Assembly (NCBI GenBank): GCA_014905635.1 | Contig: JABVCE010000010.1 | Span: 248,001-312,000, forward strand | Reading direction: 5' to 3' | Source of the DNA: Scenedesmus sp. PABB004 | Lineage: Eukaryota | Length of the DNA: 64,000 nt | Shown: one piece after another, positions 1 to 64,000 of the stretch | Layout: each line of letters starts with the position of its first letter | Numbering within the stretch: position 1 is the stretch's first letter | Translations under genes and position numbers: made by a program | The notes under the pieces: generated by a model | The model's input: only the letters and a program-made list of their open reading frames with translations | The model's database searches: none | Told to the model about the DNA's origin: nothing

Positions 1-166
1 GCGCCCGCCGCAATACCCCGGCGCGGCGGGCGCCCCGCCCCGCCGCCGCCGCCGCTCTCCTCGGCGCCGCCCCGCGCGCGCAGCAGCAGCCCCCCGCGGT
101 CGCACGCGCGCGCTCGTGGGCCCCCCGAGGCCGGTCCCTCGTCCCCCGTCCCCCGTCCGCTCATCA

Positions 167-1878
167 TCACAGCTCCTCCTTGTCGTCGTCGCCGCCGACG
201 ATGCCGCCAAATATGTCGCCCATGATGTCATCCAGGCTGAACTCGTCCTCCACCTCCACCGCCGCGTCCTGGCCGTCCCAGGGCTCGGTCGTCGCCACCG
301 CGCCGAGCCGGCCGCCCGCCACGGGCGCGACCGGCTCGTAGCGCAGGCCCTTGACAAACTCCTTGAGCGCGGGCCCAGCAAACGCGCTGCGCGGGCGGGC
401 GGGCGCGCGCGTGCGCGTGCGGCGGCGCAAGGGCATCGGGCGGCGGCGCGCGCGGCGCGCGCGGCGCGCGGGCAGAGCCAGCGGGCGCAGCCGGCACGTG
501 CGCCCCGGCTGCAGCCGCCGCGGCGGTGTGTGTGGCGCGCGTGCGTGCCTGCGCATGGTGGAGTACTTGAGGTCGCCCGGCTTGAGCGCGACGAGCGCGG
601 GGTAGCCAAAACCGCCGACGCCGAGGCTCTCCTCCAGCGCGGCCTGGCGCCCGCCCTCGGCCCACAGGTAGCTCCAGTTCCTGCGCGGCGCGCGCACCGA
701 GGGCGGGTCGCGGCGGGTCGCGCGGGGCGGCGGCGGCGGGTCGCGCAGGGCCGTGCGAGGCGGCGCGGCGGCGCAGGCGCGGCGCAGACGCGGCGCAGAC
801 GCGGCGCAGGCACGGGCGCAGGCGCGCCCCGCCACGCGCCTGTCCTTGTGGTCCGCGGCGAGCGCCTTGAGCGCGTCGAGGTAGGCCCGCCGCCCGTCGG
901 CGCGCGAGTCGAGGATGTTGGGCAGGAAGGCGACAAAGCACAGCTGCGCGGGCGCCGTCTGCGGTGCGGCGGCCGCCGCCGCGGCGAGGCGTGGGCGCGC
1001 GCGCGGGCGCATGGCGCGGCGGCGCCGGGCCCGCGCGCGGCCGCGCGCCGCCCCACGCTGCGCCGCGCCGCCCCACGCCGCGCCGCGCCACGCTGCGCCG
1101 CACACCTTCTCCATGCCCGGGTCTGTCACGCCGAGGCACTCCGTCTCAAACACCGCCTCGTCGACCAGCTCCCGCACCTGGCCCCCGCCGGGCGGCAGGC
1201 GGCGCGCGGGCGGGCGGGGGCGTGATCAGAAGCCGGTCACCAGGTCGCGGGCGCCGCGAGCCGCGTGCCGCGCCGCGCCGCCGCACCTCGCGCGGCTTGG
1301 CGTTGGCGCTCCACAGCTTGGTCGCGGCGTCGACGATCGACCCGCTGTCGCGGCCGCCCTGGTAGTCGGCGGGGCGGGCCTTGTCGGCGCCAAAGGTCTT
1401 GATCGTCGGGTACCCCTGCACGCCGTACTGCCCGCACGTCGACGCGTGCGCGGTGCAGTCGACCGCACCGAGCTTGACCTTGCCGCGCAGCTGCTCCGCC
1501 GCGTCGATCCAGGCCGGCTTGAGCGCCTTGCAGTGCCCACACCAGGGCGCGTAGAACTGGGGGGGGGGAGCCAACGATGGGAGCAGGAGCAGGGGAGGCG
1601 GCGGGAGCGCGGTGAGAGGCAGGAGGGCGGACGGCGCCGGCGCCCGGCGGCAGGGCAGCCAGCGGCCGCCGCCGCCGGGCCCGCGGCGGGCCGCGCGCTC
1701 CCCCTGCCGCCGGCCGCGGCGGCCGCGCCCCCGCCGCGCCGCCGGCGCTGGGCGGAGCCCTGGCCCCCCCCTGCCCCCGCGCACCTCGACCAGCCATACG
1801 TCGTCGCTGTCGATGACCTCGTCGTTGAAGTTGCCGTCCGTGAGCGTGACGACGTCGGTGCCGCCGTAAAAGCCGTCC

Positions 1879-1927
<49 letters not shown>

Positions 1928-2720
1928 TCGCGCGGCCGCCGCCGCCGCCGCCGCTGGGCGGCTTCTCGCCGAGCTGCTTGAACGCGTACGCGCGCGCCTT
2001 GTCGAGCGCAAAGCCCACGATCTCCTTGGCGCTGCGGCCGCCGCCGTAGTCGGACGACTTGATCGCGCCGCCGGACACGTACCTGCGCCGGGCGCAGGAC
2101 CGTCGTCGGGGCGCGCTGCGCAACGATGGCGCCCACGCGCCCGCCTGCGCCGCCGCGCGGCGCGTGAGTGCCCCCCGCCCCCAATGTCAAAAACCGCACA
2201 TGAACTTGATGGTCGGGAAGCCCCGGATGCCGTGCGCGCCCGCGACGCCCTTGTGCTCGTCGCAGTCGACCGCCGCGACGTTCACGATGCCGCGCAGCGC
2301 CTTGGCCGCCTGCTCCCACGCCGGCTTGAGCGCCTGGCAGTGCCCGCACCAGGGCGCGTAGAACTGCGGCCGGCGGCGGCACGGGCGGCGCGGCGGGCTG
2401 GACAGCGCGCCGCGCGGGCCGGCGGGCGCCCCCGCGCGAGCGGGGGCTGCGCGCTGCGGCTGGGCGTGGTCGGGCCTCGCCCCTCCATGATGGACGGCCG
2501 CGCGAGCGCGATCGGCGAGCCAGGCGCGCGTCTGCTGCTCCCGCACCTCCACGAGCCAAACGCCGCCGCTCTTGATTTTGGCCTCGAAGTTGCTCTCCGT
2601 CAGGCTCACCACGGAGCTTCCGGAGCCGTAGAAAGCGGAAACGCGCACGGGCGCCGTGCAGAGCAGCAGGCCGATGGTGGCCAGCAGCGCCCCGGGCGCG
2701 CCTGCTACGCGGGCCGCCAT
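167..2720 (-). CDS. Protein disulfide-isomerase A6/P5-like (PDIL2 family), spliced
   Basis: Signal peptide MAARVAGAPGALLATIGLLLC, two FYAPWCGHC thioredoxin sites, poly-Gly linker, PWDGQD motif, acidic tail ending KEEL (ER retention) at stop 167-169. Confidence 0.95.
1881..1926. repeat. (GCC)n trinucleotide repeat encoding the poly-Gly linker of the PDI
   Basis: Uninterrupted gccgccgcc run, in frame with the PDI exon. Confidence 0.9.
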
Positions 2721-3210
2721 GGTGACCAGCTGGGCTGCTGTGATGGTGAACGCGGAGCGCCGTGCGCTGTGCGGGACTGGCGACGCAGCTCGCAGCTGGG
2801 ACACCGTGTCGGTTCGATGCCTCGCGAACACCACCGAACCTCAAGCCCTCGGGCCTCTCGTGAGTCGCACGACGAGCGAGCTGTTCAGCTCATGTGGTCA
2901 TGTGCGTCCCACGCCGCGCGCCGCCCGCCGCCAGCGCGCGGCCGAACTCGCTGCCGCCGGCGCTCGTTGCGCGGCGGCGCTGCGGAAGTCAAGAGAATGG
3001 TACACGCAGAAGTGCGAGCGCGTGTGCACGTCAATCCCCTCAATTGTGGCAGCGAACAGAGCGCAGTGAGTGAAACACGGCGGGCGCGCAAACTGGTCAA
3101 CTCGGCGCCCGCGCGCCCGCCCCGCAATCAGCGCTCACACGCTTTTCAGTGTGCGCAATGGGAGCCACGCACGCACAGAGCTCAAGACCGCCCCGCCGCC
3201 GCTCGCTCAC

Positions 3211-5607
3211 TCACGCCGCCTTGGCGTGCAAGTCGACCTGGTGCGCAGCCCCCCTGGCGCCCGCCTTGCCGCCCGGCCGCGCCGCGGCGCCGCGGCGGGC
3301 CGCCAGCGCGCGGCGCGCGGCGCGCGCGGCCGCGGCGAGGGCGAGCCCCAGCGCCGCGGCCGCGGCGGCGGCGGCGGCGGCCACCGCGGCGGCGACGTCG
3401 GCGTTGGCCGCGCGCCACCAGGGCATGTCGGCGCTCGCTGGGATGAGGTGCGCCCAGCCGTGCGCCGCGTAAAACTCGACCAGGTCCGCCGCCCGCGCGG
3501 TGTTGGTCCGCACGTGCGCGCGCACGAGCGCCTGCAGCCGCGCCGCGGCGGCGGCGTAGCGCGGCGCGCGGTCGGGCGCGAGCATGCGGCGCAGCAGCGC
3601 GCCGAAGGCCTCGCGCGTGACGCGGTGTTGCACCAGCGCCTCGGCCATGCCCGCCTCGGACAGCTTGGCCGCGTTCATGGGCTGGTCGCCTGTGTGCGTG
3701 GGGGGGGGGGGGGGGGTGAGTGCGCAAGCAGGCGGTGTGAGCGCGCGGGCAGGCGTGAGGGGGCAGCACGCTGGCCGGCGAGCGAGGGAGCGAGCGAGCG
3801 CGTGGGAGCGCGGGCGCCGGGCCGGCGCGCTCGCCGCGCGCACCGAAGAAGGGCACGATCGCCATGGGCACGCCCTCGTACATCGCCTCGTGCGAGCTCT
3901 CCGCGCCGCCGTGGCTGACAAAGAGCGCCACCGCGGGGTGCGCGAGCAGCGCCTTTTGCGGCGCAAACGGCACGAGCAGCACGCGGGCGTCGAGGGACGC
4001 GGGGAAGCGGCTCCGCCGGATGTTGCTGACCGCCCAGACCACGCCGTCGAGCAGGCCGGCGTCCAGCGCGTCGACCAGGCCGCCCATGATGCCGCCCAGC
4101 ACCGCGTCGGGCATGTCCACGTGCGTGCCAAACGCGACGTACGCGACCGCCGGCGCGCGGCCGGCCGCCGCCGCGCGCGCGGCCGCGGCCGCGACCCAGT
4201 CGGCCAGCTCGGCGGTGAGCGTGACGTTGGAGCTGCCGCGGATGGGGCCGACCAGCTCGACGGTGGGGTCGATCGGCCGCGCGCTCTGCGTGTGTGTGCG
4301 TGTGCAGCGGGCCGGTCGGCGTGAGCGCGCGCCGCGCCGCGTGCTCGTGCCTGCGCCTGCGCCTGCGCCGCGCCGGCGGCGGGCGACTGCGTGGCTGCGT
4401 GGCTGCGTGCGTGGCGCCGTGCCTCAAAGCCGATGAAGGTGTTGACGAGCTTCACCGCCCGGGCGTGCACCGCCGCGGGCGGGCCGCGCGGCAGGTTGCG
4501 CACGCCCGCGGCGGCGCGCGCCGCCTGGAGCGCCGCGAGCGGGCGGCGGAACGCCCAGAGCGTCTGTGCGGGCGCGACGACGCTGTTGACAAAGCGCTGG
4601 CCAAAGGTCATGTGCCGCGTGGTACTGACGGGGTAGCGGCTGAACCAGCCGTTGACGTACGGCGCGTCGCTGACTGCGCGGCGCGGTCAGCGGCGCGGCG
4701 CGGTCAGCAGCAGCGGCGCGGCCGGCGGCGGCGGAACGCGAGCCGGCGGCGGCGGCGGCGCGCGAGCTGGCCGCGGCGTGCGAGCCGGCGGCGGGCGCGC
4801 TCACTGCCGTCTGGCAGGCCGCTCATCGTGACGGCGTAGCGGATGCCCAGCGTGTGCGCCTGCGCGCGCGCGCGCGCGCGGGCGGGCGGGCGCGCTCGCG
4901 GGGAGGGCTCGCGCCGCGCCGCGCCGCGCCGCGCCGGCGACTGCGGTCGCGGGCCCGTGCGCGCGCGCGTGCACGCCCGCGCGCGCGTGCGCGCCATGTC
5001 TGCGCAGGCGTCGATCATGAAGTCGCAGAGCAGCAGGTCGGGCGCGTTGGCGGTGAGCCAGGCGCGGTAGTGGTCGGCGAGCGGCTGGTACGTGGGCACA
5101 GTGAAGTTCTCCATGATGAGCGCAAAGTTGAAGTTGCCCGGCTTGAGGACCTGCAACCAGCGGGCGGGGCGCGGTGGGCGACGGTGGGCGAGGTGCGCGG
5201 CGGCGGCGCAGTGGAGTGCGCGCGCGGCGCGCCCGGGCGGGGCCGCCGCCGCCGCGCCGCCCACGCAGCCCGGCGTGGTCCTCCGCACCTCGACGATGAG
5301 GGCCGCCCGGTTGGAGGCCATCCACTCCTCGATGGCCCGCGGCACGAGGTCGACCTCGAGCTGAGGGTACGTCGGCGTCAGCCAGGCCGCGTCGTGCGTG
5401 CCGGTCAGCACGGTCACGCGGTGCCCGCGCGCCGCCAGCGGCGCGAGGATCTCCAGGAAGGGAATCAGGTGCGACCGGCCTGCGGCGCGCGGGCGGGCAG
5501 GCGGGCGGGCGCCTTGCGTCGGCCGTGGGCGCCGCGATGCGGCCGCGGGTGTCGGCTGGCGGCGCTGGCCGGGCCGCCGCGCGGCCGGGTGAAGCAAGCA
5601 AGGGCAG

Positions 5608-5672
<65 letters not shown>

Positions 5673-5828
5673 GAGGTGGGAGGCGAAGGCGATGTGCTGC
5701 TTCGCCAGCGGCGCCGGTGCCGCCGCCGCCGCCGTCCGCGCGGCCGCGGCGGTGGCGCCCGCCGCCAGGCCGAGCAGTGCCAGCACGAGCAGTGTCAGGC
5801 CGAGGGGGCGCGGCCTGGCGGCCTCCAT
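3211..5828 (-). CDS. Membrane-anchored UDP-glycosyltransferase (GT1, UDP-glucuronosyltransferase-like), spliced
   Basis: Signal peptide, RSHL catalytic His region, MTFGQRFVN, signature FAPQKALLAHPAVALFVSHGGAESSHEAMYEGVPMAIVPFFGDQ, C-terminal hydrophobic helix. Confidence 0.92.
5611..5671. repeat. (CA)n microsatellite, read as (GT)n at the 5' end of UGT intron 1
   Basis: About 30 CA units beginning at the GT donor after exon sequence FASHLG. Confidence 0.95.
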
Positions 5829-6439
5829 GGCCGCGCGGGGCGAGCGGGCGGTCGCTGGCAGGCTGGGCGAGCGAGACACCTGGCTGCGCGAGTGCAGGGC
5901 AGAGCAGGGCCGCGGCTTGTGCGTCCGGGAGTGGCAGGCAGGCTCGGCGGATGGCCCTAAATGGGCGGCGGGGGCGCTTAACCACGGCTCGCGTGCGTTC
6001 TCGTCATCGAGGCCCAGGCTTTGCGGCCCGAGCCCGTAATCCCGCCGCGAGCCCGCCGCGCGCGCTGGCAAAGAGACCACGTTCGTCGTCGTCTGAGCGG
6101 AGGGCCGGCGCGGCGAGCGAGCAGGCGGGCGTCACCAGCACCGGAGCATCGCCGCCGCTCCGCTGCTCCGAGCTGCCGCGGTGACAACCGCCGCCGGCGG
6201 CACCCAAGCCGCCCCCGCGGGCCAACTCGCCAAGCCTCGTCCACACCTCCATGTACAACCGCCGCGCTCGCCCGAGCCGCGCTGCCAGCAGTGCGCCGCA
6301 TCGTGTCGCAGGATGCGCCGCGGTCCGCGCCCACGTCACCGCCGCCGAGCCGTGCCGAGGCTGAGCGCGGCGGCGGCCAGCTGCCGCCGCCCGCCCGCCG
6401 GGCCGGCCGTCCGTGGCCCTCGCTCTCCGTGCAGCCGCC

Positions 6440-6546
6440 TCACATTCGCTGCTGCTGCTGCTGCTGCTGCGCCGCGGCCATCCGCGCCTGCAGCTGCTGC
6501 TGCTGCGCCTGCAGCTGCTGCAGCTGCGCCGCCTGCTGCTGCTGCG

Positions 6547-6584
<38 letters not shown>

Positions 6585-9500
6585 GCCGGCGGCGGCGCCG
6601 CGCCGCCGCCGGGCGCGCCGGGCGGCCGCGCCGCGCCGGGGCCGCCACCGGGCCGGCGCCGGCGCCGCGCGGCGGCGGCAGCGTCGGCGTGACGCCCTGG
6701 ATGGGCACCAGCTGCGCGAGGCTCGCGCCGAGCATGCGCGCCACGAGGCCCTCGACCGCGGGGCCCGCGCCCGCGACGAAGCGCGATAGGCTGGTCAGGT
6801 AGGCCGCGGGATGGAGGTTGCCGATGTGCCCCGCGATGCAGCGCAGCACGGGGCGCGCGCCCGCGCCAAACGGCACGCCCTCGGGGTTGGCGCCGTCCGC
6901 GAGGCCGCCCCAGTGCGACGCCGCGAGCAGCGCGCGCGAGTGCGGGCCGCCCAGCTTCTCGGCCTTGATCCTGCGCCGGCGCCGCGCGGCGCGGGCCGTG
7001 TCAGCGCGCAGCGCGCACAGCGCGCCGCGCGCGCGGCGCCGCCCGGGCGCCCCTCGCCGCCGCCGGTCGCCCCCGCGCACTTGTAGGTGTCGCGCGCGCT
7101 GTCGCCGTCGAGCGCGGCCGCGGGCTCCGCGTTGCCCTGCGCGAGCGGGATGAACCGCGACCCGCGCGCCCGCTTCGGCGCGGGCGCGTCGTCGTCGCGC
7201 CGCGTCCGCCCGCGCCGCGCGGCGCGCGTCGTCATCTGCTGCGCGCCGCCGCGCTCGCCGCGCTCGCTGCGCTCGCCGGCGCCGTCGCCGCCGCCGTCGC
7301 CGCCGGTGCCGCCGGCCGCGCCATCGGCGCCCGGCGCGGGGCCGGGCATCTGCCCGTTGGTCGGCGCGTTGCCGGTGAAGCCGCGCAGCTTGAAGCGGCC
7401 CTGCTTGAAGTTTTTGAGCATGCGCAGCGTCGCGTTCAGCAGCGCGTCGGCCTGCTTGTGCACGATCGTCGCGGGGAGGTTGTAGACCTTGGCGTTGACA
7501 AACATGAGCACCAGGTCCTCCTGCACGTCCGCCCACGTGTTGTAGCACCCGCGGTCGACCTTGGCCTTCATCGTCGCGAGGTCCATCGGCGTCTTGATGA
7601 TCTTGCTGTACCCCGGCGCCTGGCCGCGGCGGGGCGGCGGGGCGGGCGGCGGGGCGGCGGCAGGGGTCGGCGGCGGGCGCAGCGGCGGCGGAAGGGTTCG
7701 GGGCCAAGGCCGCGGCGCGCGGCGTCGGGGCGCGCGGGCGGCGCGCGGCGGCGCGGGCGCGGCGCCGGGCGCTTTCAGTGCGGCGCCGCGCACCACTGCG
7801 TCGGTGACGGGCGTTGTGAAGAAGCGGAACTTGTCGCGCTTGTCCACCGCCATGAGCAGCTTCATCATCGTCGCGCGCGTGGCCGGGTGCGTCTCCTCCG
7901 TCGCGAGCACCTCGTCCAGCGCCGCCTGGTCCACGAGCGGCGCGGGCGCGGCCGGCGCGGCCGGCGCGGCCGGCGCGAGCGCCTGCGACGCCGCCTGCTG
8001 CGCGAGCGTCGGCGCGCCGCCGCGCGCGCCGCGCCCGCGGCCGCCGCCGACGCCGCCGGCGCGGGCGCCGCCGCCGCCGGGCGCGTCGGGCGGCCCGCCC
8101 GCGTCGGGCGGCGGGTCGACGAGCCCAAACGCCGCGGCGCCGTCGGCGGTGGCGGTCATGCGCGCAAACGCCGCCGCCGCGTCGGCGGCCGACAGGATGG
8201 GCCCGCCGTCGCCCCGGGCGGCGCCGCCGCCGACGCGTGGTGCGCGGGCTCGGGCGGCGGCGGCGCGTGGTGCGCCGCCGGCGGCGCGTAGTGGTGCGCG
8301 GGCGGGCCGTGGCGCGCGCCCGGCGCGCCGCCAGCGTGCACGTGGCGCTGCGCCGCCGCGACCGCCGCCGCGGCGGCGCGGCTCGCGCCACCGCCGCGGC
8401 CGCCCCACGCCGGGCGGTGCGTGGCGCCGCCCGCGCCGGCGCCCGACGCGGCGCGCAGGCGGCCCGCGTGCCGCGCCGCGGCGGCGTTCTGGGCCGCCTG
8501 CGCGCGCGCGCGTGCGCGCTCGCGTTCCGCCTTGGGGTTGAAATCCTCGTCAGCGTCCTCGTCGGCGTCGTCCCGGAACGCGCCGACCTTGGGCCGCTTC
8601 GTGCGCGGGCCGAGCACCGCCGGCGGCGGGCCCAGGTTGTCGCGCGGCCCGCGCGGCCCCCCCGGCGCCCGGCCGCGCTTCTGCCCCGCGAGCGGCGCCG
8701 GCGCGTAGCCGCCGCCGCCGCCGGGCGCGCCGCCGTAGCCGCCCGCGGCGAGGCTCGCCGCCTCGGCGAGCGCGCTGGTGCGCGGCATCGGCGCCGGCGC
8801 CGGCCGCGCCGGCGCGGGCGCGGGCGTGGCGCCGAGGCCGCCGCCGTAGTCGCCGTAGCCGCCGTAGCCGCCGCCGCCGAGGCTGGGCGGGCGCGGCCCG
8901 CCGCCGCGCGCCTTGTTGATCGTGAGGCGCGGCCGCGGCGCGCCGCCGGGCGCGGCGCTGCCGGGCGTCGGCGCGGCCGCCGTCGCGTAGCCGGCCGCGG
9001 GGCTGGCGCCGGGCGGGCGCGGCCCGCCGCTCGCGCCCTTGAGCTTGATGCCGAGCTTGCGGGGGCCCGACGAGCCGGGCGTGGCCGAGGCGGGCGTGCC
9101 GCCAAAGCCGATGCCCGCCGGCCGCACCGCCGACGCGGGCGTCGCCGCAAACGCTGCGGGCCGCGGCGGCGCGTGCGCCGGCTGCGGCGTCGCGGCGCCC
9201 GCGCCCGGCGTGGCCGCGCCCGGCGGCCGGCTGCCCTGGCCCTTGAGCGTGAAGGGCCGCCGCGCCGGCGTGCCCGCCGCCGCCGCCGCTGCTGGCGCTG
9301 CTGCTGCTGGCGCCGCCGCCGCTGGCGCCGGGCCCGCCAGCGCCGGTGAGGGCGCGCCCGCGCCCTTCAGCGACAGCGGCGGCCGGGGCACGCCCGGGGT
9401 GCGCGAGGCGCCCTTCAGGGACAGCCCCAGCGGCCGGGGCGCCGACGCGGGCGTGGGTGCTGCTGCTGCTGCTGGCGCCGGCACGCCGCCGGCGCCGCCT

Positions 9501-9631
9501 CCGCCCGCCTCGCCGGCGCCCGCGGGCCGCGGGCCGCCGGGCGTGCTGCCATTGGCGGGCGGGCCAGCAGCTGCGGAGGGCGTCTTCTTGAGCGTGAGCT
9601 TGAAGCCCGGCCGGGGGCCGCCCGAGCTCAT
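6440..9631 (-). CDS. BRD7/BRD9-like bromodomain protein (SWI/SNF-associated), spliced, with an apparent frameshift near 8213
   Basis: Bromodomain DKFRFFTTPVTDAV|APGYSKIIKTPMDLATMKAKV...FVNAKVYN; C-terminal YLTSLSRFVAGAGP resembles plant BRD1/2/13; Pro/Ala-rich N-terminus; poly-Q tail. Confidence 0.85.
6449..6583. repeat. Interrupted CAG/CTG repeats encoding the poly-Q tail of the bromodomain protein
   Basis: Runs of gctgctgct on the + strand. Confidence 0.85.
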
Positions 9632-9988
9632 CGCGGCGCCCCGGGGCGCGGGACGCGCGCTGCGCCCGCGCCCGCGGCTCAGCTGGAGGCCATGCGGCGA
9701 CGCGCCGCGCGGGGCGGCCTCGCCCGCCCGCGTTTGCTGCTGCTGCTCCGGGCCTACGGGCGCCTCGCGCGTCGGCTGCGCGCCCCCGAGGCTGCCGCGC
9801 GCGAGACGAGGCCGTTGGCGGGGCGGGCGCGCTGGGCGGCGGGTGCCGCGGCGGCGCGGCGGCGCAGCGGTCGGGGCGCGGCGCAGCGGTTGAGCGGCAC
9901 GCGCGCGCGCACGCGCGCGCGGCGGCCGGTGCGCCTCTCTCGCTCGGTTGCACACAGCCCTCAACTCCGCCGCCGCCGCCGCGCCGCG

Positions 9989-12900
9989 TCAGTTGGCCCA
10001 GAGCAGCACGTCGCCGTCGGCGCCGGCCGTGAAGAGCCAGGGCTGCGTCGGGTGGAACGCGCAGTCGAGCACGCCCGCCGAGTCGACGACCGCGTGGCCG
10101 CGCAGGATCTTGACCGGCACGATGAGCGGGTTGGTCAGCAGGTCGGCGTAGACGCGGCCGTGGAAGACGTGCGCGGTGCCGTCGTCGGAGGACGACGCAA
10201 AGAGCGGGTAGCTCGCGTGGAAGGCCGCGCCGCGCACCGCGTACGCGTGGTAGCGCAGCGCCCGGTACGGCGTCGTCGACAGGTCCAGGTCGTACCTGCG
10301 GCGCGGCGGGGCGCAGGGCGCGGCGGGGCAGGGTTCATCAGGGGCGGGGCGAGGGGTGAAGGGTCCAGCGCCGGGGCGTTCGGGGGCGCGCGGGCGCGGC
10401 GAGAGGCGGAGGGGTCGGGCGCGCGCGCGCAGGCGGGCGGCGCACCAGGCGAGGCGTTTGTCCTCGCTGCCCACGATCACGTGGTCGCCGCTCGGGTGCA
10501 CCGCGAGCGCGCTGATGACGCCGCTGCCGCCGACCAGCTTCTTGGCGAGCGCCTGCGCCGCCGCCGCGGGCGCGCACGCAGCGTCGCACAGTCGTCCTCG
10601 CGGCGGCGGCGGCGGCGCGACGCGGGCAGGAGGGGTGCGTCGCCCTGCCGCGGCGGCGCGCGGGCGCGCGTGGCGTGCGTGCTGCCCGCTCCCCTCCCCG
10701 GCGCGCCTGCTTGGCGAGGTTGTAGATGCGCACGGCGTTTTGCGTCGCGACGAAGAAAAAGGGCTTTGTCGGGTGGAACGCGACGCGCATGACGCGGCCC
10801 CGGTTCTTGCGGAACGGGTTCTGGCTCGCCCGCCGCGACAGCTGGTGCACGAGCACGCTCTGCACGCGGCGCGGCGCGGCGCGGTGTGAGGAGGGCGGCG
10901 GCGCGGCGGGCGTCAGCGGCGCGCACACGGCGGCGCGCATCTGAGCACAGCGCGGAGCAGGCAGGCAGGCCTCAGCAGGAAAGTCGTCGCCAGCGGCGCC
11001 CGGAGCGTGCCGGGGCCTCGGACAAACTGTGATTTGGGCATCACCGGCCGCCGCGCCCCTCCACTCGCGCGCCCCGGGCCCACGCGCCCCGCGCCCCGCG
11101 CCCCGCGCGCACCTGCGTCGCGCCCGTGGGCGCCACCGAGGCAAAGTAGTCGCCGCGCGCGTGCCACGTGACCTGGCGCACCGGGTGCCGCGTGACGAGC
11201 TCGGCGCCGCCGTCGGGGCGCGCCGTCCAGACCGCCAGCGGCTGCTGCTCGGCGTCGGCGGCCGCTGCAGCCGACACCTGGGCGGGGGAGGGAGGGGGCA
11301 GGGCGGCGCGGCGCGGGGCGGGGGTCGGCCACGGCGCGCGGGCGGCGCGCGGGCGGGCGGGGGGCCGCCGGCGCGCCCTCAATCAACGCCGCGGCGTGCA
11401 CCTTGCACGCCGCGCGCGCCGCGGCGTCGACCTCGTCGCCGCCCAGGCCCGAGGGCAGCAGCACGACGCGCTTGCCGACCGCCGCCGACAGCAGCTGCAG
11501 CGCCGGGTCGGGGCACCACGCGACGCTGAGCACCGGCTCGCCCAGCGCCCACCGCGCCGCGCAGCGCCCGGTCGCCACCTCCCACAGGCGCAGCGAGCCG
11601 TCGTCCGAGCCGCTCGCGAGCCACTGCCCGCCCGGGTGCGGCGCGACGCTGCGCACGCGGCCGGTGTGGCCGCTGAAGCGCAGCGCGAGCGCCTGGGGGT
11701 AGGGCTGGAGGTCCTGCGGCTTGGGCAGCTTGGGCACGAGGGTCTTGGGGTCGATGAAGAGACGCTTCTTGCGCACCCTGCAAGGCGCCGCGCGGACGCG
11801 CGGTGAGGCGCGGGCGCGGGCGCGCGGTGAGCGGCGGCGCGGTGAGCGGGGGCGCGCGGCGGCGGCGGCGGCGGCAGCGGCGGCGGCAGTGCCGGCCGTG
11901 CCGGCGGCCGTTGCCCCCCCCCCCCCCCCCGCGGGCCGAGCAGCCCGCGGACTGCGCCGGGGGGCTCGAGCGGCCGCGGTTGAGGGCGGGGCCAGAACCC
12001 TGTGGCGCCCGCGCACCGGGGGCAGAGGTAGAGGTCCAGGCAGCGCTCAAAGCGCTCCTTGATGAACGCGCCATACAGCGGCACCGCGCGCAGGCTGTCA
12101 AAGCCCTGCGGCACGTAGCCCGGCCGCTCCTCCGGCGGCAGCAGCTCCCAGCCCGCCTTCTCCTCCTCTGCGCGGCGCGCGCGGGGCGCGCGCGGGGGAA
12201 GGGACGGGGTGAGGGGCGGCGGCAGCGAGGCGCAAAGACGCGGCGCGGCACGGCGCACGGCGCACGGCGCCGCACACGCAGCGCGGTGCGCGGCCGCGGC
12301 GCGGCGCGGCGCACGGCGCAGCACGCGCAGCACACGCGGCGCGCACCGGTGGGGATGAACTCCTTGGGCGGGTTGTAGCTCTCCTCGTGCCCCGGCAGCT
12401 TGGGCTTGGCGGGCGGGATGTAGGTGAGCCCGGTCGACGTCCTGTCCGCCGCCTGCGCGCGGCGCCGGCGCCGGCGTGGGCACGTGAGCGCGCGCGCGCG
12501 CCCCGCCCACGCCTACCCGCGCAGCGCGCCGCTGCGTGCCCGGGTGCGCGCGTGCAGCAGCGCCGCGCGGCGGCCCCGCGCGGCGCGCGCGCCTGGTCGT
12601 CGTCGCCCCAGAGCAGGTAGACGGTCTGGGGCGGCGGGCGGCGCCGGATCTTGCCCGTGCGCAGCCAGCCCTTGCGTATGGCGCGGACGAGCTTCACGAT
12701 CCTGGCGCAGCGCCGCGCGGGCACGGTGAGCCCGGGCGCAGCGGCGGTGCGGGCGGCTGCGCGGGCGCTGCGGCAGTGCCTGGCACCCCCGCGGGTGCAC
12801 GCGCGCGCGCGCTCACTTCTGCTCCTCCCACTTGGAGGGGATGAAGCGGCGCTTGGGCTCGGGCGCGTTAAGCAGCGGCTCGGGGTTAAGCTCGCCGCTG

Positions 12901-13430
12901 TGGTACTCCAGGTAGGGCTCGTACGGGTCGACCTGTGCGCGGCACACACGGCGCGGAGCGGGCGCGGCAGCACGCGCGTCAGATCGCGCGGCGGAGGCCT
13001 CGGCGTGCGCGCGCGGCGGCCGCCGCCCGTGCCGCGCGCCGCGCGCCGCGCGCCGCGCGCCTCTGCGTGCGGGAAGTGTCCGCGGCGTATGCGCAGTATC
13101 ATGCCGAGCTCCTCCTTGCTGAGCGTGATCTCCTCGTCGTTGTAGGCGTCGTAAATGGTGCGCAGCGCGGCGCTGCTGTCGTTGCGCGCGAGCAGCGCGT
13201 CGAGCTTGTCGCCCCGCGCCGACTTGGCGATGCGCGCGCCTGCAGGCGCGTGGCGCCGGCGGCGGCGGCGGCGCCGGCGGCGGCGTCGGCGGCCGTGCGG
13301 CGGCTGCTGCGCGCCAGGGGCCCCGCGCACGACTGCGCAGCCCCGCGCACCCGCGCGGTCGTAGCCGATGTGATCCTCGTCCTTGTACCACGCGAGCGGC
13401 ACGTCGCCGACTGCGGCGGCGGCGACGGCG

Positions 13431-13462
<32 letters not shown>

Positions 13463-14132
13463 GGCGTGGGCGTGAGTGCGCAGCGCGGTGCCCGGCCGCG
13501 CTGCCCCCTGCCGCAGCCGCTGCTGCGCGGTGCAGCGCGCTGCCAGGCGGCGCACGCACTGGTGTTGCGGCTGGGGCGCTCGTCCTCGGACGAGTCGCTG
13601 CCGGGGTCCTCCGGCCGCGCGTCGTCGTTGCCGTCGTCGCTGCGGCGGCGGCGCACGCGGGGCGCGTGAGCTGCTGCGACTGCTGCTGCGACTGCTGATT
13701 CAGCGAGGCATGCGTGCGCGGAGTCCCCTGGCACGCGCTCCACGCGCCGGCGGCCGCCGGCGGCGCAGGCGCGGCCGCAGCAGCGCGCGCTGCGCGTCGC
13801 CAGCCGCCGCCGGCCGTGGCGCGCCGGGCGCGTCCTCACCCGTGCTCCCGGCCCGAAGTCTCGCCGGGCTGGTCGTCCCCCGCCGACTGCGCCGGGCGCG
13901 CGGCCGCGGCGGCCTGCATGTACTCGGCCAGGGCCTCGGCGAGCTCCTCATCGCCCTCCTCGTCGCTCCCGGGCTCGCCGCCCTCGCTGCTCGCCTCGCC
14001 GCCGGCGTCGTCGGCTGCCTCCTCGTCGCTGGAGAGGTCCAGCTCCTCGCGCCCCAGCTCCGGCACCTCCTCGCGCTCGAGGGCGTCGGCCGCAGCAGCG
14101 GCGGCCGCCCCGGCCTTGGGCCGCTTCGGCAT
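9989..14132 (-). CDS. BOP1: Ribosome biogenesis protein BOP1/ERB1, spliced
   Basis: [72 protein letters not shown]40 C-terminus [15 protein letters not shown]. Confidence 0.97.
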
Positions 14133-14384
14133 CGCCCCGGCGGCGCGCGGAGACGCGGGTCGTGAACCGGGCGCGCGGCCGCCCCAGCTGCGCGGCGGCG
14201 GCGCACGAGCAGCGGCGGCGGCGGCGGCTGGCGCCGCGGCTGCGGCGGTGGCGGCGCGCGGTCGTGGGCGCGGCTGCCGGTGCGGTGCGGCGGCCGTCTG
14301 CTGGCTGAGATGCCGCCGCCCGCATGCGCTCCGGGCTGCGGCGGCGGTCGAGCGCTCTAGGCCCTGCCGCGTTGCACCGCCGTC

Positions 14385-14614
14385 CAGTGGTGTCAGCGTT
14401 GCTGTGGGGCCTACTCCAGCCAGATTATGAGCCCGCAGGCGCTCAATCTGGGCCAGGGCGGCGCAACCGCCGGCCTGCTGTGCCAGATTAAGACAGCCCC
14501 GCCAGCGCTCAAAACCGTACTCTGTGCAGATTACGTACTCTGCAGATTACCGGCCCGCAAAAGCTTACTCCACAGAGTAGCCAGATTGCTAGATTACCAA
14601 CGCTGACACCACTG
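14385..14614. mobile_element. Non-autonomous hAT-type MITE, 230 bp
   Basis: Perfect 17-bp TIRs CAGTGGTGTCAGCGTTG (14385-14401 and 14598-14614), flanking 8-bp direct repeat CCGCCGTC (14377-14384 and 14615-14622), internal CAGATT repeats, AT-richer than the flanks. Confidence 0.92.
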
Positions 14615-14625
14615 CCGCCGTCGCC

Positions 14626-15501
14626 TCACCGCCGCTCCTCGAGCCCCTCCAAGTGCGGCGCGACCGTCGCGGCCACGAGCGCGGCGGCCGTGTCGTTCAG
14701 GTGGATGTGGTCCGTGAGCAGTCGCAGGCCGCGCGCGCGACTGATGGCGTCCCACGGCGTGCCGAACAGCCAGTGCGACAGCTTCGCGGTCAGCTGCGGC
14801 GCGAGGAGGCTGAGCGGGGTGAAGGTCGCCGGCGGCGGCGCGCTCGCGCGGGCGGGGCTCGGGCCCGCGCCGCGCAGGTGCGCCTCCAGCGTGGCGTGCA
14901 CGTCTGCGACCGCGACGCCGCGCGGCGGGAGCGCGTCGCGCAGGCGAGTGTTGATCGCGAGAACGCACGCGTTGCCCCGGTGCGCGGGCTGCTCCGTGAG
15001 CGGCGGCAACGTCAGCACGATGACCTGCGGCGGCGGCACGCGCGGTGCACTCGCAGAACGGCCGCAGGACGGCCGCGGCGCTGCGCGCGCAGCAGCGCCC
15101 TGCAGCGCGCTGCTCACCTTGGCGCGCGGTGCGCGCTGCTGCACCAGGCCAACGACGCCGCCGACGTGCGCGGCGGCGGCGGCGGGGCTGCAGGGCTGCG
15201 TGGCGCCGCGGAAGCGGTACAGCGTCCGCACCGCCTCGCTGCCGCACGCCCAGATCGCGTCGTTTGTGCCCGCGAGCAGCACCACGGCGGCGAGGCGGTG
15301 CGTGTGCGCGTCGAGCAGGCCCGCCGCGCGGCGCGCGATGCTCTCGGCCGGCTCGCCGTTCACGCCGGCGTTGACAAACTCGAGCGCCGGCCGCGCCGCC
15401 GCGAGCAGGCGCACCCAGCTCGCGCCGGCGACGCCGCGCGTGTGGCTGTCGCCGAGGCACAGCACGACCGGCCGACGGCCCGCCGCTGCCGCCGCTGCCA
15501 T
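14626..15501 (-). CDS. SGNH/GDSL hydrolase (lipase/esterase), one intron
   Basis: All four SGNH blocks present: CLGDSHT, VNAGVNG, LAGTND, TDHIHLN. Confidence 0.9.
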   Translation of the reverse strand: MAAAAAAGRRPVVLCLGDSHTRGVAGASWVRLLAAARPALEFVNAGVNGEPAESIARRAAGLLDAHTHRLAAVVLLAGTNDAIWACGSEAVRTLYRFRGATQPCSPAAAAAHVGGVVGLVQQRAPRAKVSSALQGAAARAAPRPSCGRSASAPRVPPPQVIVLTLPPLTEQPAHRGNACVLAINTRLRDALPPRGVAVADVHATLEAHLRGAGPSPARASAPPPATFTPLSLLAPQLTAKLSHWLFGTPWDAISRARGLRLLTDHIHLNDTAAALVAATVAPHLEGLEERR

Positions 15502-15899
15502 CGCAGGCGCAGGCGGCGGGCGCTGCGCGGCAGTCTGCGAGCGCACAGTGAGGGAGTGGGCGGATGCTGGGTGTGAGTCTGACCAGGCGGCCAGAGCTCT
15601 GTGCTGTGGAGAGCTCTGTCGCCACGCCACGCCCTCGCCGCTCAAAAGTGCCGCGCGCGACGGCAGCGGCGGCCGCAGTGCGGTTCAGGTCTCGCTGCAA
15701 GCGGGGTCGCCTGCGCCCGCGGCCCCAGCCGTGCGCAGTCGTGAGAGTGAGCGTGGGCCCGGCTGCGGGGCGCCTGGGGGCGGCGGCGGCGCTCGAACGA
15801 TGCAGCAGCGGCGCGCGGACAGCTGCCGCCGCGGGCGACCGCACGGCGCCCCGGTGCCGACCGATCGCCCCTGACCGGTGCGTCGGCGCTCCCACAGCC

Positions 15900-18800
15900 A
15901 TGCGCGCCAACCGCAGCCGCGGCCGCAGCGTGGACGCGTTTGCCGCCGACGCCAAGTCGCGCGTGCTCGCCCGCGCGGAGCGCATCCATGGAGGTGCGGG
16001 GGCGCTGTCGGGACGACGGCGCAGACCTCCCCCGGCGCACCGCCGCGGCGCCCGCGCGAGCCGCCCGCGCGCGCGCTTCCCGCCGCCGCTCACGCGCGCG
16101 GGCGCCGCGCTTCCGCCGCCGCCAGAGACGGGTCTCCTCACGGCGGAGCGCGTCGCGCGGCTGGCGGGCGAGAACCTGCAGCACGCGTACGAGTGCCTCC
16201 GCGTGACGACGCACGGCGCGGCCTGCGTGAGCGTCGCGTTCCACACCGAGCTGCCGGACACGCTCGTGTGCGCGACGACCGCCAACGCCGTCGCCGTGTT
16301 TGACCTGCAGCGCCTCGCGTCGGCCACGCGGCCGGCTGGGCCCCGCAAGTGCAGCACGAGCTTCACGCCCGACCTCGCGACCTGCGCGGTCTGGGGCGAC
16401 CCCATGGCGCCGGCGATCGAGCTGCAGCTCGCGCACGGGAGCCGCTTCGCGTTCCTGGCGGGCCACGCATCCGAGGTGCGCTGCTGCGCGCTGTCGGCCG
16501 ATGGCGCTGTCGTGGTGAGCGGCGGCCGCGGCGGCCAGGCGTTCCTCTGGCAGGTGGCGCCAGCGAGCGCCCCAGGGGCGGGGCCAGGCGACGACGTGGC
16601 CGCGTCGCGCGTGGCGCTGCCGGGCCACGGCCAGGGCGCCCAGGTCAAGGCCTGCTGTGTGTCGGCGGACGGGCGCTGGGCGGCCACGGGCGGCAGCGAC
16701 GGCCTGGTCCTGCTGTGGGACCTGACCGGCCGGCAGCCGCCGCCCGCGGCGCCGGGCGTGGCGGCCGGCCCAGACGGCGCCGCGCAGGGCGGCGGCGGCA
16801 GCGGCAGCGCGGACGGCAGCGGCAGCAGCAAAAGCAGTGCGGACGGCGGCGGCAGCAGCAGCAGCGCAGACGGCGACGGCCGTGCCAGCGCCAGCGCAGA
16901 CGGGGACGCCAGCGCCAGCGCCGACGGCGCCAGCGCCGATGGCGGCGGCGCGGGCGTGCGGCCGGCGCCGCGCCTGGCGGCGAGCTTCGAGCTGGGCGAG
17001 CAGGTCTCGGCGCTGCACCTGTCGGGGGACGGCGCCGTGCTGGCGGTCGGCACGCGCAGCGGCAGGGTGCACGCGGCGGCGGGCCCGGAGCGCACGATGC
17101 TCCCGCTGCCGCCGCGGCACCAGGACGGCTGCAAGGTGCGGTGCTGCGCGGTGTCGCCCGACGGCGCGCTGCTGATCAGCTGCGCGGACGACTGCTGCCT
17201 CGTGCTGTGGGACCTCGCCGCCGGCGCAAGCGTGCTGTCAGCGCATGAGCACTTCAAGGCGCCGCACGGCTGCTGCTGGAGCCCCGACGGCCGGCGCATC
17301 GTCACCGTGGGTGCGTGGCGGCTGGTTTCGCCCGCGCCGCGCGCCGCGCGCTGCGCGCCGCCGCCACCGCTGCCCGCGCCGCGCCGATCCCTGCCTGCCC
17401 GGCTGCCCGGCTGCCCGGCGGCGGGCTGCAGGGCTCGACGCGCTGATCTGCGTGGTGGACGTGGTGCTCCTGCGGGCGCAGCACCGGCTGCGCATCGCCA
17501 CGCGCCTCGACGCTGGCGCGCCTGCGGTCCCGGGCCAGCAGTCCGCGGCGGCGGGCGCGCCAGCGCTGCCGCGCCACCCGCTGCTGCAGCGCGCGGCGAC
17601 CGACGGCGGCGAGCGACTGCTGGCGTGCGGGCAGCTGCGGCCGGCGGAGTGCGCGGGCGGCTCGCGCACGCTGCAGCGTGGCGGCGAGCCGCCCGGCGGC
17701 GAGCCCGGGCCGGGCGCGGTGCTGTGCGCCGACCAGGCGGGGCAGATCAGCGTGCTGCTGCCCGGCGACGCCGCCGCGACGCCCACCGGCCTCGGCGTGG
17801 GCGGAGCGGTCAACTTTTGCTGCTTTGACGGCAGCGTCGTCGCCGCCGCGCGCCGGGACGGCGCGGTCACTGCGCTGAGCTGCTCCGAGGCGGCGCCCCC
17901 GCGCGGCAGCGCGTCCAGCGCCGGCGGCGGCGCGGGCCTGGCCGCGTGGGAGCCGCCCGTGGCGGTGTCGGCCAAGCTCGACATGACTGTCGCCGGCATC
18001 GCCGTCAACGCCCAGCTCGGGCGCGTCGCGCTCGCGGGCACGGAGCGCAAGCAGCACCAGACGGGCGCGCTGTGGTGCGCGGCGGCGGCGGGCGCTGCCA
18101 GCGCGGCGCGGCGCGGCGCGGCGCTGGCCGCGGGGCGGGGCCAGTCGCTCACCGCGTGGCTCGCGCCGGCCGCCGCCCTGCAGGCTCTGGGAGTACGATC
18201 CCTCGGTCCGCCCCGCGGTGCTGGGCGGCAGCCGCGAACTGCGCGACGAGAGCGGCTTCGGGCTGGGCTCCCTCGTCTCCGTGCGCTCCGGCATGCTCTC
18301 GTCTGGAGGTGCGGCGCGGCGCGGGGCGGGGCCGCGCGCTCGGCCGGCGGGCGCGCCCTGCGAGCGTGCGCCACGGCTGCCGCGCCGCGCCGCGCCGCAG
18401 AGAGCCGCATCGCCAGCGTCGGCGGCAACAGCGACCTGGATGCGCTGGACTCGGACCTGCTCAAGGCGCACAGCGCCGACGCCGCCGCGCCGGCGGGGCG
18501 CGGCGGCAGCGCCGCGCGCGCCGCGGCGGCCTGCACGCCCGCGGCGGCGGCGGTCGGCGCGCACGGGTGGCTCTGGCGCTGCGCCAACCCGTTCCGCGTG
18601 CTCACCACGCCCGACGCGCCGCTGAGCTGCTGCGCGTGGGCGGGCGGCGAGCACGCGCGCGTCGTCGTCGGCAGCGGCGCCGGCTGGCTGAGCGTGGTCA
18701 GCCTCGAGGGCGAGGAGCTGGAGGCCGACGCCGTGCGGCACCAGGTCCACCGGTGCGAGGTCACGGCCGCCGCGTTTGCGCGCGACGGCGCGAGCGTCGT

Positions 18801-21800
18801 ATCGGGCGGCGCCGACGGGCGCGTCGTGATGTGGAGCGCCGTCACCGGGTTCAAGCTCGCCGTGCTCACGCTGCACTCGGCGCCCGTGCGGTCGCTCGCA
18901 CTCGACGGAGGTGAGCCGAGCCGCGCGCCGCGCCGACGGCCCCTCCCTGCTGCGCTCACCGCCTCCGCGGCGGCCGCCCGTGCGCAGACGGCGGCCTGCT
19001 CGCCGTGGGCGACGCCGCCGGCGTCGTGAGCAGCTGGGACATGCGCCAGGCCAGCCTGCTCGCGGCGGCCCAGGCGCATGATGGCGCCGCGACGTGCGTC
19101 ACGTGGGCGCGCGGCGGCGGCGCCGCCGCCGCCGCCGACGCCGTCGTGTCGTGCGGCGCGGACGGCGCGCTGGCGCGGCTGCAGCCCGACCCCAGCATCG
19201 CCACGCTCTATGCCGCGGCCTTTCGCGGCCTCTATCACGGCGCCAAGAAGAGCCACAAGGCGCGGCGGCGGCTGCGCGGCGGCGGGCGGGGTTCGTCAAG
19301 GGGTGGCTAGCGCGCCGCGCCCTGCCAGGGCACGTCGCGCCGCGGCGTCGCTGCGGCAGCCAGTGGGACGACCGCCGCACGCGCCGCGCAGACGCACAAG
19401 CTCGAGGCCGCGCTCGCCTGGCACCTGCAGCACGGCGCGCTGCAGGACGGCGCCGTGCTGCAGCAGCTCGCGGCGCTCGCGGCCGCCGAAGGCAACGTCG
19501 CGGTGCTGGGCCTGATTCTGCCGCTGTTCGAGCGCATGTCCTGGCTGGTGCGCAGCGCCGCGGCCGCCGCCACGCCGCCCCCGTGCCGCCCGCGCGCCGC
19601 CCACGCGTCGCCCGCCCGCCCGCGTGCGGTGTGCACGCGCCGCAGCTGCACTTTGGCCCGGTGCTCGCTGCGCCGCCGCCGGCGCCGGGCGGCCTCAGCA
19701 AGAGCGACTCTGACCGCTCGCTGCTCGCGCGCCGCTCGGCGTACCTGGCGGCCACGGTCGGCGCCGGCGCCGCCTCGGGCGCCGGCGCCGGCGGCCCGGC
19801 GGTCGGCGAATACGTCATTCACCCCCACGACCGCCACGACACGGCGGCCGGGTTGAGCGTCGTCGGCGCGGCACACGCCGCGCGCCGCGCCAGCAAGGAG
19901 CCCGGCGGCGGCGCGGCGGCGGCGCGGCGCGGGCACGGGCGGCACCGCAGCCTCGGCTCCGCGGCCGAGGCGGTGCTGGAGGGCGCGGGCCCCGGCAGCC
20001 GCTGGGGGAGCAGCGTGGTCGACATCCGCAGCGTGCTGGCGTTCAACCTGCCCCCGCGCCAGGCGGGCCAGCGCGGCGGCGACGAGGGCGGTGAGGGCGC
20101 CGCGGCGGGCGGCGGGCCCGGCGGCCCCGGGCGGGCGCGGCCCGGCGACGGCGGCGGCGGCGCGGACGACTCGGGCGGCTCCGGCGGCGCGAGCTCGCCC
20201 GCCGCGCACGGCAGCCCTTCCGGGGGCAACTCGCCGGCGCTGCTCTCGCCAACGCGGCTGCTCAGCCCTGCGCAGAGCCGCAACGCGCGCGCGACCGCGC
20301 AGCTGCCCAGCCTGGGCACGCTACACGAGGAGAGCCACGGCGGCGGCGCCCAGGTGCTGCAGGACGCGCGCGCGCGGCTGGCCGCGGCCGTCGCCGCTGC
20401 AGTGGCAGCCGACGCGGGCGGCGGCCAGCCGGGCAGCCCGCACGTGGGCATCACCATCGCTGGCGGCGACGACGACAGCGGCAGCGAGGCGGCGGGCGCC
20501 ACCCCCGCGTGTGGCGGCAGCGCGCTGGGCGCGGGCGGCAGCCCGCGCGCTGCGCCGCCCGGCAGCCCCTTTGCGGGACACGACGCGCCCGGCGCCAGCC
20601 CGCTGCAGCACCAGGGCAGCGGCGGGCTGGCGGGCGCGCCGGCGCTCGGCGGCGACGGCGGCGCGCTGCAGGGCCACATCGGCGTGGGGCGGACGCTGCT
20701 CTCCTTCCTCAGCGGCCGCCGCACCGCCTCGCCGGGCGGCGACGCGGGCTGCGCCGGCCTGGCGCAGCGCCAGCGCTCGCTGTCTGAGGGCGCGAGCCTC
20801 GCGCAGCGCCTGGGCGCCTACCGCGCCTCGGGGCTGCCCTTTGGCGGCGGCGGCAGCAGCAAGGACTCGGACGCCGACAGCGGCGCCGACGCGCCCGCCG
20901 CGCCCCCGGGCGGCGGGCGCGGCGCGTCGCCGCTGGGCGCCGCCGCCGGCGGCTGGTGGGACCGCGCCGGCCAGCCCAGGCCCGCGCCGGCCGGCGCGGC
21001 GGCTGCCGACTGCGGCCAGGGCCCGTCGCTGTCTGCGCAGTCGTCGCGCAAGCGCTCCTCGCGCGAGCTCTGGCGCTGGACCAGCAGCCGGCGCAGCCGC
21101 GGCGGCAGCGCCGCGACGCTGCCGGGCGAGCCCTCGAGCGCCGGCGTCGCGCCGCCAGACCTCGCCAAGACCCCGTCCGCCATGTCGGCCGGCTCCTCCA
21201 AGGGCGACGTCGGCGGCTCGGGGCGCAAGCGGCTGGCGCTGTTCTCATTCGCCAGCTGGAGGTGGGTCGGCGCGGCGCGGCATTCGGTCGTGCGGCCGGG
21301 CCGGCGCGGCCGCCCCACCCACGCCGCCGACGCGCCCCGCCGCACCGCGGCGCGCTGCGCAGGGAGGGCAGCCGGGCCGGCGCCTCGGCGGTGGCGCAGA
21401 GCCCGCCCGCGCCCGGCGGCGCGCCGCCCGCGCCGCGCGGCGGCGGCGGCCGCGGCCGCGCCGCGCCGCGCCGCGCCGACGACCTGCTGCAGGCGGCGAT
21501 GCGTTCGCAGCAGCCGGCGGCGGTGCGGCTCGTCGTCGATGCGCTGCTGGAGGGGCGCTTCAGCAAGGTCTCGGTCGTGGCCCACATGTACGAGGCCCTG
21601 CAGGCGCTCATACACGACCAGCAGGTCCGCGGGAGGCTGCAGTGGGCGGGCCGAGCGCGTGCGAGCAGCCCTCCGCGCCGCGCCCCGGCGGCGGGCGCCC
21701 CACGGCCGCGCGGCGCGCGCCTCGCCGCCGCGCAGCACAAGCGCGCGTGCCGGCGGCTGCTGAAGCACCTGCCCATGATTGACAACGGCGAGGTGCAGGT

Positions 21801-24800
21801 CGACTCGCTGCTCACACACAACAACAAAATCCTCATAAAGTGCTCGGCGGTGCGGCCGCGCACGCGCTGCGCGCGGCGCCGCACCAGCCGCCCGACTGCG
21901 CCCGCGGCGCGCCGCTCGTGCGGCGCCCGTGCGCAGTGCGGGCACCCCGGCAGCCTGTGGGCGAGCGCGACGAGCGGCACGCAGCCACTGCTCGACGCGC
22001 TCGATGTGCTCATTGTGCGCGCGAGCTGGCGCGACAGCATCGCCGCGCTGCTCATGTGGCCCGTGCTCTGGGCGCTGCGCCGCCTCGGCGCGGCGTGGCT
22101 GTGGCTCTGGGCGCGCCAGGGCCTCGGCACCAGGCGCGCCGGCGCGCGGGGGGCGGCGGGCGGCGTGGACGGGCGGTCGCCGCCGCCGGCGGCCAGCGCG
22201 CGCGCGCCGCTCACACGCAGGCCGCCGCCGCCGCGCCGCAGGCACCGCGTGCAGGTGTCGGCGCGCAGCCAGCTCGTCCCTGTCGCGCACGCAGCGGAGA
22301 TCCGCTCCGGCGCGCGCGGCAACCTGCTGCGCCAGCTCGTGTCGGCCAACGTCGACGCGGGTGCGCCGCGTCGCGCGCCGCCGCGCGCCCGCGAGCCGCC
22401 GCGGCCCCGCCCGCCCGGCCCCGCCTCGCCGCGGCCGGCCGCGGCGCCGCGCGCCTGCCGCCCCAGCCCCGCGCCACACCGCGCAGACCTGTACGGCCGC
22501 GAGCTCGTGCGCGCGGTCATCAACGTCAAGTGGGAGAGCTTCGCCCGGGCCTTCCTGCTCATGCAGGTGTGTGGGAGGGGCATGCGCGCGGCCAGCGGGG
22601 GTGTGGGCGGGCACGCGCGCGGCCAGCGGCCAGCAGCAGGCCGGCGGCGGCGGGGGGCGTGCCTCGCGCGCGCTGCGTGATCATGCGCGCTGCGCGCCGG
22701 CGCGCCGGCCCCAACAGCGGCGGCGGCGCCCCGCGCCGCCGCGGACCCGCGCCGCAGGGCGTGCAGTTTGGCGCGTTTGTCGTGCTCTTCTTGGCCTACA
22801 TGGGCGTGGCCGTCTACGGCGGAGGTGCGGCGCGCCGCCGGCGGCGCGGCGGCGCGGCGCGGCCTGCGCCTCGGCGGGCCCCGACGGGCGCGCGGCGCGT
22901 GCCCCGCGCCGCCGCGCGCGGGGGGCGCTGACCGCGCCCCCGCCCCCGCCGCCGCCCGCGCCGCCGCGCGCGCCAGACCCGTCCTGGACGACGGCGCAGC
23001 TGCTGGCGCACCCGCAGGGCCGCGCCGCGGTCGCGCTGGAGTGCGTGCTGGTGATCATGATGGCCGGGCAGGTGAGATTTAGGAGGGAGTGGTGGGAGGG
23101 TTTAGGGCGGTGACGATGAGGCAGCCGTGGCGGCGGCCTGCGGGCGGCCCGTGGGCTCCGCGCGCAGCGCACAGCACGCGCAGCGCACAGCGCACGGCAC
23201 ACCCCGCGGGGCGTGTGCTGCTCCCGCCCCGCCAGGCGGTGGATGAGGTGAAGCAGGTCATCACCTACGGCCGGGAGTACTTCAACTCACCATGGAACTG
23301 GGTGCGCAGGGCCGCCGCGGGCGCCGCGCCCGCCGCCGCCGGCACTGCCGCTGGCGCGCGCGGCATCGCCGCAGTGCCCCACCCACCCGCCCACCCACCC
23401 ACACCCACCGCCCGCACCCACACCCACCCTCTCACACCCGCCCCGCCCACACGCACGCGCGCGCCAGATGGACATGACGTCGTGCGTGCTTCTCTCCGTG
23501 CTGGTCCTGCTGCACCTCACCCGCGCCAACCACCAGCTGTTTGTCGTGCTCGTCGCGCTCGAGGTGGGGCGGCGCGGCCCGGCCCCACAAACGCACCCCC
23601 TGCGCCGTGCCGCGCCGCGTCTCGTCGGCCCTTGGGGCTCACCGCGCCCGCCCGCGCCGCGGCCGCAGGTGCTGCTGCTCTGCCTGCGCTCCCTGTACTT
23701 CTGCATGGCCATCGAGCAGATCGGCGCGCTGCTGCGCATGGTGCGGCCGCGGCCGGGGCGCGCAATCAAACGCGGCCGAATCGCGGCAAACCGCGGTCAA
23801 GCGCGCCGCCGTCACCGCCTCACTGTGCCCCCCCCCCCCCCACACACACACGCAAACCCCCACGCACTGGCCGCCAGGTGCTGATTGTGATCCGGGACAT
23901 GCGCTGGTTCTTCATGATGCTCCTCTTCCTCGTGAGCGCCCCGGGGACGGACGGCGCGGGTTCAGGGTTTAGGAGGGGTTGGGGGTTGGACGAGGCGGCG
24001 CGGCGCGGCGCCAGCCCTCTGGGCGCGGGCACGCGCCCGCGCGCCCGCGCGCCCGCGCGCCCGCGCGCCCGCGCTCCCGCGCCCACCAACTGCCGCCCCC
24101 CTGCCGCCGCCGCCCCGCGTCTCGCCGCTGCCGCGCCGCGCCACCGCCCAGCTCATCTCGTTTGGCCTCACCTTTAGCGTTCTCATGTCGCCCGCGTCGA
24201 GCAGCCGCCTGAGCGTCGTGTCCCTCGTCGGCAGCAGCGCGCTCGCGGAGGACGCGGAGGTGCAGGTCTTTGGCAGCCTCGAGGTGACGCGGGGGCTGTG
24301 GGGGTGTGTGGTGGTGGTGGGGAAGGGGGGGGGGGTCAAGGGACGTGCGCGGCGCGCTGCGCGTGCTGGGCGCGGCGGCGCGAGCCCTCGACGCGCCCGC
24401 CGCGGGGCCTCGCCGCCCCCCCCCCCCCCCCCCCCCCCAGGACTCCATCACGCAGCTCTTCACCATCATGTTCGGTGCGCACCCCGACCGCGCACGCAAA
24501 CGCGCCGCGCCGCGCCGCGCCCTCACTGCACCCCCCCCCCCCACACACACACACACAGGTGACGTCCAGTTCTCCACGCTCAAAACGATAATGAACGTCA
24601 ACACGGTGCGCAGGGGGAGAGGCAGGGGCAGGGCGAGCGGGAGGGGCAGGGCGAGCGGGCGGCAGAAGGGGGCACCACCCCGCGCCGCCGCCGCCGCCGC
24701 CGCGTCGCGTGTTGGCCCCCGGACGCGCCGCGCGCCCGCGCCGTCGCTGCCGTACCTCACCCGCGGCCGCCGCGCCCCCTCCCCAGGTCGCGAGCCGGCT

Positions 24801-25813
24801 GGCGGTGACGCTGTGCTGCGTGTACGCGGTGCTGGTGCTTATCGTGCTGGTCAACCTGCTCATCGCCATCGTGGACGAGACGTACGGTGAGGCCGCCTGG
24901 CCCGCCCGCCTGCGCCCCACGGCCGCCGCCTGGCGCACGCGGGCGCGCGGGGGCCGCCCCGCCGGCCCCCTGACGCCCGCGCGCCGCCCGCGCGCCGCCC
25001 GCCCCCCGGCCGCGTGCGCCTCAACCCTAAACCCTTAACCCTAAACCCTAAACACCCTGTCCCCTAAACCCCAGGCGTGGTCAAGGAGAGCGAGGCGGAC
25101 CAGATGCTGCGCAACAAGGCGCTCATCATCGACGAGATCGAGTCCACGCTCACCGCCGCGGTGGTGACCGACCTCAACTCGCGGTGCGGCACGCGCCAGC
25201 GGCGGCGCGCTGCGGCAGGGGCGGCAGGGGGCGCGCGGGGGCGGGGAGAGGGAGGGAGAGAGAGTGGGGGACGGGGAGAGGGAGAGAGGGAGGGAGAGGC
25301 CGCGGCGCCGACTGCCCGCCGCCGCGCCGGCCCGCCGCGCCGCGCAGCGTGCTGCTGCCGTACGTGCACATCTTGGTCCCGCAGGCGGCGCGGCTCGACG
25401 CGGCCGCGCACCGCCGGCGCGACGTGTACGCCAAGCTGCGCAAGCTCAAGCACGCCATGCGCGAGCGCCTGGCCCCCGAACCGCCCGGCGGCGGCACGCC
25501 CGGCGCGCCCGGTGGCCCCGGCGCGGCGCCGTCGCCGCCGCCGGGCCAGGCGCCCGCGCCCGGCGGGCTGTGGTCGGGGCCGGGGCAGCGCGGCGGCGGC
25601 GGCGCCGGCGCCGCGCACGGCCCGCCGGCGCGCGGCGGTGCGGTCAGCGGCGCCGGGGCCGGCGGGGGCGCAGCCGCGCCGGCGGGCGGCGCGGCCGCGG
25701 CCGCGCGGCTGGCGGCGGACGTGGCGGCCCTGTCGGCCAAGGTGGACGGCCTGGCGGGCGACCTGGGGCAAGTGAAGGACCTGCTGGCGGCGCTGCTCGC
25801 CAGGCAGCAGTGA
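15900..25813 (+). CDS. Very large WD40-repeat protein with a C-terminal TRP-like six-TM cation channel domain, many exons
   Basis: WD40 repeats (GHASEVRCCALSADG, TGGSDGLVLLWD, SGGADGRVVMWS); pre-S1 VRAVINVKWESFAR; YFNSPWNWMD; IGALLRMV..IRDMRWFF; pore FGSLEDSITQLFTIMFGD; S6 VLVNLLIAIVDETY; C-terminal coiled coil. Confidence 0.8.
25023..25071. repeat. Degenerate interstitial telomere-type (CCCTAAA)n repeat inside an intron
   Basis: aaccctaaacccttaaccctaaaccctaaac...ccctaaacc immediately before the CAG acceptor at 25072-25074. Confidence 0.8.
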
Positions 25814-26187
25814 CGCCTGCCCCGGCGGGGTGTGTTTTTGTGGGGCGCGGGCGCGCGCGAGCCGCCCTGCACAGAGCGCGCGGCGAAGAGAACGGGGGCA
25901 CGCGTGCGAGCTAGGCAGGCAGCGGGGGCGCAGGCAGTGGTTGCGGTAGGTAGGCATGCAGTGGCGGCAGGACTGGCTGGGGTGGGCGCGAGGGGGCTGG
26001 GGGCTTGCACGCGCCGCAGCCAGCGGCGCGCAGCGGCCTGTGCTGCTGCCGTGCCGCGCGGCGGCGCGTGGGGGGGGGGGCTCTCGACGCACGGCGCGCG
26101 CACACGCGCATGACGCTCGGCAGCCGCTGCAACAGTGGCGGCGATTACCCCGCCGGCGCCGGCAGCCGCGGGCGTTGGCGGGCCGCG

Positions 26188-26936
26188 TCACAGGCGCACG
26201 TAGCGGCGCTTGCGCGCGCGCACGAGCGGCAGCGCGCCGGCGAGCACCGCGGCCATGGCGAGCTCGAAATAGAGCAGGTTCAGCCCGCCCACGCTCACGC
26301 CTGCGCCCGGGCCGCCACCGCCGCCGCCGGGCGGCTCGGCGTCGGGCGGCTCGCTGTGCTCCGTGAGCGCCGCCGGCTCCGCTGCGGTGGCGGCAGCGCC
26401 GCTGCTGCTGCTGCTGCTGCTGTTGCTGCTGCTGTTGGCGTCAGCGCTTGCGCCCGCGGGCGCGCCCGCGGCGTCGCCCGGCGGCCGGCAGCTGCGCGAG
26501 AGGTGCACCGGCGACGCCTTGCGCGCGCCGCGCCGGCGCAGCGCGAGCTTGACCTGCGCGGCGGCAGGGCGTGAGCCGCCGCCGCGCGGCGCGGCCGGCG
26601 GCCGCGCCCGCGCGCCGGGCGCACCTGGTGCGGCTGCGCCTCGTCCGTGGCGCACGAGAGGTGCTCCGCGTGCCGCGTCGGGCGGCATGCCTCCGAGTCC
26701 ATGTGCTTGGCGAGGCAGGGCCGGCACTCGCTGGTGACGTTGCAGAACAGCTCCGTCTCGCCCGCCGCCAGACCGCGGCCGCCGCCGGCGCCAGCAGCGG
26801 CGTCGGGCAGCAGCGGCGGCGGTTGCTGCGCCTCGCGCGCCGCTGCGACCGCGCCGCGCGCTGCCAGCACTCCCGCCGCTCCCAGAAGCCAGGCCAGCCA
26901 GAGGGCGCGGGCGGGCGGGGCTCGCCGGCGTGGCAT
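26188..26936 (-). CDS. JTB (jumping translocation breakpoint)-like type I membrane protein
   Basis: Signal peptide, Cys pattern CNVTSECRPC-x8-CRPTRHAEHLSC...SRSC, TM segment LLYFELAMAAVLAGALPLV followed by RARKRR. Confidence 0.7.
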
Positions 26937-27334
26937 CGCGCGGCGGCGGCGTCGCGCGTTAGAGTCGAGCGGCGCGCAGCTGCGCGTGCTGGCGTGCGTG
27001 CGGGCTCTGGGCGCAGCGGTGGCGGGTGCCATGTGAGGGGGGCACAGCGGGCGGCCTTACGTGCTGCGGCGGCCGCGAGCGTGACGGCCGCGGTTTGGAC
27101 GCGACGCACCGCCGCCGGGTGCACCTGCCTGGCCGCCGCTGCCCCCCGGCGCGGACTGTCCGCCGCCGTCCGCGACGCCGTGGCCTTGCCGGCCGTCCCG
27201 GCATCCCTGCTCGCCGCCGGCCCTCTCTGCCGCCGCCGACATCACTGCTCCCGCCGCCCCGGCCGCCTCGCGGCCCGCCTGGCCGGCCCGCCGCGCCTCC
27301 CAGAGAGAAGGGAGCGACACACACCCGCGGCGCC

Positions 27335-27803
27335 ATGGAGCTTCCCGAGTCCCAGCGCCGGTGAGGCGCGGCGCACCGGAGCAGCGCCGGCGGCCGCCGC
27401 CGCCGTGGCGGCCGCCGCCGGCCCGCCCGCCGCCGTGGCGCCGTGCCGGCGCGCTTCGACGGCCGCCGCCACCGCGCTCGCCGACGGCCGCCGGGCGCCG
27501 CGCTCGCCCCGCCGCCACGCAGGGGGCGGCCGCTGAAGCAGGCGATCACGGAGTGCCAAGTCCGCTGGTTCCACGAGACGCAGGCGCTCGCGAACGAGGG
27601 CGACAGCGCGCAGATGGCGCTGCTGGGGCACATGCTCAACGCCGGCTACGGCTGCACCCCCGACGCGCAGGCGGCGCAGCACTGGTTTGGCGAGGCGAGC
27701 CGGCGGCTCGGCTACAACGTGCTGACCGACCAGCCGCCGCTCATGTGCGCGCCGGGGCCGGCGCCGCCGCCGCCCGCGGACGCGCCCGCGGCGCAGCAGC
27801 AAG

Positions 27804-27837
<34 letters not shown>

Positions 27838-28063
27838 GCACCAGCGGGGCGCAGCGGGCGCCGGCAGCAGCGGCAGCAGCACGCGCGCCCCGCGCGGCGG
27901 CACCGGCGGCACCGGCGGCGCCGGCGGCGGCGGAGCGGGACGGCAGACGAGCGGCGGCGGCGGCCTCACGCCGCCGCCGCCAGCCGCGACGCTGCAGCAG
28001 ATGGTCACACGCTCTGCAGCCGCGGCGGCGGCGGCGGCGGCGGCGGCGGACGCGCGGCGGTGA
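27335..28063 (+). CDS. Small Sel1-like repeat protein (plant-type uncharacterised family), one intron
   Basis: MELPESQRR|GRPLKQAITECQVRWFHETQALANEGDSAQMALLGHMLNAGYGC...AQHWF; intron 27361-27522. Confidence 0.8.
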
Positions 28064-28669
28064 CCAGTCAGCCGTCGTCCGCCAAAGGCAGCGCGGGCGG
28101 CGGCTCAGGCAAATCGTTCTCTGTGTGGCAGGGTCGGCGCCACCGCGGCGTTTTTGGGGCGTCGGCCGAGCTGGGCGGGGGGCTGCGGGGGCGCCGCTTC
28201 CGCGCAGAGCGTGTGACCACACCAACTCTGTGCCGCGTCGATTCGCCGGTGGGCGGCACGCGCGCCAGCCGGTCAGTCATCCACGCCCGCCCGCGCCGCT
28301 CGCCGCCGCCCTACCGTGGCTCAGGCGATGATCATCGGGCCGCGATTCCGACCACAAACCGATCACGTTTTGGCGCCCCACAGCACTGTGCGGTCAGCAG
28401 GGCGATCTGCACAGTTCCTCGCAACCAACTAGTTTGCGCTCGTTGAACGAGCAACAGCACCGCCCGCGCAAGGAGCAAGTCTGCCAGCACATGTGAAGGA
28501 GGAGTTCGCGCCACTCGGGGGAGCACTTGCTGGCACACAGTGTGTGCGTGTGTGTGTGTGTGGGGGGGGGGTGAGCAGGGTGAGGTTCGGGTGCGGGCAG
28601 CAAGTCAACGTGGTCAATCAAACACAGTCTTCAAACGCAGAGGGCGTCACCATCTGAGAGTTTGAGCGA

Positions 28670-31600
28670 TCACATGAACAACGCGGCTGCGTCACAGCGC
28701 GGGTCGGCGGGGGCGTCCACCGCCAGCTCCAGCCCGCGCGCGCGTGACGCCGCGACCAGCGCGGCGGCGCGCTGCGGGCTCAGCAGCTCGTCCGCGTTGC
28801 CGGCCAGCAGCAGGCACTGCAGCGCAAAGCCGTCGCCGCCGAACTTATCCCACAGCTCCGGCACCGCGCCTGTGAGGGCATTGCCGTCAAGTGCCAATAT
28901 CTGCAGCCGCCGCATGCTTATGTAGGTCGGCGGCAGACCGCCGGCCAGCGCGTTCCGCCCGGCGTCCAAAATGCGGAGCGCAGTGAGCGTCGTGAACACC
29001 GTGGGGAGCGGGCCAGACAGCCGGTTGCCGTGCACGGCCAGCACCTGCGGCGCGGCGGGGTGCAAAGGTGGGGCCAGCTGCAGGCGCGCACGAGCGCGGC
29101 GTGCCGGCGCAGCCCCCACCTTCAGCCGCCTGAGCGTCGCATATTCAGGCGGCAGGCTGCCGGTCAGTGAGTTGTTGCTCAGCACCAGCTCCTGCGCAGC
29201 GGCGGTGGGAGGGGCTGGCGGTCGGGGCCCCGCTCGCGAGCAGCCGCGCGGCCGCACAGCCCCAGCGTTCAGGGCCTAAACCCCGCCCGCGCAGCCCCCG
29301 CACCTGCAGCCGCGTGAGCTTTGCATACGCGGCCGGCAGCCCCCCGGTGAGGCCGTTGCCCTGCAGCCTCAGCACGCGCAGCTGCAGCATGCCCAGCTCC
29401 CCCGGGGGAGCAGCAGCCGCCGCCTCGAACACCGTCGCCGCCGCGCGCTGCGCCACGGCCGCGTGCTGCGAGGCCGCTGGCGCCACGCCGGCGCCACCGT
29501 CGAGCGGGCCAGGCCAGGCGCGGCGGCCACCCGCGGGCACGGTGCGCCCGCTGCTGGCGGCGCTCGCCGTTGCTGCATGAGTGCCCGACGCTGCCAGCGC
29601 ACGGATGGCCAGCGCGTCGGCCCACTGCTGGGGCAGCGGCCCGGACAGCGAAGCACCGCTGAGGTCCAGCACCTGCAGATTCGAGAGCAGGCCCCACTCC
29701 GGTGGCAGGCCGCCCGTGATGCCGGGGCAGCCTGTGGCGCGCAGCTCACGCAGCTGCTGCAGAGCTGCCCACACCGGCGGCAACGGCCCGGCCACGCCGG
29801 TGCGCGACACGTTGACAGCGCGCAGCGCGGGGAGGGCCGCCCAGGCAGCAGGCAGGGCACCAGTGAGGCCGGGGTTGTCTGTCAGGTCGAGTGCCTCAAG
29901 ACGTGCAAAGCCAGCCACGCCGCCGCGCTCGCCGCCGCCGACGTCGCCGGCCAGGCCGAGCCCGGCCAGGCTCAGCGCGCGCAGGTTGTCGAGGCCGCTG
30001 ATCGTGTCCAGCAGCACCCCGAGCTGCAGCGGCTTTGCCAGCGCGCCCAGGGGCGCCAGGTCGAGCCCTGACACACGGTGGCTCGCGTCGCAGCTGACGC
30101 CGGGCCAGGCACGGCAGTAGCGCGGCGGCGTGCTGGGGCCTGCGGCGGCGGCGGTGGCGTGTCAGGGCCTGGAGCGCATGTGCACGGCACATGTGCACCT
30201 GTGCTCCAGCACCCACTCGCGCAGGCGTCGCTCTCCCTGCCCTCCCTCCTCACCCGCGCCGCCCGGGTCAGATGTGTTCCAGGCGCCCAGCACGTCAGCG
30301 TCGCCGCCGGCGGCCAGCAGCTGCGCCTTGAGCGCGGCCAGCGCCGCCACGTCTGGGAAGTCGGGCGTCGCGCACGGCGGCGCCCAAAACAGCCGCCCGT
30401 CGCGCGTCCTGCTAGTCACGAGCAGGCCACCGGGCGCGCAGACGTCTGCGTCGACGCCCGTGCCATCAAGCGCGACTGCGCCGACGCTGAACCGCGCCCA
30501 CGAGAGCGGCACGTCGCCGACGATGCCGCTGTTGTTGACCAGGAAGGTGTTGAGGCCCGGCGGCATCACCGCTGCGCTCCCCCACTCGGGGGGCAGGCCG
30601 CCCGTGAGCGCGTTGCCGCTCAGGTCCAGGGACGCGAGCGTCGCCATGCCGGCGCCCCACTCGGGCGGCAGGCTGCCCGTGAGCGCGTTTCCGTCCAGCC
30701 AGACCTGCTTGACGCTGGCCCACCCGCCCCACGCCGCAGGCAGCGGGCCTCTCACGCCGCTGTGGGACAAGGAGAGCTTCATCAGGCGCGGCGCCGCGGC
30801 CGCGAGCCCGGGCGGCAGCGCGCGGTCGCGCGCCGGCAGCTCGGCGGTCAGCGCGCGTGCGCCGCTCTGGTCCAGGTACAGCGTCTCCAGGTGCGGCAGC
30901 GCGCGCGCCAGCTCGGGCAGCACGGTGAGGTTGAGCGCGAGGCCTGCGCCCATGACGTCGACCACGTACTCTGCAAAGTTGATGGACGCGACGCGAAAGT
31001 GCAGCGTGCCCGGCCCCTCATGCTCCATGGTCGCGAGGTAGGCAGACTCCTGCTCGCTGCGTACGAGCCGGCCCAGGTCGGCGACCGTGCCCAGCGCACG
31101 CGAAATGAGGTCGTCGTAGGCACCGGGCGCGCCGTCCGCGACGCCGCCGCTCAGCAGCGCGCGCGGCAGCAGCGCGCCCAGCGCGCGCAGCTGCGCCGCA
31201 GCGACGTCGCCGGCGTCGGTCGCGCACAGCCCGACCATGCGCGTGCCGCTGTAGGTCAGCTGGAGTGCCGGGGAGAGGGGCACGCAGCCCGAGAGCTGCC
31301 GGTTGCCATCCAGCGCCATCTCGCGCAGCGAAAAAAGCTTGGCAAACGTCGCCGGGAAGTCTCCCTGCAGCCGGTTGGCGCTGAGGTCGATGCTGTGGAT
31401 CGCCCTGAACTCGCTCCAGCGCCGCGGAATGTCGCCGCCGAAAGCGTTGCGCGCGAGGTTCAGCGAGCGCAGCTCGGGCCAGGCGGGCAGTTCGACGCTG
31501 AGCCGGCCGCCCAGGCGGTTGCCGGAGAGGTCGAGCGACGCAAGGCGGCTCCCCGCGCCGCGCGCCGTCCAGGCGCGGGGGATGCCGCCGCTGAGCCCGC

Positions 31601-34177
31601 ACGCGTCGCCCTGCGGGTCGACAAAGTTGGCCGCGTCAATGGGCGGCTTGATCTCCACGTCCGTCACGTTGGACCACGACGCCAGCAGCTGCTCCGGCAG
31701 CGTGCCGGTCAGGCAGTAGGCGTTTACCAAAAGTTTCCGCATGTGCCGCAGCGCGCCCAGCTGCGGGGGCAGCTCGCCGCTGTAGAGGACCAGCGTGAGA
31801 GTCTCCAGGTTCTCAAAGCCGAGCAGCGCCGCGGCCAGGTCGGGGGTGAACGACGGCAGCATGGTGGCCTGCACCTCACCTGCCGCGACGGGGGCAAAAA
31901 AGAGGTCCACCACGGTGTGTGGCGCCCCAGGGGTGCAGTGCACGGCCAGCTGCAATTGGGTACCCCTGCAGAGCGGTGCGGCGCGTTGGCCGCCGCGGCG
32001 CGCTGCACCGAGGCTGACAACGCGGGCGGGGCCGCGCTGCCACGCACGGCACGTCCAGGGGCGTGAAGCCCCAAGCTTGTCCCGGCTCGTTGCATTGCAG
32101 GAAGGGCAGCTCCGCGCTGGCACCCAGCCCAAGCGCAGACATGAGCGCCCGCACAGCGTTGGCCTCGCTGTCGGGCATGGCCATGGCGCGCTCCGCGTCG
32201 GTCCACTGGGGCTCGTCCAGCATGTACGCCACGCGGTCAAACTCCGCAAAGCTGCCCCAGGCCGCGTTGCACACGCGCAGCGCCGCGCCGGCGGGCAGAG
32301 CGGCGGTCACGTTGACGTCCTGGAGGTGCAGGGCGCACCCCACCACGCCCTTGGCCGTGCACGCGGCGTTGCCCGCGCCGCTGGGCTCGGCGCTGTCGCA
32401 CACCACGTCGGTGGCGCCGCCGGTCGCGTCGTACGCGGTGCAGTGGAAACGCGGCGCCGCCGCGCCCGACATGTCTGTGCCGGCGGCCACCACAGCAATC
32501 GCGCGCGCCATCTCTTCGCCGCGCAGGGTGAGCGGGAATCGGTAGACAACGTCGCTGACCTGCCCGGTCACGCCGACATTGTCCCTCACCAGCGCACGAA
32601 TGTCAACCTTAAAGTGGTCGGCCAGCGCAGCCACCGTGTCGCCGGGCTGCGCGGTGTAGGTGACGCAGGTCGGCTCGTTGCGCACCGAGGTCACGGGCTT
32701 GCGCCGGGCGCGTGCGTACGGGCGCTCGCCGTGCATGTTGCCGGGCCTGCCGGCCGCCGGCTCGCACGCCAGGGCGTAGGTCTTGTCGGGCGTGCCGATG
32801 CCTACGTGCACGCAGGGGTCATGTGCCCAGGCCGGGGCAGGTGGCGGCTGGTCAGCGGCCAGCTGGTGCCGCTAGCTGTCCCCCCCCCCCCCGCGCCCGG
32901 CCGCGCGCCAGCGCCGCGCCAGCTCCGCCGCCTTGAGCGCCCCCGGCGGGCGCGCGCCGCCTCACCCAGCAGCCCCATGCTGACGCGGGCGAGGCCGTCC
33001 GCGGTGACGCCGCCGCGCAGGTGCTGCTGCTGCGGGTCGGCGCCGGCGCCCCAGCTGTTGAGTATTGTCCACGTGAAGTCTTCGTTGTTGTACCCCACAA
33101 TCACGGCGGCGTGTCCGAAGAGCGCCTTGGCGGAGGCATTGAAGCGGTACGGCGGCGCCGCCAGGCCGCTCACGGCGCGCAGGGAGCTGTTGAACTGGAC
33201 CTCCCAGTCGTCGGGCACGATGATCCGTGTGATCGCCGCGCCGCTCTGCCGGATGTGGGCTTGGATCTGGTGGAACGAGCTGAGGCTCTTGTAGGTACAG
33301 CGGTAAAGCGGCCGCCCCCGGGCAATGTCCCGGCAGCTGCGGTCCGCCGAGTCGGCGCTCGCCGCGGCGCACGTGGGCGCCCAGTCGTCCACGTCGGGCT
33401 CTTCAATGGGCTGCAGCGCCGCGAGCGCGTGGTCGAAGCAGTGCGCGGGCAGGAGCCACTGTGGGTTGACCTCGAGCCGCGACAGCGCCGGCGGGATGTC
33501 CCAGCCCGTCTGGCAGGTGCGGCCGCCCCTGCACGGCGGGGCGGCGTGCGGTCGGTGTGCGTGTGTGTGTGGGGGGGGGGGGTGCCAGTGTGGATGCCCC
33601 CGCCCTCTCCCCCCTCCCTCTCACTGCAGGCAGTAGTAGAGCGCAAGGGGCGACACCTCCACCTCGGACGCATCCACGTCCAGCGTCTGCGCAAGGCTGA
33701 TGGTGGCCGCCGCGGCGACCGCCTGCCCCACGCACGACGCGCACGAGCGCTGGTTGAGCGGCGCCGGCAGGTAGCTGCGCCGGCCGGGCGTGTGCGTGGC
33801 GTTGGAGCTCTCGTACTTGAGGGGCGAACCGGCGATGTAGTAAGCGGCCGCCTGCAGCTGCTCAAAGTCGCGCAGTGAGCCAAAGCCGCCCAGCTTGCTG
33901 ACGCCCGTGCCGCCCCTGCCGCGGCCGCGGCCGCCCAGGCCGGCGATCCCTGCGCGCGGCGGCGGCAGCGGGCCGTCGTCACCCGCCGGAGGCGTCACCC
34001 GCAGCGCCGCTTCCCGGATCGCCGGAGCTCACCTAGGGCGTCCTCGAACTCTTCAAAGGCGGATGCGGTCGCTGCCGCGCTCGCACCTAGGCTATCGGCG
34101 TCGACAGCCAGCCCCTGCCCCTGGACACGCGCAATCGCGGTCAGAATCACCGCCAGCAGGAGAACAAGATGTCGCAT
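28670..34177 (-). CDS. Secreted multidomain protein: papain-like cysteine peptidase (C1A) + LysM + multiple LRRNT/LRR modules
   Basis: Signal peptide MRHLVLLLAVILTAIARVQG; NQRSCASC, GHAAVIVGY, LNSWG; LysM CVTYTAQPGDTVAALADHFKVDIRALVRDN; many LxxLxLxxNxLxGxLPxxW repeats; exons join in frame via GT-AG introns. Confidence 0.85.
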
Positions 34178-34580
34178 GCCGTGGGCGGCGCGGCGGGAGG
34201 CTCGGGAGGCTCGGGCGGCGCGGCGAGTTTCGCAGTTTGGCATCGTCACGAAAGCCGTCGCCCGGCGCGCCCGCAGCACGGCAGCATGCCCGGAACCGCC
34301 AGTTGATGGCAAAGGTTCGTGTAACACCTGTCGCGACCTGTCGACCGACGATGTGCGCGCAATCGCACTGGCGGCTGCCGCGACGAAGGTGGAGCCGTGC
34401 TGGCGCTTGGTGTGCTTGAGACGTGTTCGTTCGCTTTCCCTGCCTGCTGTGATGCTGGAAGATGCCGTTCGGTGACGTTCGGGAGCCACGGTTAGGCGGC
34501 GACGGCACGACGGCAACAAACAAAGACCAAGGACGCGGAGCCGCGTGTTTTGCTTCGCGCGCCGCGCGTCACTCACTCAC

Positions 34581-35661
34581 TCACACCCAGTCGTCATCGA
34601 GGCGCCCGCCCTCACCACTCGCGCTCGCGCCGCCGCCAGCGCCGCCGCCGGCGCCGGCGAGCAGCCCCGCGGCGCCCGCGAGCGCCGCCGCCGCGCCGCT
34701 GGCGGCGCCGCCGCCGCTGCTGAACGATGCCGCCCGGTGCATGAACGGGCTGGGCGTGAGCGCCGCGGCGCCGGCGGCCGACGCCGCGTAGCGGCGCTCC
34801 CACAGGCCGCCGAGGAACTGCTGCAGCGTGTCCCAGTCGAGCGCGCCCGTCGCGGCCGACGCGCTGATGCCCTTGACGTGCTGCGCCGCCATCTCCGGCG
34901 CGAGGCTCGCCTCCGACGGCGCGCGCCGGCCGCGCAGGCCGCCGAGCAGCCCGCGCTGCCACCAGCTGCCGCAGCCGCCGCGCGCGAGCGCCTGCGCGCA
35001 CGCGGCGTTGATGATCGCCGGCAGCGCCGCGGCGCCGCCGCCGGCGCCGCCGGCGCTCGGGCGCAGGCGGTCGGCCTTGTTCCCGACGACCAGCACCGGC
35101 ACGGGCAGCCCGCCGATGTTGCGCGCGGCGAGCTCGTCCGCAAACGGCGCGACGAAGCTGCCGCCGCGCGCGACCTCGGCCGCCCAGCGCGGCAGGCGCG
35201 CGAGCGAGGCGCGCGAGGTGAGGTCATAGACCAGCACCACGCCGTTGACCTGCCGGTAAAACACGCGCCGCAGCGCGCCGTACTTGGGCTGCCCGCTGAC
35301 GTCCCAGAGCTCCACGAAGAAGCGCCGCGCCGGGTCGGCGCCGGCGCCAGCGCCGCCGGGGCCGCCGCCGCTGGGCGTGTCGACCAGCTTCACGTGGATG
35401 TGGCACCCCGCGGTCGACCGCGACGACTTGGCCGGCGCGCCGTTGGCGATCAGCTCCGTCAGCGCTGACTGCGCGAGCGGCGGCGCTGGCGGCGGCGGCG
35501 GCGCGGCGGCTCGGCTGCTGCCCCGCGCGCGCGCGCCGCGCCAGGCTCGCCAACGCGGCGCAGCGGCGCGCCTTGCCGACGCCCGGCTCGCCGACCACGA
35601 CCACGCGTATGCTGCCCAGCAGCGGCTCTTCCGGCGCCACGGGCTTGGTGGGCAGGAACAT
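34581..35661 (-). CDS. LIP1: Small GTPase LIP1/RABL3-like
   Basis: RVVVVGEPGVGK|S, FFVELWDVSGQ, GGLPVPVLVVGNKAD, all resembling plant LIP1. Confidence 0.85.
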
Positions 35662-36008
35662 GGCGGCGCGGCGGGCGCACGGCCCGCGCTCACATCGCGC
35701 CGCTGCTCGCCGCTGCTGGCCGCTGCTCCGCCGCCAGCGCGCGGCCCCGCAGCGGCCGCAGCCCGGGCCGGCGTCCCCCCCGGCGATCGGGATGACGCTT
35801 GGGCAGCTCCCGGGCGCGCACAGCGACCCAGGCGGGCGGCGCGTGTGGGCGCGGTGCTCAACAACCAGCGGCGACAGCTGCGCAAAGAAGGGCCTGCTGC
35901 GCGTGCGGGCGGGTTGCGGGCTGGGCGTGGCTGGCGCACATGGAGGACGCCGTCCTGGCACACGACGCGTTGCGAGCGGTTCAGGTTCCGCGCTGCGGTT
36001 GACGCAGC

Positions 36009-38832
36009 TCACGCCGCCACGCCCTCGCCGCCGCCCGCCGCGGTGTCCGCCTCCTCGCCGCCGCCGCCGTCGTTGCCGTCGCCGCCCTCGCCGCCGCCGT
36101 CGGCCGAGCCGCCGGCGGAGGGCGCGGCCGAGGCGCCGCCGCCGTCGCCGCCGCCGGGCGGCGCCGCGGTGGCGGCCGTGCCCGCGGCGCCGCCGCCCGC
36201 GGCGGCGGCGGAGCGCCGCCGGCCCCACTTGTCCTCCGCCTCCTCCGGCGGCGTGTTGGCGAGCCAGCCCGCCGAGCAGAGCAGCTCCCACACGCGCGCG
36301 GAGCGCGAGGGGTCAAGCCGGAAGAACGACCGCGCCTGCCGGGTGCGCGCGGCGCGGGGCGGGCCAGGTGGGCGGGCGAGGCCCCCGTGGCGGGCGGCCG
36401 AGGCAGCGCCAACGGGGCGGGCAGGGCGGCCGCCCGGCCTCCCCACGCCGGCGGCGGCAGGCGGGCGTGCCACGCGGCGCGGCGCGGCGCGGCGTGGCGC
36501 AGCGCGCGGCGCGGCGCAGCGCGAGGCGCGGCGCGGCGCGGCGCGGTGCGTGGCGCTGCGCCGCGCCGCTCACGTCTGCGCGCGTGATCTTGCCGTGCAC
36601 CTCCGCGTCGCGCATCATGACGTCTTTGAGGCTCAGGTAGTGCGCCGGCAGCAGCCGCCCGCCCGCGCACAGCTCCGCCTCGCGCGCGCTCAGCGCCTCG
36701 ACGCCGGGCAGGCCCGAGATGTCGAGCGCGACGCCGCGGCGCTGGCGCCAGACGTTGAGCGCCGACGCGGTCGACCGGTAGCCGCCAAGGCCGGACGGCC
36801 CGCCGCCGCCGGGGCCGGGCGGGGCTGCGTGGCGCGGCGCGGCGCGGCGCGGCGCGGGCGGGCGGGGGGTCGGGCCGGCTGCGCGCGCGGCGGCCGGCGC
36901 GGCGGCGCGCGGCGTGGCGCGGCGTGCGGCGCGAGGGGCGGCGCACCTCGTCGCCGAGCGCGGCGCCCTGCTTGGCCTCGCGCTTCTTCTTGGCCGCCGC
37001 ATCCAGCTCAGCGTCCTCAATCTGCGCGGCGCGGCGCGGTGCGGCGCTGCGGTCGGCCGCCGGCGGCGCGCGCAGCGGGCCCGCCGACCCAGCACCCCTC
37101 CCAACTGCACGGGGCCGCCGCGCGCCGCGCACCTCGGCCATCGTGCGCCGCCCCGCGGCGCGGTGCGCCTGCAGCTCCGCGATGCGCGTGCGCAGGCGGC
37201 TCTCCGTGAGCAGCCCCTCGACCAGGCCCTCGTGGCTGCCCGGCGGCGCGTAGCTGCGCCGGGGCGGCGGCGGCGGCGCTCGCGTCAGCACAGCGGCGCC
37301 GCACAGCGCGGCGGCGGCGGCCGCCGCGGCGGCGCGCGCGCAAGCACGCACGCACCGCGCAAAGACGCGCATCTGCGCGTGGCGCTCGCGCTCGCCGGCC
37401 ATGCGGCGGCGGTCGATTCCCTGCATGCGGCGCACGTTGAGCAGGCCGTGCTCCAGGATGAACGCACACCGGCGCTCGCGCTGCGCGGGGAGCAGCGCGC
37501 GGGGGGCGGCGGCGGGCGGGCGTCGGGCGGCCGCGCCGGGCGGCCCTCGGGCGGCGCAGGCGCGGCGGGCGGTCGCCCGCGGCCTCGGCGGCGCGCGGGC
37601 CGTGCGCGGGCGAGGGCCCCGCCACGGCGCGGCGCACCTCGTCGAGGCGGCGGTTGTAGATCTCGAGCAGCCGCAGCTTCGCGTCGCGCTCCGCGGGCGG
37701 CTCGTCCTCCCTGAACTCAATCTCGGCGATCGCCGCCTCGGCGTCGTTGTCCCACTCGGGCTCAAACTCACAGCGCCGCGCGTGCCAACCTGGCGCCGGC
37801 AGCGCAGCGCCGCGGCGGTCGGCGGGCGGCGGGGTGGGCAGGCGCGCCTGCGGCAGCGGCCTGCGCGCGTGGCCGCGCGCGGCGCGGCGCGGCGCACCCG
37901 TCATCATCTCGAGCTGCGGCCCCGCGCTGCGCACGGGCGGCGCGCTGCCGCTCACGGCGCCCGCTGCGGCCGCGGCTGCGGCCGCGGCCGCGGCCGCCGC
38001 GCCGCCCTGCGCCGCCAGCTGCCCGGGCACGGCCGGCGTCGGCGGCCGGCCCTCAGCAGCGCCGCCGCCAGCTGCTGCGGCCGCTGCCGCGCCGGCGTCG
38101 CCGCTGGGCTGCTGCTGCCCGGCCGGCTGCTTGTCCGCCTGCTGCGGGTGCTTGCTGAGGCCGCCGGCGGCGGGGTGCTCGGCCGCCGCCGGCGCCTCCG
38201 CGGCCGCGTCGCCCTCCACCCGCTGCCGCTTGGCGCCCTTACCCAGCGCCCGCGGGGAGGCGACAGCTTCGCTCTCCTGCTTGGGCGCCGCCGCCTGCTG
38301 CTGCTCCTGCTGCTGCCCGCCAGGCTGCTGCTGCTGCAGCTGCCTGCCCGCCTGCTCCTGCTTCACGCCGCCGCCGCCCGCGCCGTCCTCCTGCTTGACG
38401 GCCGCCGCCGCCGCCGCCGCCCCCGCCGCGGCCGCGTCCTCCGGGCGCACGCGCTTGCGCCCGCAGTTGCTCTTCGCGATCGCCGCCAGCTTCGCGACGT
38501 CCAGCTGCGCGGCGCCGCGGCGCGGCACGGCGCGGCGCGGCGGCGGGTCGGCAACCAAACAGGGCGGCGGCGGGGCGCGCCGCCGCCGCGCGGCGCCGCC
38601 GCCGCTGGCTTATCGGCTCACCCCGGCCATCTCTGGCGCGGGCGTGGGCAGCGGGCAGGAGGGGGGGTCGATGTAGATCTGGTAGTAGTGCGCCTGGCAG
38701 GAGGCCTTGGACTTGGTGCCCACGTGCTCCGCGACCGCCGCCCAGTTGCCCATGCCTGCGCGGCGCGACCGCCGCCACGGGCGTCAGCGCGCCCCGGCGC
38801 GCCGCGCGCCCCGCGGGCGCGGCCCGTGCCCT

Positions 38833-38900
<68 letters not shown>

Positions 38901-39622
38901 GGCGCACCGTAGATCTCCACCGCCTCCAGCAGCAGCAGCTCCTCGTCCGACTGCGGCGCGGCGCGGCCGGCGCGTCGGCGCCCACGCCTGTGCCCGCGCC
39001 CCGCTCCCCGCGCCCCCTGCGCCCCCTGCGCCGCCGCGGCGCCCGACGTCGCCCCGCCCCGCCCGCTCACCCCCCAGTCTGGGTGGAAGATGGGGAAGCT
39101 GAGGTTGTCCATGACCCGGTAGGCGTGGCTGTTGAGGTGCCCGCTGACCTGCACGCCGACGGCAAAGCACTGCACGCAGAGGTCAAAGTCGGCGCAGTCG
39201 GCGCACTTGATGCGCACGTTGTCGCTGATGTCGCGGTGGCAGTAGTTGCAGTGGTACAGCGCCCTGCGCGCGCGCGCGCCGGGCGCGCGAGTTGTTGGCG
39301 CGCGGCGGGGCGCCGACGCCTGCTGCGGCCGCTGCTGCGCCCTGCTGCCGCTGCCGGGGCGGCCGCGCGCCGCGACGCGGGGCCCCGAGCGCGGCGCGGC
39401 CCGTGCCAACGGGTCAGGGGCGGGCCGGGGCAGGCCCAGCGGCGCGCTGCACACCTGTTGGCCTCCTGCGTGGAGCGGCAGAAGGCGCTGTGCGCCGCGG
39501 CGCGCCGCGAGCGCCGCCCGCCCCTGCGGCGGCGCCAGGGCGTCAGCGGCGACGCCCAGGCGTGGCGGGGCGGCAGGGAAGCAGGTCACCGCCCCGCACC
39601 GCGCGGATCCGCCCTCCACCAT
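36009..39622 (-). CDS. ADA2: Transcriptional adaptor ADA2 (ZZ, SANT, SWIRM), spliced
   Basis: YHCNYCHRDIS..RIKCADCADFDLCVQCF, DWG|SDEELLLLEAVEIYG|MGNWAAVAEHVGTK, EFEPEWDNDAE, LDISGLPGVEALSAREAELC. Confidence 0.95.
38833..38899. repeat. (GCC)n repeat inside an ADA2 intron
   Basis: Long perfect gcc run. Confidence 0.9.
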
Positions 39623-40090
39623 GGCGCTGGAGGGGGTCGAGTGATTGCGTGTTGTGAGCCCGGCCGCTGCCGCGCCGGAGCGGCCGGCCCGCGATGCCCG
39701 CGGGTCCGGCGATGAACCAGCACCTCGCCCGCAAGAGCGCGCCCTCTGCCACGGCGTAGGCGAGCGGGGACAGTGGCGGTGCTGCTCCCGAGCGCCCGGC
39801 GCGCCAGGGAGGCGCGGAGGGCTGCCCAGGCGATCGTCCTGCGTGCTTGGTGGCCAGCGAAGCGATCGGGTTGTGGCTGCTCAAACCTCGGCACCGCGAG
39901 ACCCGAGCGACGGCCGAGCGCCGCAGACCGCCGTTGCGCCGGGCGCGGGCGCGCGCCTGTCCGCCCTGCTCCCCTTCCTGCGCAGTGCGTGCTTGAAGCT
40001 TCACAGCCACGCCCGCGGCACGCCTCGCCGCCGGGGGCGCGCGCGCGACAGCGGTCAGCCGACGGTCCGCGCCGGCGTCGCAGCGCCGCA

Positions 40091-40766
40091 ATGCACAGCC
40101 GCGCGGGCAGGCCGGCGCAGGCGCAGCAGCCCAAGCCGGCGGGCGGCTCGCTCTTCGGCTACGCGCCGCCGCCGGAGGTCGGCTGCGGCCGCGAAGTGCT
40201 GCGGTGGGTCCAGCGCCTCGACCTTAGCGTGCCCGTCGCCCACCCGCGCCGCGACCTGGCCAACGGCTTCTTCGTCGCCGAGATCCTGAGCCGCTTCTGG
40301 CCGGTACGTTGGCGCACCTGTAGGGGCTGGCCGCAGCAGCCAGCCCGGCGCCGACGGCGCGCCGGCCCGAGCCGGCGCCGCCATGCGCTGGGCCGCAGGC
40401 GGACGTCGCCATGCACGCCTATGCCAACGGCACGAGCGAGGCCTGCCGGCGCGACAACTGGGCGCAGGCGCGGCGCGCGGCGGCGCGCAACGGGCTGGAG
40501 CTCCCAGAGGCGCTCGCGTCGCGCGTGAGCGCGGGCGAGCCGGGCGCCGCGGTGGAGCTGCTCGAGCTGCTGTACGAGACGTTCAGCGGCAAAAAGTGAG
40601 CGGCGTGCGCGCGGCAGCGCTGCCGCGCTCAAGCCCGCAGCGCGCGCGAGCCGGGCCTGGTTCAGGCCCGCTAAGCCCCGCTCGCGGCGCGCGCAGGGTT
40701 CAGCGCGTCGACCCCAAGGACCTGCCCGGCATGGACGCCGCGGCCGCGGCCGCAGCCGCAGCCGCA

Positions 40767-40801
<35 letters not shown>

Positions 40802-40982
40802 ACCCGCGCTCTCGTTCGGCGCGCCGCCGGCCGCCTCGGAGAGTGGCGTGCTGCGCTCGATGCGCCCCGGTGGCGGGGGCGTGGCGCTCGAGTTTGGCAC
40901 GGTCGAGACGGCGGCCGCGGGCGGCAACGCGGCCGCGCTGCGCCGCAGGTTCGCGCAGGGCAGCGGCTCGGGCGGTAAGTGA
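40091..40982 (+). CDS. SPATA4/SPEF1-like CH-domain protein
   Basis: REVLRWVQRLDLSVPVAHPRRDLANGFFVAEILSRFWP|ADVAMHAYANGTS...DNW. Confidence 0.8.
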
Positions 40983-41002
40983 CGCGTCGCGACTTGGAGC
41001 GA

Positions 41003-41007
41003 TTACA
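41003..41007 (-). promoter_or_regulatory. TGTAA green-algal polyadenylation signal for the HemD gene
   Basis: TTACA on the + strand, about 80 nt past the stop codon at 41087. Confidence 0.5.
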
Positions 41008-41086
41008 GCCGCGCGCCGCGCGGCGCCAGCGCGCGCCCGCCAGCTGCGGGCGCCGGCGCGGGCGGCAGCGGCGGCGGCGGCGGTCG

Positions 41087-42280
41087 CTACGAGCTCGGGC
41101 CGCGCAGCGCGTCGCCCAGCGCCGCGACGAGGCCGTCAAAGGTCGCAAACGACTTGCTCACGACCGGCACGGGCAGCCCCAGCACCTCAGCCGCACCGGC
41201 GGCGGTGTAGGGGCCGTGCGCGGCGAGGACCACGCCGCGCTCGCGCACCGCCGCGGCGAGCGCGTCGCGGCCGCCCATGAGCAGGCACAGGCCCTGCGCC
41301 TCCGCGGTGCTGCTGAATGCGATCGCCGCGACGTGCCCCTCGCGCAGCAGCGCCGCCTCGGCCGCGCACGCGGCCGGCCCGGGCAGCGCGGGGCAGGTGA
41401 CGTAGGCCGGGACACGCGTTGCATGCGCGCCGGCGTCCGCGAGCGCGGCGAGGAAGCGCGGCACGACCGGCGGCTCGACCAGCCCGCCTGGCGGGCGCGC
41501 GCGGGGCAGCGGCGCGCGCGTCACGCGGCAGCCCACGCGGCAGCGGCGGCCGCGCCCCGCCCCGGCCGGCCGCGGCCAGCGCCGCGCCGCGGCGGCGCCG
41601 CCGCGCGCACCTGCCACGTGCGGCACGGGGCACAGGACGCGCGCGCCCGCGGCCTGCCCGCTCGCCGCGAGCTCGGCGGCCAGGCCCTTGGTGCTCGCCT
41701 CGGCGGGCGACACGTGCACCGTCAGCCCCGCGCCGCGCAGCGCCTCGCCGTCCGCGCCCAGCGCGCAGAGCTTGACGCCGCTCGCCGCGACCGCGTCGGC
41801 GGCCGCGCCGGGCCCGCCGTGCAGCGCCGCGAGGCGCTCGAGCACGGCCAGGATGCCGTTGCGCGACGTGAACGCGAGGTGCGTGAACTCAGCGAGCCGC
41901 GCGAGCGCGGCGTCGAGCTCGTCGAGCGCCGCCGCGTCGGTCAGCCGCGCGATGGCCACGCCCGGCACCCACAGCGGCGCGCCGCCGGCGTCGACAACCA
42001 GCCCCGCCAGCTTGGACGCGTACTGGCGCGGCGCGGTGATCAGCACGCGCCGCCCCGCGAGCGGCAGCTCGCCGTGCGGCGCGAGCGCGGCCCGCTGCCG
42101 CCGCCGCTGCTGCTCGTCGCGCTGCTGCTGGTCGCCGGCCGCGGACGCAGCAGCAGCAGCAGCCGCCGCGCGCGGCTGGCGCGGTGCCCGGGGCCTGCCG
42201 CTGCTGGTGGTGCTGCTGCTGCTGCTGCTGGTGGTGGTGGCGTGCCGCCCGCTCTGCCGGCGCGGCAGCCGCTGCTGCAT
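41087..42280 (-). CDS. hemD: Uroporphyrinogen-III synthase (HemD/HEM4 family); start uncertain
   Basis: PLAGRRVLITAPRQYA, LAFTSRNGI, ALGADGEAL, VLCPVP..GLVEPPVVPRF, AFSSTAE, AAHGPYTA. Confidence 0.85.
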   Translation of the reverse strand: MQQRLPRRQSGRHATTTSSSSSSTTSSGRPRAPRQPRAAAAAAAASAAGDQQQRDEQQRRRQRAALAPHGELPLAGRRVLITAPRQYASKLAGLVVDAGGAPLWVPGVAIARLTDAAALDELDAALARLAEFTHLAFTSRNGILAVLERLAALHGGPGAAADAVAASGVKLCALGADGEALRGAGLTVHVSPAEASTKGLAAELAASGQAAGARVLCPVPHVAGARGGAAAARRWPRPAGAGRGRRCRVGCRVTRAPLPRARPPGGLVEPPVVPRFLAALADAGAHATRVPAYVTCPALPGPAACAAEAALLREGHVAAIAFSSTAEAQGLCLLMGGRDALAAAVRERGVVLAAHGPYTAAGAAEVLGLPVPVVSKSFATFDGLVAALGDALRGPSS

Positions 42281-42727
42281 CTCGCTCCCGCGCCGAGCGC
42301 GCGCGCGGGCGCGGCACGCGTCACCGCTGCTGCCGGTGCGCGCGCGGGGCGCGCGGCGGCGGCGTGCCGCGGCAGCAGGCGCGTGCGAGGCGGGCACGGC
42401 TGCTGCGGGTTGTGGGGTCGTCGGCGGGGCTGCGCGGCCCAGCGGCCAGAGGCTGGGCCGTGACGCGCAGGCGCCGCCGCCGCCGCCGCGCCGCACGACC
42501 TACCCCCCCCCCCCCCCCCCCCGCTACGCAGGGCCACACACCAGTCTCTCCCCGAGCCCACCCTCCCGCCCGATCGGCGTGCTGTGCAGCGCGAGTGTGA
42601 GTCCACGCCCGACTCGCCACCGTGCTCGCCTGCTGTGCGCGCCCCGCTCGCCCGGGTCGAGGGCGGGCGGCTGCGCCCGGCGGTGCATGCCGGCGGGCGC
42701 CCTGGTGGGGCCGCTGCTCGCGTCGCG

Positions 42728-43890
42728 ATGCTGCAGCGCAGCCTGCTCATGAGCCGCAGCGGCGCCTCAAGCCTGTGGTCGGGCTACTGCGACCAGCTGC
42801 GCCGCAAGCCCCTGCTCACCAAGGCCGCCACGGGTGAGCGGCCGGCCGGGCGGGGCGGGGGGCACCGACGACGCCGAGAGCCTTCGCCCGTCGCCGGGCG
42901 GGCGGCTCGCGGCGCGGCGCTCGCGCGACGCAGAGCCAGCATCAGCGGCAAGGCCTGGGCCGCGGCCCGGCCTGCGCCGCTCGCGCCCGGCGGCGCGGCG
43001 GCGCGCGCGGTCGCGGCGCGCGCAGCAGCGCGCCGACGCCGCGCCGCCCGCGCCGCGCGCGCCGCGCGCCGCGCCGCAGGCGTGCTGGGCAGCATCATCG
43101 GCGACGGCCTCGCGCAGTACACGGCCTCCCGCGGCGCGCGGCGCCCGGGGGCGGGCTTTGAGTACGACGGCGCGCGCATGACGCGGCTGTGCGCCTACTC
43201 CGCCCTCATCGGCACGCCCATCGGGCACTACTGGTTCGCCTTCCTCGACAAGGTGCGGGCCGGGCTGTGTGTGCGTGTGTGTGCGTGTTTGAGGGGGCGC
43301 AGGGCGCAAGGGGCGGCGCGGCGCGCCAAACAACCGCCGCCGCGACGCCGCACGCGACCGCGCCGCGCACCTGCAGTGCATCTTCCCCGGCGCGCCGACC
43401 GCGCCCGGCACGGTGCTGCTCAAGACGCTGCTGGACCAGGGGCTCATGGCGCCGCTCGGCATCGCGGTGTTCTTCGTGGCCATGTCGCTCATGGAGGGGC
43501 GCACCCCGCGCGACGCCGCGGCCGCGGCGGCGGCCAAGTTCCGGCCCACGCTGCTCGCCAACTACGCGCTCTGGCCCGCCGCCAACCTGGTCAACTTTGC
43601 GTTTGTGCCGCCGCCGCAGCGCATCCTCTACTGCAACGCCATCTACGTGCGCACCGCGCCGCAGCAGCAGCGCCCGCGCCTGCGCGCCGCACGCGCGCCG
43701 CACGCGCGCCGCGCCCCGCGCGCGCCGCGCCCGCGCGCGCCTCATCGCACGCGCGCCGCCGCCGCGTCGCCGCCGCCGCGTCGGGCGCGCGCAGGTGTTT
43801 TGGGCGTCCTACCTGTCGGCCATGGCCTCCAGCAAGGGCGCGCCGCCGCCGGCCGCGTTTGACCTCGACCTCGCGCAGAAGGAGCTGTGA
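42728..43890 (+). CDS. Mpv17/PMP22 family membrane protein, spliced
   Basis: KPLLTKAATG..IGDGLAQ, HYWFAFLDK, KTLLDQGLMAP, NYALWPAANLVNFAFVPP, FWASYLS. Confidence 0.93.
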
Positions 43891-45120
43891 GGCGGGGCCG
43901 GGCGCGTGCTGTGTGCGAGGCCGGGGGCCGCGCCGCGTGCCGCCCGGCGCGGCCGGGCCGCGGGGGATGGCGCGCGCGCCCGCGCCGGCGCGCGCCGCGC
44001 GTCGCCCAGCGGTGCTGCGAGCGCACCCTGTGCGGCGCGGCGCGCCGGCGCGGGGGCACGCGCGGGGCAGCGGAGGGTGCCTGGGCGCGGGGGGTATTGC
44101 GTGCGTGTGCGGGCGGGGGCGCGTGCGGGTGCGGGGGCTGCCGTCGGTGGGGCCGGCGCGCGCCCGGCGGTGCTGCGCCCGCCGGCGCCCCGCCGCCGGG
44201 GCCGTGTGTTTTAGCGGGGCATTCGTAGGGCCAGGGCCGGGCAGGGAGGGGGCGGCTGCCAGCGCCGCCGTCCTGCCCGTCAGCGGCCTCGCAAGGCCGC
44301 CGCACGCGGGCGGCGACGGCGCGGGGCGGGCAGGCGCGCGCCCCGCGCGCGGCGGAGCCTGCCCGCCTGCGCGCCGCGCGCAGCAGCGGCCATCGCCGCA
44401 CCGCGGCGCACCCCCCTTTTTCGCTGAATTCCGGGGGGACCCTTGACGACGACTGCAGCAGCGAACTGCCGATGATGATGACGGCGGCGGCGAACCTCCT
44501 TTGCTTTTTCCGGCCCCTGAACACTCTCTCTGCCTTGCACCGCTGCGTGTGTCGTGTCGTGTGTGCCTAGCGTAGCGTGCGCGGGCCTACGATTTAGGCG
44601 CCATGCCGGGTGCAGGCGGCGGCGCGGCATGGCCCCGCGCCGCGCGCCACCACCACCGTCTGCAGCGCAGCGGGCGGCGGCCTTGTTTCGCGTAGGGCTC
44701 CCCCCCCCCTCCTCCCTTGATCCCCAGCATTGGTCTCTGCGTGCGTGCCTCGCTGCGTGCGTGCGGCATGTCATGGACGCGGCGGCGTGGCGGTGGCCGC
44801 GGTGGCCGCGGATGTACAACACAAACGGGCAGGATGCATGGTGCGAGGCCATGGTGGTGCGGCGTGATGAGCACGCGGGCAACGGGCAACGCGATCACGC
44901 GTTTCTCGCGACGTCACTCGCGCGCGCCGCGCGGCCGCCGCGTCAGTGACAAGTGCGCGGCTTAAAGCTGCGGCGCTTGATCGCTCGGCCGCCCTCTCCG
45001 CGATCGCAATCGCGTCGCCCCGCCCCAACATCGGACGCGCCGTTCCGCGAGCAGCAGCAGCAGCAGCACACCCGCAGCATCCCACAGCCCCGTCTCTCGC
45101 AGCCCCGCCGAGCAGCGGCC

Positions 45121-45795
45121 ATGGCCCGCTTCCTGCCGATCGCGCTCCTGGCGCTGCTTGTTCTGGCGGCCTGTGGCCCCGCCAGCGCGCAGGAGAAGGC
45201 CAAGAAGCCGCCGGCCGCAGCTGGCGCGACCGCGAAGCCGGCCAGCAAGGTGACGCCCAAGCAGGTCACCGGGCTTTACAACTGCGGAGGAGCGCAGCAG
45301 CTGACGGGCTCGGGCGGCAAGAACCTGTGCTGGTGAGAGCGCGCGGCCGGCCCAAACCAATGCGCGCCCGCCTCCCCGCGCACCCGCGTCCCGGGGGCGC
45401 CCGGCGCCGTCAGATCGCGCGCGCACGGGCCAACGCGGCTCCCCCGCGGCCGCGGCAGCTGGCCCGCAGGCCCGCCGGCGGCGGCCGCAGCAGCTGCCGG
45501 CGGTGACGCCTTCTGTTTTTCTCACGCCGCCGCCGCCGCGTCCCGCAGCCCGCTGTGCTGGTGCCTGGGCAGCCAGAACTCGGCCTTTGCGTCCGCCGCG
45601 ATCCAGCGCTACTGCACGACCAAGTGCTCGCAGTGCGTCGCGGACGCGCAGAAGTGCGCGAGCCCGACCGCGGAGCTCCCCGCGTCGTGCAAGCAGGGCC
45701 TGCAGTTCTCGCCGGCCGTGTCAGCGGTCGTCAACAGCTGCGTCGCGCAGTACCTCAACGACCCCTCCAGCCTGAGCCTCGTCAAGGGCTGCTAG
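45121..45795 (+). CDS. Small secreted cysteine-rich protein (152 aa, two exons 45121-45332 and 45549-45795)
   Basis: Signal peptide MARFLPIALLALLVLAACGPASA; GT-AG intron joins in frame; 12 Cys in the predicted mature region. Confidence 0.75.
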
Positions 45796-46354
45796 GCGCG
45801 CGCGCGGAGGCGCGACGAGCGATTGCGCCCGCCGCGCGGCGGGCCTGCCGGCGCGCGGGCGCGCCGTGGCGGCGGCGCGGAACGTCTTGTGCGGCAAGCG
45901 GCGGCGCTGCGGGCGCTTGCGTGACTGTGATGCGGACGGCGGGCGAGCCGTGGGGTCGGCCGGGCCAGGAGAGCGCGGGCCGCGTTGCTGAGGGCGCCGC
46001 GGCGGCGCTGCGTGATCTCTCGTGAGCGGCCTGTCGGCGGCGCCCGTTGACGTGCAACCGGGAACGCAGCGCGCCCCACGCACCGACCAAGAATGGAGAG
46101 CGGCGAGCGGGCGCGACTGCCGCGCTCGTTCGCCTGCTCGCAGACCAACGCGCCGCCAACTGGCACAGATCAGCGGCAGGCCAGAGGGCAGCTTATTCAA
46201 CACTGCCAGCCGAGCAAACCCTCGGCCCGCGCGCCGCCCTCCCGCTCAGATGCGCGCTCCGCGGCGGCGCCGCGCATGCGCGCTGCCCGCGCGCCGCCGC
46301 TCCCGCCCCGGGCCGCCCCGCACAGGCGGGGCCCCGGCGCGCAGCCGCCCCGCC

Positions 46355-48020
46355 CTAGGCCTCAGCCGCGGCCCCGGCGGCCTCGCCCGCGGCGGCGCCC
46401 TTGGCCTTTGTCGCCCAGACGACGTACATGGGGTCCGACTTGCCAAAGAGGCCGCCGCGGGGGCTGATGTCGCGCGCGACCGGCGCGTCAAAGCCGCCCG
46501 GCACGCTATAGTGAAAGTACGACCCCACGATCCAGATGTGGTCCTCGTCGCCCGTCGCCGTCCACAGCGCGATCGCTGCGGGGCGCGCGGCCGGGCGCGT
46601 GTAACGACACAGCGGCGCGGCGGGCGAGCGTCGCGGGCCGCCGTGGTCCGCGCCGCGCCGGGCGGCGCGCCCCCGCGCCGCGCGCTGCGCCGCGCCGGGC
46701 GCGGCGCGCCGCTCACCCTTGGTCGGGAAGCAGCGGTTTGAGAACGACATGATCGCCTTGCCGCCCGGCTTGAGCACGCGGTGGATCTCCTGGAACACCT
46801 GCGCCACCACGCGGCGACGGCGGGCTCGCTGCGCCGCCCCGCCCCGCACCGCCCGCCGCCGCGCCCCCGGACGCCGCCGCCCCTGCGCCCCCGCGCGCCG
46901 CTGCCACAGCCCCAGCCCGCCCCTTCAACACCGCCCCGCGCCGCCGCCGCGCCTCGAGCGGCTTGTTGAGGTAGTCCACGCTGACTGCGTTAGTGACGAC
47001 GTCAAAGGTGTCGTCCGGGAAGGGCAGGTCGGGCTCGAGGTTGAGGTCGTGCGCGACGAACTCGGTGACCTGCTTGTTGCTCGCCAGCTCCTCCTCATTC
47101 ATGCCCAGCGCTGCGGCGGCGCGGCCGCGGCGGCGGGGCGCGGCCGCGGCGGCGGGGCGTCATGCGTGGGAGGGCGTGAGGGCAGGGGCGTGGAGGGGGC
47201 GCGGGGAAGGGGCGGGCGCGTCGCCAGGCGCGCGCGCGGCGCGGCGGCGGGCACGCACCCACGATGCGGCCGGCCTTGTAGCCCGGCGGGTAGTGGCTGA
47301 CCCAGCTGCTGCAGATGTCGAGCACCGCCACGTCGTCCTGCCCACTCGGCGGCAGCGCCTCGGCGTAGAAGCTGCGAGCGGGAGACGCGCGTGGGCGGGA
47401 GACGCGCGTGCGCGGCACGCGCGCGCCGCCGCTGCCACCGCCGCTGCCGCCGCCGCCGCTGCCGCCGCGGCTCACTCTGTGAGCGCCTTGACCGCGCCGT
47501 CGTCGATGTGGTACACAAAGCGCGGCGCCTCGTAAAAGACGCTGTCGTCGCTCTCGTCGTACCGCAGAAAGTCCTCCGGCCGGAAGGGCCACTTCTCGGG
47601 CCACTTGGGGTCGGCGAGCACCTGCACGGCGCAGCGCGGGGTCGCCGCCGCGAGGGGCCCGCTGCGCGCGGCGCGCGGCGCGCGGCGCAGCCGCTGCCGC
47701 GGCCAATCGCGCGACCGCCGCTGCGGCGCCGGGCCTGGCGTGCGGCGGCGCACCTTCTCCTTCTCCGACATGGCCGCCGCGTGTGCGACGGAGCTGCTGC
47801 CGCGGCCGCCGGCGAGCTGCAGCGCGCCGGCGCCGCCGAGCACCATGGATCCCAGCAGCTGCCGCCGCGACGGCCCCGCCGCGTGCGAGGAGGCGGCTTG
47901 GGGCCCCGACTGTGCGCGGGCGCGGGCTCCGGCGCCGGGGAGGCGCAGCACGGCGCTGCAGGCCAGGCGCGGCATTCGCTCGACCCCGCTGCTCAGCGAG
48001 GAGCAGCGCAGGCGCTGCAT
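46355..48020 (-). CDS. SAM-dependent methyltransferase type 11, probably plastid-targeted, spliced
   Basis: RYDESDDSVFYEAPRFVYHIDDGA, VLDICSSWVSHYP, NAVSVDYLNKP, SFSNRCFPTK, DPMYVV. Confidence 0.92.
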
Positions 48021-48301
48021 GGCGTGAATTGCGATCGCGGGCGCCTTCCTCGGCGACACGGGCGTGCACGCGGTGGTGGATTGGGGTGCGCTGGTGGGCG
48101 TGGGCGCCTGTGGCTGCTGCTGGAGCGGTCGCTGCCGCGCGTGGCGAAGGCGCCCTCCCCGCGTCTGGCTGCGGCTGCGGTGGCGAGCCTGTTGTTGCGC
48201 CGAGCCCGGCGCGCGCGGGGGAGGCTGGGTCCGCGTCGCGGCTGCGCGTCACAGCGCCGCGCTGAGCCCCGCGCCGCGCTCGAGTCCAGCGGCCGCCGCC
48301 G

Positions 48302-50442
48302 TCACCGCGCCGCCGCGCCGCCGCCCTGCTCCTCCTCCTCCTCCGCCTGCGCGGTGCCGCCGGCGAGCAGCCAGCCGGCGAGGCCAAAGTAGGGCACGAG
48401 CCTGAACCGCGCGGGCGCGGCTTGCAGGAAGGCCAGCTGCCAGAGGTAGAACAGACCCATGTCCAGCCAGAACGCCCAGAAGACCTTTTGGGCAAGACAA
48501 GCGACGAGGGCGCGGGGCGGCGGCCGGCGCGTCGTGAGCGCGTGAGCGCACGCGCGCGCGCGCGTGGTGCGCAGAGGCGCGTGCGGCGGGCTGGCAGCGC
48601 GGCCCCGCGCGGCTGCCGCGCGCACCCGGTTGGTGGCGAGCGTCGTCTGCAGGTACTCGGCGCGCGCCGCGAGGTCGCCAAACTCGGGCCGCCCGAACAG
48701 CGCCCACGCGATCGAAAACGCGCCGACCGCTGCGCCAAAGCCGCCGACGCCGCGCGCCCAGCCCGGCAGGCGCTGGCTGCCCGGGCGCGGCACGCGGCGG
48801 GGGCGGCCCGGCGCGCCGCCGGGGCGGCCGCCGGCCGCGGCGGCGGACGGCTCTGGCGGCTCTGGCGCCGCGCGCAGGGCCATGAAGGGGATGAAGAAGA
48901 CTGCGCGGTTCAGGGTTTAGGGTTTAGGGTGGTGCGTGGTGCGTGTGGTGGTTTGTGATTGAGTGAGCGAGTGCGTGTGCGCGTGGCGTGACACGCGCAC
49001 ACGCGCGTGTCGGTCGGGAGGGAGGGTGGGCCCCGGCTCCGGGGCGCGCGCGCGCGGGCGCCGGGCGCACCACCACACACCCCGCGCGCCGCCCCAGCGA
49101 GTCTCACCGTTTGTCAGGAACATGATCGCACCAAACCACACGCCCTGGGCGCCCGCACGCCAGCGGCGGCGGCGGCGGCAGCACGCGTGGGGCGGCAGCG
49201 CGCGTGGGACGGCGCGGCGCGCCCGCGGCGGCGGGGCGGCAAACCCATGGGCGCCGCCGGAGCACGCGCGCGCGCGCACGCGCCGGGAGTCCGGGCCCCT
49301 CGCACCTTGCGGTCCACCTTTTCGGACGGCCCGTCGGTGAGGATGGCAGGCAGGAACATGAGCGCCCACCTGCGCCGCCGCGCCGCGGGGCTGCCGCGTC
49401 AGCAGCCGGCGGCGCGGCAACGCGCGTGCCTGCCTGCTCGCTCCAGCACGCGCCACGCCCCTCCCTCCCCCGCGCGCCCGTCCCTGCCCTCGCTAGTCCT
49501 AACACCAACTGCAGCTCGGTGCTCACCCCAGCACAAAGTTGAAGACCGCCTCGCTCACGGGCGGGCTGGGGGCGTGTGGGATGACGCTCAGGTGCGCCGC
49601 GGTCAGCGCGTCGTTGACCCACCAGATGTTGACCGACTCCTGGGGGCGGCCCGGGCGGCCGGGGCGGTTTGAGCGGCGGCCGCGCACCGCCGCGGGCGGG
49701 CGGGCGGGCGCGCGGCGACGCGCGGAGGTTGCGGCTGGAGGCGGGCGGCGGGGGCGCGCGCGCGCGCGCGTGCGTGCGCGGCGGCGGGGAGGGCGCGGCG
49801 GGCGTGCGCGGCGGCGCCGCACCGTGAAGACCTCTTGCAGCACCTCTGGCGGCGTCGCGATCGCGGGCGGCCCCGGCGCGGCGTCGCTGAGCATGACGAG
49901 CGAGATGTAGCCTGGGGGCCGGGGCGGGGCGGGGCGGGCGGAGGCGCGTGAGCGGGCGGGCTGGTCGCCGGCTGCCGCGGCGCGGCGCGGCGGGGGCCGG
50001 CAGGGCTGAGGGAGCGGCGGCGCGGCGCCGCGGGCCCACCAATGTACAGCGCCCAGACGGCCGCCGAGGCGATGGGCAGGCTCTTGAGCCGCGCGGGGTC
50101 GGCGCCGCCGGGGCCGAGGCGCCGGATGAGCGGCGTGAGCGTGCCGAGGAGCTGCAGCGTCGAGTCGCCCGGCTTGGCCGCCGGCTCGACCACGTCGCGC
50201 ACCTGCAGCCAGCCGCGCGGGCGCCGCCCGTTCACGCGCCAGCGCTGCGCGGCTGCCGGCACGCTGCCGGCACGCCGGCGCGCCGCGCCGTTGGCTGCGC
50301 GCGGTTGCCTCGCTCGCGCGCCGTGCGGCGCGGCCGCCGCACCGTCGCGATCTGGCGCCCGTCTGGCGTGAGCGTGATGAAGCTGCAGCCGCGGCTGAAG
50401 GGGAACACGATGCCATCACCGCACTCGACGTGCCTGCGCCAC

Positions 50443-50474
<32 letters not shown>

Positions 50475-51533
50475 AGGGGTGCGTGCCGCGTCGCGCGGCG
50501 GCGGCAGGGGTTGCGCGCCGCGCCGCGCGGCGGCCCGCGCCGGCGACCGCGCGCGCGCGCCGGCGCGCGGCCGCCGCCCCCGCCGCGCCGCGCGCCGCAC
50601 CACATGACGCCGACCTTGGTCGCGTCGCCGGCGGTGATGTCTTCGATGACAAAGACAAGGTCATCCGGCGCGTAGCGCCGCACCTGGCGGGGAGGTGAGG
50701 AGGGGTGGGGGCAGGGGCGTTCAAAAATTTCAAACGCGCCGCGCCGTCACGGTGTGGACGCCCGCGCACGAACGAGAGCGCTCGGCCGCGCGGCGCGCGC
50801 GGCACCGGCGCGGCGGCGCGCCTTGCGCAGCCAGGCCATCACGCCCGCGCGGCCCTCGTGCGGCTCCTCGTAGACCAGGTCATGGTAGCTGATGTCATCT
50901 AGTCAGGGGTGGGGCAGGCAGATGTCTCAGGGGCGCTCGTGAGCGCTCGCAGGCGCTCTGCCGCAGTGGGCGCGCGTGCCCTCCCGGCGGCCTGCGCGGG
51001 CGGCGCCGCGCCCGCCGGCCCGCGCGGCCCGCCCGCCCACCGGCGATGAGGCGCTCGATGGTCTCCAAGTCGCGGACGTTGTACGCAGCATAAAACGCAC
51101 GCACCACGTCGGCGCCGCGCAGCGCCGCGAGGTCGGCCGGCGCGGCGGGCGGCGCCTGTCGCGCCGCCGCGCCGGCGGCACTGGCGGGCTGGCGCTGCCG
51201 CAGCCGGCCGCCGCTGCTGCTGCCGGCGCCGCCGGGTGTGCAGAGAGGCCACCTGCGGCAGCCGCCGACGCGGGCGCCGCCGAGCGCCGCCGGCCGCGGC
51301 GCGGGGGCGCGCAGTGCCTGCGACGACGTGTGGCAGCGGGCGGCGGGTCGGCACGCGCCGGCGGGCGAGCGGGCGCGGCGAGCGCGGCAGCAGCAGCTCG
51401 GCGTGCACGGCGCCATCGACCCGCGCGCAGGCGGCGCCGCGGCCGCCGGCGCCCGCTGCGCCGGGGCGCGGCGCGCGGCGCCGCTGCTGCCGCGCACCTG
51501 CGCGCCCGCCCGGGCTCGCAGCAGCGCCGCCAT
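48302..51533 (-). CDS. NTF2/SnoaL-like domain fused to a multi-pass membrane domain, probably plastid-targeted
   Basis: VVRAFYAAYNVRDLETIERLIA|DDISYHD, VGVMW|HVE..FPFSRGCSF, RDVVEPAAKPG; then EAVFNFVLGWALMFLP, MFLTN|VFFIPFMALR, LVPYFGLAGWL. Confidence 0.8.
48911..48931. repeat. Short interstitial telomere-type repeat (GGGTTTA)n in an intron
   Basis: cagggtttagggtttagggt; reads CCCTAAA in gene sense just before the acceptor. Confidence 0.7.
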
Positions 51534-51565
51534 GTGTGTTCGAAGACAGCGCGCTCCTGCAGTGG

Positions 51566-51601
51566 GCGCGCAGTGAGGCTGCGCGCAGTGAGGCTGCGCG
51601 C
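51566..51601. repeat. 15-bp tandem repeat in a divergent promoter region
   Basis: GCGCGCAGTGAGGCT twice plus a partial copy, between ATGs at 51533(-) and 51816(+). Confidence 0.7.
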
Positions 51602-51815
51602 CCACGGCGGCGGTGCGGCGGGCCCCGCGCAGCTGAGCCCGCGGCTCTGCGCCGCGGTCTGGCGCAGAGCCGTCGCGTGCCCCAGCGCCCACGCGCTCAC
51701 GCCCACACGCTTGTAGCTGTGTCGAGCGCCGCCGGCTGCGGGCCTGCGCAGGAGCAGCGCCGCAACCGCCGCGCGCGCCGCTGCTGTCGCTGCTGCTGCC
51801 GCGCCCGCCGCAACG

Positions 51816-53634
51816 ATGGCTGCGCCGCCATCCGCCTGGATATTCGACCTGGACGGCCTCCTGCTGGACACCGAGTCGCTGTGCGTGACAGCGGCCGAGA
51901 CGGTGCTCGCGCGGCACGGCGCCCGCCTGAACAAGGGTGCGCGAGCACAGCGGCGGCCGCCGCCGCGCCGCGGCCGCGGGCGCCGACGCGCCCGGCGCGC
52001 ACGCCCGCAGAGGCGCAGCGCGCGGCGCTGGGCAAGCGGCCGCTCGACTGCTGGCGCGACGTCGCGGCGGTGCTTGGCCTGGACGTGCCGGCGCAGCAGC
52101 TGTTTGACGAGACGGAGCCGCTGCTGCAGGCGCGGTGCGTGCGGGCGCGGCGCGGCGCACGGGCGTGCAGCAGGCGCGGCCCTGGCGGGCTGGCAGCCGC
52201 GCCCGCCCGCGCCCACCCGCCCACCCGCCCGCGCCGCCGCCGCAGCTGGGCGGACGTGCGGCCGCTGCCCGGCGCGCGGCGGCTGCTGGAGCACCTCGCG
52301 GCGTGCGGGGCGCGCGTGGGAATCGCCACGAGCACCAGCCGCGCCGCGTTTGACCGAAAGCTGGCGAACAAGCCCTGGCTGCGCGCGCTCGTGCAGGCGG
52401 TCGTGTGCGGCGATGAGGTGCGCTGCGCGGCCGGCGCCACCACGGGCGCGGCGCGGCGCGGCGCGGCCGACGCCCGACGCCGACCCCGCGCGCGCTGCGC
52501 CGCCGGCAGGTCGCGGCGGGCAAGCCGGCGCCAGACGTGTTTGTCGCCGCGGCGGCAGCGCTGGGCGTGGCGCCGGAGGCGTGCCTCGTGTTTGAGGACG
52601 CGCCCAGCGGCGTGGAGGGCGCGGTGGCGGCGGGCATGCGCGTCGTGGTCGTGCCGTCGCTGCTGGAGGCGCGGCAGGAGTACGAGCCGTCGACGGCGGA
52701 CGGCCCCGGTGCGGCGCGTGCGGCGCGCGCGGCTCGCCCCTCGCGCCAGCCGCGCGAGCGCGCCCGCGCCGACGCCGCCGCGCGTGCCCGTGCACGCCGC
52801 CGCCGCCGCCAGGCGTGGCGCAGGTGCTTCCGTCGCTGCTCGCGTTTGAGCCGGCGCGGTACGGCCTGCCGCCGTTTGGCGACGTGATCGCCGGCGTCAT
52901 CCCGCTCGACAGGCCGCTGCCGATCAAGGGCCCCGTGGTCAAGGGCTTCGGCCGCGGCAGCAAGGAGCTCGGCATCCCGACCGCCAACGTCGACGCCGAC
53001 GCGCTGCGCGGGACGATCGCCGAGGCGGTCACCGGCATCTATTGCGGCTTCGCCAGCGTCGGCACGAGCGCAGACGTGCACCCGATGTGCATGAGCATCG
53101 GTGAGGCGGGCGTGCATGTGTGCCGCCGGCGGGCCCGGGCCGCGGCGCCGCGCCGTGGCGCCGGCGCGGCGGCGGCGCGCCCCGCCCACGCGCGCGCGCC
53201 CCGTCCACGCGCACGCCCCGCCCCCGCCGGCGCATGCTGCAGGTTTCAACCCTTTTTTTCAAAATCAGGAGAAAACGGCGGAGCCCTGGGTGCTGGCCGA
53301 GTTTGCGGAGCCCTTTGTGGGCCAGGAGATCCGCCTGCTTGTGTGCGGGTACATCAGGCCGGAGGCCGACTTTGTGTCCCTGGAGGCGCTCGTGGCGCGC
53401 ATCCACGAGGACGGCCGCGTCAGCCGCGCCGCGCTCGCGCAGCCGCCGCTCGCGGCGCACGCGGCAGACCCCTGCCTGGCGCCGGGCGAGACCGCGGCGG
53501 CGGCGGCTGCGGCGGTGGCGGCGGCGGCGGCTGCGGCGGCGGCGCTGCCGGTTGGCGAGGGCGACGCGGTGGAGGCGGCGGGGGACGACCCGCTGGGCGC
53601 CGCGCCGGAGGTGGAGGTCGCCGCGACGTGCTGA
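51816..53634 (+). CDS. FHY: Bifunctional FMN phosphatase (HAD) / riboflavin kinase, spliced
   Basis: IFDLDGLLLDTE, GKPAPDVF, LVFEDAPSG, GPVVKGFGRGSKELGIPTAN, MSIG|FNPFF, GYIRPEADF. Confidence 0.95.
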
Positions 53635-53689
53635 TCTCGGTCGGACCACGCGCTGGCACGCAGCGGTGCGGGGCCGCAACCCCGTAAGG

Positions 53690-53694
53690 TTACA
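53690..53694 (-). promoter_or_regulatory. TGTAA polyadenylation signal for RPN1
   Basis: TTACA on the + strand downstream of the RPN1 stop at 53857. Confidence 0.45.
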
Positions 53695-53856
53695 GCCGCG
53701 CCCCTGTGCACCCGGCCCGGCCGCCCCGCCCCGCCTGCAGCTACGCGCCCGCCCCGCTCGCCGGCCCCTCCCGCCGCCGCGCGCCCGGTCGCGGCGCGCG
53801 CCCAGCGCGCGCGCTCAGCTCGCCTCAGCTCGCCTCCGCTCGGCTCTGCTCGAGCG

Positions 53857-56800
53857 TCACTCGGCGGCCTCCACGTAGTCCGGGTTGGGTTTGAGGATGA
53901 CGACGCCCTCCAGCACGGGGCTCAGCGGCAGGTACTGCTCGCTGCCCAGCTCCGCGCGCTCGCCCGCGGCCATGAGCACCGGCGTGGTGTGCGTCTGGAA
54001 GCCTGCGGGCGCGGCAGCGCGCGGCGGCAGCGCGCGGACGCGTGGGCCATGGGGGCGCCGGGTCGCCGCGGTCGGCGCGCGCCGCGCTCTGCGCCGCGGC
54101 CGAGCCCCCGCCGCACCCGTGATGGTCTTGGGCCGGCCCGCCTGCGCGACGACGTCGACCGCCTGCCCCAGGCGCACGGGCACGCTGAGCGGCGCGCCGG
54201 CCGCGTCCACGGTGAGCAGCATGCGGGGCTTCATCGCGGCAGCAAGGCAGTAGAGCAGGTAGTGGTGCTTTCCGCACAGCGTGGCCTTGAGCTCCGTCGC
54301 GGCGGTCAGCACAGACAGGATGCCCGCCAGCGCGACGCCTGGCGCCCGGCGGCAGAGGCGGCAGAGGCGGCGGCGCGCGGCGCGTGGGGGGCGTCGAGCG
54401 GGGCGCGCGCGGCGCAGCGGCGGCGGCCGCCCGCCCGCCCGGCCCCCCAGGGCACACACCGTGCCCCCCCCTCCCCCACACACAAACACACGCACCCGAG
54501 AGCAGCTGGCGGTCGGTGTGGTAGGGCGACAGCCCGATGAGCCCCTTGCCCATGTGCGCGAGGCCCTGCGCCACGCGCACCAGGAAGAGCAGGCTCGGCT
54601 CCTTGGCGTAGTAGGTCGCGAGGCCGCGCAGGATGCCGGCGAGGCGCGCGTTGTTGGTGCCGCCGCCGACGAGGCCGAGCGCGAGCACCGCCGCCTGCGC
54701 GACCTGGGCGACGACGACGCGGACGCGCGGCGCGGGGCGGGGCGCGGTGAGGCGACGCGGGGCGGGGCGGGGGAGGCGACGCGGGGCGCGGCGAGGCTGC
54801 GCACAGCGGCGCGGCGCAGCGCGGCATGCCGGCATGCGGCAGCAGCGCGCGGCAGCGTCGCGCGGCGTGCGGCCGCGCACCTCTGTGTCTGCGTCGTGGC
54901 TGAGCCGGCTGAGCGCGTCGACGACCTGCTGCCCCGGGTCGCTGATGTTGAGCAGCGCGAGCGCGAGCGGCACCGCGCGCCGCGCCGGCGGCTCGCCGTA
55001 CTGCAGCAGGTGCTCCAGCATGCGGCTCGCCATGCTCGACCCGATCGGCTCCGCCATGGCGATGAGGCCCAGGCCCAGCACCGCGGGCGCCTGGTGCAGC
55101 GTCTGCGCGACGCGGAGGCGGGCGGGCGGCGCGGCACAGCGCTCGTGGGCGCGGCGCGGCGCGCGGGCGGGCGAGCAATCGCGCGCAGGACGGCCCGCGC
55201 CGGGAGAGTGCGGCGGCGCCTCCCTCGCTGCGCCCGCCTGGCTGCGCGGGCCGCCGCACCTTCCACGCGGTCGCCTCCTCCGTCTCCACGTGCTCCCCGC
55301 GAGCGCGAGCAGCTCCTGCACCTTGAGCACGTTGCCGCTGCCCGCGTAGGCGAGGGAGTCGAGGCTCACCTGCGCGTAGCGGCTCACGCTCTCGTGCAGC
55401 GTCTTGGCGATCTGCGGCGGCCGGCGCGGCACGGCGGCGGTCGGTCATTGCTGGCGAGCGCCGCGGCGCTCGCACCGGCTGCCAGCGCGCCGGGCTGGGC
55501 CGGCCGCTGGCTCGTCAGCGGGGCGCGCTGTGCGCCGCGCGGCGGCGCCGGACCTCGAGCGTCGGCTCCACCAACTCCTGCTTGCCCAGGAATAGCAAGC
55601 CCAGGCCGAGCACCAGGAACTTGGCCCACGGCGACGCGAGCTCCGCCTCGCCCCTGGCGCACGCGCGGGGCGCGCGCGGGGGACGGCGTCGGGCCGCGCG
55701 CGCGGCGGCGGGGTGCGCGGCGGCGCGCGCGCCGCTCCCGAGGCAACAGCGCGCGCAGCACGCAGCACGCGGCGCGGCGCCAGCCCCCTCGGTGCGTTGT
55801 GTGTAGTCACGCAGCTCGCGTCCCGCCGCCCCCCTCACCTGGACATGAGCGCGGTGAGCAGGGCCTCAGCGACCTCCTCCTTGGCGCTGCTGGTGAAGAC
55901 GAGGCCCAGCGCGAGCGCCGCGAGGCCCGCGCCCTCCATGGGCACGTCGCTGTCCAGCACCTGGGGCGGCACGCGGGGGGCGGCGCGGCAGTCCAGCGCT
56001 GGGCGCTGGGCGCGCGGCGCGGGCGCGGAGCAGGCCGCGGGCGCGCAGGCGCGCAGGCGCGCGCAGGTGCGCGGCGCAGGCGCCGCACCAGCGGCACGAG
56101 CAGCTCCTGCACCTCCTCGCGCTGCGTGCCCGCGTATGCGAGGCCGAGGCCCAGGATCGCGCCCGAGCGCACGCCCGGGTCGGCGTGGGACACGTACTCG
56201 CTGATGAGCGCAAACGCTGCGTCGCGGGGAGGGAGAGGGGTTGAGGTTCAGGGGGAGCGGGCGGGGCACACGGGGCGGGCGGCGGGCGGCGGCCACACGC
56301 CGGGCCCAGCCCCCACAGCCGGCGCGGCGGCGGCGGCGCGGCGCGGCGCACCCGGGTCGTTCTCGTTCTGCACGCCGCAGTTGACCACGCCGATCGCGAG
56401 CAGCGCGCCCGCGACGACGGCGTTGTCGCTGGCGTAGAGGTACTTGTCGATGAGCGGCAGCCCGCCCTCGACGTCCCACAGCGCGATGAGGCCGAGGCTC
56501 GCCGTCGCGCTGGTCTTGCCGTGGTCCTTGTTCTTGAAGATCCAGTGCACTGCGTGTCACAGGCGGACGCGGGAGGCGGAGGGCGGGCGGCGCAGCGAGG
56601 GAGGCGGGAGGGAGGCGGTGTGGGTGGAGGGCAGCGGCGAGCGTGCGTGCGTGCACGCGTGTGCGCGTGGGAGCGCGCGCGCGCGGGCGCGGCGGCCGTG
56701 CGGCAGCGCGGCGGGGCGGCGCAGGGCGGGGCGGCGCGGGGCGGGGCGGCGCGCGCCGCACCCGCGTCGGCGCCGGAGCCCTCGGCCGCGGGCGTGACGA

Positions 56801-58785
56801 GCTTGTCGGTGCCGAAGCCGGCGTTGACGAAGGCGTTGACAAACGTGGCCGCGAGGTTGGCGCGCGCGCTGTCCAGCGCGGCGCCCGCCGGCGCGCGCCC
56901 GTCTGCGCGCGCGGGGCGGGGGCCGGGGGTCGGCGCGGGCGCAGCAGCGTGCCGGGAACTCGGCACGCGCGCGCGCGCGGCGGGCCGTGAGCACGCGGCG
57001 CCGCCTCAGCAGCTGCCCCACTCACCGCTGAGGTGTGACTTGTAGACGTCCTCCGGGACCTTTGGCTCCATGACGTCCAGGTCGCGCGCGAGCGCGAGGA
57101 AGTGCTCGCTCAGCCGGCTGTTGCTGATGACCTCACGCAGCGCGTCGCGCTCCTCGTCGTCCTGCGAGCACGCGCGCGCGCGCGCGCGGCGCGGCGCAGC
57201 GCGACGGCGGCGGCAACGCGGCGCCGCCGTGCAGCGCAGCGGGGGGGGGGGGGGGGGGGGGGCTGCCCGTGCGGCGCTGCGCTGCACACAAGCAGCGACG
57301 CAGCGCGGCGGCGTCACCTCCACCGCGGCGGCGCCCTCTTCGAGGTTGAGCGCGAGCCAGCCGTGCCGCGCGAGCAGGTAGCCGAGCTGCCGCTTCTCCA
57401 GCGGGTCGGCGCACGCCGCAAACGTCGCCTCGACCAGCTCGGCGTCGTTCAGCCGCAGCGACACGCGCAGCGCGTCGTGGTAGCGGCCGTGCGACATGTA
57501 GATGCGCCGCGCGAGGCGCAGCACCTGCGCGCGCGGGCGACGCGCCGCGGCGCACCGGGTCGGCCGGGGGCTGCCGCCGCCGCTGGCCGCCGGCCGCCGC
57601 CGCTGCAGGCGCGCCCGCGCTGCTGCTCCGTGCCTCCCGCGCCGCGCGCCGCCCCAGCAGCCGCCCCGCGCCGCGCCTGCATGTCCTCCGGCTCCGGCAG
57701 GTAGGTGCAGCAGGAGGTGAGGTAGAGCGCGGTGCGGGCAAAGTTCTTCTCGTCCACGTACGCCTCCAGCGACTCCAGCTGCTCCACCTCCAGCAGCAGG
57801 TCGACCGCCTCCGGCTCTGCGCGGGCGCGGCGGGTGCGGCGGGCGCGGCGGGCGCGGCGGCGCGCGTCGGCCGCAGGGCTGCGCCGCGCCGCCGGCCAAC
57901 CGCCGCCAACCGCCGCCAACCGCCGCCGCGCGGCCGCGCGCGCGCGCGCGTCCGCGCCCGCCGCGGCGCCGCCGCCGCATGCGTGCCGCATGTGCCCCTC
58001 CCCCCCGCCGCCGCGCCGGCGCGCGGCGGGGCGCACCCGCGTTGTGCGTCATGTGGTAGGGCACGATCTGCGTGACGAGGTGCATGAGGTCGTCCGTGGG
58101 CTGCCCCTCGGCGGCGCGGAGCCGGAACTCGGCGGCGATCTCGCCCGCCAGGTGGCGCATGTACTCGTGCCCCCAGCTCGCGAGGTCGTCGGTCGTGCCC
58201 GCGAGCTTGTAGCGCAGGCCCTCGCGCTCGCCCTCCTTGCCCGCGACGGTGCTGGTGAGCAGGGAGAGGACGTCGGCGAGCGCCGCGCGGTTGGGCCCCG
58301 GCGGCGCGGCGTCAAAGACCGCGACGAGCGCGTCGAGGTGGGGGCGCAGGAACTTGAGCGGCTTGGGCACCGCCGTCATGCTGGACGTCGTGGAGTGGAT
58401 CTCCTTGGTCAGCGCGTCGAGCGCGGCCTTGGCGACGCCGGGCGACGCGTCGCCGACGCGCTCGACCAGCAGCTCGATGTTCTTCTTCAGCTCCAGGTCC
58501 TCCTCGCTCAGCTCCGCGTCGGGGTCCTCCTTCTTGCCCTTGGCGCCCTGCGGGCGGAGGCCGGCGCGCGGCGCGCGACCCGGCGCGGCGCGGCAGCGGC
58601 GGCGGCCCGCGTCGGCGCGCCGCGGCGCCGCCGGGCGGCTGCTGAGGCCCAGGCTGGCGCCCGGCCCCGCAAGCCTCCAGGGGCCGTCCCCGGACGCCGC
58701 CCGGCGCGCCGGCGCCCACCTTTGCGTCCGCCTTGGCATCGCCCTTGCCCTCGCCCGCCTGCTTGTCCTCCTGGGGCACCGCCAT
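53857..58785 (-). CDS. RPN1: 26S proteasome regulatory subunit RPN1 (PSMD2), spliced, with an apparent frameshift near 55297
   Basis: [73 protein letters not shown]. Confidence 0.97.
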
Positions 58786-59289
58786 GGCGCCCCGCGGCTT
58801 GACGAGGTGGCCGAGCGCCCCGGCTCACCCAGGCGCGCGCTGCCTGGGCCGCTGGCCGCCCGGCGGCAGCGCTGCGCGCGGGACTGCACTGATGGCCGGC
58901 CCGCCCTGCTGCTGCGGCGCGCCACGCGGTCCTGGATCGGTCGGACGCGCTGATCAGAGGGGTCGTCGATCGCGTGTGGGCGCTGGCGAGGCGTGGCGCA
59001 CGCCAGGCGGCATGAGGCGAGGCGGTCGAAGCGGTTGAGCTTCGAGCGCGGTTCGACGCGTCCGTTCTCCCTCGCGTCCCGACGCCCAGCCAGTCCCCGC
59101 CCCGCCCACACCGCACACGCTGCGGCGTGGCGCGGCGCCACGCCCTCGCGCGCGCCGGCGGCGGGCAGCAGCAGCGGCAGCGAGCGGCGCGAGAGCTCTG
59201 CGCGCGGCGGCGGCGTGGGGCGGCGCGGCTGGCGCAGCAGCAGTGGCGGCGTCGGCAGCAGCGGTCGACGGCTGCGCGGCTGGGGAGGG

Positions 59290-61491
59290 ATGGCGTCGCT
59301 GCTGCTCGACGCGCGCGACGGCTCGCTCGCCTGGCCGCCGGTGCTGGCCCTCGCGGCGGCGCCGCTGACCGCCGACGTCGTGTCCGCGCTCAAGGAGCGG
59401 CTGAAGAGCGAGAGCACGCAGGTCGTGCTCAACACGCTCACCGTGAGCGCGCGAGCGCCGCAGGCCACGCCCGCAGCTGCCAGCGCGCGGCTGCGCCGGA
59501 GCTGCCCGCAGCTGCCCGTGCGCCCGCGCCGCGCCGCGCGCCCACGCCGCCCGCGCCGGCGCAGGCGCTGCACACGCTGTCGCTCAACGCGCCGCGCCCA
59601 GCGCGCGACGGCCTGCTGCTGAGCAAGCTGGCGAAGCACCTCGAGCGCCTGCTCAACCGCCCGCCCTTCCCCGGCGTCGAGGCCGCGGCGGCGCAGCTGC
59701 TGCTCGACTGGGCGTTCCTGTTTGGGTGCGCGCGCGGCGCGGCGCGCGGTGCACCGGCGGCGGCGCAGGCGCGCGCGCGCGCGCTGGCGGCAGGCGCCGA
59801 CTGCGCGCCGACTGCACGCCGCTGCCGCCCGCCGTCCGCGGCGCAGCGGCGAGGAGCTGGGCCGCCGCTCGTTCCATATGCTCACCAACACCAGCAAGCA
59901 CCGGGCGATGCTGCAGGGCATGCAGGCGTCCGACGTGGCGGTGATGCTGCGCGAGGACGGCAAGCTGGGGCTGCCCCGCGTCGCGGCGGTCACGCGCGGC
60001 CTCGACTTTGCCCGTCACTTTGCGGCGCTCGCGAGCCCGCTCACGGGCGCGCCGCCGCCGCCGAGCGTGCTCTCCTACCTCGCCCGAGCCGCGGTCGCCG
60101 CGTCCTACAGCGGCGACGCCGGCGCCGCGGCGGCGGCCGCCGCGGCGTCGCGCAACACGTTTGCCGCCTGGGCGGAGCGCGTGGTGGCCAACCCCCAGGC
60201 CGCGGCGCAGCGGGTGCTCGCCGCGGCCGCGGGCGTGGAGAACGACACGCGCGCCCTCGCAGCCGCGCAGGCGGCGGTGCTGGGCGCGGCGCGGCGCTAC
60301 GTGCGCGCGCCGGCTCCGCGCGGCGCCGCCGCCGCGGCGCGGCCCGAGGCGGACAGCGAGCTGCGGCACGAGCTCGACAAGGCGTACCTGGTTGCCTGCA
60401 AGGTCACCGAGTGGCGGGAGATGATCCAGGTGCTGGTGCAGCACCCGCTCGGCGACGGCGGGCGGCAGCTCTCCGCGCTGCTGGGCCTGGCGGACGCGGT
60501 GAACGCGACGCTCGAGGCGTGGCAGGCCGCGGCGAGCACCGAGCTGTTCTGGCTGCTCGGCGTCAACACCGCGGGCCTTGCCGACGGCAGCCTGCTGCCG
60601 GCCATCGTGCCCGGCGGCGCGGGCGCCGACGCGGGCGCGGGGCCGCCGCGCGAGGGCGCGGCGGCGGCGCAGGAGCCGCCGCAGCCGGGCTCGCGCGGCA
60701 GCGGCGTGCGGCAGTCGACGGGCGGCGCGCTCACGCGCGGGAGCTACCTCGACCTTCTGACCGGCGACGCGCTGCCGTTGAGCAGCGGCAGCACGCCAAA
60801 CCCCTTCCTCACGCCCCTGCCGCCGCCGCCGGGCGCAGCGGGCGCGGGCGCTGCCGCGGCGCCGGGCGTGCCGCCTGAGGTGCAGGGGTACCTCGCCGAG
60901 GCGCTCGGCCTCAGCGGCGGCGCCGCGGCGGGGTGCGCCGTCCCTGCGGTGCCGCAGCCGCTGCATCAGCAGGCGGCGGCGCAGCAGGCGGTGCAGCAGG
61001 CGGGTCAGCAGCAGCAGGCGGGTCAGCGGCACGAGGCGGTGCAGCAGCAGCAGCAGCAGCAGCAGGCGGGTCAGCAGCAGCCGCCGCCCTGGCCCAGCAT
61101 AGCGCCCGCTCCAGGGCTCGCAGGGCCGCCCACGCAGGGCTCGCTGCCGGGCCGCTCGCCAGCGTGGGCAGCAGCAGCGCGGCGGCGGGGGCGCACCGCT
61201 GCGCGCAGGCAGCACGGGCGGCGCCCGCGCGCCCGCGGCGCCCGGGCAGCGCCCGCCGGCGCTGGCGACACAGGCAGCTCGGGCGACAGCGCGGCGGGGG
61301 CGCCGAACTACGTCAACCCTTTCGCTGCGCTGGACACCAGCAGCATCATGGCCGGCCTGCGGCTCGGCAGCCCCCACGCCCCGGGCGGCGGCGGCGGCGG
61401 CGGCGCCGGCGCGGCCACCCCCGGCTCGCCGGGGCAGCAGCAGCGGTGGCAGGCGCAGCAGACGGCGCTGCTGGCGCGCAAGCGCGAGCCC

Positions 61492-61523
<32 letters not shown>

Positions 61524-61923
61524 TGCGGCCGGCGCTACGGGCGTGGCGCCTGCGCCTGTCGTGCAGTCGCACGGCAGCCTCAGCGGCAGCCTCAGCGGCA
61601 GCCTCAGCGGCAGCAGCCAGCCGCCGCCGCCCCTGCTGGCACCGCCGCCGAGCGCCGAGCTGCAGCACCGGCTGGCGGCGGTGCTCGCGGCGCACGGCGC
61701 CTGCCGCGCGTGCGCCGCGCCGGCGGCGCCGGGCCTCGCGTCCGCGCTGGCGCAGCTGCTCGGCGCGGTCGCGGGCGAGGGCGAGCAGCGCCTCGCCGCG
61801 GCGGTGGCAGCGCACGCGCGCGAGGTGGAGGAGCTCAAAGCCACCGCGGTGCGGCGGTTCAAGGAGCTGCAGGCGGAGCTGGCCGAGGCACGCGGCGCCG
61901 GCGCGGCGCGGCCCGGCGCGTGA
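59290..61923 (+). CDS. VHS-like/GAT-like trafficking adaptor (TOM1/TOL-like)
   Basis: VVSALKERLKSESTQVVLNTLT|ALHTL...LLLDWAFLFG (VHS-like); LLGLADAVNATLEAW (GAT-like); two NPF motifs and one LDLL motif. Confidence 0.6.
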
Positions 61924-62641
61924 GAGCGGCGCACGCGCACGCGTAGCAACGCTCCGGTTACCGCACGGCAGAAGGAGCAGCAGTTCGCCACGCGCCCGCG
62001 CCCGCGCACGCCCGCTCGACGCGCGCCGCCGCGCCGCGGCCAAGCGCAGCCAGCCGGCGGCGCCGCCACCCGCGCCCGAGCCGCATGCCCCCGTCCACCG
62101 TCACCTCCGCCACAGTGCGGGTCAGCATTTCACTGGCCGCCCGTCTCCCAGGCGCCGCGCCGCGGGCGCGCTCGACCGGCCGCGCGCGCGCGGCGGGAGC
62201 GGGCCAGGCCGGCGCGGACGCCTGGCGCGCGCACCGCGCCGCCCCTACGACGGACCCCGCCGCCCGCCCGCCCTGCAGCGCTGCCGTGCAGCACGCAAGC
62301 ACACCGTCGCCACCCCCCAGCCCGGCACGGCAGCCCGCCCGGTCCGTTCAAGCCCCCGCCCCTCCCCCGTGTCATGCCGAGTCGGCGAGGCACACCGCGG
62401 CGCGCAGCTCACGCTGCGCGCCGCCGCCTCGCATCGCCTCCCGCGGCCGGCCGCGGCGGTCGGGCCCCGGCCGGCGCAGCAGCCGGGGCGCGTCAGTCCC
62501 GTCAGGCAGCGCCGGCCCGCCCCCCGCCGCCCGTGTGCCGCCTGTCCGCGCGCGGCGCGGCGCCGCGGGGGCCGCTGCCGCCGCAGCCCGGCCCCCGCCG
62601 CGCGCGTCGGCGCACATGCGCGCGCGCGCACGCCCGCCCGC

Positions 62642-64000
62642 TCAGGGGCCGGGCATGGCCGCGGAGCCCGGCGGCGCCCCGCCGGCCTGCTGCTGCCTCT
62701 GCAGGATGGCCTGCATGAGCGCGGGGTTCTGCTGCAGCAGCAGCTGCTGCTGCAGCAGCTGCTGCCCGGGGTCCATGCCGCCGCCGGGGCCGCCCATCAT
62801 GCCGCCCCCGCCGAGCAGGTTGAGCCCGCCCGGCAGCGCGATCGGCACGCCGCCCATCATCGGCGGGCGCATGCCCGGGCCGCCCATCATGGGACCGCCG
62901 CGCGGGCCGAGCGGGCCCCCCATCATCATCTGCCCCGGCGCCATCATCACGCCGCGGCCCGGCATGATGCCGCCTGTGCGGCGGCGGCGGCGGCGGCGTG
63001 TCAGCGGCGGCGGCGTGTCAGCGGCGGCGTCACCGTCAGCGTCATCGGCGCGCTCCCCTCCCTGCCCGCTGCCGCGGCCGCCGCGCTGCCCCGCCCGCCC
63101 CGCGCGCGCGGCCGGCCGCGGCAGTCGAAATCGACCGCCTGCGTCGCATGGCCATCGACTTTGACTGCCGCGGCCGCCCGCCCGCGCGGGCACGCGCGCC
63201 GCCGCTGCTGCACACAGCCGCGCGCGCCGCCGCCGCCACCGCAACCGCGCGGGCAGCACGCCGCCGCCCCGGCCGCCCCGCGCCGCGCAGCCACACGCGC
63301 GCACACGCACCCGGCATCTGCATCATGCCCGGCCGCATGCCGTACGGCCCGCCGGGCCCGCCGGGCATGCCCGGGTGGTGCATGGCGCCCGGGCCGCCGC
63401 GCCCGCGGCCGCCGCCCGCCGCCGCGGCCGCCGCGCGGGCGGTCGTCGTCCTCGTCGCCGTCGTCAAAGTACTCGTCGTCGCCCTCAAACACGTAGTCGC
63501 CCTTGGTCTGACCCCCCGGCGCGGCGCGGCGCGGGGCGCGCGGGCGGGGCGCGGGCCGTGGGCGCGGGGGCCTCGGGGGCCTGGAGGGCTCTGCAGCAGC
63601 CTCGCAACCGAGCAGGCGCGCGCGGCGCTGCACGGCGCGGCGGCACCGCCACAGCGAGCAGCGCACGCTCGCCACACCAACCCCAACAAACACACACCTT
63701 GGACTTGGTCTTCCTCTTCCTCTTGGGGCGGCCGGACGCGGTGTACTCCTCGTCTGCGCGCGTGGGGCGAGCGGGCGGGGCGAGCGGGCGGGGCGAGCGG
63801 GCGGGGTGAGGGGCGTGGCAGCGCAGAGCGCGCGCGGGCGCGGGCAGCAGGGCGGGCGCGGCGGCGGCGGCGGCGGTGCGCACCGGGCTCCGAGTCGCTC
63901 TCCGGGTCGGGCTCCGGCTCGTCCTCGTCGCTCGAGTCGCCGCGGCGCTTGCGGCCGCCGCCGCGGCCGCGGCCGCGGCCGCGCCCGCGGCCGCCGCCGA
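62642..64000 (-). CDS. 3' part of a spliced gene for an unknown low-complexity, probably nuclear protein; continues beyond the window
   Basis: Exons DEEYTASGRPKRKRKTKSK, KGDYVFEGDDEYFDD, Gly/Met/Pro-rich and poly-Q C-terminus, stop at 62642. Confidence 0.6.

Follow-up and report, generated by a model that had tools for sequence, protein, structure and literature searches.

Does one algal gene join a secreted papain-like protease, a LysM and several blocks of leucine-rich repeats (LRRs), and what might such a protein do? The question is raised by the minus strand of a 64-kb window (the whole stretch of DNA analysed here), where a sequence-only reading had proposed this architecture. Papain proteases, LysMs and extracellular LRRs are separate in land plants, but would form a single chain here. 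Aphelid infections crash Scenedesmus cultures, and to our knowledge parasite recognition and defence in single-celled green algae are poorly characterised.

The spliced gene model occupies 28670..34177 on the minus strand, as do all features described below, and comprises eight exons (34177-34033, 33949-33625, 33528-32966, 32801-32048, 31965-30254, 30139-29304, 29191-29120 and 29044-28670). The seven introns are all GT-AG and measure 75-164 nt; the spliced coding sequence of 4782 nt has a single stop and encodes 1593 amino acids. GC3 is 0.83-0.93 in exons 2-8 and 0.67 in exon 1. No TGTAA poly(A) signal was found around the gene, but there are just five in the window, making this result uninformative. 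The 64-kb window contains no second copy of the gene. The model is collinear in one piece with P0012 (model residues 248-1586), P0011 (18-1468), P0014 (66-1552) and P0015 (1-1534); relatives that align with the whole model come from Tetradesmus and Scenedesmus.

The protease-LysM frame is connected to the LRR frame by intron 4 (32047-31966; 82 nt, canonical GT-AG), and this dependence on an intron raises the concern that two neighbouring genes were fused by a faulty splice model. In keeping with that concern, the public models P0001, P0003 and P0010 stop after the LysM, and some public family models carry extra, unrelated N-terminal domains that resemble merged neighbours. Nevertheless, we consider a fusion of two genes hardly credible. 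P0140, an 873-residue single frame that matches model residues 331-1167 and spans introns 3 and 4, is unbroken at the position of intron 4. Transcriptome open reading frames from Tetradesmus deserticola (P0016) and Enallax (P0142, 'complete') extend from the head into the cap or LRRs, as do the Logan frames P0032 and P0046, and the LRR frame lacks a signal peptide of its own. Judged from the relatives that align over the whole length and from their unbroken frames across the protease-LRR junction, the predicted Peptidase_C1 + LysM + LRR architecture in a single gene is real. Intron 4 ranked first among 37 in-frame, stop-free GT-AG choices scored against the family profile, but its lead is narrow (127.1 versus 125.3 bits), so that the exact protease-LRR junction is not fixed. 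Another candidate, 32052-31880, was dropped, as it breaks the frame.

The protein begins with a predicted signal peptide (aa 1-20; 34118..34177), a hydrophobic N-terminus followed by the QG start of the family, from which the relatives align. The putative propeptide (aa 21-88; 33831..34117) spans intron 1 and was delimited using subfamily motifs and the predicted model of P0016, in which the corresponding segment superposes with zymogen propeptides. Its conserved GGRGRG..RG loop is present in 13/13 subfamily sequences, none of which has an ERFNIN or GxNxFxD (GNFD) motif (0/13), and Pfam scans of family members revealed no I29 domain. Lacking an I29 propeptide with ERFNIN/GNFD, the gene product is, by its sequence, not of the cathepsin L/H/F-like plant protease type represented by Rcr3 and RD21.

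The C1A papain-fold protease domain (aa 89-358; 32761..33830) contains introns 2 and 3 and was assigned from its catalytic motifs, the family profile and the fold of P0016. Gln, Cys, His and Asn occur in papain order (Q115, 33752; C121, 33734; H296, 33113; N314, 33059) and were matched to the protease II motifs through a profile. The codons for the last three lie within one base of the positions claimed previously (~33733, ~33112 and ~33058), and the claim that Val replaces the usual Trp after the catalytic Cys is correct; this is in fact the family norm, found in 58 of the 89 proteins with an intact Q/C/H/N set. The NSWG motif is intact in the gene product and across the subfamily. The spliced model matches the family protease profile with 8.9e-97. 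Pfam Peptidase_C1 (PF00112) gave no match on the window's single exons at E<=0.1, and scored above its cut-off in 10 of the 12 close relatives scanned. The papain fold was judged on the predicted model of P0016, which is 36% identical to the gene model over 556 columns. This model resembles 1xkg (pro-Der p 1; Z 19.3, rmsd 4.7, 243 residues aligned), 5vpk (Z 19.0, rmsd 2.7, 211 aligned) and xylellain (Foldseek, 1.5e-7); matches in the ESM Atlas were to generic C1 clusters alone (0.80-0.84). Together, the hydrophobic N-terminus and complete catalytic set point to a secreted C1A peptidase, as had been proposed. No transmembrane (TM) helix follows the signal peptide (best 19-residue hydropathy, 1.46), none of 105 family proteins reaches 2.0 after the head, and the earlier view that TM helix and kinase are lacking holds. 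The absence of a C-terminal TM helix excludes an LRR-RLP/RLK identity.

The LysM is split. Its first half (β1, α1, α2; aa 390-424, from C390; 32563..32667) is recognised by the family LysM profile (iE 4.6e-12) and in the predicted model; Pfam PF01476 matches it at E=0.0017 with 18.7 bits, below the cut-off of 20.9, and covers positions 1-29 of 43. The second half (loop and β2; aa 507-522, to C522; 32269..32316) scored highest of 1581 protein windows for a profile of intact LysM tails (16.6 versus 7.5) and is included in LysM structure alignments over model positions 43-179. The Pfam match is partial and sub-threshold because the LysM is interrupted and ends at 32269, not at 32580 as claimed; the claim of a LysM fold itself stands. 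The Cys-to-Cys span around the domain is 133 residues here and 127-159 in 13 sequences, compared with 49-68 in 17 intact relatives. The predicted model of exon 4 shows the β-α-α-β LysM fold, and its top structural matches are LysM-containing chains, with 47-60 residues aligned, middling Z-scores of 4.0-6.0 and rmsd of 1.7-2.7 in the cleanest cases; Foldseek with this model found no match at E<=0.001.

Between the two halves, in the α2-β2 loop, lies an insertion of ~82 residues (aa 425-506; 32317..32562), predicted with pLDDT 82-96 and containing conserved Cys465, Cys479, Cys492 and Cys500. What had been read as a Cys-rich linker would thus be mostly a folded domain in the second ligand-binding loop of the LysM. 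The insert has no Pfam match and, from the exon-4 model, resembles no known fold clearly (the top structural match reaches Z 4.4, HMA-like rows 3.5-3.6); we propose that it is folded, without claiming a new fold. Its predicted β-α-β-β-α-β order is that of ferredoxin/HMA-like folds. The first LysM loop, GDTVA, is retained. In the Ecp6 LysM, the α2-β2 loop is one of two chitin-binding loops, and a lone LysM is expected to be a weak (micromolar) binder (PMC3700227, excerpt). Since the insert occupies a ligand-binding loop, binding of chitin or peptidoglycan cannot be assumed; by analogy, the insert may alter or abolish binding of GlcNAc. A LysM accommodating an entire domain in a ligand-binding loop is relevant to the evolution of LysM specificity, and the split bears on why algal LysMs are undercounted by Pfam.

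The remainder of the protein consists of three plant-type LRR blocks with 17 strict LxxLxLxxNxLxGxLP repeats in total and matches to Pfam LRR_8/LRR_1. Block 1 (aa 555-843; 31224..32172) contains four strict and several divergent repeats behind a degenerate cap that is of low confidence in both predicted models. Block 2 (aa 850-1127; 30372..31205) has four strict repeats and a degenerate, Cys-free cap. Block 3 (aa 1196-1593; 28673..30053) is preceded by an N-cap (aa 1133-1195; 30054..30356, with intron 5 inside) and comprises four repeats, an Ala-rich island (aa 1341-1418; 29618-29385), five repeats and a Cys-bearing C-cap, without a TM helix. Three blocks had been claimed, each with an LRRNT cap; the blocks are there, but the N-cap is canonical only in block 3 (iE 1.1e-7 with a profile from six relatives). 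Caps 1 and 2 do not match this profile, and PF08263 matched none of the window pieces. Exon 6 matched GSO1 (3.8e-50), PGIP (4.3e-11) and the FLS2 and MIK2 ectodomains in the PDB.

The gene does not represent a lone architecture, as had been thought. A paralogue and taxon survey places it, by sequence, in a large, expanded family in which the C1A-LysM head is constant and the tails are interchangeable. Every named member belongs to the Sphaeropleales, with no Chlamydomonas or Volvox name among the named sequence matches. The 105 family proteins, which include the window model and near-duplicates, comprise 68 with a LysM, 20 with at least two LRRs, 17 with both and none with a TM helix after the head. 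Many stop directly after the LysM; the tails are LRR, C-type lectin, fibrinogen-C, PLAT, Kazal and BTRD1, which are typical binding modules. In a quick protease tree of 94 rows, from which six duplicates and 108 rows that were short or partial had been removed, LRR tails occur at several places, and the algal family is separated from 16 bacterial and I29-type rows with a support of 99. Neighbouring locus tags suggest tandem copies in Tetradesmus, Chromochloris, Monoraphidium and Scenedesmus. The Q/C/H/N set is intact in 89 of the 99 proteins spanning all four sites (outgroup C1A included) and lost in ten, such as P0061, P0068 and P0096. Five close paralogues from Tetradesmus share 89.5% identity in the propeptide and 81% in the protease, compared with 59% for the first LysM half, 64% for the insert and 57-68% for the LRR blocks; at polar positions, close Tetradesmus paralogues are 77% identical in the protease versus 51% in the LRRs. 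Hypervariability of the concave LRR face was not significant (43% versus 51% identity at other polar LRR positions; permutation p=0.08, eight strands). The faster divergence of the surface modules is compatible with relaxed selection, too. A metagenome scan with exon 3 returned a single locus, L001 (E=8e-7 over 67 residues), which is presumably an RNA polymerase gene on the opposite strand and was dismissed as a chance match.

The explanation we favour, while giving it slightly less than an even chance, is that the gene encodes a secreted multidomain zymogen whose modules would hold the protease on the surface of parasites or microbes in defence. After secretion the propeptide would be cleaved, probably at the flexible Arg-Gly loop; the LysM with its insert and the LRRs would anchor the enzyme on walls or secreted proteins of aphelids, chytrids or bacteria; and the anchored protease would cut proteins nearby. 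The tails would provide the address and need not switch the enzyme on, and across the family a constant head would be paired with varied recognition tails. We count in favour the binding-module tails, the lack of TM helices (0/105), the probable tandem copies, the scattered LRR tails, the mostly intact catalytic set (89/99), the surface modules diverging faster than the protease and the pheromone induction of a Volvox C1A protease, described below. Also in favour, infection of Graesiella by Amoeboaphelidium up-regulates, among others, genes with LRR, lectin and LysM domains, although these are not tied to the C1A-LysM family (PMC8657485, excerpt). Counting against are the insert in the binding loop, the non-significant concave-face variability, the weak binding expected of a single LysM and the lack of any mention of peptidase or cysteine in the Graesiella text.

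Besides defence, the other leading function is wall remodelling. The LysM with its insert and the LRRs would then bind glycoproteins or amino-sugar polymers of the alga's own wall, and the protease would either weaken the mother wall when autospores are released or shape colonies. Scenedesmus walls contain amino sugars, and the protein is predicted to be secreted without a TM helix; the binding-loop insertion could retune the LysM toward a self glycan, and cprA is counted among the extracellular matrix enzymes of Volvox (PMC5704591, excerpt). We regard this function as possible but doubtful, as many diverging paralogues with shuffled lectin, LRR and Kazal tails would seem to exceed the needs of a housekeeping hatching enzyme.

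Quite unlikely, in our judgement, is a gated sensor, in which a ligand on the LysM, insert or LRRs would free the protease to release a signal peptide or cut a receptor, as if Rcr3 and Cf-2 were combined in a single chain. The high conservation of the propeptide among paralogues, the ten members with lost catalytic residues (expected of decoys), the domain insertion as a natural means of coupling two domains, and the action of Rcr3 as a co-receptor of Cf-2 (PMC5014320, excerpt) would all suit such a device. However, without a TM helix or kinase in 105 members there is no direct path to a signal; many members end after the LysM, so the head does not need tails; PLAT, Kazal and LRR tails are too dissimilar for a common allosteric interface to be likely; and plain tethering accounts for the anatomy equally well. 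Nutrient scavenging, in which the enzyme would bind microbial debris and free organic nitrogen, is slightly less likely still: a putative secreted protease with glycan-binding modules and the expansion of heterotrophy genes in Scenedesmaceae (PMC13315243, excerpt) are compatible with it, but three LRR blocks appear too elaborate for bulk digestion. We give next to no credence to a catalytically idle adhesin or a decoy for parasite protease inhibitors, for although Val replaces Trp after the catalytic Cys and dead members exist in the family, the gene product, like the rest of the subfamily, retains the catalytic residues and NSWG, and no other folded domain is as well conserved as the protease.

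The targeted defence protease invites a bolder, and unlikely, extension: that the Sphaeropleales possess a receptor-free extracellular immune arsenal, made up of secreted proteases that number in the dozens, keep the C1A-LysM head fixed and shuffle their recognition tails. The new domain that the Scenedesmaceae branch carries in the LysM ligand loop would act as a built-in sensor or decoy, and a ligand bound by this domain or by the LRRs would activate the zymogen at the parasite surface. The family supplies named, testable candidates in the culturable Tetradesmus obliquus and Chromochloris zofingiensis.

The sequence-only reading knew of no characterised protein with this architecture. For its C1A + LysM half, five architectures are already listed for Chlamydomonas (Zhang 2009, PMC2728734; Van Holle and Van Damme 2019, PMC6362431 Table S3). 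Compared by description, these share with the gene product the combination of C1A and LysM in a green alga, and some carry galactose-binding, SRCR, WSC or C-type lectin domains; they have two or three LysMs and no LRR (0/5 C1A rows), whereas here one split LysM is followed by three LRR blocks. None of the literature searched (most subscription papers, MEROPS and the InterPro architecture lists lay outside its scope) describes the LRR tail, the exchange of tails within the family or the split LysM, and no paper there joins cysteine protease, LysM, leucine-rich repeat and green alga. PMC12571836 held no relevant terms, and the text and one supplement of PMC9343445 nothing relevant. In their available parts, PMC13315243 treats NLRs and subtilases, not this family, and PMC12757656 describes protease domains in chlorophyte RLK ectodomains without mentioning papain.

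Several modules resemble better-known proteins. Xylellain, cathepsin B and pro-Der p 1 share the papain fold and propeptide position, but are only ~16-20% identical, have CW in place of CV and differ in that the gene product lacks an I29/ERFNIN propeptide. Volvox cprA/VcPap-11 (Amon 1998) is reportedly modular and wound-induced, with an extensin-like spacer, three chitin-binding repeats and no LRR. Likened by description, it too is an algal C1A protease outside the cathepsin B/F/H/L groups, a matrix enzyme induced by the sex pheromone; the title of a paper cited there has the same genes triggered by wounding (PMC2474614, PMC5704591, excerpts). The LysM of a Volvox chitinase (PDB 5k2l) aligns over 49/49 residues with the predicted model (rmsd 2.2, 35% identity, Z 5.4), but the match is spread over 135 residues here because of the ~82-residue insertion in the second binding loop; the flanking pair C390/C522 is the same as in intact family members. 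Repeat type and N-cap are shared with the plant extracellular LRRs of GSO1, FLS2, MIK2, PGIP and TMK1, the last of which also has internal LRR caps; differences are the absence of a TM helix or kinase (the protein would be soluble, as is PGIP), the three blocks and the protease fusion. Finally, tomato Rcr3 and Cf-2 bring a papain-like protease and extracellular LRRs into one recognition system, but as two proteins, of which Cf-2 is anchored in the membrane and signals; here both elements are predicted to lie in a single soluble chain with a different propeptide.

The gene at 34177-28670 (minus strand), in eukaryotic sequence of 69-87% GC, can be joined from eight exons and seven GT-AG introns (75-164 nt) into a frame of 1593 residues with a single stop. 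The catalytic codons lie where the sequence-only reading had placed them. The only delicate step of the gene model is intron 4 (32047-31966), which links the reading frame of protease and LysM to that of the LRRs; its donor and acceptor are normal, and it ranks first among 37 possible in-frame joins, by a margin of less than 2 bits. Upstream, at 34581 to about 35900 (minus strand), lies a gene for a small GTPase of the Rab/Ras type (Pfam Ras, 8e-11; Roc, 2e-7), with its stop about 400 nt ahead of the protease ATG. A downstream ORF of 228 residues (26959-27645, minus strand) contains a helical, Sel1-like-looking stretch and poly-Gln, and has no Pfam match at E<=1.

That protease and LRR parts of two genes were wrongly joined is unlikely, judging from related sequences. 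With exon 3 as the query, 14 proteins of 329-2000 residues were found in Tetradesmus obliquus and Scenedesmus spp., ten of them with LRR Pfam domains. Four of the longest relatives align with our spliced translation in one piece (1340-1530 residues, 30-37% identity), although these are gene predictions and could share a prediction error. P0140, a single frame of 873 residues on a Logan contig, aligns at the protein level with residues 331-1167, unbroken across introns 3 and 4, and stops where intron 5 sits. The head of the protein (propeptide and C1A-LysM part) also continues into an N-cap or LRRs in transcriptome ORFs of Tetradesmus deserticola (P0016) and Enallax costatus (P0142), and in Logan ORFs of 923 and 827 residues on contigs of 3.2 and 4.5 kb. 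Collinear relatives, the P0140 frame and these ORFs thus support the proposed single chain of protease, LysM and LRRs, and we conclude that the architecture is real. The exon 3 match to metagenome locus L001 (positions 1-800) was rejected as chance; on its opposite strand this locus appears to encode the beta-prime subunit of a bacterial RNA polymerase. Five public models (P0004, P0008, P0011, P0012, P0015) carry extra GNAT, WD40, PD40, LRR-like or ClpN parts before an internal signal-peptide-like or QG start, and are probably fusions of neighbouring genes.

Single exons of the window gave no match to Pfam C1, and 10 of 12 relatives pass its cut-off. An AlphaFold prediction for P0016 (pLDDT mostly 84-97 across the protease domain) matches papain-fold proteins with Z of 15-19. 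Zymogen structures align with it from residue 21-45, those of mature enzymes from about 101-112, which makes the conserved segment behind the signal peptide a probable propeptide. ERFNIN and GNFD motifs are absent from this region in 13 sequences, all of which contain an Arg-Gly loop, of low confidence in the P0016 model, that is a plausible candidate cut site. The Val that follows the catalytic Cys is usual in this family. One or more catalytic residues are missing in 10 of 99 members; the P0061, P0068, P0096 and P0028 group, with Cys, His or Asn lost or Asn changed to Ser, may be pseudo-proteases or decoys.

The Pfam LysM match covers only the first 29 positions of the domain, and the missing tail was located about 85 residues downstream (best of 1581 windows). 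The LysM reported earlier is therefore present, but not contiguous. In intact relatives its Cys-to-Cys span is 49-68 residues, P0028 scoring 38.4 bits on PF01476; shorter insertions occur in other members (spans of 55, 63 and 68 residues). Modelled without templates (33 sequences; pLDDT 82-96 over residues 31-190), exon 4 has the order beta1-alpha1-alpha2, insert, beta2, the insert being beta-alpha-beta-beta-alpha-beta with four conserved Cys. LysM structures top the list in a structure search, with about 50 residues aligned across model residues 43-179, including all 49 of a Volvox chitinase LysM; Z values are modest (4-6), in keeping with the domain's small size. In the predicted structure the insert is located in the loop between alpha2 and beta2, a loop that touches chitin in Ecp6 (PMC3700227). 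The insert itself has no Pfam match and no clear fold match. P0001, P0003, P0018 and P0183 end within the split LysM, directly behind its first half, and may be truncated models, contig ends or a genuine short isoform.

The tail contains 17 strict plant-type LRR repeats. Three blocks were found as predicted (4, 4 and 4+5 repeats), but only the third has a canonical N-cap. An Ala-rich island divides block 3, as in P0012, P0015 and P0048; at 29385-29618 (minus strand), five repeats from the block's end, it is variable in sequence with conserved flanks, in a position similar to that of the island in plant receptor-like proteins. The C-terminal end is polar and contains Cys, and, as noted before, there is no TM segment.

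Named relatives of the gene are all green algae of the Sphaeropleales. At E<=1e-10 the head profile has 282 matching representatives, and at 0.001 it has 838 (best 150 examined); the weaker matches probably include ordinary C1A proteases. Algal names among 30 proteins looked up were Tetradesmus, Scenedesmus, Enallax, Hariotina, Monoraphidium and Chromochloris, and one distant match was the bacterium Micropruina; none was Volvocales, weak evidence with few names given. Pfam scans of 43 + 18 selected long members revealed tails of LRR, C-type lectin, fibrinogen-C, PLAT, BTRD1, Kazal, PSI and RCC1-like repeats. Counted over 105 members, near-duplicates and fragments included, LysM is present in 68 (profile built from 17 sequences), LRRs in 20, both in 17 and TM segments in none. 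In a quick tree our protein falls within a 19-row clade (support 100) that contains the long-insert forms and whose named members are all Scenedesmaceae; P0132, P0140 and P0048 are too partial for placement. LRR tails occur in further branches too, and so the tree indicates repeated gain or loss of tails. A recent Chromochloris expansion (P0040, P0043, P0174-P0181, P0184) combines near-identical heads (74-82% to P0043) with BTRD1, Kazal or no tails, and is the cleanest system for studying tail swapping. P0170, a 1999-residue model, spans the head profile roughly twice (757 columns) and also has lectin, fibrinogen-C and Cys-rich repeats; it may join two genes of a tandem pair.

Every functional step is inferred: the protein would be secreted, lose its propeptide and carry out tethered proteolysis at a surface chosen by LysM, insert and tail. 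We tentatively favour a role in biotic conflict, at somewhat under even chances, because the family has expanded, with apparent tandem copies and shuffled tails, and because its binding modules diverge faster; a test of whether the LRR concave face is hypervariable fell short of significance (p=0.08), which counts against it. Action on the alga's own wall is a less likely alternative. True ligand gating, the sense-and-cleave idea, is possible but improbable and without support, as many family members have no tail and none has a TM segment.

The C1 and LRR domains of these proteins are already annotated in databases. In the literature within reach, neither the LRR fusion nor this family nor a split LysM was found described; the greatest interest lies in the split LysM and in a family that swaps its tails. 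C1A+LysM is recorded for Chlamydomonas (PMC2728734; PMC6362431 Table S3), and according to PMC2474614 a pheromone-induced Volvox C1A is the sole algal member with physiological data. Unlike our protein, none of the five Chlamydomonas rows in Table S3 includes LRRs. In Rcr3/Cf-2 (PMC5014320) a papain protease works together with an LRR receptor that is a separate protein, whereas here protease and LRRs share one chain.
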